Shown here piece after piece: positions 1 through 64,000 of a stretch of DNA of 64,000 bases (positions are counted from its first letter, which is position 1; every line of letters begins with the position of its first letter). The notes beneath the pieces are model-generated. The model was not told the origin of the DNA. It searched no databases and was given only the letters and a program-made list of their open reading frames with translations. Origin of the DNA: Nitrospinales bacterium (lineage in GTDB: Bacteria > Nitrospinota > Nitrospinia > Nitrospinales > VA-1); contig OZ253496.1 in assembly GCA_965262115.1 (NCBI GenBank), forward strand, positions 864,001 to 928,000. Direction: 5' to 3'. The position numbers and the translations under genes are program-made.

Positions 1-352
1 ATATCTTTCTTTCATCACCATCCAAAGTGATCATTTCCTGACGAGAAGGATTATTGAAAACTGCCAACCCTTCCTTGAAATTAACCACACTCACTTCTGT
101 GGATGATAAGCTTTTGTTGACCTTATGCAGAGGAGCAATATCATTCTTATCTACCTCTGAAGTCAATAATTGCTCCAGCGATATATTTCCCAGGCGAGCA
201 ATCTTGACCAGCACTGAGACAGGAGCATCCCTCTCTCCCGCTTCATACCGAACAAAAGTGCGGAAACCTACTTTAAGAATTTCCGACATGACGGATTGGG
301 TACAACCCAGTTCCTTGCGAATCGTTTTCAAATTCTTTGCCAAAATTGACAT
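1..352 (-). CDS. XRE-family helix-turn-helix transcriptional regulator (runs off the window edge; absent from the ORF track)
   Basis: Manual translation from ATG at 352: MSILAKNLKTIRKELGCTQSVMSEILKVGFRTFVRYEAGERDAPVSVLVKIARLGNISLEQLL, a typical Cro/C1 HTH pattern. Confidence 0.85.
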   Translation of the reverse strand, partial: MSILAKNLKTIRKELGCTQSVMSEILKVGFRTFVRYEAGERDAPVSVLVKIARLGNISLEQLLTSEVDKNDIAPLHKVNKSLSSTEVSVVNFKEGLAVFNNPSRQEMITLDGDERKI

Positions 353-698
353 AAAATTTTCCACCTAAAACAGTTTACATTTATATTCATAATAAGCTAT
401 ACACCTGTTCAATACAAGCTGGGAAGAACTCCCATCATAGAAAGTGACAACCAAAAAAAATATCACCCGCGTGAACTGGCGAGAAAAAAATTTCTTTAGC
501 TCTGATTCCGTCAAATTTTTAGCCAAATATTCCTAGGCAATCTTCACATTTCCACCCAAAGAAATAAATTTGACGCCACAAAAATACGCATAAACATAGA
601 TATTAAAAGGGGTAAGCCTGTTTTTTCTAGAAAAAAAGATATGGCATCGGATTTGCTAATATTACAAGCAATACCTTTTAACTTGCTGGGAGACTGAT

Positions 699-1091
699 AT
701 GGGTTCCGATGACTTTTTAGATCAGGAGTATGAAAACTTGAATGATGCGATTTTACAGGCCATCGTGGCATCGAAAGAGGTGCAAGATATTCTTGCGCAA
801 TTTAAGAAGCAGAATCACATGGATGATAAGGCTGTTCTGAACCTGTTTTTAAGCCTTGATGAACTGCACCCGATGATCAATGAAAAATCTTCGAATCCCG
901 ATGCTTATAAACTGGAACCGAGCACTTCAATATCCCCACCAGAAAAGCCCAGGAAAGAGAAGTTTTCTTTAAGAAAGGGGGACAAGATTGATGGGGAAAC
1001 TTTGACGATCAACGAAGTCCTTTTTGAAAAATACTATCAGGGAAAGTTCAGCGAAGCCACTTGGATGAAAAAAACCCGTGTCCGCTTCTAA
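699..1091 (+). CDS. hypothetical protein
   Basis: 130-aa ORF with GGAGA RBS; no recognised motif. Confidence 0.7.
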   Translation: MGSDDFLDQEYENLNDAILQAIVASKEVQDILAQFKKQNHMDDKAVLNLFLSLDELHPMINEKSSNPDAYKLEPSTSISPPEKPRKEKFSLRKGDKIDGETLTINEVLFEKYYQGKFSEATWMKKTRVRF

Positions 1092-1123
1092 AAATCTTTC
1101 AGGTACGGACCATGTTTTTCGGA

Positions 1124-1312
1124 CTACTTCTGGAAGATTTTGGCATCGCAGGATATATATTTGATCTGCTTGAGAGGAATCACAAAAATTTCCTCGGAGG
1201 TGGTCACCTCGAACAGTTCCAAGTCATCACTAAAGCCATGCTTTTGGGTCGTATCGAGAATCAGTTCCTGATTATCCACGAAAACAATTTTGAGCTGATA
1301 CTGCATTACCAT
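1124..1312 (-). CDS. small hypothetical protein
   Basis: 62-aa ORF with AAGGGG RBS, co-oriented downstream of the radical SAM gene. Confidence 0.65.
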   Translation of the reverse strand: MVMQYQLKIVFVDNQELILDTTQKHGFSDDLELFEVTTSEEIFVIPLKQIKYISCDAKIFQK

Positions 1313-1370
1313 CCCCTTTCTATTATTAAAATCACTGCTTAAATATCCACCGCAAAAATTTACTCATCTC

Positions 1371-2588
1371 CTAGTTGGGATGGGCAACCGCCTCAAACTT
1401 TTTCGAAAGAGGATTCCGCAGATAGTCTTCAACATAATTTTTCAAAAACCCTTTTTCATACAGCTTTTTATTTGAAAGATCGGAGTTCACCTTGTTGAGC
1501 ACTTTAAACCGCACCCGATGGAAACGCTCTTTAAACTCATCAAACGAAACTCCCGATATGTCCCGCTCATCATTGGAAGATTTCTCCATAATCACGCGGG
1601 GAAGATGCACAACCCTCTGGTGGCTTAACCTCTTGGCGACATCGCTGAAAGTGAGCAAGGTCGTGCAGTCCGAGTCCCCTCCCAAAGTCTCATTCGGCAC
1701 ATAAAGGAAACGCGCACGGCCCCGGCGAAACATATGCAGGACCCGGTAAACATTGCCTGCCATCACAACCCAATCCTTTTTTTCCAATTCGCAGGCATCG
1801 AAGGTTTTAATGATTTTATTTCGGTTCAGAAAAGACGTGATGTCCGATTCGGTATGAATCATCTGGACATTGGTCAGGTTCATGTCATAAATCTTTTGCG
1901 ACTCAATGGGGAGGAACCGCTTGCCCTGCCGCATCAAAGCCGTGGTTTTCTCATCAATATATTTTAAAGGAGTCAGGCACCCCATCCACAACAGGCATTT
2001 TTTGTTAATCCGGGCAATGGTTTTCGCGTCTTCTGACATCGTGCCGGGACCCAGTGAATAAAAATTGGCCGAAGTCACCGCCGGGCCATCCAACACCTCC
2101 AGAACCTGCTTGACTGAAGGTCCTTTCGGCATCAATTGCTTGCGATAAGACCCCAAGGTGATCACCGAAAGTTCAAAGTTGATGCGACCGGGATACTTTC
2201 TCACCAGATGGTTGATCCTTTTCGGGTCAAAATAACCCACCGAGAACATGACGATATTTTTATCTGTCTTTTCCAGGAACTCCTCAATCCAGTCCATCGC
2301 CTTGGGGTGCAGAGCAAGGTCTGTCCATTCCATATATTCGTTGCCTCCCAAAACCCACGACTCTGTTGCCCGGGTCGGAAAAGCCTGTATTTCATTTAAA
2401 ATAAAATTCCAATCTTCTTGCGTAGTGAGAGGCATATCAAAAGTTTGGCGGTAGCTGATATCCATTTCATAACAAAACGTGCATTTTACCGGACAAGTCT
2501 TTCCCAGGCTTATAGGAATTTTGTGGTCCTTAATCTCTTTGAGCATTACTTGTTGAAGAAGTTCCCGGTTCTGTACACTCATTGCCAA
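1371..2588 (-). CDS. uncharacterised radical SAM protein with DUF512-like C-terminus
   Basis: CPVKCTFC (CxxxCxxC) near the N-terminus; C-terminal VPNETLGGDSDCTTLLTFSDV resembles the DUF512 N-x2-FGG-x5-LLT-x2-D motif. Confidence 0.75.
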   Translation of the reverse strand: MAMSVQNRELLQQVMLKEIKDHKIPISLGKTCPVKCTFCYEMDISYRQTFDMPLTTQEDWNFILNEIQAFPTRATESWVLGGNEYMEWTDLALHPKAMDWIEEFLEKTDKNIVMFSVGYFDPKRINHLVRKYPGRINFELSVITLGSYRKQLMPKGPSVKQVLEVLDGPAVTSANFYSLGPGTMSEDAKTIARINKKCLLWMGCLTPLKYIDEKTTALMRQGKRFLPIESQKIYDMNLTNVQMIHTESDITSFLNRNKIIKTFDACELEKKDWVVMAGNVYRVLHMFRRGRARFLYVPNETLGGDSDCTTLLTFSDVAKRLSHQRVVHLPRVIMEKSSNDERDISGVSFDEFKERFHRVRFKVLNKVNSDLSNKKLYEKGFLKNYVEDYLRNPLSKKFEAVAHPN

Positions 2589-2910
2589 TCCTTAAATGCG
2601 CTTACTAATGACTCATCCACCGGCACCTCCTGACTCTGCCCCGGCTCCAGACTCTGGATAAGTTTGTTAAGATGGACTGCCGCGCACCCCATATAGGCAA
2701 TACTTTCCTGCTGAAGTTTATAGGTACCCGACTTCAGCTTTGCCCCCAGTTCCTCAACATGCTTTGAGTCAAAAGGATGGGTCATCGCGGATTTTTTGAA
2801 TTCCTCAATCGCTTCCTTAAAACTTTTCTTTTCATGCAAAGTGACGCCGTTTTTCAGGCTTTCCTGGGCAATTCGAACTTCTTCCACCGTTATAAGATTA
2901 TCTTCCACCA
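2579..2910 (-). CDS. hypothetical helical/TPR-like protein
   Basis: Start at MVEDNL after an AAGGAG RBS; stop overlaps the start of the radical SAM gene. Confidence 0.7.
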
Positions 2911-3206
2911 TGGACTCCTTGATTCTTGAACAAAAAGAAAAAGATGGCGTTTGAAATGAGGGACCTATGATCCCGTACATCAAACTTCCACCTTTCAGGA
3001 CCGCACAAAGAAACGGGCTGGCCGCAACCTCGATCACTTTTGAAATTTAGCCTATTGTAGCACTGATTTTACAGGGCCTGTCAAGCGATTACCCCAGGTA
3101 CCTGTAAATTAAAGAAAGGAGAACGTTGCAGGGGAAAACTTTGAAGGAAGGGATTGCAACACAAGAACAAAAAAGGCAGGGAACCCAAACATTCCCCGCC
3201 AAAAAA

Positions 3207-3367
3207 CCACTAGGCGTGGGGCCAGCAAGCACGTGATATTCAACCTAAATTTTCGTGCCCCGTAAGGGGTAATCTCTTGATCGAGCAAGCAAAGAGTCAA
3301 CACGGCTTAAGCAAGCCCTTGCCCAGACCCCGTTGGGCATGAAGGTAATGATGGGGATATCACAGCC
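3207..3367. repeat. cluster of intergenic mosaic repeat modules (A, B, C and an inverted B)
   Basis: CCACTAGGCGTGGGGCCAGC; GTGATATT..TTCGTGCCCCGTAAGGGGTA; GCAAAGAGTCAACACGGCTTAA; each module recurs elsewhere in the window. Confidence 0.75.
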
Positions 3368-3823
3368 TCCCCTGCCAAGGGGCGCGAGAAAGAGTTATTG
3401 CTATCTGCAAAATTCCACAGTAACTCAGCATCGTGATGTCCCGAACCCCGTCTCCGTTTCCGGTGAGGGTCTGTCTTTCGGGATTACTGGCGATGTGGTT
3501 AATGCGTCAGATTATTTTGCTGGTGGTTGAGGACTATGTTCCTCATCACAATGGCCTTCGGGGCATCCTCCTCCCATGCCGTAACACCCGGCGGTCATGG
3601 TGGCCAGAAACAACAATAGAACTATGCCAGCGAATCTTTTCATCCTAATTCTCTCCTTTTTAAGTACAGAAGGTTCAGCCCTATTGGGTTGGGGTCCAAG
3701 GTTTTTTTTGGACTATGACTTTTATCAACATTTATACAATATTTCAATCATTTTCTGACATTTTGACCTACAATAGAAACAGTTTGTTTATATATCCTAA
3801 ACCTTTAACACCAAGGTGTTACC

Positions 3824-4588
3824 CTGGTTCCTCCTTCAGACATTGAAATTTCAGCCCTTGAGAGCAAACTCACCACAGCGAGAATCGGTCGTCCCCTACG
3901 GATTCTCTCTGAAATCGACTCGACAAATGAGGAAATCCGGCGCAACCTGACCCTCCCCGAGGGAGCGGTCGTCATTGCCAACCAGCAATTCCTTGGACGG
4001 GGTCGGCAGGGGCGTTCGTGGCACTCCGAACCTGAGACCGGACTCTACCTCTCCACACTTTTAAAGCCCAATCTGCCACCGGAAAACCTGGCCCTCATCA
4101 CCTTAATGGCCGGGGTAGCAACCGTGTCCGCCATCCAGCAACAGGCAAAGCTCAAATGGCCGAACGATATCCTGCTAAATGGTAAAAAACTCGCGGGGAT
4201 TTTATGTGAACACATCCCCGGCGACGCCCCTGTCGTCATCGTGGGAATCGGGATAAACCTCAATCAAAGCCGCTTTCCCGAAGATATTCAGGGCATCGCC
4301 ACGTCGCTGAAGCTGGAAACCGGAAAAGATATCAACCGCGCCGATCTTGTCCTCAACCTTCTTGAAAATCTGGATCGCGAATATAAAGCGTTCCTCCAAG
4401 GCAAAAATGAAAACCTGATCCGCAAATGGACTGAGCAGTCCGACATGTTCGGCAAAACCGTGACCGTCTTTCAAAAAGGAAACACTCTGGTCGGAAAAGC
4501 ACTGGGACTCAACCCAGAAGGCAAGCTGATCTTTCAAACTCCAGACGGAGAACAACATACTCTCGATTCTGGCGAGCTACTACCGTAG
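3824..4588 (+). CDS. birA: biotin--[acetyl-CoA-carboxylase] ligase (no HTH domain), probable CTG start
   Basis: The frame is open from 3809 and contains IDSTNE, GRGRQGRSW, KWPNDI and KLAGIL; the ORF-track start at 4106 omits the biotin-binding loop. Confidence 0.9.
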   Translation: MVPPSDIEISALESKLTTARIGRPLRILSEIDSTNEEIRRNLTLPEGAVVIANQQFLGRGRQGRSWHSEPETGLYLSTLLKPNLPPENLALITLMAGVATVSAIQQQAKLKWPNDILLNGKKLAGILCEHIPGDAPVVIVGIGINLNQSRFPEDIQGIATSLKLETGKDINRADLVLNLLENLDREYKAFLQGKNENLIRKWTEQSDMFGKTVTVFQKGNTLVGKALGLNPEGKLIFQTPDGEQHTLDSGELLP

Positions 4589-4610
4589 GGGCAAGTAATG
4601 GAATTCCCTT

Positions 4611-5729
4611 TCACTGCAAAAGGTGAATCAGGTTGCCGGCGGCGTAAGTGCGGACGACTTGCAAAGAATCCTGCAACAGTTCCACCAGGATCGGAAAGGC
4701 CTCCGGTCCACCCATCATCCCCACGGCCCGAACCGCCGCCGTGCGCACCCGCGAGTGCTCATCGTCCATAGCAAGCTTCAACAAGCGAACCCGGTTGGGG
4801 ATCTTCGATTCCCCCAAAACCCGCGTGGTGGAACTACGCACACTATAATCGGAGTGCTTTAACAGTTCTTCAAATACAATCTGGCAGGAGTTCGATCCCA
4901 TTCGGTTCAGAGCCAGCGCCGCCGACAGTTTCACCATTCCATCCTTGTCGGCACATAAGGGAATCAAATCCGGCTCTGCCTCCCGAAGATTGCCCATCGC
5001 CAACGCCGCTGCTTGGCGCACAGAGGCATTATCGCGCTTAATCAATTCTCTGAGTTTCGGCAACATATCCATAGTGGCTTTTCCCTCGACCGCTTTCAGA
5101 CTATAGAACACCATTTCCGGTTCGGCATGATCGAACAACTTCGCCAGATGCGGCAGAACTGCCTCGGTGCCGATCTTGCCAAGATAACCAATGGCCTGAT
5201 ACCTCATGTCGGGAATAGGATGAGTGAGCGGGTCCAGCACATCTGCAAGATATTTTGCTTCGCCGTGTTTCACCAGTCCGGAAGAAGCCGCCATGCGTAC
5301 CGGCACATCGTAGGATTTTAAAAATACCCGCACTTCTTCGACCGTTTCCGACCCACCTTCATCGCCCAGTATCTCAACTGCCGCACTGCGAACCCAGATG
5401 TCGGTGTCTCCCGTCATCCTGCGCGCCGCCTTCAAAGCATCGGTCCGTGAAACCTTCTGCAATCCCTGCAGGGCAAACAAGCGGACCGTGGGATAAACAT
5501 CTTCCGTAGCCTTGTTGAGCAGAGGGATCAGTTGGACATCCTGAGACTCCCCCGCCGCCCACGCCGCTGCGGCCCGCAAAAACGCTCGTTCATTTTGATA
5601 AGTCTGCTGTAAAACAGCCAGACTGGTCTCGCGAATTTTTTTGAGAACGGTTTCAGGCCTCGACTCGGCAAACCCTGTCTGCGGAACAACCAGCAACACA
5701 AACAGAAAACCCATTATTCGTTGCGTCAT
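4611..5729 (-). CDS. exported HEAT-repeat protein
   Basis: Signal peptide followed by repeated VRxxAAxALG units. Confidence 0.85.
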   Translation of the reverse strand: MTQRIMGFLFVLLVVPQTGFAESRPETVLKKIRETSLAVLQQTYQNERAFLRAAAAWAAGESQDVQLIPLLNKATEDVYPTVRLFALQGLQKVSRTDALKAARRMTGDTDIWVRSAAVEILGDEGGSETVEEVRVFLKSYDVPVRMAASSGLVKHGEAKYLADVLDPLTHPIPDMRYQAIGYLGKIGTEAVLPHLAKLFDHAEPEMVFYSLKAVEGKATMDMLPKLRELIKRDNASVRQAAALAMGNLREAEPDLIPLCADKDGMVKLSAALALNRMGSNSCQIVFEELLKHSDYSVRSSTTRVLGESKIPNRVRLLKLAMDDEHSRVRTAAVRAVGMMGGPEAFPILVELLQDSLQVVRTYAAGNLIHLLQ

Positions 5730-6571
5730 TTTAGAGATCCCTCCACCAGACCCAAATATCTCGCCACAAGGTTCCGATAATGTTTTTCATCCTGATTTTT
5801 TCCCCGCTTGCCATAGCCATTGGCAAGAATGCCACATTTTTCAATAAGCATCGCCACCACCCCATCCCTTTGCTTCTCATCCAGTCCGTTCGCTTTCAAC
5901 AATTTCTCCAGCGCGTGAACCCGCCAGCGGTCCATGCCCCAGTATTTGCGCGACAACTGGTCTTCATGCCCTCCCCGCTTGACGATCAACTTCTTCTCGA
6001 TGAAATGAAAGGGATACCGTTTAGCGATGCGCAACCACAAATCATAATCCTCACAGACCGGCATCGACTCATCGAATCCGCCAATCTCGTTCAACAGTTC
6101 TGCGCGCAGTAGCACCGAAGACGGACTGACAATACAAAGCGGCAGGCAATGTCGAAAAATATCGCCGGAATATTTGCGGTGCTTGTCCATCGGGTTCACC
6201 CGCACGCCGTTACGAATCCATATTTCATCGGTATAAACCGCATGCTGGCCCGGGTGATCCTCTATCCACTTCATCTGAGTGGTAAGTTTATCCTTTTCCC
6301 ACAAATCATCCGAGTCGAGAAACGCAATCCATTCCCCACGCGCCTTGGTCATGCCCCGGTTGCGTGCGAATGAAACGCCCTTGTTTTCCTCCAGACGAAT
6401 CCGTTGAACCGCCGGGAACTGGCGCACCACTTCTGAGGTGTTGTCGGTAGACCCGTCATCCACCACGATCAACTCGAAATTAGTGAAGCTTTGCTCCAGC
6501 ACCGATCGAATCGACTCGGCCAGGCAATAGCCACGGTTAAAAGTCGGAATGATGACCGAGACCTTACTCAT
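5726..6571 (-). CDS. glycosyltransferase family 2
   Basis: VSVIIPTFNR, VVDDGSTD, FLDSDD and EDYDLW motifs. Confidence 0.9.
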   Translation of the reverse strand: MSKVSVIIPTFNRGYCLAESIRSVLEQSFTNFELIVVDDGSTDNTSEVVRQFPAVQRIRLEENKGVSFARNRGMTKARGEWIAFLDSDDLWEKDKLTTQMKWIEDHPGQHAVYTDEIWIRNGVRVNPMDKHRKYSGDIFRHCLPLCIVSPSSVLLRAELLNEIGGFDESMPVCEDYDLWLRIAKRYPFHFIEKKLIVKRGGHEDQLSRKYWGMDRWRVHALEKLLKANGLDEKQRDGVVAMLIEKCGILANGYGKRGKNQDEKHYRNLVARYLGLVEGSLK

Positions 6572-6862
6572 TGTTTTTTTTATCCCTTCCTGATCATAAA
6601 ATGGTGCCCTGCCTACAGAGCCCGGCAAAACTCAGGTCTCTATTTATCCTCCGAACGTAAAACAGCCCTAAGCTCAATGGGGTACGCAAATGCAAGCATA
6701 TCACAATCGAAGCCCTGCCATAATTGCCTTGACAAACCCGCTAAATTACCATAAAATTAGGGGATTTCCAAGGAATAACGGATTAAAAAACAGCCTACTA
6801 GCGAGGCTTTTCCAGAATAAGAAGAATTAAGAGTAAGCCGCGGCTTGGTATGTAGGTTCGAT

Positions 6863-7867
6863 ATGGAATTCAGGGACGTCACACAGGATTTAAAAAGCGA
6901 CCTCGCCAGGGTCGAAAAGGCCATCAATCAGAACTATAAATCAGATGTGCCCTTGATTCCTGGAATCAGCGCCTATCTGATGAGTTGTGGTGGCAAGCGC
7001 ATCCGCCCCATACTCACTCTTCTGGGCGCCAAACTCTGTGGGCGCGAAATTGATGATACGGTCGTTAAACATGGCTGTGTCGTCGAATATATCCATGCCG
7101 CAACCCTGCTCCACGATGATGTAGTCGATGAAACCACGGTTAGGCGCGGTAAAGAAACCGTCAACGCCAAATGGGGAAGCGATGCCAGCATTCTGGTCGG
7201 CGATTTCCTCATTTCGCGGGCTATCCTGATTCTGGCCGAAGACTGCGAACGCAAAATCATCCAAGCCGTCACCGAGGCCACCAAAGTTCTCGTCGAAGGG
7301 GGCATTCACGAATACACCGAAGTCCGCAATATCAAAGTCACCGAAAAACATATCCTTGATATCATTCACCGCAAAACTGCGTCCATGATTTCCGTCAGCG
7401 TGAGACTCGGTGGACTGCTGGCAAACGCAACCGAACAACAGGAAACGGCGATCATTTCCTTTGGCGATGATTTCGGCATGGCGTTCCAGTTGATGGATGA
7501 CGCGCTCGACTACGATGCCGATGAAGCCCTGCTCGGAAAACCACCGGGGACCGATTTTAAAGAAGGCCACGTCACCCTGCCCCTGCACCATCTCTATAAC
7601 AAGGCAGACCGGTCACTGAAAAAAGAAATCGAAGCCTTCATCAAAAACGAAAACATCACGCCAAAAGATTTAGAGTATGTCGTGGAACAAATGCGCAAAC
7701 ATAAATCCATCGACTACACCCTGAACCTTGCCCGCTTCCACATCGACCGGGCCAAATCACATCTCAGAAAAGCTGACTTCCCGGCACCGCAATACATCGA
7801 ACACTTCGATGCCGTGGCTGACTACATCTACAGTCGGCATGTGGGAAGCACAACAGTTACACAGTAA
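6863..7867 (+). CDS. ispB: long-chain polyprenyl diphosphate synthase (IspB-like)
   Basis: GGKRIRP, first Asp-rich motif LLHDDVVD..RRG, KTA, and FQLMDDALD. Confidence 0.85.
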   Translation: MEFRDVTQDLKSDLARVEKAINQNYKSDVPLIPGISAYLMSCGGKRIRPILTLLGAKLCGREIDDTVVKHGCVVEYIHAATLLHDDVVDETTVRRGKETVNAKWGSDASILVGDFLISRAILILAEDCERKIIQAVTEATKVLVEGGIHEYTEVRNIKVTEKHILDIIHRKTASMISVSVRLGGLLANATEQQETAIISFGDDFGMAFQLMDDALDYDADEALLGKPPGTDFKEGHVTLPLHHLYNKADRSLKKEIEAFIKNENITPKDLEYVVEQMRKHKSIDYTLNLARFHIDRAKSHLRKADFPAPQYIEHFDAVADYIYSRHVGSTTVTQ

Positions 7868-7930
7868 GCTATCTCTGCATCAGCATCTGATATAATGTAA
7901 GGAAGTAACCGTTTCTTCGCGGAGAAGCCT

Positions 7931-8470
7931 ATGTCTTCCCATCCTCTGGTCGACCTTGCCATCCAATCGGTCAAACACCATTTAGAAAACGGCCAACCCC
8001 TGCCCTGCCCCAATCCCCTCCCCGAAAACATGCAGAAACAGGCTGGAGCCTTTGTCTCTATTAAGAAGAACGGACTCTTAAGAGGTTGCATCGGCACCAT
8101 TCAACCGAAATACGCCAACCTTGCCGAAGAAGTGATTCGAAACGCTATCAAAGCAGCTAACGAAGACCCCAGGTTCCCACCCATAGAAAAAAAGGAACTA
8201 GAACAACTCACCTTCTGGGTAGATGTCCTGGCCCCACCGGAAAAAATCGATGACCTTACATCGTTAGACGTAAAACGCTACGGCCTGATCGTGCGCAGTG
8301 AAGAAAAACGCGGGCTGCTCCTTCCCGATCTGGAAAACATCAAAACACCGGACCAGCAACTGAAAGTCTGCCTGAAAAAAGGCGGGATAAAAAACACCGA
8401 CAACTACAAACTCTACCGCTTCGAAGTCAAAAGATTCCACCAGCGTGACGCTGGACTCAATGAGCAATAG
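7931..8470 (+). CDS. AMMECR1-domain protein (AmmeMemoRadiSam protein A)
   Basis: LRGCIGT signature, DPRFPP and GLLLP. Confidence 0.9.
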   Translation: MSSHPLVDLAIQSVKHHLENGQPLPCPNPLPENMQKQAGAFVSIKKNGLLRGCIGTIQPKYANLAEEVIRNAIKAANEDPRFPPIEKKELEQLTFWVDVLAPPEKIDDLTSLDVKRYGLIVRSEEKRGLLLPDLENIKTPDQQLKVCLKKGGIKNTDNYKLYRFEVKRFHQRDAGLNEQ

Positions 8471-8528
8471 CTCACCCTGGTGAACAAAAAGTTTTTCCGG
8501 CACAACCAAGCCTTATGTCAACGCCTGG

Positions 8529-8675
8529 ATGAGTATGAAAATCAGTGAGAAGGATTGGAATAATCTTACCACCCACCTTAATGCAACGCTTGACCATTTT
8601 CAGGCGGCAGAACAAGAGAAATCCGAGGTGTGCGGATTTGTTGCAAGCTTAAAAGGAGATATTATCGAAAAATAA
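8529..8675 (+). pseudogene. C-terminal remnant of a group I truncated haemoglobin
   Basis: Manual translation MSMKISEKDWNNLTTHLNATLDHFQAAEQEKSEVCGFVASLKGDIIEK matches the trHbN G/H helices; the N-terminal half with the haem His is missing. Confidence 0.6.
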
Positions 8676-8786
8676 TGCATTTGTTTTGTCACTCTGGCCT
8701 TGAAGATTTAGGAAAAGGGAACATATTTAATGTATAATATTGGCAATAAAAATTATTTTTTATTAAAACAATCGGGGTTTTTACCC

Positions 8787-9461
8787 ATGAAACTCCTTAA
8801 GTTTATTCTAATCATTCAGTTCATTATGGTTGCGCCCTTGCTGCCGGGTTCTGCCAAGGCCGACAACGTACAAGCTTGCTACGACTACTTTCGTCCTCTT
8901 GAAAATTTGGCTCTGGAGATCAAAGGCCGTGGAGGAACCTGGGAATTATTTGAAAAACGGGCACTTTTCAGAGATCACGCCGTCGTCGGGCTTCATGCTG
9001 ATTCAAAAATAACCGCCCTCATATTCACCATAGACTATCTATGCGAAAGCCAGGAAGGTATCCCGTTTAACGATGTAGCGGTTCAGGTTGTTCCCACATT
9101 GGCAGAAAAGGGACTGGAAGGTTTTATTGAATATTATTTAGTTCTTGCGCATGAGCTTAATGAAATTAAAGGCTGGGCAAAATATGCTGAATGGTATAAT
9201 GCCAACCACAAACGCAAACTGGATCCTAAACAGACAAAAGCTACCATAGATAATGCTCGGCTATTTTTTGAGCGCTATAGAGCACTGGCCGTTAAAATGA
9301 AAACGACAAACGATATCGAAGGCATTGTTAAAGATGGCAAGGCCCTCATTGATGATATTGTGAAGTTCAACACCGTGGACCCCCTTTTAAAACAAGCCAA
9401 CTTTGAAAACTCAAAGATCCCCCAAGTCTCCAACCTGCTTAATATTGCCGATGAAATGTGA
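8787..9461 (+). CDS. exported hypothetical protein
   Basis: Signal peptide MKLLKFILIIQF..AKA; two Cys; no family recognised. Confidence 0.7.
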   Translation: MKLLKFILIIQFIMVAPLLPGSAKADNVQACYDYFRPLENLALEIKGRGGTWELFEKRALFRDHAVVGLHADSKITALIFTIDYLCESQEGIPFNDVAVQVVPTLAEKGLEGFIEYYLVLAHELNEIKGWAKYAEWYNANHKRKLDPKQTKATIDNARLFFERYRALAVKMKTTNDIEGIVKDGKALIDDIVKFNTVDPLLKQANFENSKIPQVSNLLNIADEM

Positions 9462-9612
9462 ATAACCTACGGCTTGTCACAAACGATCTTGGATTTTATC
9501 TGTTTTTAAACAACCGAGACCTCGAATATCTTTCACAATAAAACCTGGATATGCATCTGAAATGGTTTAGCTTAGCAAAAGCTGCCAACAAAAACCCTGC
9601 CTTACATACTCT

Positions 9613-9783
9613 ATGCAGCGTGTCGGTCTTTCCCACTTAAAGCTATTTTCGATTGTCCTGACTTTTCTAACGGGTTTCACCGCCCTGATTTTTCAAAATA
9701 CCTGGCACCGTTACCTCAACTACTTGTTAGGATCGCAATCTCAAGCCACCGCCATGATTCTGGCAGTTTTGGGGGGGGGGGGG
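9613..9783 (+). pseudogene. N-terminal fragment of a fused MFS/spermidine-synthase-type membrane protein, broken at a G13 run
   Basis: FLTGFTALIFQNTWHRYLNYLLGSQSQATAMILAVLGG resembles the family N-terminus (SG..ALxYExxWxRxL...G.....LA.F.GG). Confidence 0.55.
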
Positions 9784-9785
9784 TT

Positions 9786-9826
9786 CATTCAAGGGGTCAG
9801 GGGTTCGATCCCCCTCAGCTCCACCA
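9786..9826 (+). other. 3' half of tRNA-Ala (att-like remnant)
   Basis: CATTCAAGGGGTCAGGGGTTCGATCCCCCTCAGCTCCACCA has an intact T-arm and Ala acceptor 3' strand with CCA, but no 5' half. Confidence 0.75.
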
Positions 9827-9836
9827 TGTATATAAT

Positions 9837-9870
9837 AAGGGGTTAACTCGAACGGGTTGACCCCTTTTTT
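9837..9870 (+). terminator. rho-independent terminator
   Basis: AAGGGGTTAACTCG..CGGGTTGACCCC followed by a T run. Confidence 0.65.
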
Positions 9871-10115
9871 AGTGGATTGTATGGGTATTGTATCGTTGGG
9901 GTTTGATTGCGGATCCAAAATGAAAATTCTAACTTACAAATTGGTACAAATTATGGAAGCAGGTCAGTATTTAAACGCCCCTTTTTAGAATAAGTTTTCA
10001 ATAATTCCTTCTTTAAATTTCCCTGTAAAGTGAAACCAAATTTCCACAATAACTAGGGTTGAAATTTAACGTTAATTCAAAAAACCAAAATAATTTTTAC
10101 CTATTCAAAGTTCTT

Positions 10116-11699
10116 TTAATGGAACACCACATGGCAAAGTACCAGAGACCCCAAAAGCAGCCCTCCGAACCAACCAACTTTTTTTGTAGACACGTCAAGC
10201 AATTTCCCCCAGCCTTTGGGCGAACCATTTTTCACAATAGTTGGAATGATTACAACCAAGATGACCGAAATTATTATAAGGGTAGAACGATTGAGGTAGT
10301 TCATGTCAGGTGCCAGCCACTTTAATAATATAGTTAAACCAACACTTCCAATGAGCGTATAAAATACTAGCTTTTTAGATGCGCTGGTTAGAAAAACAGC
10401 ACAAACAATAAGAAATACGAATCCATTTTTTATGTAGTAGGAAGCTTCGTTAAACCAGTGAGTGAGGGCAAAATCTGGGTCCTCAAATTTTACGTAGGTA
10501 ACTACATAGGCAAAGAATAAACCAGTACACAAAGCTCCTAAAATTCCTTTTCTACCCATAGAAACCATTTCACTATCTGTTGCTTCGGGTTTAATATATT
10601 TTTTATATATATCTACTGACCACAGGGTTGAAACCGAATGGAAAATGGAGTCCACACTGCTCATTAGCGAAGCAAACAAACCGCAAAGAATGATTCCTTT
10701 TAACCCATTGGGTATAAGTTCAATAATCAAAGTTGGGTAGGCAAGATCCGGATCAGAAAGCGGGTGATTTGAAAGGATTCCCACTAGTGCTATCCCAGGA
10801 ATAATAATAATAAAGGCCATCAAGTACTTTAAGAATCCGCCAACAATTAATCCTACCTGGGCGTGGTAGAGATTTTTGGCTGCCAGTGTCCGCTGTAAAA
10901 TAATCTGGTTGCAACCCCAATAATTGAGATTTAAGAGCATCATTCCAAAGAGAGCAGGCCAGGGAAGTTTGGGGTGATCCGAAGGCATATGCAAGTGCAT
11001 CAAGTTTGGAGTTTTTTCGTAAAGCATAGTCCACCCACCCAGTTCCTTCATGGTTACAGTAACAAGTATCATCCCCCCTATGACCATTAAGGCAAATTGA
11101 GCAATGTCTGTTCTTACTACCGCGCCCATTCCACCTAAATAGGTATACGTTGCTGAGAAAATTCCCAATAGTATAGTCAAAATAAAAATGCGGGTCATGG
11201 GGTCATGATGAATAAATCGAATGTTTTCTGCAAAAATGGCATTGATGGCATAAGCCCCCCAAAAGAGCGTCGAGCCAAGATAAAGAAAGCCGTATAGCAA
11301 GATCATCAAAATGGAATAGGTGAAAGCCACCTTCGATCCGAGTCTCTGTTCAAAAAATTGGCTAATAGTGGTTACGTTAGCCGCGAGATAAAGTGGGATA
11401 AAAACAAATGCAGCAATTAAAATACCGAGAATAGCGTTAATTTCAAAATTTGCCTGCACCAATCCATATAAATAGGCTGAGCCAGCCATTCCAATAAAAT
11501 GACCAGCATGGATGTTTGTGGATATGGTCGAAAATGCAACGGCGGGCCAACGAAGGGTGTTCGATTTTAAAAAATATTCATGCGCCGTGGTCTTTTTGTC
11601 GTCTCTCTTTACAATCCCTAAAGTAAAGACAACGATAAAATAGGTCGAGATTATAACAATATCCAAAACCATAAGAATAATTGACAGAACCAAAAGCAA
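10116..11699 (-). CDS. sodium:solute symporter (SSS/SLC5 family)
   Basis: Polytopic membrane protein with GHFIGMAGSAY, YTYLGGMGAVVRTD, NQIILQRTLAAK and FASLMSSVDS. Confidence 0.9.
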   Translation of the reverse strand: MLLVLSIILMVLDIVIISTYFIVVFTLGIVKRDDKKTTAHEYFLKSNTLRWPAVAFSTISTNIHAGHFIGMAGSAYLYGLVQANFEINAILGILIAAFVFIPLYLAANVTTISQFFEQRLGSKVAFTYSILMILLYGFLYLGSTLFWGAYAINAIFAENIRFIHHDPMTRIFILTILLGIFSATYTYLGGMGAVVRTDIAQFALMVIGGMILVTVTMKELGGWTMLYEKTPNLMHLHMPSDHPKLPWPALFGMMLLNLNYWGCNQIILQRTLAAKNLYHAQVGLIVGGFLKYLMAFIIIIPGIALVGILSNHPLSDPDLAYPTLIIELIPNGLKGIILCGLFASLMSSVDSIFHSVSTLWSVDIYKKYIKPEATDSEMVSMGRKGILGALCTGLFFAYVVTYVKFEDPDFALTHWFNEASYYIKNGFVFLIVCAVFLTSASKKLVFYTLIGSVGLTILLKWLAPDMNYLNRSTLIIISVILVVIIPTIVKNGSPKGWGKLLDVSTKKVGWFGGLLLGSLVLCHVVFH

Positions 11700-11742
11700 T
11701 CTGTCCTAAACTGGGGTCACATTGTAGTCAAGTCACCGGAAT

Positions 11743-11769
11743 TATCCGAAACCACCGGACTCATCGGAA
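11743..11769 (+). repeat. direct repeat copy 1 (copy 2 at 13653-13698)
   Basis: TGTAGTCAA(G/A)TCACCGGA-N11-CCACCGGACTCA(T/C)CGGAA is present on both sides of the SPFH gene. Confidence 0.7.
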
Positions 11770-11959
11770 GTGTCGGAATTGGGGGCCTGTGCGTATTGGG
11801 GCGGAGCCCTTTTTTAGTGGTTGGAGAGGATTGAAAGATTGACCTGGGGACCGGCTGTAAACGCAAATCGTGACTACCGCAGTTTACTACCGCACATTGA
11901 CCTGAGAGGACGGATCGCTGTACGATCAAATCTTAGTTACTACACGGTTCTGCCGCACA

Positions 11960-13220
11960 TCATTTAACTTTCCCTCGCTTGGTGATTTTCCCTGAGGGAA
12001 CTGACATATCCAGACTCAAATCTCTGGCTGTCTTGACCATGAACAAATCAAGGAGACTCTGGGCGGCATTAACATTTTGTCCTTTTTGCCCCCCGGACAT
12101 TACAACATTCGGAACCCATTGTCCCTTGTAATCTTTCATAGCTTGGGCGTAGTAACTATTTACCTCCTTCCAAGCCTCTAGTTTTTGAGCCAAAGCGCCG
12201 TCGGCGTTCATGACAAGTTTTTTCCTCTCAGACTCGCCCTGCCCCAAAAGAATCTGCCTTTCTTTCTCCTCCTTGGCCGCCATTTTCATCAATTTTGCCA
12301 CCGCAAGCTCTTTTGCTGCATGCAGTTCAGCCACCTCTTTCTGTTGCTGGGCTTCTACAATGGCCTTGACCTTCTCCTGCTCTTTTTCATATTTGGATTG
12401 CATGACATCGGCCTTACCCTTCATCTCAATGGTCTTGGCATCCTGCTCTGCCTTTTTGGCATTGGCTCGAGCCGTTTCAACCTCCATGATGGCTTTTCGT
12501 TGGGCCTCAATTTGACTTTCAACCACTTGAGGATATTTGATGGCGGTAATTCTAAAGGCATCGAAAGAAATGCCAGTACCCTCCATAGGGTTCCCCTCCC
12601 GCAGGAGATTCCCATTTTCATCACGCAGGATCTCTTTAAAGTGTTTCGTTGTTTTCTTACCTGTCATCGGATCAATGATTTGCTTATCATTGGTGACGGT
12701 TTTATACACCCCATTGAGCAATCGGTCGAAAGCCATGGAATCAAAATCTGCCCTCTTTTCGTCGAAAGATTCCTTGGCAGACATGAGGTTTCCCGTCAAG
12801 CGCAAAACTCGTCCCAAATGTGGATAAGCCAACTGCTCCATAACAGAATTTATGGAACGGAATCCATGTTTAGTGATGAGATCCAAGGCCTTCTCCTCAG
12901 ATTTAGGCATATACACACGCACCGTCCCAAGCACTGTAGACTGGGAACCATAGTTAAAACGTGTGGGAATGACATGATCTCTGGTAAAATCAAAGGTTGT
13001 TGATACTGGCCAGGTCTGCACATCTCCAAAACATTGACACCACATTCCAGGGTCCATTTTGACCGTTAAGGTTCCCGTTATGGGAAACTGCCGGATCTGA
13101 GTAGGTACCCTTCTCAACAGTTTCAAAAGCATTCATCCCTAGTAAGATCACGACAACCAAAATAACAATGGAAATTACCTTATTAGGGGACATGAATTTA
13201 GGGATTAATTCGTTAGGCAT
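11960..13220 (-). pseudogene. SPFH/band-7 family membrane protein with a 1-nt frameshift near 13100
   Basis: The TM-bearing N-terminus (..FETVEKGTY) and the SPFH body (QIRQFPITG..) are separated by one extra T in TAC-T-CAG; Ala/Glu/Lys coiled coil at the C-terminus. Confidence 0.7.
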
Positions 13221-13554
13221 TTATGGCCTCCAAAGTTAAAAGATGTGCATTCCAACATCAACTTGGACGACGACAATGGCCAAGTGAAGCCTTTATTCGA
13301 GTTGTAAATTTGGCGTGGATTATAACAGAATTGGGCGATTTAGCATAGTAAACGTGTTCCAGGCTAGACCCACCATTGTCTGGTTTCTCCCCCGCAACCC
13401 CGGCCTATTGAGAGGGCTTCCAGCTCATTGCCTCGCACCGGAAGGCAGGTAGCCGAATTGAAAAGAGGATAATTTAATTAAAGTCCCAAGCAGTATTGAG
13501 TTAATAAGCCATGAAGGTAGAGTAGTAATCAACATATTCTCCTAATTAAGGGGA

Positions 13555-13593
13555 ATCGTAGGGTTGGAGGTTCAAATCTTCTCGCCCCGACTA
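13555..13593 (+). other. degenerate 3' half of tRNA-Pro (att-like remnant)
   Basis: TCGTAGGGTTGGAGGTTCAAATCTTCTCGCCCCGACTA resembles the tRNA-Pro T-arm/acceptor (..CCCCGACCA); a hairpin follows. Confidence 0.6.
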
Positions 13594-14225
13594 GTAAAAA
13601 CAAGGACGTAACAGTTTTCGTTAGGTCCTTTTGTTGTGGGATGTAGTCAAAATGTAGTCAAATCACCGGATATATAGGGAGCCACCGGACTCACCGGAAA
13701 AGAAATTCAACCTAGGTTGAATTCTGGAAGATTTTAAGTCACTGACTTTCAAAAAAAGCGCATTTAAATGATTATTTGGAAACTGCCCTTGGGTATATCA
13801 CACCGGCGTGATAGGCCGGAGTTAATTTAATTAACCTCTACAACGGGGCTTCCACAAACTATTGACTGAATGAGAGTTGCTAGAATCCTGACAGATTTGT
13901 TCAGCTCTTTTTTTATGCCTTTGGTTGTGGGCAAATTGTGGGCAATTGATACTTCATCGCCACTAATAGGACAAAGGCCGGGAAGGTTGAAAGTGATTAC
14001 ATCGTCATCCTAGTTACTGATGTAAATAACTCCCTCATAGTCGCCAAAGGTTTGGCAAGGGACTAAGGGGCAGCAATAGAAAAAGAGAATTAGGAAAACG
14101 AATTTCTTCATGGACCACCTCAAGAGTCTGGGGATGCAATCACTCTTTTTCAGGTTGGCGATGTTTTTCAATTGTTTGGTATAATACGCTCCAATTCACC
14201 GAATATTTTTAGAGTAGTGGAATTT

Positions 14226-14546
14226 ATGGTCGAACATAATTTAAGGAAATGGCAGCACATTTTAGATGGCCAAGGCAAAACATTTTCCATCAATGGCCAG
14301 CAGGTAGCGGTGTTCAATATTGACGGTGAAATTTTTGCTTTTGATGATGAATGCCCACACTTGGCAGGTTCTTTGGGCAGTGGTAAATTGGAAGGTAAAC
14401 TAGTGACCTGCCCGAACCACGGTTGGCAATTTGATGTCACCGACGGAAAATGTGTTACCTTGGATCGATGTGATGATGGATGCGTGATTGACACTTATCC
14501 GGTAAAGATAGAAAACGACGAGATAATTTTAAGTTTGTCCTCATAA
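14226..14546 (+). CDS. Rieske [2Fe-2S] ferredoxin (NirD-like, soluble)
   Basis: CPH..CPNHGWQFD motifs. Confidence 0.9.
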   Translation: MVEHNLRKWQHILDGQGKTFSINGQQVAVFNIDGEIFAFDDECPHLAGSLGSGKLEGKLVTCPNHGWQFDVTDGKCVTLDRCDDGCVIDTYPVKIENDEIILSLSS

Positions 14547-14699
14547 GCAATTTTATTTCCCCCAGCCCTCTCTCCTTCTCAGAAATGGAATATATCCCGT
14601 CATCCGAATGTGGACCCTTTGAGGTAAAAAGCTAAGAGGTACTTTCTGCTAAACTTTCCTTCTCCACGGGTACTTGCCCGTTGCCGCTCTGGCGAAGAG

Positions 14700-14771
14700 T
14701 AGCCCCAAGGGGAGTCGAACCCCTGTTTCCGGCGTGAGAGGCCAGCGTCCTAACCACTAGACGATGGGGCC
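14700..14771 (-). tRNA. tRNA-Glu (anticodon CTC), CCA not encoded
   Basis: GGCCCCATCGTCTAGTGGTTAGGACGCTGGCCT-CTC-ACGCCGGAAACAGGGGTTCGACTCCCCTTGGGGCTA forms a cloverleaf. Confidence 0.95.
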
Positions 14772-14813
14772 ATATAAAATGGTGGGTGGTTATCTTAACT
14801 CAAATGGGGAAAT

Positions 14814-15278
14814 TTAGAACCCGTCTTTTTTCATGATCGGTGGACCGTACCGGTTTTTCTTTTTCTCTTTGCGGACCGCTTCTTCCGCATCCAGGTCGCG
14901 TTTGTTCACTCCAAAAATAAGAAACGTCATCAAGGGGTAAGCCGGGAGGGACAGCACCCCCCAAGTGAGCATGAACTTGTTCCCCGCAGAAATCATGCCT
15001 CCATCGCTCCCCTCATTCCCACTTGTGCCAAAAGCCAAAAACAGCATCAGACCCAGGAGCATTCCCATTAATGAAGAGATTGAGGTTTTATGCGCCACCT
15101 CATTCATATATAGTGTCGGCAAAAGCGGGAAATCACTGACATAAGCGCCGATGAGTCCCAAAGTAAACATAATAAACATTGCCGCCATTAAAAATTCGTT
15201 AGTGATGGCAATGGTAGCCACCAACTGGTAAACGGGAGCCCAAAGCGCGACAATAAATGGATTACGGTAAATATTCAT
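14814..15278 (-). CDS. hypothetical membrane protein (about 4 TM) between two tRNAs
   Basis: 154-aa hydrophobic ORF with GAGG RBS. Confidence 0.75.
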   Translation of the reverse strand: MNIYRNPFIVALWAPVYQLVATIAITNEFLMAAMFIMFTLGLIGAYVSDFPLLPTLYMNEVAHKTSISSLMGMLLGLMLFLAFGTSGNEGSDGGMISAGNKFMLTWGVLSLPAYPLMTFLIFGVNKRDLDAEEAVRKEKKKNRYGPPIMKKDGF

Positions 15279-15337
15279 ATTTCCTCAAAGCGGAGAATTT
15301 CCGCCGGACATTGCCTCCACGGCTAGTGGCCAAAGGG

Positions 15338-15411
15338 TGGCTCGGGTACAAGGATTCGAACCTCGACATTCAGAACCAGAATCTGACGTCCTACCGTTAG
15401 ACGATACCCGA
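15338..15411 (-). tRNA. tRNA-Gln (anticodon CTG)
   Basis: TCGGGTATCGTCTAACGGTAGGACGTCAGATT-CTG-GTTCTGAATGTCGAGGTTCGAATCCTTGTACCCGAGCCA forms a cloverleaf with CCA. Confidence 0.95.
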
Positions 15412-15482
15412 CCACTAATTTCTTGGAAAACTTGATTTATAATAGTTTTAGATGCGAAAACTGTCAAGCAGAGAACCTCTGC

Positions 15483-15797
15483 CCACTAGGCGTGGGGGCC
15501 AGCTAGTCAAAGCCCGTCTTTGCGAGGAGCCAACTGCGACGAAGCAATCCAGAATACCTTTGCAGAGCATGAAGGCTAATGAGCACGGCACTGGATCGCC
15601 GCGCTCCTTTCAGTCTCTCGCGATGACGAAAGTGTGGTTTTTAATATTCAGGCGGGTAGGGCCACCGGTGAGCCGCCAGAGGCAATAGCCCATAAAGCCG
15701 AGAGGACACTTATCCGCATGTGATATCGCTACACTTGCTTCATGCCCCAAAGGGGTAAAATAAAGACATCGCAAGTTACCAGCGGAGGTACTCCGCT
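15483..15797. repeat. mosaic repeat cluster containing a 114-bp RPE-like palindrome (15515-15628)
   Basis: Module A, then CGTCTTTGCGAG..GCGACGAAGCAATCCAG..CTGGATCGC..CTCGCGATGACG, then modules C (inverted), B and D (GCGGAGGTACTCCGC). Confidence 0.75.
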
Positions 15798-15817
15798 AGT
15801 GAAAGGAACCTCTTTAT

Positions 15818-16387
15818 ATGCGCGTAATTTCGGGCACCGCCCGGGGAACCCGTCTGGCCAGCCTGGGCTCTGCCGACATCCGCCCTACCCTCGATCGGGT
15901 CAAGGAATCGTTTTTCAATCAGGTCGGCCCCGGCCTCGAAGGGGTGGCCTTCCTCGATTTGTTCGCCGGTAGTGGAAGCATGGGCATTGAGGCGCTTAGT
16001 CGGGACGCAGAAACGGTAGTGTTTGTCGAACCCAACCCTGAGGCCCAGTGCATCATCATGCAAAATCTGGAAAAATGCAAAATGACCGGTGACACCCCAC
16101 GCTGGGTTTTATTGCAATCCCCTGCCCACACTGAATTGCAAACACTTGAGCAGCGGAAGCTGGCCTTCGACCTCGTTTATGTAGACCCGCCTTTCGCCGA
16201 CGACTTGTATGAACCGACCTTGCTGGAGCTATCGCCATCGGGAATACTGCGCCAGGATGCTATGGTCGTGGTGGAACATTTCCATAAAACCGTTTTGCAG
16301 AAAAACTATGGTAAACTTGAATTTTATAAAGATCGGCGATTGGGCGATTCCTGCCTTTCTTTTTTTCGATTTAAAGACTCCCTTTAA
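15818..16387 (+). CDS. rsmD: 16S rRNA m2G966 methyltransferase
   Basis: MRVISG, RPTLDRVKES, LDLFAGSG and DPPF. Confidence 0.92.
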   Translation: MRVISGTARGTRLASLGSADIRPTLDRVKESFFNQVGPGLEGVAFLDLFAGSGSMGIEALSRDAETVVFVEPNPEAQCIIMQNLEKCKMTGDTPRWVLLQSPAHTELQTLEQRKLAFDLVYVDPPFADDLYEPTLLELSPSGILRQDAMVVVEHFHKTVLQKNYGKLEFYKDRRLGDSCLSFFRFKDSL

Positions 16388-16390
16388 ACT

Positions 16391-17464
16391 ATGATGGATA
16401 CACAAAAAATTGTTATTGCTATGAGCGGTGGGGTAGACAGCTCCGTGGCTGCCGCGATCATGAAGGAACGCGGATACGAGGCGATTGGGGTTTCTCTGCA
16501 GTTGTGGAACTATTCCAATTCGGATAACCGGTTCGGCACCTGTTGTTCTCTCGATGATATGGCCGATGCCCGACGGGTGGCAGAGCGGGTCGGCATTCCT
16601 TTTTACATCCTCAACATGGAAAAAAAGTTTAAGGAAGAGGTGGTGGACTATTTCATCTCGGAGTACATGCAGGCGAGGACACCGATTCCCTGCACACTGT
16701 GCAACCAGAAACTGAAATTTGAAGAGTTGATCCACAAGGCTGAGTCGTTTGGAATTCGGCGCGTTGCTACCGGACATTACGCCTCCATCGTCAAGCATTT
16801 TTCCGGGAACCTAATGGTACGCCGGGGCCGGGACCGGTTTAAAGACCAGAGTTATTTTCTGTTCAACTTGTCGCAGGAACAACTGGCGCGGCTGGAGTTT
16901 CCGCTCGGTGACATGGATAAAAAAGAAGTGCGCGAACGCGCCCGGCAACTAGGATTGAACGTGGCCGAAAAAGCCGAGTCGCATGAAATCTGTTTCATTC
17001 CTGATAACGACTACCCCCGGTTCATCGCCAAACAGTTAAACGGCCAAGCCCTGCAGGAGGGAGAGATCGTCAACTCCGCAGGCAAAGTTCTGGGCAAGCA
17101 TCCGGGTTACCCGGCGTTCACCATCGGGCAGAGAAAAGGGCTTAACCTTGGCGGCCTCAAGGAACCCCATTTTGTGACGCATATTGACCCGGTGCAAAAC
17201 CGCATTACCGTTGGCCCCAAGCACGAACTGGCCCAACCCGACTGCACGGTGAACCAGGTAAAATGGAGCCTGGAATTTTCCGGTCCATTGCGCGCCGATG
17301 TGCAGGTCCGTTACCGACACCAGGGGGTCCCCGCAACCGTGACACCGCTTGACGGCTTGCGGGCAAAGATCGAGTTTGACGAGCCGCAGATTTCCATCGC
17401 GCCCGGCCAGTCCGCCGTATTTTATCAGGATGACTGCGTAGTCGGCGGTGGGTGGCTGGAGTGA
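16391..17464 (+). CDS. mnmA: tRNA 2-thiouridylase
   Basis: AMSGGVDSS, PCTLCN, ATGHY, KDQSYFL and PGQSAVFY. Confidence 0.95.
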   Translation: MMDTQKIVIAMSGGVDSSVAAAIMKERGYEAIGVSLQLWNYSNSDNRFGTCCSLDDMADARRVAERVGIPFYILNMEKKFKEEVVDYFISEYMQARTPIPCTLCNQKLKFEELIHKAESFGIRRVATGHYASIVKHFSGNLMVRRGRDRFKDQSYFLFNLSQEQLARLEFPLGDMDKKEVRERARQLGLNVAEKAESHEICFIPDNDYPRFIAKQLNGQALQEGEIVNSAGKVLGKHPGYPAFTIGQRKGLNLGGLKEPHFVTHIDPVQNRITVGPKHELAQPDCTVNQVKWSLEFSGPLRADVQVRYRHQGVPATVTPLDGLRAKIEFDEPQISIAPGQSAVFYQDDCVVGGGWLE

Positions 17465-18234
17465 GCGAAGCGGTTCAAGTGGCGGTTGAAGCCGCTTTAG
17501 CCGCCGGAAAAATCCTGCGCGAACGAAAGGACTCCATCGGGAAAATATCTTACAAAGAATTTTATGATCCCGTCACAGAAGTCGATCTCCTCTGCGAGCA
17601 GACGATTATCTCCCGCATCAAAAAAACCTTTCCCGAACACGATATTCTGGCCGAAGAGTCCGGTAGCACCCAAGGCAACTCGTCAACAAGCAAATGGATC
17701 ATTGACCCACTCGATGGCACTTTGAACTATTCCCACGGTTATCCCTGTTATTGCGTTTCGATCGGATTGGAACACGAAGGCCAGTTGGAAGTCGGTGTGG
17801 TGTACAACCCCTGCCTGGACGAGTTGTTCGTTGCCGAACGAGGCAAAGAGGCCAGCCTCAATAACAAGCCCATCAAGGTTTCCACCATCCCAACATTAAA
17901 AGAAAGTCTGCTCGTTACAGGTTTTCATCCCAAAGTGGTCAATTCTCTGGATGACAACTTAAACCATTTTTGCCGGTTCATGAAATTGTGTCAGGCGGTG
18001 CGCCGTCCCGGCTCCGCCGCCATGGACATGGTATATACAGCGATGGGCCGGTTCGAAGGGTTCTGGGAGATCAAACTCAGTCCCTGGGATGTCGCGGGGG
18101 GCGCGTTGATCGTGACAGAAGCCGGGGGCACCTTGTCGAAGTTTGATGGAAGCCCGACAACGATTTACGATGAGGAAATCCTGGTCAGCAACGGCCTCAT
18201 CCATCAGGAGATGGTCGACGTTCTCCGCCAGTAG
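17461..18234 (+). CDS. suhB: inositol monophosphatase family protein
   Basis: WIIDPLDGTLNY, GSAA and PWDVAGG; GTGA overlap with mnmA. Confidence 0.88.
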   Translation: MSEAVQVAVEAALAAGKILRERKDSIGKISYKEFYDPVTEVDLLCEQTIISRIKKTFPEHDILAEESGSTQGNSSTSKWIIDPLDGTLNYSHGYPCYCVSIGLEHEGQLEVGVVYNPCLDELFVAERGKEASLNNKPIKVSTIPTLKESLLVTGFHPKVVNSLDDNLNHFCRFMKLCQAVRRPGSAAMDMVYTAMGRFEGFWEIKLSPWDVAGGALIVTEAGGTLSKFDGSPTTIYDEEILVSNGLIHQEMVDVLRQ

Positions 18235-18316
18235 GCGTGGAGCTGTGATATCCCTTCATTAGCTTTCGCCCTTTCTACCCCGGCGGGGCATGGAGGCTAG
18301 AGGGCCTGCCTTTATC

Positions 18317-18928
18317 ATGAAAATTTTATTTCTACTAATCCTAATTACTATCGGAGGATGCCAGACCGTCCCGGAAAAGGACTGCGTTGGTTGCGCCCAT
18401 GACCTCTATCTATGGAAAACGGCGGTGGACACCGTTGCCAAGGCCAACTTCCCCAACGAGGAATTTAACGCCGTGGTGCATTACACAGATTTTTCCAATG
18501 CCTGGGTGACCACGGGAAACGATGTCCATATCACCGATGATCTTCTGTTTCAATTAACGCCAGAGCAGAGAGTGGCCGTGGCGGCACACGAAATCGGCCA
18601 TTTAAAAGCAGGCCATTATTATTCCAGCATGGGAGTTTCGATTCTTACATCCATCGCCTTTTCGGTGGCCAATGTGTTTGTGCCGGGGGTGGGCTATGCC
18701 GAGTATCTGGTGAAACCGGTTGTCGTTGGCGGGTTCTCCCGCCCACAGGAACTGGAGGCCGATGTACCGCCTCACCATTTGATTGAAGTGTTTCAGGTTT
18801 TCCGTAAGGTGTCTGGAGGCAAGTCCGATGAGGCCAGCTATTTTTCCACCCATCCGACCACGAGCGAACGCATCAAGCAGATAGAAAGTTTTTACAAAGT
18901 ATCTGAACCTCAGGTGGAGGAAAACTAA
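18317..18928 (+). CDS. M48 family zinc metallopeptidase lipoprotein (possible internal deletion)
   Basis: Lipobox GGC, AHEIGH, FSRPQELEAD and STHP..ERI. Confidence 0.8.
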   Translation: MKILFLLILITIGGCQTVPEKDCVGCAHDLYLWKTAVDTVAKANFPNEEFNAVVHYTDFSNAWVTTGNDVHITDDLLFQLTPEQRVAVAAHEIGHLKAGHYYSSMGVSILTSIAFSVANVFVPGVGYAEYLVKPVVVGGFSRPQELEADVPPHHLIEVFQVFRKVSGGKSDEASYFSTHPTTSERIKQIESFYKVSEPQVEEN

Positions 18929-20847
18929 TCTTTTTCAGCGGCGTCCGGTTTCACCAAATAGGTGTATCCGCTCAGCCCCGCCTTATAGAGATCGAGAAAA
19001 TCATCGGCTTCTTGTTGCGTGACCACGCCCCGTTGCACACACCCGATCAGGAAACCATCTATGCGCCCTGCAAGTTCATCGGCGCTGAACTGCACATAGT
19101 CTAGAACATCCGTCACATCTTCCCCTTCAATGATCTGCTCGTAGTTCACCGATCCGTCTTCTTTAATTGAAACGTGAACCGTATTGGTATCGCCAAACAG
19201 GTTGTGCAGGTCTCCCAAAATTTCCTGGTACGCTCCAGTGAGAAAAATGCAAAGGGAATAGCTTTCTTCGGGTTTGAGGGAATGCACTCTCATGGTGTTT
19301 TCGGTTCCACGGTGGTTGCCGATGAAATTGTCTATCCTTCCATCTGAATCGCAGGTGAGGTCTTCCAGCGTTGCGTCGCGGTTGGGTTCTTCATTCAGGC
19401 GGTGCAGGGGCACAACCGGAAACACCTGGTCAATCGCCCATGAGTCGGGCACCGATTGGAACACAGAAAAATTGCAGAAATATTTGTCTGCCAGCTTGGT
19501 TTTAAGAGAGCGGATATCATCTGGCAGGAATTTCAGCCGGGAACCCAGTTTTTCAATTTTCCGGCAAATCCCCCAGTAAATACGTTCGGCCACAGCTCGG
19601 TCGGCTAGGGAAATCAAGCCGAGTAGAAACTTATTCTGCACCTCCTCTTTCAGGTGCACGGCATCATGCCACGACTCGATAAGGTTTTTGTTGGAGGTGG
19701 AGTCGAGCACATCAAAAATTTCTTTCACCACTTCAGGCGCATCATCGGCAATTTCAATCTGGTCACTCCATTCCGGAAAGCTGGTCACATCCAGCACGTT
19801 CACAACAAGAATAGAGTGATGTGCTGTCATGGCACGACCCGATTCCGAAATGATATTCGGGTGCGGCAGGTCTTCTGCCCGACAAATTTCCAGAAGGTGA
19901 TAGACCACATCGTTGGCATATTCCTGCACTGAATAATTGGTGCTGGACGCGAAGGTAGACCGCGACCCGTCGTAGTCAACACCCAACCCACCGCCCACAT
20001 CTATATACTGAATATTGCACCCAAACTTCATCAATTCAGAATAGAACCGCCCCACTTCTTTCAGGATGTTTTTGATTCTGCGGATATTAGTGATCTGACT
20101 TCCCAGATGAAAGTGAATCAGTTTGACACAATCGAGGATATTTTTATTTTTGGCGATTTCCAGGGCTTCCATAAGTTCCATCGTGTTCAATCCGAACTTG
20201 GAATATTCCCCAGCTGAGGAGGACCAACGCCCCTGCCCCGCACTCACCAGCTTGATGCGGAGTCCGATATTAGGTTGCACTCCCAGTTCCCCGGCTACTT
20301 TCTCGATCAACGTCAGCTCATCAAGTTTCTCCACAACGATGAATACCTTTTTACCCAGCTTCTGGCTCATCAATGCCAGACGAATAAAAGCTTCATCTTT
20401 ATAGCCATTGCAGATCAGCAAGGCTTCCGGGTTGTCGAGGATGGCGAGTATGGCGTGCAGTTCTGGTTTGGACCCGGCTTCCAGTCCAATATTGTAAGGC
20501 TGTCCGAATCTTACAATCTCTTCCACCACCTGCCTTTGCTGGTTAACCTTGATGGGGTAGACCCCGTGATACCGGCCCTCAAAACCATATTCCTCCATGG
20601 AGTTTTGAAATGAGTTGGCAAGATTGGCGATACTGGCTTTAAGAATATCTGAAAATCGAATCAACACCGGCAGAGAATATCCCTTAGACTGGATATCATC
20701 GACCAGTTCCTTGAGATCAATATGATGCGCGCTCTTCCTGTCGGGGCGCACAACAATATTGCCCTTGGAATTGATGTCGAAATAACCCGCTCCCCAACCA
20801 TTAATGTTGTAATGTTCGTGGGCTTCGTCGATGGTCCATTTCGTCAT
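18925..20847 (-). CDS. speA: biosynthetic arginine decarboxylase
   Basis: YPIKVNQ, EAGSKPEL, HFHLGSQ, DVGGGLGVDYDG and TCDSDG. Confidence 0.95.
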   Translation of the reverse strand: MTKWTIDEAHEHYNINGWGAGYFDINSKGNIVVRPDRKSAHHIDLKELVDDIQSKGYSLPVLIRFSDILKASIANLANSFQNSMEEYGFEGRYHGVYPIKVNQQRQVVEEIVRFGQPYNIGLEAGSKPELHAILAILDNPEALLICNGYKDEAFIRLALMSQKLGKKVFIVVEKLDELTLIEKVAGELGVQPNIGLRIKLVSAGQGRWSSSAGEYSKFGLNTMELMEALEIAKNKNILDCVKLIHFHLGSQITNIRRIKNILKEVGRFYSELMKFGCNIQYIDVGGGLGVDYDGSRSTFASSTNYSVQEYANDVVYHLLEICRAEDLPHPNIISESGRAMTAHHSILVVNVLDVTSFPEWSDQIEIADDAPEVVKEIFDVLDSTSNKNLIESWHDAVHLKEEVQNKFLLGLISLADRAVAERIYWGICRKIEKLGSRLKFLPDDIRSLKTKLADKYFCNFSVFQSVPDSWAIDQVFPVVPLHRLNEEPNRDATLEDLTCDSDGRIDNFIGNHRGTENTMRVHSLKPEESYSLCIFLTGAYQEILGDLHNLFGDTNTVHVSIKEDGSVNYEQIIEGEDVTDVLDYVQFSADELAGRIDGFLIGCVQRGVVTQQEADDFLDLYKAGLSGYTYLVKPDAAEKD

Positions 20848-20898
20848 AACACAATTGCTCTCTAAAATTTTATCTACTGCTAGTCGCAGGGGCAACTG

Positions 20899-21049
20899 GC
20901 ATGAGCTCTTTCAGCCGAGATAACTCTTTGCTAGCAGAAAAAGTTATTGCTAATTTCCTCAAGGCGTAGCCTTGTTGCTATTTGTACTCCTTCTACCCCT
21001 TCGAGGCATAAAAGATAATGAGAGGATATCACAGCCCCCCGCCTAGTGG
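20899..21049 (-). repeat. mosaic repeat cluster (modules A, B, C) in the speA/lysA intergenic region
   Basis: Reverse complement reads CCACTAGGCGGGGGGCTGTGATATCC..ATGCCTCGAAGGGGTA..GCAAAGAGTTATCTCGGCT. Confidence 0.7.
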
Positions 21050-21128
21050 AATGTCAATTGAAAACAAAGGCATTCTTTGATTCGCCAACCTGTGCTATAA
21101 AATCTGGGTTATATTGTTGAGTCCATTT

Positions 21129-22391
21129 ATGGAGCAGAAAATATTCATGAAAATTGAAAATGTGGAAGTGCGGGACATCGCCGGAGAATTCGGAACCCCC
21201 GTTTATGTATACAGTATGGAACACCTTCGCCGTTCGATTGGCGAGATCAAGCAATTGGCCCCTGTTACCCGTTACGCCATGAAGGCCAATTCCAATATCC
21301 GCATTCTCAAGGAAATGCTCGACAACGGGGTCAAAATTGACGCGGTCAGTGTTTTTGAAGTGCAACGCGCGCTTCGCGCGGGATTTAGCACCGACGACAT
21401 CTGCTTCACCAGCGATGTCTTTTTCAACGATGAGGATGTGAAGTTCTGTCTTGAAAACAATATTTACTGCAATTGCGGCACATTGGGGATGGTCGAGGAA
21501 TATGGCAAGGCCCTAAAAGCTACGGGCTCCGGCTCCTCAAAAATTTCAATCCGGATCAACCCCGGCGAAGGCGCCGGCCATTCTAAAAAAACCAATACCG
21601 GCGGCCCCTACAGTAAGCACGGAATCTGGTACCAGAACCTGGATGAGGTGAAACGGTTATTAAGAGAATACGACTTGACCTTGTCCGGCGTACATATGCA
21701 CATCGGGTCTGGCGGCGATATGGAACACCTCAAACGTATCACCGGAAAACTAGTGAAATTCGCCAAACAGTTTGAAGAGGTGGAAACCGTCAACTTTGGC
21801 GGAGGGCTGCCCTACCAATATGATCCCGACCAACCGCAGGAAGATATTTCCGGATACAAAACCATTCTCGAAGAACGTGCAAAGCTATTGAAGGACCATT
21901 TTGGTCGGGACATTGTCTGCGAAATCGAACCGGGCAGAAGGTTCGTGGCGGGTTGTGGGACCCTGATCGGAGAAGTTCGCTCTCTCAATCACACCTTCGA
22001 TGAAGAGGGAAAACGTATCGACTATGTGTTGACGAATGTCGGCTTCTGCCATCTCCTCCGCCCCATGGCGTATGGATCGTTTCATCCTATCTGGTTTGTC
22101 GGTGATGACCTTGGGCCAGAACAAGATCTCATCGTGGCCGGGCCGGTTTGTGAATCCGGAGACGTGTTAACCCAAAAAGATGAAGAACCGGTAGCCCGCA
22201 CACTGCCCATGCCGAAACCAGGGGACTGCATCGTGATCGGTGGAGCCGGGGCTTACGGTCACGTCATGTCCTCAAACTACAATTCCCAGCCGCTCATCCC
22301 CGAAGTGGTGGTCGAAGGCAACCGGTGCGTGCAGACCCGAAGCCGCCAGACACTTGATGATATCCTGCAGTCGGAAAACCAGACTGATTAA
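21129..22391 (+). CDS. lysA: diaminopimelate decarboxylase
   Basis: YAMKAN, HMHIGS, EPGR, CESGD and GAYG..MSSNYN. Confidence 0.9.
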   Translation: MEQKIFMKIENVEVRDIAGEFGTPVYVYSMEHLRRSIGEIKQLAPVTRYAMKANSNIRILKEMLDNGVKIDAVSVFEVQRALRAGFSTDDICFTSDVFFNDEDVKFCLENNIYCNCGTLGMVEEYGKALKATGSGSSKISIRINPGEGAGHSKKTNTGGPYSKHGIWYQNLDEVKRLLREYDLTLSGVHMHIGSGGDMEHLKRITGKLVKFAKQFEEVETVNFGGGLPYQYDPDQPQEDISGYKTILEERAKLLKDHFGRDIVCEIEPGRRFVAGCGTLIGEVRSLNHTFDEEGKRIDYVLTNVGFCHLLRPMAYGSFHPIWFVGDDLGPEQDLIVAGPVCESGDVLTQKDEEPVARTLPMPKPGDCIVIGGAGAYGHVMSSNYNSQPLIPEVVVEGNRCVQTRSRQTLDDILQSENQTD

Positions 22392-22411
22392 CCTCTTTTT
22401 TGTTGGCCTCT

Positions 22412-22717
22412 TTAAAACAACGGGTCTATTTTCTCGGCCATCTGCACATCGGCGAGAGTGACCCCTCTTGTCGTGTGGGTCCAGTAGCGGATGGTGATGC
22501 GTTTATAGTTGATGATGATGTCCGGGTGATGATTGTTGTCTTCCGCTGCTTCGGCGATCTTACCCACAAAATCAATCCCTTCCATGAATTTGGAGGCGTG
22601 GTGGACCCGCTCGATGTAAGGCACCCCTTTTTCGTTCTTGCCGGTTTTCCATTCTGGCGCCATCTCTTTCAACTTTTCTTCCAGCTCCTGTTCAGTCAGG
22701 GCAATCTTTTCTACCAT
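22412..22717 (-). CDS. phhB: pterin-4-alpha-carbinolamine dehydratase
   Basis: NHHPDI..YWTH..GVT..D motif. Confidence 0.85.
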   Translation of the reverse strand: MVEKIALTEQELEEKLKEMAPEWKTGKNEKGVPYIERVHHASKFMEGIDFVGKIAEAAEDNNHHPDIIINYKRITIRYWTHTTRGVTLADVQMAEKIDPLF

Positions 22718-22763
22718 TTTCAAACTCCATAAATTTATATCTGGCGCAGACCGGGTTTGACAA

Positions 22764-23009
22764 TCAAACAAGTTTGTCCAGTTTTTTACGCAAGGTGGTT
22801 TCGTGCGCCTTGTATACAAAACTTTCTTCGCCATTGATGCGCACCACCGGAATGCGCTCCTTATAAGATTCAAACAACACGGGATCAGATTCAATATCCG
22901 TCAGGGTCAGGACCGCTGGATAATCGGCAAGCACCCGCTCAACAATAGCCTTCGCGTCATCGCAAAGACAGCAATCTTTTTTGGTCAGAATTTCTATATT
23001 GATACTCAT
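22764..23009 (-). CDS. glutaredoxin-like protein (DUF836)
   Basis: CCLCDDAK..DI..Y..RIPV. Confidence 0.85.
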   Translation of the reverse strand: MSINIEILTKKDCCLCDDAKAIVERVLADYPAVLTLTDIESDPVLFESYKERIPVVRINGEESFVYKAHETTLRKKLDKLV

Positions 23010-23101
23010 CGACTGCTCGCCGCAGGGGCAAAATTTATATCCAGAGGGCTAACCAATATATCTTACAGTAAACCGCCCTATTCCCTCCGGGCGTGGCCCG
23101 G

Positions 23102-24115
23102 TTACATGGAGTGGGTCATGGTTGTAATTTTCCCCCAGATAATGAGGCAGGTGAACAACAGGATGAATCCAACCAGAACCGTCATTGCCAACGGTCGTTT
23201 CTTCCAATACCTCTCTTTATTTTGATCGACGAAGGGAATGGCGGCCAGAAACAAAATGATCAACGGAGGAGCGACAATCATAAAAGGCACCCACAGGTTT
23301 TCCAAAGCATATATCCAGACAAACTGCCACGGCGGCTTGGTCACTTCCAGTCCCAGCACCGGTTCTTCTCCCAGTGGTGGAGCAATGGTGAGCGCCAGCA
23401 GGCAGATCAACAGGAACACCCCCGCTCCCGCTCTTTGCAGATATGCCATGTGCCGGGTAAAAGACATGTCTTTACTTTTTTCCTGCGCTTCGGGCAGAGG
23501 CGACAGCTTGTGGAATTTAACGTAGAACAGGTGTAGTCCCACCATCAACAAAGTGATGATCGGGAGCAATGATATATGAGCCATATAAATCCGGTTTAAC
23601 AGCGGCACTCCCGGCGCAAATTCTTCGGTCAGTGGAAAGCCAAAAATGCCGATTTGCTCTGCCACCCAGAGAAAATGCGCCAGGGCTTCATAGGCTTCCT
23701 GATCCCACTTGATAACCGTGCCCGTAAACAGCAAGGTCACCATCAGCAGCATCAGGCCGATTCCTATCAACCAGTTTATTTCGCGGGGATTTTTATAGGA
23801 TGCGGTAAAAAAGACACGTATCACATGCAGAGTCATGGTCACAGTCAGCACTTCCGCCGCCCAGAAATGAATGCCGCGCAGAAACCAGCCCAAATAAACC
23901 TGATCGACCAGGTAATGCAGGCTCTGGTTGGCGCGTTCGGGGTCGGGCACAAAAAACTGTGCCAGCAAAATTCCACTGAGAACCAGAACCGTGAAGGACG
24001 ACAGGGTCATTCCCCCAAGAGAGTATTTTATGGAGTTGGCGTGTTCTGGAATGTCGTATTCAAGAAGCTGAAAGCCTAGCCGGTCTTGCAAAATTTTTGA
24101 AAGTCCGTTAGCCAT
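23102..24115 (-). CDS. dihaem cytochrome b (b/b6 with a subunit-IV-like C-terminus)
   Basis: Four His ligands (RGIHFW, LHVIRVF, MAHIS, LHLF), PREINW, and KPPWQF at the PEWY position. Confidence 0.88.
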
Positions 24116-24119
24116 CAGG

Positions 24120-24551
24120 TCATTCTCCCGGCCGCAGGTAAGTGAGACCGGCAAAAGCTAAGCCAGCAAACAGGGTGATGCCGACAGCAGTTCCAAACCC
24201 CTTGCTGGATGAAGAAACCCTCTCATGGTGAGAAAGCTCGACCTGAGCCTCCTGATGCTCGCTATGATTTCCCTCCATTTTCATACCCCCCATGGGCATA
24301 GGATCAGGCGAGGCTAGCTCATCTTGTGTGAACAAATCGGTGGGGGAAAACATATTATCGAGGCCGTTATCGGAGTCCGAAAGGGGGTTGACCTCTTTAG
24401 CAGAGTACATTGGGTCTATGGCCGCAGGTTCTTCCGCTTTTTTTTCCACAGACTTGTGGCCTCCACCATGTGCGAATGCTTCCTGAATTGGAAGCAGGAA
24501 GAAGGCCGCCAGAAAAACTACCGATGCAAGACAAAATTTATTCACGATCAA
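24120..24551 (-). CDS. membrane-anchored His/Met-rich exported protein
   Basis: Signal peptide ending [17 protein letters not shown] stretch and a C-terminal TM helix. Confidence 0.7.
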
Positions 24552-25111
24552 CTCCCGAGCACCATTTGAGAAAAGGCCTCCAGAGTTTCTTCGTTGGCCC
24601 AGTCTCGTGGGCCAATCGCCTTATGGACAATGAGGCCCTCTCGATTGACGATAAAGGTTTCAGGAACACCGGTGGTCTTATAAACTTTTTTAGCGATTTC
24701 GCTTTCGGGATCGAGCAACACCGGGAAAGTCAGATTGAATTTTTTCATGAATGGCTCAATCAAACTCTGATCTTTATCCACGCTGATGGTGAGCATCTCG
24801 AATCCGAAGTCTTTATATTTTCGGTACAGTTTTTCCATCGAAGGCATTTCCACTTCGCAAGTTCCGCACCAGGTCGCCCAGAAGTTGATGAACACCACTT
24901 TGCCGCGATAGTCGGAAAGCTTCACCTTTCCTCCCGCCAAAGTAGACAGTTCAAATTCGGGAGATATAAATGCCTCTGCCGGATATTCGGTTTCAAAGGG
25001 TTTTAACTCCACCTTATTGAGCGACATCACAAACACAGACAAAAGCGCCGCAACCATAAAGGTGTAGGGAATATAAATGCTGATGGGTTTATCCTGAGCT
25101 ACGTTTTCCAT
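24548..25111 (-). CDS. TlpA/ResA-family thiol-disulfide oxidoreductase
   Basis: N-terminal TM helix, FWATWCGTC..EMP and GVPETF. Confidence 0.9.
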   Translation of the reverse strand: MENVAQDKPISIYIPYTFMVAALLSVFVMSLNKVELKPFETEYPAEAFISPEFELSTLAGGKVKLSDYRGKVVFINFWATWCGTCEVEMPSMEKLYRKYKDFGFEMLTISVDKDQSLIEPFMKKFNLTFPVLLDPESEIAKKVYKTTGVPETFIVNREGLIVHKAIGPRDWANEETLEAFSQMVLGS

Positions 25112-25120
25112 GATTTTTTT

Positions 25121-25570
25121 TTAAGTTCTGCGATAAGGCCGATAAAACTTTTTGTCCACGGCAATTACAATTTCGTCCAGGGTCTTTCCCTGATTATACA
25201 ATTCATAGGCGTAAAACACTTCTCCCAGGCAGATATCGCATTTAGAACCGTGCTTGTTCGTGTAACAGGTCAGCAGGGTTTTATGCCCATGATTCTTTTT
25301 ACAGTAGCAATAACAAAACAGGCTGTCGATCACCTTGGGAATTTCGGCGGCGATGCGGTAGGCTTTCGCCACTCGCCCCGTGAACGAGGCATCGGGCATG
25401 ATCGGGCGGGTTTCAATCAAAAATCCCGTTGCCGGAGCCACCGGCTGAGCCTTCGGCTTGGTCCCGACATAAACACCTCCCACTATCAGGCAGACCAGAA
25501 GACCCAACGCGATAAATGAAATACGTTTTTTACTCATTGATGAGGTTCTGCCAGATTTTTTCTTACCCAT
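25121..25570 (-). CDS. PCYCGC-motif family membrane-anchored protein
   Basis: LFCYCYC..GHKTLLTCY..HGSKCDICL. Confidence 0.8.
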   Translation of the reverse strand: MGKKKSGRTSSMSKKRISFIALGLLVCLIVGGVYVGTKPKAQPVAPATGFLIETRPIMPDASFTGRVAKAYRIAAEIPKVIDSLFCYCYCKKNHGHKTLLTCYTNKHGSKCDICLGEVFYAYELYNQGKTLDEIVIAVDKKFYRPYRRT

Positions 25571-25790
25571 ACGGAGTACCTCCGTTAGCAACTTGCAATA
25601 TATTTATCGTGCATCCAAACGGCTTCTCGGCTCAATGAGTCATTGCTTACTGGCCCTGTTATATCCGCTCCTCAGCTCTCATGCCCCGGAAAGGGGTACA
25701 CACTTAGTGGGGATTATATGGACTGCTGAACCTCAATTCAACTCAATTCCCCGCCATCCACCGAGGACAGAGTTTTCCCGCCCCACAGCA

Positions 25791-26591
25791 TCACAATTGA
25801 GTGTCTGTGAATTCAATATGGGATGCAGCCTTGACCAACTGGTCAGAGTTTTTCCATTGCAACTTGTCCTGGGGGATGAGAAAGTCGCCTTCGGCGTTGC
25901 GGAAGGGGCGCCACTCCCGGTCCAGATAAACCTCATTAGGCCTGAAGCTTGCCTTATAGACCAAGGATGCATTGTCGGAAATATAATAACCGAGATAAAA
26001 ATATTTGATCCGGCTCGTGAGGGCATATTCCATCTGCTTCAATACGCTGAAAGTTCCCAGGCTCATTTTTTTGTCGGGAACCTGATAAAAAGTATAAATA
26101 GCGGAAAAAGACTGGGATGTTCTGTCGCCTAGCGCCACGCCAATGAGCTTTCCATCAAGATAGTATTCGAACTCAATTCCAAAAGGCGTGTTGACATAAA
26201 AAGACAGTCGGAAATTTTGTTCGTCTTCCACATCATCCTGCAGGGAAAAAAATCTTTCCTTGTGAATGAGGTAAAGCTCAAATTTCTCATGAGTATATTG
26301 CGGGACACCAATCTTGACCTCCACACCCTTACAGGAAGCCAAAGCCCGTTTCTGGTTACGAGTCATTTTGAAATTCTCGATCCGCACCCGGATGGGAATG
26401 CACTGGTAGCAGTCCTGACAGCGGGGACGAAAAAAGTAATCCCCGAAATGGCGCATGCCATGAGCCAACAGGTATTCAAATTCCACCTCTGAGACATCTT
26501 CAAGCAGGTACTCCTCGAACAGGGATTTTCTATCCTTAAAATACCCGCATTGAAATGATCTGGAATCTATAAAATGGGCTAACATATTCAC
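25791..26591 (-). CDS. ATE1-like aminoacyl-tRNA--protein transferase (Bpt type)
   Basis: CGY, GMRHFG..FRPRC..C..CIPIRV, SLGTFSVL..YLGY and YKASFRP. Confidence 0.85.
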   Translation of the reverse strand: MNMLAHFIDSRSFQCGYFKDRKSLFEEYLLEDVSEVEFEYLLAHGMRHFGDYFFRPRCQDCYQCIPIRVRIENFKMTRNQKRALASCKGVEVKIGVPQYTHEKFELYLIHKERFFSLQDDVEDEQNFRLSFYVNTPFGIEFEYYLDGKLIGVALGDRTSQSFSAIYTFYQVPDKKMSLGTFSVLKQMEYALTSRIKYFYLGYYISDNASLVYKASFRPNEVYLDREWRPFRNAEGDFLIPQDKLQWKNSDQLVKAASHIEFTDTQL

Positions 26592-26847
26592 TTCCCCCCG
26601 CTGAGTGGAGGGGAATCCTCAAATTAAGTATCTATGATCTCATTATTCTATAATACTTTACTGTCAGATGACAAATCAGGATAAGAGACCTATATGCCTG
26701 ATATCCATTTTCAGCCCCACGATGGTCGTGAGGTTTGAAATTCTGCCCGTTTTATGATTAACTTTCCTCGCGTGGGCAGGACCCAAACAGCACAGAAACT
26801 TCAATAAACGCAAAAGTTACTCCCTTCCCTTGTGGAGATATATCGGT

Positions 26848-27522
26848 TTGAAGGTATCCATCATCGTTCCCACTCTTAATGAAGAGTTTGTTCTCGAGAA
26901 AACCCTGACACAAATCCAACAGCTTTCTCCTCATGAGTTGATTGTCAGCTATGGCGGGAGTGATGATGATACCCGCCTTATTGCCAAAAAGTTCAGCCAC
27001 CGCGTCATCACCGGGTCTGCCGGTCGCGCTATGCAAATGAATGCCGGTGCCGACGAAGCCACCGGTGATCTATTGCTTTTTTTGCATGCCGACAACCGAC
27101 TCGAGCCTGAAAGCTATCGAAAAATGCTGGAGCACATGGAGAATCCTGAATGGATCGGAGGCGCCTTCACACTCTGTATAGAATCCCAAAAATGGTCCAT
27201 CAAGTTGATTGCCCTGTTAGCCAATATCCGCTCGAAATATTTTGGCCTCGCTTATGGTGATCAGGGGTTCTTTGTCCGTAAAGAGGTTTTCAAAAACATG
27301 AATGGATTCTCCCCTCTTCCTATTTGTGAAGATCTTGATTTCTACTGCCGCTTGAGAAAGAAAGGACCTGTTATCTTGCTAAAGGAAAAGACGCATACTT
27401 CCCCAAGACGCTGGATCAAGGAAGGAATCGTTTTCACCACAGCAAGGAATATCCTCATCGCCATCCTGTTCGGCCTGGGGTTCCCGCCGCGCACCCTGAC
27501 CAAATGGTATCCCCCCCACTAG
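26848..27522 (+). CDS. GT2 glycosyltransferase, TIGR04283-like (arsenosugar-biosynthesis-associated family)
   Basis: IIVPTLNE, GRAMQMNAGA, FLHAD, YGDQGFF, EDLD and TSPRRW; the conserved DGGS reads YGGS. Confidence 0.8.
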   Translation: MKVSIIVPTLNEEFVLEKTLTQIQQLSPHELIVSYGGSDDDTRLIAKKFSHRVITGSAGRAMQMNAGADEATGDLLLFLHADNRLEPESYRKMLEHMENPEWIGGAFTLCIESQKWSIKLIALLANIRSKYFGLAYGDQGFFVRKEVFKNMNGFSPLPICEDLDFYCRLRKKGPVILLKEKTHTSPRRWIKEGIVFTTARNILIAILFGLGFPPRTLTKWYPPH

Positions 27523-27571
27523 GTGCCCTAGTAGTGCTGGATTCCAATTGTGATCAACGGGTATGCTGGCT

Positions 27572-28000
27572 TCATTCAACTTTCACTTTTTTCTGTTCAA
27601 ACAGGGCATCCAAAATAGGGCAATCAGGCACTACTCCCCCTTCACATTTTGAAGAAATTTCAGCCAATATTTTTTCCAGCTTTTTTAAATCCAAAATCTT
27701 TTGATGAATATTCCCCAGGTGATGAAGAGTGATATCTTCCACCTGCTGACAGGTGTAAGCCCCTCCATCAATTAGTTTCAAAAGGGCTCGGATATCCGCA
27801 AGCGAAAATCCTAGTTCCCTGCACCGACAAATAAATACAAGCCGCTTTAAGTGACTTTCACTATAAATCCGGTGTCCACCTTCTGTTCTGGGCGGTTTCG
27901 GGAAGATTTCAATCTTTTCATAATATCTGATTGTTTCGATCTTACAATTAGTTTGCCTGGACAAAAGCCCAATGCTCAAGTTTTTTTCTTGATTTGGCAT
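27572..28000 (-). CDS. MerR-family heavy-metal-responsive activator (three-Cys, MerR/CadR/PbrR type)
   Basis: IETIRYYE HTH, RELGFSL, and Cys84, Cys119, Cys127. Confidence 0.92.
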   Translation of the reverse strand: MPNQEKNLSIGLLSRQTNCKIETIRYYEKIEIFPKPPRTEGGHRIYSESHLKRLVFICRCRELGFSLADIRALLKLIDGGAYTCQQVEDITLHHLGNIHQKILDLKKLEKILAEISSKCEGGVVPDCPILDALFEQKKVKVE

Positions 28001-28008
28001 AATAATCC

Positions 28009-28039
28009 TTGAACCTGTAGTTACTACAGGTTCTATATT
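28009..28039 (+). promoter_or_regulatory. MerR-type promoter/operator
   Basis: -35 TTGAAC, 19-bp spacer, -10 TATATT; perfect dyad GAACCTGTAG-TTA-CTACAGGTTC (28011-28033). Confidence 0.93.
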
Positions 28040-28110
28040 ATAAATGAATAAAGGATTTCATGGAAAGGTGAATCTAGCCAAAAGACAAATCAAATTTTAA
28101 GGGGACAACT

Positions 28111-28821
28111 ATGGACAACACAAAAATTGACCACGAAATTACATCTGCTTTTGGGCTTGATATCCCCCCAATAGCAATGGCCTTTGTTGATGATCAACCG
28201 CAGGGAGTGGAAACAATCGAGGAAGAAGTTCCGTCCTTTTGTACTTTTTGGCGCATGGCAGAGAAAAAAGCGTTCTATGCCCCGGCAAATAAACATTATA
28301 ACTGCCCCATAGGAGCCATGGTGTTGGGATTCGAGATGCCCAAAGAGGTACAGGAACAATTGGGTGGTTTGGTTAAAAAAATGTGTGAATGCTCTTACTT
28401 GTCAGAAGATGAGCCTGCAAATATTCCTACCCTTACAGAAAAAAAAGTCGGCGTGGTTTATGGACCCTTGAAAGACTTTCCTGTGGAACCGCAATTGATC
28501 TTGATGTGGTTGAAACCCTCACAGGCAATGATTTACAACAAGGTTTTGGGATGCTGCAAATGGTCTGGAAGTATGGATTCTATGGCATTGGGTCGTCCGG
28601 CTTGCGCTGTGATTCCAACGACCTTAAATAAATCACCTTTTGGCATGTCTTTAGGTTGCACTGGAATGCGTACTTTCACTGAAGTCAGTGATGATCATAT
28701 TCTGGCTACACTCAATTGCAAAGAAATAGATTCCTTCCTGACCAGTCTCCAAACAACTTTATCAGCGAACAAGGAGATGAAAGAATTCTATTTAGATCAT
28801 AAAAAAAATATTACAGGTTAA
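28111..28821 (+). CDS. DUF169 family Cys-rich protein
   Basis: SFC..NCPIGA..LG, YGPL..F..P..GRPAC..SLGCTGMR pattern; 9 Cys. Confidence 0.75.
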   Translation: MDNTKIDHEITSAFGLDIPPIAMAFVDDQPQGVETIEEEVPSFCTFWRMAEKKAFYAPANKHYNCPIGAMVLGFEMPKEVQEQLGGLVKKMCECSYLSEDEPANIPTLTEKKVGVVYGPLKDFPVEPQLILMWLKPSQAMIYNKVLGCCKWSGSMDSMALGRPACAVIPTTLNKSPFGMSLGCTGMRTFTEVSDDHILATLNCKEIDSFLTSLQTTLSANKEMKEFYLDHKKNITG

Positions 28822-28876
28822 ATATGGTCCGTTTTCAATTTAAAAGAATTAAAACTTGAATAAAGGAAACAATATT

Positions 28877-29146
28877 ATGCCAAAGAGAAAAGTTGAAGTT
28901 TTTACAAGTGGTTGCCCAATTTGTGAGCCCACCATGGACCTTGTCAAAAGCTTGGCTTGTCCATCGTGTGAAGTCACTGTTTATGATTTAACCAAGGACG
29001 AGAATAAAGAAATTCAAAACAAGGCGGCATTTTATGGAATCGAAAGGATTCCTGCGGTCGCAGTAGATGAAAAATTATTGGAATGCTGCGAAATGAGTTC
29101 GGTTTCTGAAAGCATATTAAGACAGGCAGGGATAGGGAGCGCATAA
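28877..29146 (+). CDS. small thioredoxin/glutaredoxin-fold protein with CxxC, CPSC and CC
   Basis: VFTSGCPIC, ACPSC, IPAVAVD and ECC. Confidence 0.82.
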   Translation: MPKRKVEVFTSGCPICEPTMDLVKSLACPSCEVTVYDLTKDENKEIQNKAAFYGIERIPAVAVDEKLLECCEMSSVSESILRQAGIGSA

Positions 29147-29174
29147 ATTTTAATTATTTTGGAAGGTTTTTATT

Positions 29175-29807
29175 ATGTCGTTTGTCTACATGAAAATCCT
29201 TGAGTCTCGCCCTGAACGTTACGATATAGGGATGGGTCTTTTGACTCTAGGAACATTGACAAAAATAAAACAGCAGATAGCCGAACATACCCATCCCGGC
29301 GACCACGTTCTCGATTTAGGTTGCGGTACTGGAACTCTCGCGCAAATGTGTATCGAGCGAGGAGCAATAGTGACAGGAGTAGACACCAATAGCGGCATGC
29401 TAGCAGTGGCAAAGAGAAATTCGCCCTCGGCAAACTACCTTAATATTAGCCTTAGCAACCTCGATGAGCATTTAAGGGATGAATCGTTCGATATTATTTT
29501 GAGCACGCTTGCTTTCAGCGAACTGACCCGTGCCGAACGAATTCATGTATTGAAACAGATCAAAAGAATACTGAAAAATGAAGGGAAAGTTCTTATCGGC
29601 GATGAAATAATCCCCGAAAACTTTTTTGCCAAATGCTTTTACTATGCCTTCAGGTTGCCTATGCGGCTTCTTACTTGGATTATGACTCAAACCACAACCA
29701 ATGCCATCTCCAGTTTTGATGATGAAGTTCTTGAAGCAGGCATGCAAATGGTCAATCGTAAACCATTTATGCTGGGCATGTTCATTCTTTTAGAAATTAA
29801 AAAATGA
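29175..29807 (+). CDS. class I SAM-dependent methyltransferase (UbiE-like; corrinoid-protein-associated)
   Basis: VLDLGCGTG, GVD..ML..A, SFDII and LK.EG; ATGA overlap with the next gene. Confidence 0.88.
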   Translation: MSFVYMKILESRPERYDIGMGLLTLGTLTKIKQQIAEHTHPGDHVLDLGCGTGTLAQMCIERGAIVTGVDTNSGMLAVAKRNSPSANYLNISLSNLDEHLRDESFDIILSTLAFSELTRAERIHVLKQIKRILKNEGKVLIGDEIIPENFFAKCFYYAFRLPMRLLTWIMTQTTTNAISSFDDEVLEAGMQMVNRKPFMLGMFILLEIKK

Positions 29808-30673
29808 TTGGCTGGATTAAAGACATATATCAAACCCTTTTTCGGTTTGCCCGATTTCCGTGCGAACCTGAAACAGTGGCTATCGGTAACCCAGACAAAT
29901 CTTCTCCCATTCTCGTCACATGCAATTTTGACTATACGGTCAGGCATCTAAAGGAATATTTGAAAAAAGAAGCTTTAGATTGTTTCCTTTTAGTGGTCAA
30001 TACCCAGGGAACCAATGTCTGGTGTGCAGCCGCCGAAGGTATTTTTACTACCGAAACAGTTCTGGCCCACTTGAAGGTTTACAATGTAGGAGAACTAGTC
30101 AACCACAATCAGTTAATATTGCCGCAATTGTCCGTGGCTGGAGTTAAAAGAAAAGATCTTAAAGAACAAGGCTGGGAAGGCATATACGGCCCAGTTTACT
30201 TTACTGATTTAAAAGAATTTTTAAATAATGGTTTGACCAAGAACAAGGATATGCAGGCTCTCCAGTACGGTTATTGGGAGCGTTTTAAAATGGGCCTCAG
30301 TCATGCAGTTTTCTGTACGCTAGTCTGTATTCTCCCAATTTTTATTTTTGCTTCCGATTGGTGGATACAATCAGTCGCTCTAGTTTGGTATTTCGCTTTC
30401 AGCATGCAACTGGTTGAACATTTTATTCCCCTCGAAAGATTGCTGCATAAAGGTCTAGTGCTTTCCTTGCCAATTTTAGTCCTTGCACTAACTTCTATTT
30501 CCGATCCTGTTTTGAAAATACAGGCAACGTCTGGAATTATTGCCCTGGGAGCCTATATTGGATATGATGCGCAAGGTCATTCACATTTTGGGCAAAACCA
30601 GCAATCCGGTAAAATTTTTGCCAGAATTTTCGGCTTTTTGGTTCTGGTTTATGGAGGAACATTATTGATATGA
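29804..30673 (+). CDS. HgcA-like corrinoid-binding protein (CdhD/CFeSP-like domain plus C-terminal TM helices)
   Basis: GNPDKSSPILVTCNF..T, LVVNTQGTNVWCAAAEG cap helix, LILPQL..GV, GPV, then a hydrophobic C-terminus; no ferredoxin domain. Confidence 0.88.
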   Translation: MIGWIKDIYQTLFRFARFPCEPETVAIGNPDKSSPILVTCNFDYTVRHLKEYLKKEALDCFLLVVNTQGTNVWCAAAEGIFTTETVLAHLKVYNVGELVNHNQLILPQLSVAGVKRKDLKEQGWEGIYGPVYFTDLKEFLNNGLTKNKDMQALQYGYWERFKMGLSHAVFCTLVCILPIFIFASDWWIQSVALVWYFAFSMQLVEHFIPLERLLHKGLVLSLPILVLALTSISDPVLKIQATSGIIALGAYIGYDAQGHSHFGQNQQSGKIFARIFGFLVLVYGGTLLI

Positions 30674-30858
30674 AAAAATATGTAGATTGGGACAAAATAG
30701 AAGAAGATACCGTTTCCGCTGAAGAAGCTTGTGAATGCACGAGAAGCAAATTGCAATCACTGATTGATTTCGTGGTGGAATTATTACCCAAAAAAAAGGA
30801 ATCCTCTTGTTGTGATGAAATGAATCAAGAAGATAAGTGCCGATGCAATGACAGCTGA
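30670..30858 (+). CDS. small acidic Cys-rich protein
   Basis: 62 aa with CEC, CC and CRC; overlaps both neighbours; GGAGG RBS. Confidence 0.6.
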   Translation: MKKYVDWDKIEEDTVSAEEACECTRSKLQSLIDFVVELLPKKKESSCCDEMNQEDKCRCNDS

Positions 30859-31276
30859 CACAACAGGAACAGCAAAAAAGATTGTGACTTCCATTTGCCC
30901 CACCTGTGGTTGTTCTTTAGTTCGGCTGGGAATAGGTTCGGACCGATGGGCACAGACTAATTATGAAGGCAAGGAATATTTCTTTTGTTGCCAAGGCTGC
31001 GCCGACCTGTTTAATGAAGAACCCCCAAGATATCTTCAAGAAACCAAAGATTTGGTGGTGTGTCCGACCTGCTTAGCAGAAAAACCGGTGCAATGGACTG
31101 TGCGTATGGAAATTGCAGGGTGGGAAGCATATTTTTGCCGATGCCCCTACTGCCCGGAAGTATTCCAAAAGGATCCCGATCACTACGTCAAACGTTTACA
31201 GGGTGAGATCCCCTATGATGGCGTGTTCGGTCAAGCTGGATGTTGCTCCTCTGACGAATTCGAGCCGACCAAATAA
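30848..31276 (+). CDS. tandem YHS/TRASH metal-binding domain protein
   Basis: Two repeats CPTC..YFFCCQGC..F..P..Y and CPTC..YFCRCPYC..F..P..Y; C-terminal GCC; 13 Cys. Confidence 0.85.
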   Translation: MTADTTGTAKKIVTSICPTCGCSLVRLGIGSDRWAQTNYEGKEYFFCCQGCADLFNEEPPRYLQETKDLVVCPTCLAEKPVQWTVRMEIAGWEAYFCRCPYCPEVFQKDPDHYVKRLQGEIPYDGVFGQAGCCSSDEFEPTK

Positions 31277-31344
31277 AGAGTTCTGGCGGCTAGTAATATT
31301 CTACCTCCGTCTTCATGAGCCTGCTATGTCCCTTCCCACGCGAG

Positions 31345-31473
31345 TCAGAGGACTTCGGTGAATACCAGGATCATCCAGATGACCAGAACAACATTGAAGA
31401 TCACCCCAACATGAAAAAATATATTGAAGAACCGGCTGTAGGTGAATTTATAGTTTTGGTTTTGCTCAGTCAT
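31345..31473 (-). CDS. 42-aa single-TM microprotein (not in the ORF track)
   Basis: MTEQNQNYKFTYSRFFNIFFHVGVIFNVVLVIWMILVFTEVL; starts 3 nt after the LRR gene stop. Confidence 0.65.
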   Translation of the reverse strand: MTEQNQNYKFTYSRFFNIFFHVGVIFNVVLVIWMILVFTEVL

Positions 31474-31476
31474 GAT

Positions 31477-32289
31477 TCAGTCCATCACCAGAGTGGTTAA
31501 ACGTTTTGCCAGTTCTGATCCTCGAATGATCTTGCGCACAGGGCGTTCTATAAAGTTTAGACTCATATAAAGTCGTTCCAGATTCATAAAAGTTTGCGAC
31601 TCGGCAATCGCCTTACCACCCTCGTCCCGAATCTCATTGCGCCAAATACTCAGGACATTAAGGTTTTTCAGGCTTGCAGATTTCGCCAGGGCAATGGCCC
31701 CCGCATCCCCCATTTTATTCGAGCACAAATACAGTTTTTTCAGATGGGTCAAACACGGGCTTTCTGCAATCGCCTGGATTCCCTCATCGCCGATCCCAGT
31801 GCTGTCGAGATGGAGCGCCTGTAAGCGGGGCAGTTGCTCCGAACAGGCCACGACCCGAGCCCCTTGGGGACCAATCGGGTTGGAGTCCAGAAACAGGACT
31901 TCCAGGTTTTTAAGGTTTTGGGAACCGGCCAGAGCTTCGGCACCCTGGGTTCCGATATTATTAGCTTCCAGCATCAGGCATTTCAGGTTTTTCAATAAAT
32001 CGGCATCCGCCAGAACTTTGGCCTCCTCATCACCGATGATATTGTGATTGAGGTAAAGAGAGGTGAGCCCGGTCAATCCTTTCACACGACTGAGGATTGC
32101 TATGGACTCTCCACAAAGCTGGTTCTGGCTGAGAAAAAGCTGTTCAACCGAAGACAAGTCTTCGACATCACAAAGCAGGCGCAACTCATCCGGCCCGATA
32201 TTTTTATCTTCCAAGTCCAACAGCTTCCCATCCGGGGTCAAGTTTGCCAGAATAATTTGTTCCAATTTAGATTTAATGGCCTCTTGCAA
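31477..32289 (-). CDS. leucine-rich repeat protein (RI/GALA-like)
   Basis: About 28-aa repeats LxxLxLxxNxIGxxGAxALA. Confidence 0.9.
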   Translation of the reverse strand: MQEAIKSKLEQIILANLTPDGKLLDLEDKNIGPDELRLLCDVEDLSSVEQLFLSQNQLCGESIAILSRVKGLTGLTSLYLNHNIIGDEEAKVLADADLLKNLKCLMLEANNIGTQGAEALAGSQNLKNLEVLFLDSNPIGPQGARVVACSEQLPRLQALHLDSTGIGDEGIQAIAESPCLTHLKKLYLCSNKMGDAGAIALAKSASLKNLNVLSIWRNEIRDEGGKAIAESQTFMNLERLYMSLNFIERPVRKIIRGSELAKRLTTLVMD

Positions 32290-32434
32290 CGGGAAATTCC
32301 TCCTGAAATTAGCTTAAGGATTATTTGTTGAGGTTTTGCGTACTTTAAAGGATTTCATTTAAAAGATCAAACACCGGTTCGGCTATAATATTTAATAGAT
32401 CTAACGCAAGAGTGGAATCATCAGGAGAGTTGAC

Positions 32435-33544
32435 ATGATCGTTGGAATTCCGAAAGAAATCAAAACCGATGAGTATCGCGTATCGATGACCCCAGCCGGC
32501 GTTCACGATCTGGTAACCCGGGGCCATCAAGTTTTACTGGGAAATCAGGCAGGAGTTGGTAGCGGCATCAGCAATCAGGATTATCTGGATCAGGGCGCCA
32601 AAATCGTTTCCCATCAGGAAGTATTTTTCCGGTCGGAATTGATCATCAAAGTCAAGGAACCCCTGCCCGAAGAATATGGCCTGCTGCGTGAAGGGCAGAT
32701 CCTTTACACCTATCTGCACCTGGCCCCGGCGCCCGAGCTCACCCAGGCACTGCTGGATCAAAAGATCGTGGGCATCGCTTACGAAACTGTGCAATTGCCC
32801 GATCGCTCCCTGCCTCTTCTCATCCCTATGAGCGAGGTGGCAGGACGCATGGCCGTGCACGAAGGCGCAAAATATCTTGAACGGGAAAATGGTGGACGGG
32901 GCATTCTTCTCGGCGGTGTGCCCGGTGTCGATCCCGGTCATGTGGTGATCATCGGGGGAGGTATTGTCGGTGCCAACGCCGCGAAAATGGCCATTGGCAC
33001 CGGAGCCCAGGTCACCCTGCTCGATATCAGCCTGCAACGTCTGCGTTATCTCGATGATATTCACGGAAGCCGACTCAAAACCCTGATGTCGAACCGGTTC
33101 AATTTACTGGAATCACTGCGCACCGCAGATCTCGTCATCGGAGCTGTGCTCATCCCGGGTGCTAAGGCTCCGCGCCTCATCACCCGTGAAATGCTGACTC
33201 CTATGCAGAAGGGATCGGTCGTGGTCGATGTCGGCATCGATCAGGGAGGCATCCTCGAGACTTCGCGCCCGACAACACATAGTGATCCCATTTTTGAGGT
33301 TGAGGGAGTGATCCATTATTGTGTCGCCAATATGCCGGGAGCCTTGGCCAGAACATCGACCTTCGCGCTCACCAATGCAACCTTCCCTTACGCTCTGGAA
33401 CTTGCCGAAAAAGGCTATCGGAAGGCCCTGAAAGAAGACCCGGCCTTGCAAGCCGGACTCAATGTCTGCCTGGGGACTGTGACCCACCCGGAAGTCGCCA
33501 ATGCACTGGGTAAAGAATTCACTCCACCGGAAAAGTTTTGCTGA
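32435..33544 (+). CDS. ald: alanine dehydrogenase
   Basis: [29 protein letters not shown] and ANMPGA. Confidence 0.95.
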
Positions 33545-33727
33545 CCCCGGCGAGCCGCCGGTGGCAGGTACGATGGCTTTCTCTGGCGAGCAAAGAGTCA
33601 TCTCGGAAAATAAAGCTATGGCCAGTTTCCAGCGGAGGTACTCCGCCCGATAAAATAAACATGAACTTGCAAAAGGTTTCTTATAAGATACGAATCAAAC
33701 GTGATCAAACAGTATGGAGAAACTACA

Positions 33728-34168
33728 ATGAGTGAAGGGGGCCGAGATTCTCATTTCAATGTGAACGTTCGCACTGGCATTGGTTCAAGAGCCACAATGG
33801 CAAATAATGAGGACTCGTTTCTCCGGGCCATGGAAATTCAAGAACGGAAGAGGGCAAAAAAAGAACTGGAAAAACCCAAGGAAATTGTTGAAACCGCGCC
33901 CGAAGAACTTGCTGAAACTGTTGCGGTCCTTGAAGAGGCACCAGTGGCTCAGGAAAAAGTTGTTGAGGTTCCTGCTGAACCTGTAGCAGTTGAAGAAGCC
34001 CCCGTGTCCGCTGAGGAAGAACCGCCTCCTGCTAAAGCTCCCCCTAAACCCTCAGGCGGTGGCGTACCCGGCCCGGCACCCAGAAGCGATTTCACCGCAG
34101 AGGAAAAAGCGGCCATGTTGAAACGGGCCAGGGCTCATGCTGTGGAAGCCCAGGCAAGAAAAAAGTAA
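33728..34168 (+). CDS. low-complexity Glu/Pro/Ala-rich hypothetical protein
   Basis: GGAGA RBS; long disordered acidic linker. Confidence 0.7.
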   Translation: MSEGGRDSHFNVNVRTGIGSRATMANNEDSFLRAMEIQERKRAKKELEKPKEIVETAPEELAETVAVLEEAPVAQEKVVEVPAEPVAVEEAPVSAEEEPPPAKAPPKPSGGGVPGPAPRSDFTAEEKAAMLKRARAHAVEAQARKK

Positions 34169-34255
34169 ACAAGTGAAATTTGAGAAAATGAAATCAAACT
34201 TGATCGGGATTATTCGCGTTTCCATAGTATTATTTCGGCTTAACCCGGGGAAACC

Positions 34256-34384
34256 ATGAAAGAAAAAGGAGAGCCGGAAAAACGGAGAGAAAACCCCATT
34301 TTCACGATTTGGGTCCATACCGGCTATGCGGTCCTGGTCCTTTCCATGGTTGGCTGGATGGTCTATATGGAATTTTTTATGTAG
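34256..34384 (+). CDS. 42-aa single-TM microprotein (not in the ORF track)
   Basis: MKEKGEPEKRRENPIFTIWVHTGYAVLVLSMVGWMVYMEFFM; GGGGA RBS. Confidence 0.6.
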   Translation: MKEKGEPEKRRENPIFTIWVHTGYAVLVLSMVGWMVYMEFFM

Positions 34385-34451
34385 TAGACGCCGCCAGGTT
34401 CCAAGTATTATACAATAACTTCCCCTCTGACAGGGAGAGCTTTGCATAACC

Positions 34452-34488
34452 CGAGATTACCCGTTCGGGGCACGAACGGGTAATCTCG
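34452..34488. repeat. perfect inverted repeat/hairpin
   Basis: CGAGATTACCCGTTCG-GGGCA-CGAACGGGTAATCTCG. Confidence 0.8.
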
Positions 34489-34645
34489 CTTTCTGGTTTA
34501 TTTAGTAAGGGGCTTCGATATCCTTCGGCTCCTCAAGGATGACAACTTCGTGAGTTTTTCAGCACCCTGAACCATCGGCGTTGTTCAATTTCAATTGAAA
34601 ACGGGATTGGCCCCGAACAATAATTTCGTCGGCTGACCACTGCTT

Positions 34646-35245
34646 ATGAAAAAAACACTTATATTCTTACTCTCTTATCTTTCTGTTTTTGTTTTTTTGT
34701 TTTGCGGTTCTTCTCTTGTCTTTGGTGATGACTTACAGGATGGTTTGGATGCGCATAGAGGAAAAGACTATAAAACGGCATACAAGCTATGGTTTCCATT
34801 AGCCGAACAGGGAGATGCTCCCGCGCAATACAGATTGGGTGTGATGTATGAGTTCGGACTAGGAGTTCCGCAAGACTACAGGGAAGCGGTTAAATGGGTT
34901 CGGCTTTCAGTGGAATAGGGAGATGCTTCCGCGCAATACAACTTGGGTGAGATGTATCGCTTCGGACAAGAAGTTTTACAAGACGACAAAGAAGCGGTTA
35001 AATGGTATCGGCTGGCAGCCGAACAGGGATTAGCTCAAGCACAATACAACTTGGGTGTGATGTATAAGACAGGACGAGGAGTTCCGCAAGACTATGCGTC
35101 AGCGCATATGTGGTTCAATCTCGCGGGTTCTAATGGAGACAAAAACGCCATAAAACTTAGAGACCTGGTGGAAGAGCGCATGTCTCCATCTCAAATAGAA
35201 AAAGCGCAGGAAATGGCAAAAAACTGGAAACCATTAAACAAATAA
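34646..35245 (+). pseudogene. exported Sel1-repeat protein interrupted by an in-frame TAG at 34916-34918
   Basis: GAA-TAG-GGA-GAT sits where sister repeats read GAA-CAG-GGA (EQG); the two ORFs are in the same frame. Confidence 0.82.
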
Positions 35246-35326
35246 TCCGTGCGGACTGGTCCTGCCCGTTATCAGTGGAAGAGCCGTTGGCCGCAACCAA
35301 TGAGATCAGCCGGTTTTGGGGCGTTC

Positions 35327-36382
35327 TCAGGAAAATTCAAACCGGCGGATGGACTCCACCATGGCTGAGGCAGAACGGGCGCTGATAAATTTTTGCTGGT
35401 CATAGCCCTTGACCATGTCCCAAGCCTGTTCAGGATACATCTCAATCAGGGGAAGGGCCACGTCATCCAGCATCCATTGCCCGTGGCGGATATCTTCCTG
35501 AATGTGAAGGTCCCAATAGCGGGTGCCCTTGTCACCCATCCCCAGGCGTTCTCCTGCCATTTTGATATTCTGAAAAGCGGCGGGAACAGAAACTTCGGTA
35601 TACAACAAACCGCCGACATAACGTAAAAAGTTTTTCTTACGCTCGGAAAGGAAAAAGCTATGGTTGATGTTGGCCAGCACTTCCCACGGCACAAGATCAA
35701 AATAAGCTTCCGGCCTGGAGTCCATATCGCATTCTTCCAGCATGGTCGCAAAATGAGTGGAATGTTTTCTGGAAAACTTCCCACTGCCATACTCTTCCCA
35801 TAAAATCCGGGTCAGCATCGTCTGCACCTCGTTTCCGACACCTCCCAACATTCGAGAAAGCTGACTGGCTTCCACCAAACCATCCAGGGAAGTGATGGCA
35901 AGCAATCGCTGATATCCGGATTTTGAAATTTCATTGCGGATGATCAATCCATCCGGAGAAGGCTCGGGTTGCAGGTCTTCTCCCACGCGGTCACGGAGGG
36001 CGTCGATGAGATTACCAGAATAGCGCGGGACACTATTACGCTCCTCCCAACCCTGCCATGCATTTTCAATTTTCAAACGCAAAGAAAACAGAAAGCTGGA
36101 ATCTTCATTGGCATAATTTTCCAACTCGTCATACCAAAACAGCTTCAAACGGTTGATGCGATAAAGAATCCTTTGCAAAAACAGGTGGGCCTGGGGGCAT
36201 CCCTCGCCATCATTAAAAGCATCCGACAAGGACGTTTCCAGTTCCGAATTAAAACTTGCGGCCTTCTCAGGATTTTCTGAAATGACCCGATCCAGATCAT
36301 CTAAATGCAACAATCCGACAAACTCCTCCTCCAATTCATGATATGCAAAATCAGTTGAGTCCGTTTGCAAATTAAAATTCAT
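35327..36382 (-). CDS. haem-oxygenase-like diiron oxidase (iron-containing redox enzyme family)
   Basis: EEYG..HSTHF, YTE and H..EDIRH metal-ligand pattern. Confidence 0.8.
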   Translation of the reverse strand: MNFNLQTDSTDFAYHELEEEFVGLLHLDDLDRVISENPEKAASFNSELETSLSDAFNDGEGCPQAHLFLQRILYRINRLKLFWYDELENYANEDSSFLFSLRLKIENAWQGWEERNSVPRYSGNLIDALRDRVGEDLQPEPSPDGLIIRNEISKSGYQRLLAITSLDGLVEASQLSRMLGGVGNEVQTMLTRILWEEYGSGKFSRKHSTHFATMLEECDMDSRPEAYFDLVPWEVLANINHSFFLSERKKNFLRYVGGLLYTEVSVPAAFQNIKMAGERLGMGDKGTRYWDLHIQEDIRHGQWMLDDVALPLIEMYPEQAWDMVKGYDQQKFISARSASAMVESIRRFEFS

Positions 36383-36589
36383 AAGCTTTGGGAATATGAA
36401 GATTAGAATTAGGGTCTGTTTATTCCTCTAAAAACCAGAACCCGAAAAACATCTTTACTGTCGGAAGCTTTGCCTCGCAGTAATCGTCAGAGACGATAAA
36501 TAAAGATGTAAAAAGGAGTTAAGAGACGTACTATAACAAACACCATCAACAAGGTCAAATTCACCAGGCAGGAAGAGGAGCCACCGTTC

Positions 36590-37585
36590 TTGTTTGAAAC
36601 AAAAATACTGAAATCCGGACCGCAATCATTCTCCCCCGAAGAACAGTTTGCCGACACCGTCAACACTGGCCTTTCCCTTGAAAACAAGCGTTTGCCATCA
36701 TGGCTGATCTTTGACAGCGTGGGAAGTGAGATTTTCAAAAAGATAACGGAACTCGCAGGATATCTTCCCGCCGCATGTGAATTTGAAATTATTCGCAACC
36801 ATAAAAACAATATTGCAAAACTTATCACCGGTAACACCTTCAACCTTATAGAACTCGGTTCAGGCGATGGATGCAAGACCCGGATTCTCATTGAGCATTT
36901 GCTGAGTAAGAAATCCAGTTTTCACTATTTCCCCATTGACATTTCCCACGGAGCGGTTACAAATCTGGTTCGGTCATTGGAAGACAACCACTCCGGCGCA
37001 TCCCTGAAGGTCACAGGATTAACCGGAGATTATTTTGAGGGTCTCAAAGCCATTTTCCAGGATGGCCCAACGCAAAACCTGGTCCTCTTTCTCGGAGTCA
37101 CCTTGAATAATATGGATCCGGACACGGCCCAGTCTTTTCTGAAAAATTTATGCAATGCATTGGGGGCGAAGGATTATCTGCTAATCGGGTTTGACCTCAT
37201 GAAAAATCCCAAATTGCTTTATTCTGCCTACAATGATTCCGAAGGACTCTTTGAAAAATTCAACCTGCACCTGCTGGACCGCATTAATCAGGAACTGGGC
37301 GCCGATTTTAACAAAGAGCACTTTGTGCAACAGGGCCAGTTCAATCCCGATACCCGCGCTGTAGAAAGTTATCTTTTCAGCACGCGGGACCAGACCGTGT
37401 ATATCAAGGCTTTAAACAAGAACTTTCACTTCAAAGCCTGGGAAGCGATGCAGACCGAGCAGTCCTTTAAATACACCCTTGAAGAAATAGAACACCTGGC
37501 CGTTAAAAACGGATTTGAAGTCGTGGAGCATTTATTTGACTCCCGAAAATATTTTGTGGATTCAATTTGGAAGGTTGCCCACTAA
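36590..37585 (+). CDS. egtD: EgtD-like L-histidine N-alpha-methyltransferase
   Basis: KRLPS..FD..GS..F..IT, IELGSGDG.KT, AYND..G..FNL..L.RIN.ELGADF and TEQSFKY. Confidence 0.8.
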   Translation: MFETKILKSGPQSFSPEEQFADTVNTGLSLENKRLPSWLIFDSVGSEIFKKITELAGYLPAACEFEIIRNHKNNIAKLITGNTFNLIELGSGDGCKTRILIEHLLSKKSSFHYFPIDISHGAVTNLVRSLEDNHSGASLKVTGLTGDYFEGLKAIFQDGPTQNLVLFLGVTLNNMDPDTAQSFLKNLCNALGAKDYLLIGFDLMKNPKLLYSAYNDSEGLFEKFNLHLLDRINQELGADFNKEHFVQQGQFNPDTRAVESYLFSTRDQTVYIKALNKNFHFKAWEAMQTEQSFKYTLEEIEHLAVKNGFEVVEHLFDSRKYFVDSIWKVAH

Positions 37586-37972
37586 AGCACACTCCGGCAT
37601 GGGCATTTAAAGCTGTTAGGCTTTTATTGAGAGGTGTTAAAAGGATGTCAACGTCAGGCAGCGATTCTTTGCAGGACATCCAGCGTCAGGCAGGTTCGAG
37701 CCACATTTTTTTCCATGGAAAAGTAAATCTCATAGGCTCCCATATTGGAAAAAGCAAGCTCAAAGGATTCTCCTGAAAGAAACTCTGCTACTAAAAGTAT
37801 CTCCCAGGAATAGGAAGATACTTGTAATTTATCAGGTGTTTGTCCTATATTTGGGGTGGCGAGCTGGTCTTGAATCGCAGGAAACGATCCTTTCAAAGGA
37901 AATAGCTGCACAAGCAACAAATTTTATGGGTTATCCGTTGACTTATATTCTCAGTTCCCGGTTTTTTTTCTT

Positions 37973-39742
37973 TTAGCGTTTTTGATGAAGATTATTCATA
38001 GGCAGGCTGAAGTGAAATGTAGCACCATGACCGAGCTGGCTATCGACCCCGATACTTCCCTGATGTTCTTCGACAATTCTCTGGGCAATGGCCAACCCCA
38101 ACCCGGAACTGCTTTCACCTGCAGTGGGGCGAGCGCTTAATTTTTGAAAATGCTGGAATAACTGTCCTTGCTCATCCGCGGAAATCCCCGGCCCTTCATC
38201 CTTTACGCTTAAAGTCATGGTTTCCCCATGCGACACCAGTTTGACAAAAACCTCTTTATCAGGCGGCGAATACTTCACTGCGTTGCTGAGAAGGTTATCC
38301 ACCACCTGCCCGATTCGGTTTGCATCAAAATAAAATTCAGGAACCTCTTCAAAATCCGCATGGAGCCTGATATTTTTTTTGTCCGCCAAAATCTGTTGCA
38401 GATGAATCTTCTCTTCTGCAAGTTTTTTTATGGATGACTTTTCGGGATTCAATTTCAACTGGCCGCTTTCGATCACCGAGATATCCAGAAGGTTGCTGAT
38501 CAGTTCCAGCATATTTCCGCTGACATTTTTAATGGTTGTTAAAAACTCCTGCCGGGTATCTTCTTTGACTTGCGTTCCTTTATCTAAAAGAAACTTGGAA
38601 TAGCCGCGAATGGAAGCAAGAGGATTCCTGAGGTCATGCGATGCGATCCCGAGAAATTTATTTTTCAAATCGTTCACCTCAACAAGCTTCTCGTTCGCCA
38701 GAGTCAGTTCTTCCGTGCGAACCTGAACCTCTCTCTCCACAACGCGGGTCCGCGATGCCATCATCTCAATGATGATGGAAAGGAACAGAGCCCCTGAAAA
38801 GATAGCAACGCCCACCCAGAACGCGTTTAATGTTTGAGGACCGTCGCGAAACTCCCTGGTCGCCTGCCAAACCAGGAACCATCGACGATTGGAAACATTG
38901 ACCACGTTGGTGATGCTCATGGCCGGGTTCTTCAACGGACTACCATAAAGCAGGTTTCCCTCAACCAGTTCGCCTTCTTCATAAACGGTCAAGTTCATCC
39001 CTTTGGGAATATAAGGACTGACCATTTGGTCAATCATGTCCTGCACCCGGTATATGCCCAGCACAAAACCTTTTAGATGCTCCCGCCGTTCTTCAGTGCG
39101 TTCCGCCCTTTTATTATAGAAGGGAGCCAGGATGATGAGATCCGATTGCGAGTGGGCATTGGGAACCGGGCCAAACCGCGAAGCCGCAACCGCCCTGCCC
39201 GAATCTCTGGCAGCATTGGCAAGCTGTAACAATTGTGGATCGGAGGCCAGGTCAAACCCCAGCGTCTGTTCATTGCCGGGAAGCGGCTCCGAATAATGCA
39301 CCGGAAAATATTCCTGCTTCGCCTCGGAAGGGCCGGAAGATCCAAAGATATGAAACTCGGCATATCCCACAGAACGGGTAATGCCTTCGAACCCTTCCCT
39401 TTCAGAGTGGTCAATGCGCGGAACCCACTCAAACGCCTGAATGAAAGGATGATTCCCTAAAAGGGGCTGAACATAAACTCCAAACTCTTCCCGGCTTACA
39501 AACTCCGAAGAACGGTAAAGAGAAACGATGCCGCCCAATTCCCTTTTCACCACTTCAAGTTCACCGGTCAAAATAAGGGTGTCTTCCAGCACCTCTTGTT
39601 CCAGTTCATCAAACCAGACTTTCTGAGCCCGGTCGCGGACAATGCCCCAACTCATCACAGCCAGAATCAATCCCGCTATCAGTACACCTCTGGTCTGGCT
39701 TGCCAATGATCTCATTCCATCTTTCTCTGAAATTGTAAACAT
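37973..39742 (-). CDS. CHASE-domain sensor histidine kinase
   Basis: TM-CHASE (YFPVHYSEPL.GN..LGFDL)-TM, ASHDLRNPL, NAVKYS, DEGPG and GLGLAI. Confidence 0.92.
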   Translation of the reverse strand: MFTISEKDGMRSLASQTRGVLIAGLILAVMSWGIVRDRAQKVWFDELEQEVLEDTLILTGELEVVKRELGGIVSLYRSSEFVSREEFGVYVQPLLGNHPFIQAFEWVPRIDHSEREGFEGITRSVGYAEFHIFGSSGPSEAKQEYFPVHYSEPLPGNEQTLGFDLASDPQLLQLANAARDSGRAVAASRFGPVPNAHSQSDLIILAPFYNKRAERTEERREHLKGFVLGIYRVQDMIDQMVSPYIPKGMNLTVYEEGELVEGNLLYGSPLKNPAMSITNVVNVSNRRWFLVWQATREFRDGPQTLNAFWVGVAIFSGALFLSIIIEMMASRTRVVEREVQVRTEELTLANEKLVEVNDLKNKFLGIASHDLRNPLASIRGYSKFLLDKGTQVKEDTRQEFLTTIKNVSGNMLELISNLLDISVIESGQLKLNPEKSSIKKLAEEKIHLQQILADKKNIRLHADFEEVPEFYFDANRIGQVVDNLLSNAVKYSPPDKEVFVKLVSHGETMTLSVKDEGPGISADEQGQLFQHFQKLSARPTAGESSSGLGLAIAQRIVEEHQGSIGVDSQLGHGATFHFSLPMNNLHQKR

Positions 39743-39898
39743 GATCAGTTTATCATTTTTTTCTTAAAATTAACGCCACCCGGCCGCAGCGTGATGCTGG
39801 ACTCAAATTGTAATAACTCTTTCCGGTTAACAAAGAGCTGGCTCGGCTTAAAAAACTTTATTATATTCCTTCTCACGGGAGTGAGCTACAATCATAAA

Positions 39899-41269
39899 AT
39901 GACCAACGAATTAATATTTGTAGTCGATGACGATGCCCCGCTAAGAGGCTTGATGAAAGCACTTCTGGAAGACCAAGGCTACACAGTGCGGGATTTCGAA
40001 AGCGGTCACGCCTTGCTCGACTCGTTGGACGACAGCCCTTCTCTGATCCTGCTTGACGTGATGATGCCTGGGCTTGATGGGGTGGAAACCTTGAAGCGGA
40101 TCAAAGCCGCGCGTCCGGACCTGCCGGTCATTATGCTGACCAGTGTTGACAAGGTGGAAACTGCGGTGGAAGTCATTAAACAGGGCGCTTACGATTATTT
40201 ATTGAAGCCTGTTGACGAGCCTCGCCTGTTCACCTGCCTGGATAAAGCTTTTGAACAAAGAAATCTTGTTCGCAAGGTCAACCACCTGCAAGGCGAAGTG
40301 GACCGTCTATCCGGCAAATATGGCATCATCGGAAAAAGCAAGACGCTCAATGAAACACTGAAAAAAGTTCATCAGGTCTCTGCCAGCAAAGCTGGTGTCC
40401 TCATCCTTGGGGAAACCGGAACCGGCAAGGAACTCATTGCCCGCGCCGTCCACCGAAACAGTTCCTACGCCACCGGGCCTTTTGTCGACATCAATTGTGG
40501 AGCTATCCCTGAAACGCTTCAGGAAAGCGAATTATTCGGCCATAAAAAAGGCGCTTTCACTGGTGCCATCGAGTCCCGTGTGGGAAAACTGGAACTGGCG
40601 AATGGGGGTACTCTGTTTCTCGATGAAGTGGCGGAAATGAGCCCCGCCACTCAGGCAAAACTTCTGCGTTTTCTACAGAAAAAAAGTTTTGAACGCGTCG
40701 GTGACAACCAGAAAATCCAAGTCGATACCCGTGTGGTCTGTGCGACCAACAAGAATCTTAAGACTTTAATCGACAAAGGAAGCTTTCGCGAAGACCTTTA
40801 TTATCGGATCGCCGTTTTCCCCATCGAAGTTCCCGCGCTTCGTGACCGGGTGGAGGACATTCCCCTGCTCTGCACCCACTTCCTCAAAAAATATCAGGAA
40901 GAGGTTGGCAAGGACGTTCTGTCGGTCAGCGATGAAGCCATGCAGATTTTGCAGGATTATTCATGGCCAGGAAATATCCGCCAATTGGAAAACACAATTT
41001 ACCAGTCCATGATCGTCACTTCCTACGACACCATAGATGCCGACTGCCTGCCGGAAGGAGTCTGCGACTCTTCAGCTCCTGCTAATGAGAAGATAAACGA
41101 AAAAGCTTCTTCCGGTTCCACAATCTTCACCCCCTACCATGATGTGGTCAAACAAACCTTGAAGCAGGCCCTGGAACAAACCGGTGGAAACATTCCCGGC
41201 GCGGCCAAGGCTTTGGGTATCAGCCGCAGCACGTTTTACCGCATGCTGAAAAAATACCAACTGAACTGA
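39899..41269 (+). CDS. NtrC-family sigma54-dependent response regulator
   Basis: Receiver domain (VVDDD, LLDVMMP), [14 protein letters not shown] and a Fis-type HTH. Confidence 0.95.
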
Positions 41270-41426
41270 CATCATCCCATTCTGACCCTGACAAAATCCC
41301 GCAATGGGACGATCCTGTCCCGAAATGGCATTTGCTGACCCGGCCTTCCTCTTCCCTTCCCAACAACTATTTCCAAACTCCTTGTGAAATCATAAGTTAA
41401 GGATTTTATTTTTTTCTCGGCTATTC

Positions 41427-41442
41427 CGGCACAGGCTTTGCT
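41427..41442 (+). promoter_or_regulatory. sigma54 (-24/-12) promoter
   Basis: CGGCACAGGCTTTGCT matches GG-N10-GC; candidate enhancer repeats TCCCGCAATGGGAC and GTCCCGAAATGG lie at about 41297-41330. Confidence 0.75.
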
Positions 41443-41692
41443 CTCTATAAAGTTGAAAGACCAGAAAGGAAGGCACCTATGAAAAACTCAAACGCAAAGA
41501 TATCTCAACCTGTTGGCGCCGAATTGCAACACCTCGACCCGCACTCAGTCCTCGCTGAACGCAAACAGAGGCGTGCATGCATCCCGCGGATGCCTTCCCC
41601 GCTGGATACAGTTGGGACCGGGAGTGACCTCCTTTTCCCGGTCCCTCCCCTCAACGGGAAAAATTTATCAAGAAACATAGAGGGAAAACATC

Positions 41693-42508
41693 ATGAAAAA
41701 TTTTAACTTTGTGGCAATCACTACCGTAATTGCGCTGGCTTTGGCCGGCAATGCTCAGGCAAAAAAATCAAGTTATGAAGAAATACAGGTTTCCAATGGC
41801 GGGTCTATTTCAGGAAGCGTGGTGTTCAATGGCAACGTTCTCGACCCCATCCTGGAAGATTTGAGCAAAGGCAAAAATGCCGAGTTCTGCGCCACCCATC
41901 CCGACACCCTGGAAGGTGGAATCCGACCCCGGCAAAAGGTCATCGTTCATGATGGAAAACTTGAAAACGCAGTGGTATTGATCGAAAACATCAGCAAGGG
42001 GAAAGCCTGGTCGCAAGAAACTGTGAATTTTGATTTCCGGCAATGCGATATTTTCCCCAAGGTAACGGTCATCCGCAAATCCCCGAAAGGAACCAAGAAG
42101 GGATTAGTAAAGATCACCAACCAGGACGAAAATATCCTGCACAACCCGCACGGTTATTCCATCAAAGGTGCCAACAGGAAAACGCTGTTCAACAAACCGC
42201 TTCCGTCAAAAGGTTCTGTGGCCGATGTCACAAAATCTCTCAAACGGTTCAAACCGAAAAAGGATTCCCATTTCTTCCTGCAATGCGATCAGCACAGCTA
42301 TATGGAAGCTGATGCGCGAATTGTCTGGAATCCCTACTACACCGTAAGCAGCAAAGATGGTTCCTTCACGCTGGACCATATCCCAGCCGGAAAATACAGA
42401 GTCACAGCATGGCACCCCTATGTTGGGCAGGTGACTCAAGAGATCACGGTGGCAGAAGGAGCCAAGGCCAGCACCAACTTTGAATTAGCAGGCAAAAAAT
42501 CATTCTAA
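41693..42508 (+). CDS. exported protein with a cupredoxin-like copper motif inside a carboxypeptidase-regulatory-like domain
   Basis: Signal peptide, GGSISG, LHNPH..CDQHSYM and DGSFTL..IPAGKY.V.AWH. Confidence 0.75.
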   Translation: MKNFNFVAITTVIALALAGNAQAKKSSYEEIQVSNGGSISGSVVFNGNVLDPILEDLSKGKNAEFCATHPDTLEGGIRPRQKVIVHDGKLENAVVLIENISKGKAWSQETVNFDFRQCDIFPKVTVIRKSPKGTKKGLVKITNQDENILHNPHGYSIKGANRKTLFNKPLPSKGSVADVTKSLKRFKPKKDSHFFLQCDQHSYMEADARIVWNPYYTVSSKDGSFTLDHIPAGKYRVTAWHPYVGQVTQEITVAEGAKASTNFELAGKKSF

Positions 42509-42556
42509 CCGTGAAATTCCATGAACCATCATTATTTAGTAAGAGGAGAAAAGAAA

Positions 42557-42985
42557 ATGAAACGAATTATTATATTAACCGCAGTCAGTATGCTGTTGTT
42601 CACAACAGCCACCTGGGCGGCCAGTAACTGCCCACAGCTCCGAAAAACCAAATCGGCCCCTTCCAACATCGCGTCGATGGACAAGACCGCCAAAGCCGAT
42701 GCGGGAAAAGGAAAAAAGATCTATGAAAAAGGGGCCAAACCTCTGGCCTGTAAAATGTGCCATGGAGAAAGCGGCGACGGCATGGGCAAACTGGGCAAAG
42801 CGCTGAAACCCAACCCGCGCAACTTCACCTGTAGCACTACCATGAAAGATGTTTCTGCCGGACAAATGTTCTGGGTCATCAAAAACGGGTCAACCGGAAC
42901 CGGAATGGTCGCTCACAAAAAAACATTGAAGGATAAAGAGATTTGGGATGTGGTGAAATACATCCGCCAAACCTGGGTCCGTTAG
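42557..42985 (+). CDS. periplasmic monohaem cytochrome c
   Basis: Signal peptide, CKMCH, PRNF and GTGM axial Met. Confidence 0.9.
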   Translation: MKRIIILTAVSMLLFTTATWAASNCPQLRKTKSAPSNIASMDKTAKADAGKGKKIYEKGAKPLACKMCHGESGDGMGKLGKALKPNPRNFTCSTTMKDVSAGQMFWVIKNGSTGTGMVAHKKTLKDKEIWDVVKYIRQTWVR

Positions 42986-43107
42986 GCACGGGGCCAGCTT
43001 GCAATAGCATTATCAGCTAGCGAAGAGTTGTCTCGGCTTAAACAAACCATAGTAGTTTTTCAATAATTCCCCCTGACAAGGGGGATTAAGGGTGTTTGCT
43101 TTAAACA

Positions 43108-43146
43108 GAGGGTTCGTCCACTGTCAAGGGGACGAACCCTTTTTTT
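43108..43146 (+). terminator. rho-independent terminator
   Basis: AGGGTTCGTCC..GGACGAACCCT followed by a T run. Confidence 0.7.
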
Positions 43147-43409
43147 CGTGGAGCAGAACCATGAACCCCAAATCACCCCAGCCCTTGTGATATTTCTTCC
43201 TCAACTTTCATGCCCGGTACGGGTACTTTGAAAAAGAGTGGTCCATTGAAGCTCCCTCTTCTACGAAGAGGGTTGAGGAGATTTGCTTTTTGCCTCCTCT
43301 CCCTTCATAGGGAGGGACTGAGGGAGGGTTGGATTAAAAGTTGCGCGTTTAGGAAGGATCAAGCAGGTTCTTGACTATAACTTTGCCTCCCTCGCCAGAG
43401 GGCCGGTTT

Positions 43410-43940
43410 TTATTTTTGTTCGGCCTGAGGCGGGTTTAGTTTTTCCAGTTCATATTTTTCGATCAGGCCCTCCAGTTTCTTATTAAAAGCTTCCGACTGC
43501 GTGTGTTCCCTGCCCCATTCACTACCAATCACCCCCGCTTCGCGGCTGATGAGGGGCATCTTTTCCTTCCACTCATTCCAGAAAGGCGTCTCAAACATGG
43601 TGATGAGTTTTTTTACCGTCTCGTGCGACATATGCTTGTCATAAACCGGAATCACCCGGGTCACTAAATCATCCATTTCCTTCTTGCCGATCAGTTGATT
43701 GAACTCGCCCCAGAACGCTTCGGGAACATTGGGGAATGACCCCGTCACCATCATTGAGACATTGTTCAGGAGAGAGTCCTGCATATAATCCAACTGATCC
43801 AGAATGCCGGATACTTGCAACAACTTTTTAATATCCATTTCCTTTTCCGAAGATGTTTCGGGAAAAACCGGATTGGCGGCGGTGACCCACAGCAGAACAA
43901 GCAATATCACTGATGTTATTTTCTTTCGGTCAAACCCCAT
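43410..43940 (-). CDS. DUF2059 family exported protein
   Basis: Signal peptide; IPVYDKH..E....I..FETP....KMPL. Confidence 0.75.
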   Translation of the reverse strand: MGFDRKKITSVILLVLLWVTAANPVFPETSSEKEMDIKKLLQVSGILDQLDYMQDSLLNNVSMMVTGSFPNVPEAFWGEFNQLIGKKEMDDLVTRVIPVYDKHMSHETVKKLITMFETPFWNEWKEKMPLISREAGVIGSEWGREHTQSEAFNKKLEGLIEKYELEKLNPPQAEQK

Positions 43941-44219
43941 TCATATCTCCAACTGCTCAGCCTTTCTTAAGCTCTTGTAATGCGGAAATTGCCGCAAGCG
44001 CACCGGCATTAGGCAGTTCATATTCCTTGCCTGAATTTTTTGGTACAGGCAGCTTGCTAAAATCGTTTTCGGACATTGATCTTCTCCCCTGTTCGAAATT
44101 TGATGCCACAGACTACCACGGACACGAATTGCCGACACCAAATTTTTAGACCCTTGACGAAACGACAACCAGCAATTAGCCTAGTGTATTCAAATATCTT
44201 TCTCTATCAAAGCCTTGTT

Positions 44220-44885
44220 ATGAATGCGGAAAAATCCCGAGCTGAAAACTCTAAAAAAAGCCTGAAAAAAGCCGACTTCACCGGAGCCGATTTAAAAGAA
44301 GCAGATTTGAGTTCCGGGGTTCTGATTGAAGCGTGTTTAAAAGATGCCGATCTAAGCGAGGCCGACCTCTGTGATGCCGATATCAGTTCAGCCAACTTTG
44401 AGGGAGACCGACTCCACAGAACCCTGCTATATCGGTCCCGTTGCCGAGAGACCAATTTCACCCGGGCTGTTCTGACCCAGGCCAATCTGGTCGAGGCCAA
44501 TCTCATTGCCGCAAATTTCAGTCATGCAAACCTGAGCGAGTCAAATATCGAAGGGGCGGATTTGAAAAACGCTAAACTGATAGGCGCTAACCTCAGCAAC
44601 ACCAATATGACAGGAGTTTTTTTGTCTAACGCCGATCTTTCCGGTGCCGACTTCACCAACGCCGATCTCATTGCCGCTGACCTGACAAATACCGACCTCA
44701 CCAGCGCCAATTTTGAAAATACCTATTTGAATCACGCCGACCTTTCAGGAGCTAACCTCAAACAAACGAAAAATCTCACCCGCGACCAGATAGAGACCAC
44801 ATTTATCACCAGAGAAACCCTTTTGCCCGACACCCTGCCCATCGAATGGATTTCAGATACCGAATACGAGTTCGTAAATACCTGA
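44220..44885 (+). CDS. pentapeptide repeat protein
   Basis: Tandem A(D/N)L(S/T)x repeats. Confidence 0.9.
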   Translation: MNAEKSRAENSKKSLKKADFTGADLKEADLSSGVLIEACLKDADLSEADLCDADISSANFEGDRLHRTLLYRSRCRETNFTRAVLTQANLVEANLIAANFSHANLSESNIEGADLKNAKLIGANLSNTNMTGVFLSNADLSGADFTNADLIAADLTNTDLTSANFENTYLNHADLSGANLKQTKNLTRDQIETTFITRETLLPDTLPIEWISDTEYEFVNT

Positions 44886-44887
44886 AG

Positions 44888-45607
44888 TCACTTGGCTTTT
44901 ATTCTCTCCCAAACTTTCTGAGCCCTTTCCAGTTGCGAGAGGTCGTCAATTTCGGCCCAGTCCAACCCCTCCATCCTTAAAAAATAAACGGGGTATTCGC
45001 TTGCGACCCCAACCATGCAATCCATGTCATAACTGAGTTTGGGATTCGAGTCCGCAGTTTGTATCAGCCTGTCATAAAGTTGTTGGGAAATTTTTGCGAT
45101 GCCAATATACTCTCCGACAGAGCCTTTGATTTCATCCCGATTTTTTGATATCCCGGTCACGCGATTTTCAACCGCTTCCACATAAACCTCATCCCCCGCA
45201 TTCGTCGTTCCCGACAATAAAAGACAATCGCTGTGAGGTGCGTTTAAAATCCCGGTGATCGCCGCCGGATCGTAAATCAAGTCCGATTCCAGCAGAATAA
45301 AATCCGCATCGACAAAGTCCTTAGCGCACCCGAGTGAGCACATGGTCCCTGTCTCGGCAAATCTGGCATTTTCAACGGTGCTGATTTCGGGATAGGTTTC
45401 CCCAAGGTTCTCATAATACTCGCCCTTGTGCCCGGTAACGATCATGATTTCCCGGATTCCGCAGGCAATCAAGGCTTTCAAGGAATATTCAATGATGGGA
45501 CTGTCGCCAAGATGGATAAAGCCTTTAGGTATATCCTCACCCATTCCCTTTAGCCGCAATCCCATTCCAGCCGCAAGGATAACTGCCTTCGTGATCACTT
45601 GACTCAT
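44888..45607 (-). CDS. LicC-like phosphocholine/phosphonate cytidylyltransferase family protein
   Basis: AVILAAGMGLRL, PK, LLESDL and WAEIDD. Confidence 0.8.
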   Translation of the reverse strand: MSQVITKAVILAAGMGLRLKGMGEDIPKGFIHLGDSPIIEYSLKALIACGIREIMIVTGHKGEYYENLGETYPEISTVENARFAETGTMCSLGCAKDFVDADFILLESDLIYDPAAITGILNAPHSDCLLLSGTTNAGDEVYVEAVENRVTGISKNRDEIKGSVGEYIGIAKISQQLYDRLIQTADSNPKLSYDMDCMVGVASEYPVYFLRMEGLDWAEIDDLSQLERAQKVWERIKAK

Positions 45608-45626
45608 CTTATTCTATATACAGATA

Positions 45627-47615
45627 TCAAACCGGTTTTTGATCGGGTTCCTGACCAGACCCCAAATAGGTGATCGCCAAGTCCAATTGCAGGTGACTAC
45701 CAAAAAGAATAAGCATATCTCCGGGCAGAACGGAAAATTCAGAGCCCGGATTGGGGTGGGGTTTGTTTTTACGCACCACTGCAATAACTACCGCTCCGGT
45801 TCGCTCGGTAATATTTATATCTCCGAGCACCTTATCACGCACCCAGCTGCCTTGCAAAACCAGATAGGACTCGGTAAGAGTGGCCGTGAGGTAGGTGGAA
45901 AACTTTTTCAGGCTCTCAGTGTTTAAAGACAGTCCCCGGAACATGCTATAACCTTCCAGCCGAATCAATTCCACCTGTTGTTCAATAATATTATCAGGAA
46001 TACGGTAGTCGCGTAATACCCGCGAAAAAATTTCTATGGAAGTTTCAAATTCTTCCGGGATCACTTCATCGGCTCCGGCGGTTTTAAGTTCTTCAACTTG
46101 GGCAGTCAACCGGGTTCGAACCATAATCTTGACTTCGGGATTGATCTTTCTGGCAAGACGCACGGCTTTTTCTGTCACCGCGTAATCCGGGATCGAAAAC
46201 ACAATCATCCTTGCCTCTTTCAAACCCGCCCGGCTCAATGTTTCTTCCTGAGCACAATCGCCATAATGAGTGGTCATGCCTTCCGTCAAAGCGCGTTTAA
46301 CCTGCTCGCCATCCAGATCCAGAACCATGAAAGGAATCTGCGTTTCAAGAAGCACCTGGGCCAGGGTTCGGCCCCCAAGTCCATAGCCCACAATGATGAC
46401 ATGGCCTTTAAGCTCAGAATCCTGTTCGTGGTCCGAATCGGTTTCTGCAGATTTCCACTGGGAAAATATTCTCATGGAAAGTGCCGAGGAAGCCTGGATC
46501 AAAAAAGGCGCGAAAAGCATAGAAAGAATAGAAACAATGAGCAACAGTTGGTATTGATGAGAATCGAACAAACCCTGATCCAATGCCATCGCAGCAAGGA
46601 TAATGGAAAACTCCCCCACCTGTGCCAAACGCATCCCCACCACAAAAGAAATCCGCACAGGCACCCGCACCAGCAAACAAGCCAGACCTGCCAACCCCCC
46701 TTTAACCAGAACCACCAGAACAAAAAGTCCCAGGCAGCCCCAGACAGAATCCATCAGCACCTGCGTTTGCAGAAGCATGCCAACCGAAATGAAAAAAATA
46801 CTGCTGAAATAATCCCGTAGTGGAAGAATGTCGAGAATAATCTGGTGATTGTACTCGGACTCCGAAATAATCATTCCAGCAATCAAGGCACCCATCGCCA
46901 GGGTCAAACCCATTTTTTGCGATACCCAACCCGTAGCAAGAATGATAAACAGTACCGATAACGTGAGATGTTCTTTGTTGCCGACCCGGGCAATCCAGAT
47001 CAGAGTCTTCGGAACGATCAGCCTGGATAGAAAAAAAATCGCCACCACTGCTGTCAGCGACTTGACCATGGCAAGTGCAAAGTCCGCTCCGGAGTTGACT
47101 CCTGACTGGGCAAGAAGCGGCAGAAGAAGCATGATGGGGACCACACATAAATCCTGAAACAGGAGAGTGCCAATACAAAGCTTTCCGTGCAAGGTATCGA
47201 TCTCGGCACGGTCTGTAATCATTTTCAGGACAATGGCCGTACTACTCAAAGCAACGATCAACCCTAAAGCGATGCTCTGGTTTTGCTGAAACCCCATCTC
47301 CCTGAAAACAAACCAGATAAAAACCGTTGTCAGGCCCAGTTGCAGACCACCGACCCCCAAAACCGAAGCCAGGTTTTTCAGCAGGCGTCCGAGTGAAAAC
47401 TCCAGACCAATGACAAACAGAAGCAGGATCACCCCGATCTCCGCCAATTCCTTCACCGAAGCGACATCAGAGATCAGTTTTAATCCATACGGACCGATCA
47501 GAACCCCGGCAACGAGATAGCCCATGACCGAGGGCAGTTTAATTTTATGGAAAAGCAGGTTGATCGGAAGGGAAACCAGCAGGAGTACGGCTAAATCTTC
47601 AATCAAATGGACCAT
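45627..47615 (-). CDS. CPA2 cation:proton antiporter with TrkA-N/TrkA-C domains
   Basis: LSSTAIV, LFQD, LAQVGEF, HVIIVGYG and a C-terminal RCK-C domain. Confidence 0.92.
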   Translation of the reverse strand: MVHLIEDLAVLLLVSLPINLLFHKIKLPSVMGYLVAGVLIGPYGLKLISDVASVKELAEIGVILLLFVIGLEFSLGRLLKNLASVLGVGGLQLGLTTVFIWFVFREMGFQQNQSIALGLIVALSSTAIVLKMITDRAEIDTLHGKLCIGTLLFQDLCVVPIMLLLPLLAQSGVNSGADFALAMVKSLTAVVAIFFLSRLIVPKTLIWIARVGNKEHLTLSVLFIILATGWVSQKMGLTLAMGALIAGMIISESEYNHQIILDILPLRDYFSSIFFISVGMLLQTQVLMDSVWGCLGLFVLVVLVKGGLAGLACLLVRVPVRISFVVGMRLAQVGEFSIILAAMALDQGLFDSHQYQLLLIVSILSMLFAPFLIQASSALSMRIFSQWKSAETDSDHEQDSELKGHVIIVGYGLGGRTLAQVLLETQIPFMVLDLDGEQVKRALTEGMTTHYGDCAQEETLSRAGLKEARMIVFSIPDYAVTEKAVRLARKINPEVKIMVRTRLTAQVEELKTAGADEVIPEEFETSIEIFSRVLRDYRIPDNIIEQQVELIRLEGYSMFRGLSLNTESLKKFSTYLTATLTESYLVLQGSWVRDKVLGDINITERTGAVVIAVVRKNKPHPNPGSEFSVLPGDMLILFGSHLQLDLAITYLGSGQEPDQKPV

Positions 47616-47709
47616 GTATTCGCCAGAGTATGAAAAATAGTGAGGGCAACATCTCCTTTATATTATACGGGGATTCTTTTAAGGAAAGAAATGATATCAG
47701 GAAACGAGG

Positions 47710-47745
47710 AAGCCCCTGTTCCTCCTGACAGGAACAGGGGCTTTC
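47710..47745. terminator. hairpin, probable terminator
   Basis: AAGCCCCTGTTCCT..AGGAACAGGGGCTTT. Confidence 0.6.
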
Positions 47746-47814
47746 AAGTCAAGCAGAGGTCAAACAAACGGGAGACCTGGACGTATCCCGAATTTGAACC
47801 TGAAAATTTAATCT

Positions 47815-48045
47815 TTAATCGTTAGCAAAACGCAGAGCGAGGGCAAGGTCCTCCAACCCGTCCCTTTGCGCTATGGCTGCAATATTCGAATACGAGTCAC
47901 GCCGGTCGATGGACCGGGCTGTCATGGACGAAGCATCCAATCCTTCTCGAACCTTATTCACCAGATCCTCGAGAATGTACTGAAATCCTCCCTGATCCAA
48001 CGCGCATTCAACATTTCCCAAAAAATTGGCTGCCGGGTCTTTCAT
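47815..48045 (-). CDS. small hypothetical protein
   Basis: 76 aa with AAGGGGG RBS, a downstream hairpin and a long AT-rich upstream region. Confidence 0.7.
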   Translation of the reverse strand: MKDPAANFLGNVECALDQGGFQYILEDLVNKVREGLDASSMTARSIDRRDSYSNIAAIAQRDGLEDLALALRFAND

Positions 48046-48543
48046 GATCCGATCCCCCTTAAAAAATGGTTACGAAAATACCGTTTCCCCAGAAGAAAAA
48101 CTCTGCCCAACTAACCTATCGGCAATAAGGAAGGAATCTTAAGCCCGATCTGACCCCATAGAGGATTCAGGATGGGTGGGGGGTCGGCCTCGGAATTCCA
48201 GGGAAAAAACCCCGCAAATGTAACCGAAAACTCCAACTAATTTTTTAAGAATTCAATAACTATAAATAAATCAAATACTTTTGTCAATGAATTTCTAAAA
48301 TAAAATTTTCTAATTTTGACTTAAAAGTCTATTACCCCTTATTTATAAATAAGTTATAGATATATTTTTTAACCCTAAAAACCAAGGCACTAAAACTATA
48401 ACTATTTGATTTTTAATCTTTTATTTATTTTTATGGGTGGGACGGCCTAATAAAGGCCTATTTAGACTATTAAATTAGTGGAGGGGGGGATTATGAAAAT
48501 AGAGCTGGATGGCCGCCCACTCTAAGGCAGACACAAAACCGTT

Positions 48544-48915
48544 TCATAATTCAAAATAGCTGGCACCACAACCTTCCATCTCGCAGATTTCCACCCGTTT
48601 CACACGGATAGTGTTCGAACTGACCTGTTCCTTGAGCTTGAGGAACAACCAGCGGGCAATGTTTTCCGCAGAAGGGTTTTGCTCGTCAAAGGGGGGAATT
48701 TCGTTGATATTTTGATAATCCAGTTTGCCTAGAATCTCTTCCACCATCTGTTTTAATTTTACAAAATCGATACCAACTCCCATAGCGTCCAGTTCATCGG
48801 CCTCGACCGTGACCTGGGCTGACCAGTTATGGCCGTGGAGATTTTCGTATTTGCCGTCATACAGCCTGAGTTGATGGGCGGCTGAAAAGCCGGTCTTAAC
48901 GGTTACCTCATACAT
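48544..48915 (-). CDS. queD: 6-carboxy-5,6,7,8-tetrahydropterin synthase
   Basis: FSAAH, LHGHNW, IDF and PSAENIA. Confidence 0.85.
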   Translation of the reverse strand: MYEVTVKTGFSAAHQLRLYDGKYENLHGHNWSAQVTVEADELDAMGVGIDFVKLKQMVEEILGKLDYQNINEIPPFDEQNPSAENIARWLFLKLKEQVSSNTIRVKRVEICEMEGCGASYFEL

Positions 48916-48946
48916 ATTTGACCCCCACTAAATATTTAATAGACAC

Positions 48947-50290
48947 TTATTTTAACACCGCATCGATGCAATCTCGCGCCGTGTTCATCATGACTTCTAT
49001 CTCTTCTTCGGTGATGACCAGAGGTGGGATGAAGTACACCACATCCCCCAGGGGACGCATAAAAACTCCGCGCTTTAGTCCTTCGAGATAGATCTGATAG
49101 CCAACACGTTTTTCAAAATCTAACCGCTCCTTATTTTTTTCCGTCAGTTCCAATGCCGCAATCATCCCCGTCTGCCGAAACTCTCCTTCGATTCCATCGA
49201 AGGCCTGTTTTCCGCATTCTTTCATGGCGGCGATTTTGGGTTTCAGCGTTCCCAGAAAATGGTTTTCCGTCAGCATACTAAGTGTTTCGTTGGCCACAGC
49301 ACAGGCTAGAGGATTCGCCGAATAGCTATGACTGTGAATGAACAATTTCCGGTCACGGTGCTCGCCGTAAAAAGCTGAATAGATTTCATCGGTAGCCAGT
49401 GTGGCGGACAAGGGAAGATAACCCGAGGTGATCCCCTTGGACAGACACAAAAAAGTCGGATTCAGATCGTGTTCCCCGCACACGAAAAGCGAACCGGTGC
49501 GCCCGAAAGCCACAGCGATTTCATCAAAAATCATATGAATTCCCAACGACTCACAGAGTGATTGCAGTTTTTTTAAATAAATCGGCGGATACATCATCAT
49601 CCCCGCCGCCCCTTGAACCAAAGGCTCGATTATCACCCCGGCGATGGTATCAGGATTCTCACTCAATGCTTTTTCCATCGGCTCAAAGCATTCGGCATTA
49701 CAACTTTCGCGCTGCAACCCATAAGGACAGCGAAAACAATCCGGCCCTTCGACCGGCAAATTCTCAGCAAGAACCTTCTCAAACTTTGCCCTGAAAATTT
49801 CCAGTCCGCATACCGAAAGCGCGCCCAGGGTTTCGCCATGATATCCGCCTTTGAGATAAGCGAATCGCAGTTTTTGCGTTTGCCCTTTTTCCTGCCAGTA
49901 CTGCAGGCTCATTTTCAGGGCCACTTCCACAGCCGTGGAACCATTATCGGAAAAAAATACTTTATCAAGCCCGACCGGTGACAAGTCTACCAGGGTATCG
50001 GCCAGATCAATGGCGGGCTGATGTGTGATGTCGGCAAACATCACATGCGCCATTTTTTCCAGCTGCCGGGTTAAAGCCGTATTGAGGCGGGGGTGGTTAT
50101 GCCCGAACAGGTTGACCCACCACGAAGCGATCACATCCATATACCGGTTGCCTCCCCGGTCATAAAGATAGATGCCCTCTGCCCTCTCGACCAATATAGG
50201 AGGCGTTGTTTCGTAGTCCTTGTGCTGGGTGCAAGGGTGCCAAACACTATGAAAATCGCGGACAAGGTCGGATTTAATTTCAGGAATCAT
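48947..50290 (-). CDS. bioA: adenosylmethionine-8-amino-7-oxononanoate aminotransferase
   Basis: WHPCTQ, SWWVNLFGH, GSTAVEVALK, YHGET, DEIA and SKGITSGYLP. Confidence 0.93.
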   Translation of the reverse strand: MIPEIKSDLVRDFHSVWHPCTQHKDYETTPPILVERAEGIYLYDRGGNRYMDVIASWWVNLFGHNHPRLNTALTRQLEKMAHVMFADITHQPAIDLADTLVDLSPVGLDKVFFSDNGSTAVEVALKMSLQYWQEKGQTQKLRFAYLKGGYHGETLGALSVCGLEIFRAKFEKVLAENLPVEGPDCFRCPYGLQRESCNAECFEPMEKALSENPDTIAGVIIEPLVQGAAGMMMYPPIYLKKLQSLCESLGIHMIFDEIAVAFGRTGSLFVCGEHDLNPTFLCLSKGITSGYLPLSATLATDEIYSAFYGEHRDRKLFIHSHSYSANPLACAVANETLSMLTENHFLGTLKPKIAAMKECGKQAFDGIEGEFRQTGMIAALELTEKNKERLDFEKRVGYQIYLEGLKRGVFMRPLGDVVYFIPPLVITEEEIEVMMNTARDCIDAVLK

Positions 50291-50302
50291 GAAAAGCCCT
50301 CA

Positions 50303-51415
50303 TCACAAGTTGTAGCGGGTGGGAGAGAACTCGTGAATCTCATCATCAAGAGTATCCCTGATCACCGCAGACATATAGTCTGCCTGATTTGGAGTCAGCA
50401 AAATTCCGTTACGGTAATGGCCGGAAGAATAAAACAGGTTATCATACCTCCCGCTTTTCCCCATGATGGGCATGAGGTCCTCAGCCGCAGGGCGCAAGCC
50501 CGTCCACGATTCAATCAAGGGCGCTGTTTTAAGATCAGGCAGGATCTCTGCCGCAGAGTCAATCAGTAGGTCGATCACTTCGTCTTCTATGGACGGATCA
50601 AAGCCCCGGTCTTCCATGGTCGAGCCGATGACGAATCCGTTGCCTTCCCGCCAGGGCGCAATATAAGTCATCCGGCCATGCAGGGTATAATCCATAAAAT
50701 AGTCGTCCAACTGCACCCGGCACATTTGTCCTTTGACCGGTTTCAAGGGGATCGAAACCTCCAGCACGTGGGCCAACTGCGTAGACCAACTCCCCGACGC
50801 CAGAACGAACTTCTGCCCAATAATATTTCCTGAATCCGTCACCGCCGATGAAATGGTCGAAGTCTTGCGGATAAAGCCCGAAACATTTGCTTCCAGAACA
50901 TGAATTCCCAGTTTTCTGGAAGCCTGCATGAGCGAGTCGTGCATTTGCCGGTTATTGACCTGCCCTTCCCCAACCCACATCACCTCGCCACAGTCTTCCG
51001 ACAAAAAAGGTGCTTTCTGGCGAACCTTTTCCCCATTCCATATTTCATGCGGGATATTTTCACGGGTGAAAAACGCCTTTCGCTCTTCCCAGGTTTCACG
51101 GTAACTGGACGAGGGCATCAAAGAACCTGCAGACGAAAAATGGACAGAAACTCCACTGACCGAAACCAGTTCTGCAAGGAATTTGGGGAACTTATCCAGC
51201 GAATCCCGGCAAAACATGAAAAACCGGTCGGCCCTGTCGCATTCGCAAAAAGGGGCCAACATCCCCGCCGCGGCCCGGGACGCCTGAAGAGAGTTGACCG
51301 GATCGCCCAAAACCGCGATTTTCAGGTGCGGCGCATCCTGTTTAAGGCGAAAGGCAATGCTATGGCCAATGACTCCCGAGCCAATGACCACAATATCAAA
51401 ATTCCCATTGTCCAT
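50303..51415 (-). CDS. thiO: glycine oxidase (FAD-dependent)
   Basis: IGSGVIG, ASRAAAGML, PVKGQ, GLRP and GHYRNGILL. Confidence 0.88.
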   Translation of the reverse strand: MDNGNFDIVVIGSGVIGHSIAFRLKQDAPHLKIAVLGDPVNSLQASRAAAGMLAPFCECDRADRFFMFCRDSLDKFPKFLAELVSVSGVSVHFSSAGSLMPSSSYRETWEERKAFFTRENIPHEIWNGEKVRQKAPFLSEDCGEVMWVGEGQVNNRQMHDSLMQASRKLGIHVLEANVSGFIRKTSTISSAVTDSGNIIGQKFVLASGSWSTQLAHVLEVSIPLKPVKGQMCRVQLDDYFMDYTLHGRMTYIAPWREGNGFVIGSTMEDRGFDPSIEDEVIDLLIDSAAEILPDLKTAPLIESWTGLRPAAEDLMPIMGKSGRYDNLFYSSGHYRNGILLTPNQADYMSAVIRDTLDDEIHEFSPTRYNL

Positions 51416-51577
51416 ATATCCAGTCCTTTCACCCCTGGTCAGGCATAAATCAACCCTGCCTTATAGCATCAAGCCCCTTGCCACCTCAAACCCGATTATG
51501 ATAGTTTAGAAAACAAATTAGCAATAAATTATTTATCTTAAATTCAAACCCGTACGGGTTTTTTCCTGAAAGCTATT

Positions 51578-52222
51578 ATGAACGAAAAAACAGAAGCAAG
51601 TCAGGCCAGTCCCGATACCGAGAGTACCGGACAACGCATTGATCCCATTCTCGAACACTTGGAGGTAGAAGGCATAGAAGTCGACAAAGCGCTCATTCGC
51701 AAAAAATTTATAGATATCTGGATATACGAAAACGGCGACACACTGGATGAGGAAGAACAATACCTCACCACCGTTGCGGCTTTCATCTACAATGCTCATA
51801 ATGTGCTGGATGATGCCAATATAAGAATAGATAAAGCCAGGGTGGCAATCATCGCCGCACTTGCGGCATGGAAACAACCTGAGCGCGACAAGCTGATCGA
51901 GAAAGAAAAAGCTTCCGAAAATCCATTTAAAGTTTTTGTCGAAAACCATCAGCCCCAAGTGGATGAAACCCATGTCTGGAAGCATTTTTTACTGGAACAT
52001 AAAAAAGTTGAAGAAAAAAACTGGGTCTATAAAATGAAAAAGTGCTGGTTTGCCAGTTTTTTCATTCGCTTTGGTCGCACCGACTATATTGAGACAGCCT
52101 GCTGTTTCGACAAGATTCCCGCTGACGCCCGGCAGGATTATGTCGATTTAAAACTAAGCAACCTGTTCGCTCAGTTGGGTTCCATTTGCCAATTCGATTA
52201 CAAACCTAAAAAAGACAAATAG
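51578..52222 (+). CDS. ATC-hydrolase/V4R-like family protein
   Basis: C-terminal CWFA..F...G....CCFD....LF.Q.G..C.F.Y pattern. Confidence 0.55.
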   Translation: MNEKTEASQASPDTESTGQRIDPILEHLEVEGIEVDKALIRKKFIDIWIYENGDTLDEEEQYLTTVAAFIYNAHNVLDDANIRIDKARVAIIAALAAWKQPERDKLIEKEKASENPFKVFVENHQPQVDETHVWKHFLLEHKKVEEKNWVYKMKKCWFASFFIRFGRTDYIETACCFDKIPADARQDYVDLKLSNLFAQLGSICQFDYKPKKDK

Positions 52223-52380
52223 CGGAGAACCTCCGCAGGCATGGTATTATTCCTTGGCTGTGATGTCCTCTTCCTTAAACTTCATGCCCGGAACGGGTAT
52301 TTCATGCTCTGCATGGGGTACAACCTGCAAAGTCTTTATTTTGTCAGCAAAGAGTTGTCTCGTCTCAACAAGCCATTGCT
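52221..52380 (+). repeat. mosaic repeat cluster (modules D, B, C)
   Basis: GCGGAGAACCTCCGC; GGCTGTGATGTCC..CTTCATGCCCGGAACGGGTA; GCAAAGAGTTGTCTCG. Confidence 0.7.
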
Positions 52381-52394
52381 AGCCCCCTACGGGA

Positions 52395-52510
52395 GTGGCC
52401 CCCATTAAAACTCTCGCCTACTACATCAGCGGTCATGGGTACGGGCATTACGCTCGCCCCATACCGGTTCTAAAACAACTTATTGCCGATTATAACGTGC
52501 ATATAAAAAG
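52395..52510 (+). pseudogene. N-terminal remnant of a GT-B glycosyltransferase-like gene
   Basis: LAYYISGHGYGHYAR..PVL..L motif, after which similarity is lost. Confidence 0.55.
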
Positions 52511-52705
52511 GGTGGAGGAGAGGCTGCCGAGGCAATCATCGGCTGCCCCCTTTAATCAGCCAACCCTCCCTGTGAAGGGAGGGAAGTTTTTTTCAGGCAT
52601 CCATTCCTTTCCGGCAAGCAGACTGCAGTTGGAAACCGCTTGCCGGTAATACTCATAATTGGCGTTCTTGTCGGAATAAATGACCGCGCCCTTAAAGGAG
52701 GGAGT

Positions 52706-53290
52706 TCAGGGTTTCCCGGAAAGGTACAACACTTTATAAGCCGCAGCGGCCCTCGAAACCCCCTTCACCATCGCCCGAACCGAAAGAGTCGCGCCGGTGA
52801 TGGAATTGATGTCACGATAATCGGTATCTGCTGTCTTTCCGGTGAACTGGTCCATGAAGGAAGGATAGCGCACCTCCCAGCCGCGCGGTTCGCGGTAGAC
52901 CATGATCTCAACATCACGGACCGTGCCATCGACATTCAGAACCACCATAAACGTGATGGGAAACGATTTGCCGATCTCGTGATCAATGAGGGCGTAACCA
53001 ATAGGAACCCCGTCGCGCTTGCCGACATAAAAAGTTATGCGGTTGGTTTTGATGTTTTGCAGGCAAAGTTCACCAATGGCCTTTTTCTGTTCATCGGTCA
53101 GCCATTTTTTTTCGCGGTCGACTTTGTCCGCACCCGGGAAGGCAATTTCAAAAGCCTGCTTTTTCGTGAGGTAGACCTGAATGTCCAGAACCTTTTCTTC
53201 CTCTTCCGAAAAAGAGGAAGGAATAAAAAATCCCTGAACAGAGCCAATGACCCAAAAAACCAGCAAATACTTTAAATATCTGGAAGTCAT
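52706..53290 (-). CDS. exported FMN-binding (flavinylation) domain protein
   Basis: Signal peptide, YREPRGWEV and INSITGATLS (the [S/T]GAT flavinylation motif). Confidence 0.85.
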   Translation of the reverse strand: MTSRYLKYLLVFWVIGSVQGFFIPSSFSEEEEKVLDIQVYLTKKQAFEIAFPGADKVDREKKWLTDEQKKAIGELCLQNIKTNRITFYVGKRDGVPIGYALIDHEIGKSFPITFMVVLNVDGTVRDVEIMVYREPRGWEVRYPSFMDQFTGKTADTDYRDINSITGATLSVRAMVKGVSRAAAAYKVLYLSGKP

Positions 53291-53616
53291 AATAGAAAAA
53301 TTATTTTTGATGTCATTCTGAGGAACGCGAGTGACGAAGAATCTCATCCATTTTGCGATACCTCATTACATAAGTAACCACATCGAAAAAAACCAGATCC
53401 TTCTTCGCCAAAGGCTCATTAGGATAACATGCGGCCCCGACCCGTTTCCCAGCTTTTTACCGCAAAGCCCAAGGGAGGCAAAAATTTTTATGGCTCCATT
53501 TTCGCAGTATGCGCGAAAATACCCGAAAAAAATCCCGGCACCCTGAGAGAAAACTTGGAGGAGCCATCTTCTCAAGATGCCGGGAGTGGAAGTCCTAACG
53601 GACAATTCATCAACTT

Positions 53617-54867
53617 TTAATACATATAGGCAATGCCCAGATTCAATTTATCGTCGGATTGATTATTTCCCAACCTGGTGTGCGTGTGGTCGATCTTTAT
53701 AGCAACCGACGGGGTCGGCAGGTAGGATACCCCAAAGGTATAAACGGCATTTCTGTTTTTGGATTCATCGGCGCGGGTTCCGTCAGGCATCTCATCCTGG
53801 GTCCTCACCCTTTCAAACATGAAATGAGGCACGATGTCATGCGAGGTCTTCCACCCCATTAACTGAGGAAGATGCACCCCCGCCTGAATATTATAACCAA
53901 AATTGTTGGAGGCAATCCCGACGTCACAGTCGCCATCACCAGCACAATAATCATTCATGGCTTGCGCGTCATTAACATCAATATTAACGATGGAAGCGTT
54001 CATGTCGAACCATTTCCAGCGATATTTGATATCCGCTTCCAGAAGGGTAATGTTGCCGTCCTCTTCGATAAGGCCATGCGTAGTATCGCCGTTGACCAGG
54101 GAGAACCCAACCTGCAGACCGGGGAAAAGCTTGGTGAACTCCACCCTGGCGAAGATGCTAAAATCTTTGGCAATGGCTTTATTGACCTGATGCCGCCCAC
54201 CCCGAATACCATTACTACTGAAAGAACTTGCGGAGCCACCGTTTCCATTCCCGCTACCAGCTTTGCCACCATCATCGGTAATGGATTGCAGGGAGTTCAT
54301 GGCATAAAGACGGTAGTTCACCCCGTCCATGGGGGTGCCGAAAATTCCCACGCCGCCGCCGTTCCAGGTTGTCGGAATCAAACGATTTTGCAACAGGGGC
54401 CGTTCAACGGTCCAGAACAGGTTCGGCTCATGAAATTCGTTGAGAAACCCGACAGGAGCCAGCATAACCCCCGCACGGACATTGAAGCCGGGGCTCAACA
54501 GAAAATCCAGGTGACCAAATTCAAACTCAAGTTCCTGCGCTGCGTGTTCGAAGTCGATTTCGGCATTGAGATGAATCCAGTCGGTCAACAACGCATGCAC
54601 CCCGATGACGAAGCGGTGGTTGTCAATTTCAGAACCCCCGTCTTTTTGAGTGTCATTGTTGAAATGCATTTCTCCATAGCCGTGGACGCTGACCCGGTTG
54701 TGATCGGTGGTGCCTGTGCCAAACCCCCGGCTCTTCAAATCTTCCACTTCATCGGAAAGCAGATCGATCTTTCTTTCCAGTTCATCTGTGCTGGCGGAAA
54801 AAGCCGGACCTGCCGCGAAAAAAAGTGCCAGAACCGTCAATGCCAGTAAACCCAGTTTGTGTTTCAT
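53617..54867 (-). CDS. outer-membrane porin (OprO/P-like, iron-regulated type)
   Basis: Signal peptide plus coiled coil, GYGEMH, EIDFEH, NEFHEP, IPTTW and a C-terminal aromatic beta-signal. Confidence 0.82.
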   Translation of the reverse strand: MKHKLGLLALTVLALFFAAGPAFSASTDELERKIDLLSDEVEDLKSRGFGTGTTDHNRVSVHGYGEMHFNNDTQKDGGSEIDNHRFVIGVHALLTDWIHLNAEIDFEHAAQELEFEFGHLDFLLSPGFNVRAGVMLAPVGFLNEFHEPNLFWTVERPLLQNRLIPTTWNGGGVGIFGTPMDGVNYRLYAMNSLQSITDDGGKAGSGNGNGGSASSFSSNGIRGGRHQVNKAIAKDFSIFARVEFTKLFPGLQVGFSLVNGDTTHGLIEEDGNITLLEADIKYRWKWFDMNASIVNIDVNDAQAMNDYCAGDGDCDVGIASNNFGYNIQAGVHLPQLMGWKTSHDIVPHFMFERVRTQDEMPDGTRADESKNRNAVYTFGVSYLPTPSVAIKIDHTHTRLGNNQSDDKLNLGIAYMY

Positions 54868-54954
54868 GCTCACTCTCCTCTCCTTTGAAAAATTCCGGGC
54901 CGTTAGCGACACCGGAAAGTAATACGCCTAAGCAAAAGTCATTAATTTATTATT

Positions 54955-54969
54955 TGATAATGGTTATCA
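54955..54969. promoter_or_regulatory. Fur box
   Basis: TGATAAT-G-GTTATCA (7-1-7) upstream of the porin. Confidence 0.85.
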
Positions 54970-55141
54970 TTTTTATTAATTTTATATTTATATTTTATAT
55001 TTATAATAAAAACCTGTCTTTATGTCAAGTTTAAATCCATAAAAATCAATGATTTTCTACGTGATAGCCCTCTATACCATTAAAAATCAATGATTTAAAT
55101 GCGGCCTTTTTTCTCAATACTTTACAGAGCCAGGCTAAATT

Positions 55142-55156
55142 TGAGAATAATTATCA
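55142..55156. promoter_or_regulatory. Fur box
   Basis: TGAGAAT-A-ATTATCA. Confidence 0.7.
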
Positions 55157-55166
55157 ATTTTATCGC

Positions 55167-55721
55167 TCACCTCGTCTGCATTAACATAGCGAACTCCTTT
55201 ACCCCGCTTTTCGGGATTTTTATCTTGAGAGGATGAAAACCAAGTAGGCAGGCGAGACGGGGCGCAACCCCAGCCACACCTGCCCAGGTTCCGGCTCGGG
55301 CTTTCCCGGAACAAAAATAAACTCCCTGGCAACTTAACGAAGCCGGGTCTTCTTCATTCACCAGATGTGAAACAAAAAAGTCGCAGGCCACAACCGCGAG
55401 ATCAATGGGTTTAACCGGTTTTTCCATGCATTCATAGGTGGAGTTCTGGCAAATTATTCTCGCCTCACGGCCTCTACGCGACAGGAAAATTGTTTTGGCC
55501 CGAATTTTTGAGGATAGATGTTGCAAGAAAATAAACCCGGCCCCTGAGGAAAGATATTCATCGACAATTATCAGGTCGTATATATCCGTGCTCAATTCCA
55601 TTCCTTCACTTCCATCCGCAAACGAAACACAATGCCCAAATCTGGCCAACATGATAGCCAGCTTCCCTCGTTCGGTCTTGTCAGCATGTACCATCAAAAT
55701 TTTTCCAGGAGAAACAATCAT
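55167..55721 (-). CDS. degenerate receiver-domain protein
   Basis: YDLIIVDE..G..F..IFLS..EKP; the acidic pocket is altered (VHAD). Confidence 0.55.
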   Translation of the reverse strand: MIVSPGKILMVHADKTERGKLAIMLARFGHCVSFADGSEGMELSTDIYDLIIVDEYLSSGAGFIFLQHLSSKIRAKTIFLSRRGREARIICQNSTYECMEKPVKPIDLAVVACDFFVSHLVNEEDPASLSCQGVYFCSGKARAGTWAGVAGVAPRLACLLGFHPLKIKIPKSGVKEFAMLMQTR

Positions 55722-56014
55722 GCATTCACCTCACTTCCTGTAAAACCTTCCAGGCAACGCTCTAATGCTGAAACGCTGCTGGAATGACTGCGCTCCAGGG
55801 GAATGCCCCGCATCCTCGCCACCCGGGTTGCCTCTTGCACCATAGTGTGAGCAACCGTACCGGTGAAAATGACAATTCCACTAACGCCCGTCATCCTGTT
55901 AGCCAGATTAGGGATTTGCCGACTGAACACTTTGCCCTGATACCCCATGTCCTTGCATTTCTTCTCGTAGGACCTTCTTAACCGATCCAGTCCGCCTACA
56001 ATCGCCACACTCAT
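55718..56014 (-). CDS. DUF2325 family protein
   Basis: MSVAIVGG..Y..IVIFTGTVAH..SSS.SAL. Confidence 0.8.
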   Translation of the reverse strand: MSVAIVGGLDRLRRSYEKKCKDMGYQGKVFSRQIPNLANRMTGVSGIVIFTGTVAHTMVQEATRVARMRGIPLERSHSSSVSALERCLEGFTGSEVNA

Positions 56015-56065
56015 AAAACCCGCTCCTTTCGTTAAGAGCCCAATAAGAAAGAATAATCTTATTTT

Positions 56066-56080
56066 TGATAACCATTCTCA
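56066..56080. promoter_or_regulatory. Fur box
   Basis: TGATAAC-C-ATTCTCA upstream of DUF2325. Confidence 0.75.
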
Positions 56081-56127
56081 AAATATAAAAAATTAAATTT
56101 TTTTAGCTATGCCAGATGAGCAACAAC

Positions 56128-56373
56128 CTAAGCTTTACGAATACCCAAAGCATTCAGGACATCTCCCGCTTCCTTCAATTTCAAAATTTTTCTTGTCGAA
56201 TTTACACGAACAGAAGTTCCGCCACCACAGTCATTCATACAGGGAACACTACAAACCCTGACTTCGTACAGATTCAGAGCTTCCAGAATTTCCAGCAGTT
56301 CGCGGACGGTCCGGTCAGACGACCAAGCCTTGCACCCCGTCCCCTCACAAATCTCCACATTCTGTTCTCGCAT
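56128..56373 (-). CDS. thioredoxin-like [2Fe-2S] ferredoxin
   Basis: C-x4-C ... C-x3-C-GGG spacing (ICEGTGC, PCMNDCGGG). Confidence 0.75.
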   Translation of the reverse strand: MREQNVEICEGTGCKAWSSDRTVRELLEILEALNLYEVRVCSVPCMNDCGGGTSVRVNSTRKILKLKEAGDVLNALGIRKA

Positions 56374-56391
56374 TAGCCTGCCCTTAAATAT

Positions 56392-56406
56392 TGATAATGG
56401 TTATCA
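56392..56406. promoter_or_regulatory. Fur box
   Basis: TGATAAT-G-GTTATCA, identical to the porin box. Confidence 0.85.
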
Positions 56407-56556
56407 ATATAATGCATGCGCCCCACTCTGTCAAGACTTATTGAATATTTTTCCAAAAGTTTTAAATTGTTTATTTATAAAGATTTACATAAAATTTGCA
56501 TAATGAGGTTGAATATTCTTTGCTTTTATTATAGGTTTTTCATAATTTTATAATTT

Positions 56557-56571
56557 TGATAACCTTTATCA
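56557..56571. promoter_or_regulatory. Fur box abutting the fur start (autoregulation)
   Basis: TGATAAC-C-TTTATCA ends 3 nt before the ATG. Confidence 0.7.
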
Positions 56572-56574
56572 ATA

Positions 56575-57024
56575 ATGAAAATGTTGAACGAATTTGACAT
56601 CTTCAAAGATTTCCTGCATCAGCGGGAGCTTCGTTGGACTCCACAAAGAAAAATGATCCTGGATATTTTTTTATCCTTTGATGGACATATTCAAATCGAG
56701 CCACTGCTTGAAAAAATTCAAGCACAGGATCCCTCTCTCGGGATCGCGACCTTATACCGCACCTTAAAGCTATTGATCGACTGCGGACTGGTGGAAGCGC
56801 ATTCCTTTCAGAACGGAAAGAAGACTTACGAACGCATGTTTCATGTCCACCATCATGACCATTTAATCTGCACACGCTGCGAAGAAACCATCGAATTCGA
56901 GCACCCTCTTATCGAGAAGTATCAAATCGAAATTTGCGAAGCCTATGGCTTTACTTTGAAGAGCCACAAAATGGAATTGTTCGGTGTTTGCAGGAATTGC
57001 AAAAAAATTAAAAACTCCGCCTGA
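56575..57024 (+). CDS. fur: ferric uptake regulator
   Basis: TPQR, ATLYRTL, HHHDHLIC..C and GVCRNC. Confidence 0.92.
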   Translation: MKMLNEFDIFKDFLHQRELRWTPQRKMILDIFLSFDGHIQIEPLLEKIQAQDPSLGIATLYRTLKLLIDCGLVEAHSFQNGKKTYERMFHVHHHDHLICTRCEETIEFEHPLIEKYQIEICEAYGFTLKSHKMELFGVCRNCKKIKNSA

Positions 57025-57119
57025 TATCTCCAACAAAAAAAACCCTGCTCTAATTTACTTACAGATCAGAACAGGGTTCGCTTGCTTTACAACAATCAGT
57101 TATCTTTTAATTATCATAC

Positions 57120-57587
57120 TTAACTCATATTCTCAGACAAATAATTCTGGATACCAATATCCTTAATACGATTGAACTGGGTTTCCAGCCAGTCCACACT
57201 TTCTTCCGTATCTTCGAGAATACCATCCAGTATTTCTTTGGTGCCGTAATCGTTTTTATCCAGACATGTTTTGATATGCCCGCGAAGACGCGTCACATGG
57301 GCGAGTTCGATTGTATATTGGTTCTTTAATTGATCTTCAACCTTATCCCCCACAAGAACCGTATCGTATTTCTGCATATCCGGAACTCCATCGAGAAAAA
57401 GGATTCGCTCAATCATTTTATCCGCGTGTTTCATTTCTCCCATGGATTCTTCCCGGGCGTGGGACGCCAATTTGTCGTAACCCCAATTTTCCTGCATTTT
57501 GTAATGCACATAATAAATATTGATCGCTGTCAGTTCCGCCATTAACACATCGTTCAGACCATCGATTACCGCTCTATCACCGTCCAT
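57120..57587 (-). CDS. bfr: bacterioferritin
   Basis: ELTAIN.Y, ESMGEMKHAD.MIERILFLDG and EDTEE. Confidence 0.92.
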   Translation of the reverse strand: MDGDRAVIDGLNDVLMAELTAINIYYVHYKMQENWGYDKLASHAREESMGEMKHADKMIERILFLDGVPDMQKYDTVLVGDKVEDQLKNQYTIELAHVTRLRGHIKTCLDKNDYGTKEILDGILEDTEESVDWLETQFNRIKDIGIQNYLSENMS

Positions 57588-57704
57588 GAATACCTCCAGA
57601 ATATTTAAGTTTGTCAGCAAAACGCTCTTCTTGCACCTAAAATACACTCCCCCTAAAAAAAGTCAACCCTTTTGTTTATAATAAGTTATGGATAGTTTTA
57701 AGAA

Positions 57705-57719
57705 TGAGAATTCATATCA
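57705..57719. promoter_or_regulatory. degenerate Fur-like box upstream of bfr
   Basis: TGAGAAT-T-CATATCA. Confidence 0.5.
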
Positions 57720-57829
57720 ATAATTTAAAATTCATCAAGTTACACAATATTGCATCCCCATTATGGGCGCGTTAAACAAGGGAAAATGCGCATTAAATTT
57801 TTGCAGAAATTTTTAATTGATAAGGTCTA

Positions 57830-58054
57830 TCAACTATCAAAATTGAGGCTCTCCGTATGAAGCATCATCAAATTGGAAAGATCGGGAGATTGCCTTCCCG
57901 GATCCCAGGCTTTTTCCAAATGATGCGTCGCAGCAGAAAGGCGATTTTCTTTTTTCCAGTAAAGCATTCCCAACTGGTAATGAATATCCGCCTTGCTGCT
58001 ATCGGGAAACAACAAACGCTGATATAACATAATCACATGTCGAAACGCTGCCAA
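57830..58054 (-). CDS. short TPR-like ORF or fragment
   Basis: YQRLL..P..ADIHYQLGMLY..A..HLEKA. Confidence 0.45.
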   Translation of the reverse strand: MAAFRHVIMLYQRLLFPDSSKADIHYQLGMLYWKKENRLSAATHHLEKAWDPGRQSPDLSNLMMLHTESLNFDS

Positions 58055-58072
58055 TTTAAGGAAGAAAGCAAG

Positions 58073-58837
58073 TCAGAACCGGGTTCGGCCATCGAGACGG
58101 GTCATGACCTCCACACCGGAATTGGTGACACAAAGCGTATGCTCAAACTGCGCTGAGAGGTTGCCGTCTTGAGTCACAGCGGTCCATTTATCTGAAAGGA
58201 TTTTTAAATCAGGTTTGCCAAGGTTGATCATGGGTTCGATGGTGAACACCATGCCCTTTTTAATTTCCAGACCTTCACCAAAATTTCCGTAATGCAGAAT
58301 CTGCGGTTCCTCATGAAAATTATTTCCGATTCCATGTCCGCAAAACTCGCGCACTACCGAATAACCGTGACCCTCGGCAAATTGTTGGATCGTCGCGCCA
58401 ATATCACCCAGCCGGGCGCCGGGCTTTACGCATTCAATACCTTTCTGCAGAGCTTCCTTACAGACCCCCACCAGTTTTTCCGCTTTTTTACGAGGTGAGC
58501 CAACGAAAAACGTGCGACTGGTATCCCCATGAAAGCCTTTCATGTAAGTGGTGATATCCAGATTGACAATGTCCCCATTACGCAGTTTCCTGCCGGACGG
58601 AATGCCGTGACAAATCTCTTCATTGACCGAAGAGCAAATGCTTTTGGGAAACCCGCGGTAGTTCAGCGGTGAGGGAACCGCCCCGTGGGATACAATATAA
58701 TCGTGGCAAATCTGGTCCAGCCTATCGGTAGTCACTCCGGGTTTTACATAGGGTTCGATCATAATAAGGACTTCTGCCGCAAGCCGACAGCTTTCCTTCA
58801 TGGTGTTTATTTCTTCATCGGTTTTAAAGTGAATCAT
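58073..58837 (-). CDS. map: type I methionine aminopeptidase
   Basis: SVNEEICHGIP, HGDTSRT, GHGIG..FHEEP, TIEPM and AQFEHT. Confidence 0.96.
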   Translation of the reverse strand: MIHFKTDEEINTMKESCRLAAEVLIMIEPYVKPGVTTDRLDQICHDYIVSHGAVPSPLNYRGFPKSICSSVNEEICHGIPSGRKLRNGDIVNLDITTYMKGFHGDTSRTFFVGSPRKKAEKLVGVCKEALQKGIECVKPGARLGDIGATIQQFAEGHGYSVVREFCGHGIGNNFHEEPQILHYGNFGEGLEIKKGMVFTIEPMINLGKPDLKILSDKWTAVTQDGNLSAQFEHTLCVTNSGVEVMTRLDGRTRF

Positions 58838-59727
58838 TGGGTATAACCGAACTCCTTTATGGTCCGCTTCTGGTCTCTCCAGTTGGCTTTGACTTTAACA
58901 AACAGCTTTAAAAATACTTTGGCACCCAGGCGTTTTTCCAGTTCCTGACGTGCCTGCCGTCCAATATTTTTTAACATGCTTCCCTTCTCACCGATCAATA
59001 TTTTTTTCTGGGAGTCTTTCTCAGCATAAATCGTGGCATCGATCTGCACCACACCGTTATTCTGCTCATACATGTCTTCCACCACGACCGCTACCGAATG
59101 CGGTACCTCGAACCGGGTGAACTTCAATATTTTTTCGCGAATGATCTCACCAAAAAGGAAAGTTTCCGGACAATCCGTCACCATCCCCTTGGGAAAATAT
59201 TCCGGCCCTTCGGGCAGGTAATTCAAAATCAGGCTTTTTAACTGGTCCAGCCCATCTTCCTTCAGTGCCGATATGGGAATGATCTCCTCAAACAACGACT
59301 TTTGATTCATCTCATCCATCAACGTGAGAAGAACGGACTTTTCAACCAGGTCAATCTTATTGATCACCAGAACTTTTTTTGTTTTAACCCCCCGCATGGA
59401 ATCCAAAACAAATTTATCTTCAGCACAAAATCCAGAATCCGCTGAAAGCATAACCAGAATCAGGTCCACATCAAAAAATGTGCTGACACTGGCCCGCACC
59501 ATCATTTCGTTCAGAGCCCGGTCAGACTGATGAATTCCCGGTGTGTCCACTAAGATGATCTGCGCGTTGGGAAGATGCAAAACCCCTGTGATTTTGTTCC
59601 GCGTGGTCTGGGGCCGGTTGGAAGTCACCGCTACCTTTTGAGTCAGTAAACGGTTTAAAAGCGTAGACTTGCCCACATTGGGCCGGCCAACGATGCTGGC
59701 ATAACCTGACTTGAAAGGATCTGCCAT
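58834..59727 (-). CDS. era: GTPase Era
   Basis: GRPNVGKST, PQTTR, DTPG, NKID and a KH domain. Confidence 0.96.
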   Translation of the reverse strand: MADPFKSGYASIVGRPNVGKSTLLNRLLTQKVAVTSNRPQTTRNKITGVLHLPNAQIILVDTPGIHQSDRALNEMMVRASVSTFFDVDLILVMLSADSGFCAEDKFVLDSMRGVKTKKVLVINKIDLVEKSVLLTLMDEMNQKSLFEEIIPISALKEDGLDQLKSLILNYLPEGPEYFPKGMVTDCPETFLFGEIIREKILKFTRFEVPHSVAVVVEDMYEQNNGVVQIDATIYAEKDSQKKILIGEKGSMLKNIGRQARQELEKRLGAKVFLKLFVKVKANWRDQKRTIKEFGYTQ

Positions 59728-59841
59728 GGCTATCTGTCGGTTGATCTGAGATTGACCATCAATAAAGTTCGCAAAAAATCCGCGCTGTAAGCTAAAATCG
59801 ATTAAAGATAATTTTGAACCCTTTTCGGCTTTAATCATACC

Positions 59842-60978
59842 ATGCCCACTCTAGGAATCTACCTTCACATTCCTTACTGTCTGCACAAATGCGGCTACTG
59901 CGATTTCAACTCCCATCCCGAAAACCGGGAGGAATCGGAGGTCTATGTTCCGGCCCTGTTGTCAGAGATCGACCACTATGCTTCACGACTGGCTGGCAAA
60001 ATGGTCTCCACTGTTTTTTTCGGCGGCGGCACCCCCACCCTTCTACCACCCGCCAGCCTGGATAAAATTCTCGGCAGTGTAAAAAACCATTTCAATCTCA
60101 GCTCAGATTGCGAAATCACCATCGAGGCCAACCCGGCAACAGTGGAACGGGAGACACTGGAACAAATCCGTTCTTCAGGTTTCAACCGCATCAGCATAGG
60201 GGTGCAATCCTTTGATGCGGAAGAACTGAAACTTCTGGAGCGGGTACATAATGAGGAAGAAATCCACACCACTATCGATCGCGCACGTTTGGCCGGGTTC
60301 AGTAACCTCTCACTCGATTTAATGTTCGGCCTTCCCGGTCAGTCCCCGGAAAAATGGAAATCGCATTTACGGCAAGCGCTGGAAAAGAAACCCGACCATA
60401 TTTCTGCCTACAGCTTAACAATAGAACCCGCAACCTCCTTCTTTAAATTGCAAGAGCGCGGAATCCTTCGGCTATCCCCTGAAGAAATCCAACTGGAAAT
60501 GTTTCAGGACACTATTGAAATTCTGCAATCCGCAGGTTACCAGCAATATGAAATTTCCAATTATGCCCGACCGGGATTCGAAAGCCTACACAACCTCAAT
60601 TATTGGGACAACGGCGAATACCTCGGCCTCGGTGCCGGTGCCTCCTCCTATTTAAACGGAGAGCGTTTCAAGAATACCCTTCTGCCTTCCCGCTATATCC
60701 GCGAAGTGCAGACCCGGGGATCAGCGGTGAAATCCACCGAAAAGCTCGCCCCCCTTAACGCTATGGGCGAAACCATTATGCTCGGCCTTCGCCGTCTCAA
60801 AGGCATCGCCATTGAAGATTTTGAAAACCGCTTCCAGATTTCCTTTAAAAATGTTTACGGCAAAGTGATCGATCCCTTACTCAACGAAGGGTTGATCACC
60901 CTCAACCAAAACCATATGGCCCTGTCGCGTAAAGGACTCAACCTCGCCGACTCGGTCATTTTAAAATTTATGGCCTGA
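59842..60978 (+). CDS. hemW: radical SAM haem chaperone
   Basis: YLHIPYC..KCGYCDF, GGGTP, YEISNY and HNLNYW. Confidence 0.92.
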   Translation: MPTLGIYLHIPYCLHKCGYCDFNSHPENREESEVYVPALLSEIDHYASRLAGKMVSTVFFGGGTPTLLPPASLDKILGSVKNHFNLSSDCEITIEANPATVERETLEQIRSSGFNRISIGVQSFDAEELKLLERVHNEEEIHTTIDRARLAGFSNLSLDLMFGLPGQSPEKWKSHLRQALEKKPDHISAYSLTIEPATSFFKLQERGILRLSPEEIQLEMFQDTIEILQSAGYQQYEISNYARPGFESLHNLNYWDNGEYLGLGAGASSYLNGERFKNTLLPSRYIREVQTRGSAVKSTEKLAPLNAMGETIMLGLRRLKGIAIEDFENRFQISFKNVYGKVIDPLLNEGLITLNQNHMALSRKGLNLADSVILKFMA

Positions 60979-60983
60979 TAAAA

Positions 60984-61775
60984 ATGAACGATCCTGCTTT
61001 CAAAAAACTAACTGAAATTGTCGATACCCTGATGAGTGAAAACGGCTGTCCCTGGGACAAAGTCCAAACCCGCGAAAGCCTGAAACCTTATCTCGTCGAA
61101 GAGGTCTACGAAACACTGGAAGCTTTGGACGGAAATGATCCAGATGAGATCAAGGACGAACTGGGAGACCTGCTCTACCAGATTCTGTTCCACGCAAAAA
61201 TCTCTGAAAACAGGGGCGAGTTCAATATAAAGGACGTGGTGCATGGCATCTGCGAAAAAATGGTGCGCCGTCACCCGCATGTCTTTAAAGACGGCAATCT
61301 GGAAACTCCCGAACAAGTGGTCACTCAATGGGAAGAAATCAAGAAGCAGGAAAAAAACAATGCTCACCGCGAATCGGTGCTGGATGGTGTCCCCAAACAC
61401 CTGCCCGGACTCCTGCGCGCACAAAAACTGCAAAAAAAAGCCGCCAAGCATGGATTTGACTGGGATGAAATCACCGCTGTCTTCGACAAACTTGATGGAG
61501 AAATTGCCGAGTTCAAAGAGGCCGTACTCTCAGGAAAGGAGACCGACATCTCTGGAGAACTGGGGGATATACTGTTCGTGCTGGTCAATATCGCCAAATT
61601 CAAAAAGATCGACGCCGAAGAGGCCCTGCGCACCACCAACAACAAATTCATCCAACGCTTCCAGTACATTGAGCAACAAGTCGCCAAACGCGGCAAAGAA
61701 CTGAAAGACACGCCTCTCGAAGAACTGGAACAATACTGGCAAGACGCCAAACGCGGAAGGCCACGTAGCCAATAG
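60984..61775 (+). CDS. mazG: nucleoside triphosphate pyrophosphohydrolase
   Basis: GCPWD, EE.YE, DELGDLL, RRHPHVF and GFDW. Confidence 0.95.
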   Translation: MNDPAFKKLTEIVDTLMSENGCPWDKVQTRESLKPYLVEEVYETLEALDGNDPDEIKDELGDLLYQILFHAKISENRGEFNIKDVVHGICEKMVRRHPHVFKDGNLETPEQVVTQWEEIKKQEKNNAHRESVLDGVPKHLPGLLRAQKLQKKAAKHGFDWDEITAVFDKLDGEIAEFKEAVLSGKETDISGELGDILFVLVNIAKFKKIDAEEALRTTNNKFIQRFQYIEQQVAKRGKELKDTPLEELEQYWQDAKRGRPRSQ

Positions 61776-61868
61776 CCAGCCTGCCGCTGGCATTCTGATA
61801 ATCCACCTTTGCCTTCAGAGTACAAATAATCTATAGCCGTCAAGCCGACAATGCTATTGCCTCTTCAA

Positions 61869-62192
61869 CTATAGTCCGCCATCATTTCCTCCCGCGTTGC
61901 GGGCCCATTCGGCGAATTGCTCTTCATCTTCGAGGATTTCTTCCGGGACCTCATAATAGTTTTTTAAAGTCTGTTTGGCGGAGGGCTTGAACGGTTCCAT
62001 ACCTCTCTCCTTATAAGATTCGACGGTGGCGGCATTGGTTTTGAAATAAACACAGCCGTCGGCAATGATACCGAAAAATATTCCGTTGCAATACAACCCG
62101 AATCCGCCAAACATGTGTTTGCGCTCCACACCGTTCAGGCGGTGGAGTTGATCCAGAACATATTCTTTGAATTCGTTCTTTTTGGAGTTCAC
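61869..62192 (-). CDS. TfoX/Sxy N-terminal domain protein
   Basis: MFGGFGLY..FGII..YFK..PF..YYEVP..WA. Confidence 0.85.
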   Translation of the reverse strand: MNSKKNEFKEYVLDQLHRLNGVERKHMFGGFGLYCNGIFFGIIADGCVYFKTNAATVESYKERGMEPFKPSAKQTLKNYYEVPEEILEDEEQFAEWARNAGGNDGGL

Positions 62193-62206
62193 TGCATAGC
62201 GTTGAA

Positions 62207-63433
62207 TTATTCCACCGAATATACCCTGCCCCGCCATTCAGTACGGGAAAAAACCAGAATCTGAATCATGGAGTTTATCATGATGGCCGCCATCACCACA
62301 GCCCCTATCGGGAACAGGCAGGCGTTTATGCGGTTCAATCCTAACTCATCACAAGTTTTTATCGTTGCGGCGGAAACCATGCTGACTCCGAACAGGGAGA
62401 GCCCTATCCAGATCCCTCCGGTCCCTGCCACCACATTCCACCCCAGCACCAAGTAGGGCGTCAGCAAAAATGCCTCGACCATGAAAACATAATAAAGCGC
62501 ACGAACGACCGAGCGTTTCATGGCCAGGAACATATTCTTTCGCCAGCCGGTCCAGATTTCTCGGAAGCCATAATACATGCGGATGGAAAACAAGCGCTTG
62601 GCATCGGCAACCATTAGATTGAATCCGGCCTTCTTCAACCGTTTGGCGATCAACACATCTTCCAGCACATCGGCCTTGCCGCCCTCGTGCCCGCCGATGG
62701 CTTCGTAGGCAGAGCGTTTGAACATCAGGAACACTCCTAATCCCATCGCACTTTTGTGATCCGGACTGTTCACTTTTCTAAAGCGTGTGAGGGATGCGAT
62801 GAAACCAAAGATGGTTGGTTGCACCGCTCTTTCCCAGAACGAACCGAACTCTGCCCGAGGCATCATAGTCAGAGCATCCAGATTGCGTTCCCGTAGGGTG
62901 AAAACAGCGGTGCGCAACGCACTGGGCTCAAAAACAGGGTCCGCATCCGTGAACAAAAGAATTTCTCCTTTGGCCTTTTGAAAAGCCTGATGCAGGGCAA
63001 AGGGTTTTCCCAGCCAGCCTTTGGGCAAATCTTCTCCGTCCAATGCGATCAAACGGGAATTGTTTCGCGCCAGTTCTTGAATCAACTCCCCGGTGCGATC
63101 TGTGGAATGGTCGTTGACCACGATCACTTCAAACCGGGGGTAGTGCTGTTTTAAGAGGGACTCCAGGCAAGCCCGGATTCCCCGCTCTTCATCTCTGGAG
63201 GGAACACAGACTGAAACCATAGGCGGGTCATCCATCTCGTGTAAAATCGGTTCAAGGCGAACCAGATGAATAATATTCACCGTCAGGTAAACGATCACCG
63301 CGACAATTAAAAACAGTTGAAAAGATGTCAGTATTTGTAGCAAGAGAATTTCCTTTCGAGAGAAAAGAAAAATCGGATCAAGTCCGAATAATTTGTTATG
63401 CTTAAGAAAGATGGCCGCATAGAAGACCAACAA
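62207..63433 (-). CDS. membrane GT2 glycosyltransferase (CrtQ/HpnB-like); true start uncertain
   Basis: VPSRDEE, NDHSTD, LPKGWLGKP.A, FTDAD, ED..IA, RMY and WRGR. Confidence 0.85.
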   Translation of the reverse strand: MLVFYAAIFLKHNKLFGLDPIFLFSRKEILLLQILTSFQLFLIVAVIVYLTVNIIHLVRLEPILHEMDDPPMVSVCVPSRDEERGIRACLESLLKQHYPRFEVIVVNDHSTDRTGELIQELARNNSRLIALDGEDLPKGWLGKPFALHQAFQKAKGEILLFTDADPVFEPSALRTAVFTLRERNLDALTMMPRAEFGSFWERAVQPTIFGFIASLTRFRKVNSPDHKSAMGLGVFLMFKRSAYEAIGGHEGGKADVLEDVLIAKRLKKAGFNLMVADAKRLFSIRMYYGFREIWTGWRKNMFLAMKRSVVRALYYVFMVEAFLLTPYLVLGWNVVAGTGGIWIGLSLFGVSMVSAATIKTCDELGLNRINACLFPIGAVVMAAIMINSMIQILVFSRTEWRGRVYSVE

Positions 63434-63481
63434 AGCTTAACATATTGCTCCTTGCTCCGCTCACTAGTAACTCCGAACACC

Positions 63482-63934
63482 ATGATAAAAACTCTCATAT
63501 CTATTTTTCTATTTAGCTTGATCTTTTTTTTCGTTGGGGCAAGCTCCGCGATGGCTCTTTGCATCAAAAACGAGAAAGCCAATTTAAGAAAGGGGCCCGG
63601 CACCAAGCACGAAAAACTCTGGCAGGTGTACCAATACATGCCCTTCAAACTTTTATCGACCAAAGGTAACTGGAAACAGGTAGAAGATTTGGACGGAGAC
63701 ACCTACTGGGTCCATGCTCCGCTCACCACCCAGAAATATAAGTGCGCCGCCATCAAAAATAACCAGACCAACCTCAGAAAAGGACCCGGCACAGAACATC
63801 CCAAAGTGAAATGGGCACCTGTGGACAAATATTTTTCCATGAAAGTCCTCAAAATCGAGAACAACTGGGTGCACGTCAAAGACGCTTCAGGCGATAAGGC
63901 CTGGATTTATCGTCCTCTTGTGTGGATTCAGTAA
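63482..63934 (+). CDS. exported tandem SH3b domain protein
   Basis: Signal peptide; two NLRKGPGT..W..V.D..G...W repeats. Confidence 0.88.
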   Translation: MIKTLISIFLFSLIFFFVGASSAMALCIKNEKANLRKGPGTKHEKLWQVYQYMPFKLLSTKGNWKQVEDLDGDTYWVHAPLTTQKYKCAAIKNNQTNLRKGPGTEHPKVKWAPVDKYFSMKVLKIENNWVHVKDASGDKAWIYRPLVWIQ

Positions 63935-64000
63935 CCCCCCCCATTTTCCCTTTCCACCCCCATTAAAATCAGACTTCCCACACCCTTCTATATTAACTGC

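Follow-up and report, generated by a model that had tools for sequence, protein, structure and literature searches.

In the window (the whole stretch of 64,000 nucleotides that was analysed), a gene for a MerR-family regulator on the reverse strand (27572–28000) is divergent from six genes on the forward strand: a Cys-rich DUF169 protein (28111–28821; PF02596, 87 bits), a small thioredoxin-fold protein of PF13192 with an ATG start and CPIC, CPSC and CC motifs (28877–29146), the corrinoid protein-associated SAM methyltransferase CpaM (29175–29807), an HgcA-like membrane corrinoid protein with a CdhD domain (29804–30673), an acidic Cys peptide of 62 aa (30670–30858) and a tandem YHS/TRASH-type Cys-rich protein (30848–31276; PF04945). 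The last four genes, from cpaM to the YHS gene, overlap by 4, 4 and 11 bp. Open reading frames and family matches agree with this anatomy as given in the first-pass annotation, and its proposal of a regulated soft-metal operon was supported, the arrangement being kept across related loci. The host genome consists of one contig and is 93.9% complete by markers; the closest named homologs belong to Nitrospinaceae. Distribution of the operon was patchy: 18 matches to the corrinoid gene among 120 genomes of the phylum were reduced to 17 carriers after removal of an AcsC-type protein (G030), and in G072 the operon is deleted. A flanking glycosyltransferase of the arsenosugar family was rejected as a part of the system: beyond the closest relatives it is not beside the operon, and G072 retains it after the deletion.

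The regulator was recognised by the Pfam MerR profile and is of the alphaproteobacterial merT-merP-merA type, its Cys84, Cys119 and Cys127 aligning with C83, C118 and C126 of three merA-linked plasmid relatives. It stayed below every NCBIfam equivalog cut-off, with near-equal scores for CadR-PbrR (113 bits), MerR (TIGR02051; 112 of the 151 bits required) and CueR (111 bits); the merA-linked relatives in loci L199 and L205 are also under the TIGR02051 cut-off (127 and 128). Of its 46 plasmid relatives at E<1e-30, all six of the nearest that were inspected are divergent from merT-merP-merA. A MerR-type promoter on the forward strand (28009–28039; TTGAAC, a 19-bp spacer and TATATT) includes a perfect 11-bp dyad operator (28011–28033), a combination expected by chance 0.01 times per window, which together with a three-Cys MerR is the configuration of mer operons. 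The operator is the sole copy in the genome, even with one mismatch allowed; it is conserved upstream of the related operons, and an identical core with the same 19-bp spacing was found upstream of six plasmid mer operons. A sigma-70 scan did not pick up this promoter because it permits spacers of 16–18 bp only. The operator/promoter was absent from the first-pass annotation. Another, co-oriented MerR takes the place of this regulator in 3 of the 14 close-type loci. The relatives of the regulator and operator, the links of the YHS protein to mer genes and the in-operon merT-like genes (see below) make it likely that the operon would be induced by Hg(II) through MerR. The earlier wording, mercury or another soft metal(loid), can be narrowed to mercury by the regulator relatives, the operator and the YHS-mer context.

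The methyltransferase scored 249 bits with the CpaM model NF043040 (cut-off 180) and only 48.5 bits with the ArsM model (cut-off 263), and its gene adjoins and overlaps the HgcAB-like gene. Of the 120 phylum genomes, 17 have the corrinoid gene, and cpaM was found in exactly these; fusions of CpaM with HgcAB-like proteins were seen in 15 of 149 relatives, in line with the earlier suggestion that the methyltransferase partners the corrinoid protein. Judged by these associations, CpaM is likely to load a methyl group from SAM onto the cobalt of its partner. A scan with a CpaM alignment seeded on a generic SAM motif, covering 1/64 parts of the genome collection, gave six loci of the CpaM/HgcAB-like pair outside the phylum (plus one Nitrospina locus), and mer genes were found in none of the six.

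The corrinoid protein reached 134 of the 275 bits required by the HgcA model NF040863 and 227 of 285 with the HgcAB-like fusion model NF043039, which spans a ferredoxin, a part missing here: the protein stops after its membrane helices and has no fused C-terminal 4Fe-4S domain. The cap-helix Cys of N(V/I)WCA(A/G) is present as NVWCAA at residues 71–76 and was kept in each of the 30 proteins aligned. The longer motif, NVWCAAAE, has AAAE in place of AAGK and differs from the six eight-residue high-stringency HgcA motifs of Hg-MATE, all of which end in GK (PMC10087281); the N-terminal CC/CU metal motif carried by HgcA (10.1101/2022.07.06.499078) is missing. With equal-depth profiles lacking the ferredoxin, which sorted 11/11 and 8/8 held-out controls correctly, the corrinoid domain scored 197 bits as HgcAB-like and 154 as HgcA. 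In all trees the protein was placed outside the HgcA clade (100/100), in its own clade within the HgcAB-like proteins (99/97), albeit with bootstrap values of the most careful tree not fully settled and with AU tests by which a sister relationship with HgcA is not rejected (p 0.50 and 0.41); the outgroup AcsC row and the long-branch row P0417 were omitted from that tree and from the second of the AU tests. The stem branch of the lineage is long, with 1.0 changes per site. The predicted structure (pLDDT 87) has a Rossmann-type domain and a C-terminal helix bundle, with an HgcA model and CFeSP as the best fold matches. By profile and phylogeny, the protein groups with the HgcAB-like family and is not a standard HgcA; the first-pass description of an HgcA-like corrinoid protein stood, while the HgcA cut-off was missed. 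The corrinoid gene, cpaM and the gene of the 62-aa peptide are under purifying selection.

The DUF169 gene was found in 18 phylum genomes of the 120, among them 16 of the 17 operon carriers; it had no match on plasmids, matched DUF169 clusters only in the Atlas, and nothing relevant to it was found in the literature. The gene of the thioredoxin-fold protein was present in 7 of the 14 close-type loci, absent from 6 and apparently frameshifted in 2, a pattern that marks it as a dispensable accessory gene; its plasmid relatives adjoin metal regulators and metal-resistance genes in all four cases inspected. The 62-aa peptide, with an invariant CEC and a near-invariant CC, belongs to no family by Pfam and NCBIfam profiles or in the Atlas, but its gene is real: all 14 close-type loci have it, one of them truncated at the end of a contig, with pN/pS of ~0.17 against nine relatives. 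Among 80 YHS loci it was found in those of the operon type only, where it occupies the slot in which relatives have a ferredoxin. The tandem YHS protein, a likely soft-metal chaperone by prediction, has 934 homologs; its model had no match among solved structures at E<=0.001, the weak rows being YHS/TRASH-type domains. One relative adjoins merB on plasmid pMR68, others lie downstream of merA in L199 and L205, and in L198 a relative is fused to the N-terminus of a MerA scoring over the cut-off. Of 35 loci (130 kb) with YHS relatives outside the operon, 5 had a core mer gene nearby, compared with one among 72 loci (986 kb) that served as background control and came from the same CpaM-alignment scan; CopZ-type neighbors were commoner than core mer genes (11 of 35 loci).

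As the first-pass annotation had stated, hgcB, merA, merB and merT are absent from the locus, and the genome-wide search found neither these genes nor merP at family cut-offs. The best HgcB score was 31 of 99 bits, with no C[MIL]ECG[AS]C in six frames, and none of the 120 phylum genomes had an HgcB match at E<=1e-12. The best MerA score was 376 of 454 bits, and the MerB model had no match here; the control of that search gave no signal anywhere, and the same model matched two genomes in another search. Outside the locus, the genome encodes a P-type-ATPase-like protein bearing two HMA motifs. MerA over the cut-off was present in one of the 17 carriers (G086), on a contig other than that of the operon, and in 3 of 120 phylum genomes; since it is rare phylum-wide, its lack in carriers is no special signal. 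The genes of the MerA-bearing contig of G086 gave the impression of being foreign. Mercury-handling genes were seen in related operons: a MerT-family gene lies between DUF169 and cpaM in G050, G011, G045 and the metagenome locus L167, with an HMA protein also in the operon of G011 and G045, and merR-merT-merP immediately follow the operon in L162 and L163. The in-operon MerT-like proteins are at or just under the Pfam cut-off and far under that of NCBIfam. A sister form in G108 has the order ArsR, MerB-like, CpaM, HgcA-like, ferredoxin, MerTP, its MerB-like gene being far below the cut-off and having two in-frame TGA codons. The cobamide synthesis genes cobQ, cobS and cbiD scored over their cut-offs in the host genome, which also encodes two YfhL ferredoxins.

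The reading that best accounts for these data, to which a probability of about 45% is given, is a mercury-induced operon in which CpaM methylates the corrinoid protein and the methyl group is passed to mercury held by the Cys-rich proteins. Hg(II) would act on MerR and switch the operon on, CpaM would transfer the SAM methyl to the cobalt held by the HgcA-like membrane protein, and the YHS protein and the Cys peptide would bring mercury to the methyl-corrinoid; the product would be methylmercury, possibly volatile dimethylmercury, as a MerA-independent disposal. The electrons for Co(I) may come from housekeeping YfhL-type ferredoxins of the genome rather than from the operon. Mercury as the final methyl acceptor is, tentatively, the best single guess for the chemistry. 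A stronger version, in which Nitrospina has swapped mercuric reductase for an Hg-induced SAM/B12 methylase making methylmercury and then volatile dimethylmercury as a means of resistance, is improbable. Several observations speak against methylation or its link to mercury. The HgcA model and the high-stringency motif both failed, and, according to PMC10087281, PMC10083202 and 10.1101/648329, the tested carriers of fused HgcAB or HgcAB-like proteins make no methylmercury. A model methylator gained no mercury resistance from methylation, and the methylated form can be more toxic (PMC10083202); HgcA produced in E. coli in the absence of HgcB came out insoluble and free of cofactor (PMC11588087). 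The missing N-terminal CC/CU motif, the low scores of the in-operon MerT-like proteins and the patchy distribution with its deletion in G072 also count against it. A true MerB beside the sister form would reverse the methylation, the G108 protein being far below the cut-off. None of the six loci of the CpaM/HgcAB-like pair outside the phylum shows mer genes, and the CopZ-type neighbors of YHS relatives and the other MerR in 3 of 14 loci are further points against it.

The same non-methylating organisms and outside-phylum loci, together with membership of the HgcAB-like lineage, suit an operon which is mercury-induced but whose CpaM/corrinoid pair keeps the chemistry of its family and passes the methyl group elsewhere, to a cofactor, thiol, lipid or protein in protection or repair, with the YHS protein, the peptide and the thioredoxin-fold protein holding mercury. 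This is possible but rather doubtful: it leaves carriers with a MerT-like importer and no detected MerA without a route of mercury removal, and a shift of function at recruitment would be expected to leave a long stem such as that observed. An unlikely alternative runs the corrinoid in reverse, reduced cobalt demethylating methylmercury or reducing Hg(II) to Hg(0) in place of MerB/MerA, and CpaM serving in reactivation. The regulator, operator, MerT and YHS do derive from systems of mercury demethylation and reduction, the sister locus has its TGA-interrupted MerB-like gene, merB without merA in many genomes implies unrecognised routes of Hg(II) disposal (PMC8261052), and HgcAB can also reduce halomethanes, according to the abstract of 10.64898/2026.04.26.720869. 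However, the strict coupling to a SAM methyltransferase indicates methyl loading and the operon encodes no reductant. Methyl loading from SAM onto cobalt is the favourable direction. A different soft metal or metalloid (Cd, Pb, Cu, Ag, As) as the true inducer or methyl acceptor seems quite improbable: the NCBIfam models do not separate the three regulator types, CopZ-type proteins often adjoin YHS relatives, hgcAB of ND132 responds to arsenic (10.1101/2022.10.17.512643) and an arsenosugar-family glycosyltransferase flanks the locus, but all six of the closest regulator relatives inspected stand at the head of merA operons with the same operator, the glycosyltransferase does not follow the operon, and CpaM is far from ArsM.

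Very unlikely, finally, is the self-sufficient operon of the first-pass annotation in full, in which its Cys-rich partners and the thioredoxin-fold protein would take over the role of HgcB as electron source. In its favor are the Cys peptide in the position of the ferredoxin and the ability of SAM methylation to trap Co(I) in small amounts, as in methionine synthase. The claim is not supported: CxxCxxCxxxC is in none of the partner proteins, 6 of 14 loci are without the thioredoxin-fold gene, and thiol reductant brings HgcAB to Co(II) only, turnover requiring low-potential reduction to Co(I) (PMC11588087).

If the stronger version, in which the methylase replaces mercuric reductase, is true, no Hg-inducible methylation system would have preceded this one, and it would be a candidate biological source of methylated mercury in the oxygenated ocean. 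Among hgcA homologs in open-ocean surveys, the hgcA-like genes of the Nitrospina type are the most frequent (70.8% in PMC12874090, which gives no carrier in culture), and they are counted as methylation potential. Should they methylate, ocean methylmercury would be tied to a resistance response; should they not, much of what is counted as marine 'hgcA' would not represent methylators. The corrinoid protein probably depends on CpaM and on a ferredoxin from outside the operon, and a test of its gene by itself could therefore be falsely negative. The locus is probably Hg-inducible, unlike hgcAB, which is reported not to be Hg-regulated (10.1101/2022.10.17.512643), and gene counts may therefore say little on activity.

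The novelty of the locus had been overstated. Villar et al. (bioRxiv 10.1101/648329) show a Nitrospina neighborhood of merR1, DUF169, 'ubiE' methyltransferase, hgcA-like and YHS genes, the same neighborhood and the same proposal of MerR/Hg control as here, and the lack of hgcB was noted by Lin et al. (PMC10083202). In the passages of the preprint that were covered, the figure legend is without the 62-aa peptide and the thioredoxin-fold gene, and no operator, regulator clade, CpaM assignment, YHS-MerA link, merT variants or merA survey are given; the present analysis adds the HgcAB-like grouping, the CpaM identity, the mer-type regulator and operator, the recurrence of YHS with mer genes and the merT variants. 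Compared with the HgcA/HgcB methylase (NF040863/NF040864), the locus has in common a cap-Cys corrinoid domain, C-terminal membrane helices and SAM as the likely methyl source, SAM being the methyl donor of true HgcAB (PMC11588087), but it is below the HgcA cut-off, with NVWCAAAE, no N-terminal CC/CU extension and no HgcB, and it comes with a methyltransferase of its own and with a promoter of the MerR type. The HgcAB-like fusions (NF043039) with CpaM (NF043040) are the nearest by search, profile and tree, with cpaM directly upstream in both; in contrast to them, there is no fused or adjacent ferredoxin, the Cys peptide and tandem YHS protein follow downstream, and the regulator is of the mer type, absent from 6 of 6 outside loci. 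With the mer operon are shared the divergent three-Cys MerR, the dyad operator in a 19-bp-spacer promoter, a YHS/TRASH chaperone (TRASH proteins are known from archaeal mer operons; PMC3466566) and, in some relatives, MerT-like and HMA genes, while a methyltransferase and a corrinoid protein stand in place of the reductase, with neither MerA nor MerB.

All seven genes described in the first-pass annotation were found in the operon (27572..31276), namely merR on the minus strand (27572-28000) followed by genes for a DUF169 protein, a thioredoxin-fold protein, CpaM, the HgcA-like corrinoid protein (29804-30673), a 62-aa Cys peptide and a tandem YHS protein, with the last four overlapping, as had been claimed, by 4, 4 and 11 bp. 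The block had a G+C content of 41% vs 47% in the genome, below 95% of windows of equal size. The source genome is a single contig of 2.68 Mb (93.9% complete), and the named close homologs belong to Nitrospinaceae. Genome-wide, in the proposed search for hgcB and merA outside the operon, no HgcB, MerA or MerT was found over the family cut-off, and MerB had no match; cobQ, cobS and cbiD were over cut-off, a metH-like gene was under it, and two YfhL-type ferredoxins were present. The locus is flanked by an arginyl-tRNA protein transferase-like gene (25791-26591, minus strand) and a leucine-rich-repeat protein gene (31477-32289, minus strand). A TIGR04283 arsenosugar-family glycosyltransferase gene over cut-off (26830-27522, plus strand) converges on merR and was rejected as an operon member. 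Further along the window (35327-37585, minus strand), a 351-aa protein, which we take to resemble an iron-containing redox enzyme, is located beside a putatively EgtD-like methyltransferase.

The corrinoid gene was present in 17 of the 120 phylum genomes, after one further match of the AcsC type had been dropped, and CpaM was confined to exactly the same 17, with DUF169 in 16 of them. The conserved synteny anticipated earlier was recovered when all 16 other carrier loci were fetched for comparison: cpaM was directly 5' of the corrinoid gene in 16/16 and, among the 14 close-type loci, the peptide came next in every one and YHS in 13, the other being cut off by a contig end, all carrier and locus counts including kin that are not independent. 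The thioredoxin-fold gene was found in 7 of the 14, two of these apparently frameshifted, and the regulator was the same divergent MerR in nine, a different co-oriented MerR in three and off the contig in two. The genes flanking the operon varied among genera. The block is dispensable, because genome G072 retains just a YHS fragment (L225:5465-5662), an operon remnant, enclosed by the genes that also flank the operon in the window.

The corrinoid protein has the cap cysteine in the motif NVWCAAAE and is predicted to combine a domain of the corrinoid type with a bundle of membrane helices. It scored 134 of 275 bits with the HgcA model and 227 of 285 bits with the HgcAB-like model, its nearest outside relatives were HgcAB-like proteins, equal-depth profiles of the shared domain gave 197 (HgcAB-like) vs 154 bits (HgcA) with the controls sorted correctly, and trees of 71-73 proteins placed it on a long stem inside the HgcAB-like group. 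By the defining tests it is outside HgcA, and its sequence favors membership of the HgcAB-like group, short of proof because a placement as sister to HgcA survived the AU tests (p 0.50 and 0.41). The form from genome G108 was the sister of the window's corrinoid clade (support 98/91; enclosing group 99/97), and because its corrinoid gene is still followed by a free-standing 70-aa ferredoxin, the comparison suggests that the close-type lineage lost the ferredoxin and gained the peptide and YHS. This sister locus (L034:1961-5656 in G108:C2, also L033 in G110) includes an ArsR-type regulator, a MerB/SaoL-like gene, cpaM, the HgcA-like gene, the ferredoxin with an ECGAC motif and a MerTP-like fusion, and its HgcA-like protein was over the cut-off of the fusion model NF043039 without a fused ferredoxin. 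The upstream MerB/SaoL-like gene reads through two in-frame TGA codons, its product being a possible selenoprotein.

The methyltransferase of the operon was identified as CpaM. Among 149 representative relatives, 15 had a CpaM domain joined to the corrinoid protein as a fusion, and two more were partial cases; 11 of 14 scanned fusions were over cut-off, and no protein over the HgcA cut-off had a CpaM domain. In outside loci, cpaM was 5' of the HgcA-like gene in 6/6, and the five such genes scanned were fused HgcAB-like, over cut-off. On the simplest reading CpaM would be a dedicated SAM-to-cobalt loader; the methyl of true HgcAB comes from SAM, according to the accessible text of PMC11588087. 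Eight CpaM-corrinoid fusions (P0380, P0398, P0405, P0412, P0413, P0419, P0423, P0446) were without a ferredoxin domain, five of them branching near the tree base, close to HgcA.

NCBIfam models were unable to assign a metal to MerR, but the gene context points to mercury. The close MerR homolog was divergent from merT-merP-merA in all six inspected of 46 plasmid records (three near-copies), and Cys84/119/127 matched cysteines of these plasmid relatives. The sequence TTGAAC-19 bp-TATATT with a perfect dyad, located between merR and DUF169 and the sole copy in the genome, was conserved in related operons and matched the operators of 6/6 plasmid mer operons; a 19-bp spacer is a mark of MerR activation.

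The best 80 of 421 YHS loci comprised 45 of this operon and 35 others, the latter accompanied by a core mer gene in 5/35, vs 1/72 control loci, by a CopZ-type protein in 11/35 and by a GDCCVxC peptide in 11/35. At L198:1820-3619 a mercuric reductase over cut-off (536 bits) has a tandem YHS domain fused to its N-terminal end, where an HMA domain is usual, and the single plasmid match of the YHS protein followed merB on pMR68. Archaeal mer operons with TRASH proteins are known from the available part of PMC3466566. MerT-family genes with modest family scores were found within the operon in G050, G011, G045 and L167, and 3' of it in L162/L163. MerA over cut-off was found in 3/120 genomes and 1/17 carriers (12 candidates scored per genome); the only carrier MerA (L227:7826-9529, G086:C3) lies on a separate contig with apparently foreign genes and may be a binning artefact. 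Loci L170, L171, L174 and L176-L181 had YHS 74-79% identical to the window's with the GDCCVxC peptide and without the operon; their AT-rich marine contigs look alphaproteobacterial, a possible case of recent transfer. In genomes G033, G036, G038 and G008, where neither a MerA over cut-off nor an hgcA-like match was found, there were merR-merT-HMA cassettes (L224, L228, L230, L234), and in G033 a broken YHS gene was close to the cassette.

The control and delivery parts derive from mercury resistance and the catalytic parts from the SAM/corrinoid methyl-transfer family, and therefore Hg-induced methyl transfer to mercury is favored, with a probability of roughly 0.45: Hg would induce the operon, and the corrinoid protein would pass the methyl to mercury. 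Against it count, in the portions of the sources available, that methylation has no known protective effect in cells (PMC10083202), that the tested fused-HgcAB organisms showed no methylation (PMC10087281) and that HgcA alone is insoluble (PMC11588087), as well as the rarity of MerA throughout the phylum anyway. A methyl acceptor other than mercury, which would keep the SAM/corrinoid chemistry under the mer-type control, is the next candidate, although an unlikely one. Demethylation or reduction is improbable, and another metal more doubtful still. The proposed replacement of HgcB by the thiol partners as reductant is unlikely, because dithiothreitol reduces HgcAB no further than Co(II) and the reaction requires Co(I) (PMC11588087, accessible part).

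The locus is real, conserved and already published. In the text available from Villar et al. (bioRxiv 10.1101/648329), merR1, DUF169, a 'ubiE' methyltransferase and YHS surround the Nitrospina hgcA-like genes and Hg-induced control by MerR is proposed; in that from Lin et al. (PMC10083202), a neighboring hgcB is absent from all Nitrospina, which are discussed with the fused-HgcAB clade. The part of PMC12874090 consulted reports no cultured carriers. The literature search, mostly without subscription journals, returned nothing on CpaM, the operator or the YHS-MerA link. For ocean mercury cycling, the added evidence puts a standing question in sharper form and opens it to direct tests. For canonical hgcAB, no Hg regulation is reported in the accessible text of 10.1101/2022.10.17.512643; the present operon is a variant CpaM/HgcAB-like system that was recruited to the control of a mer-type switch.
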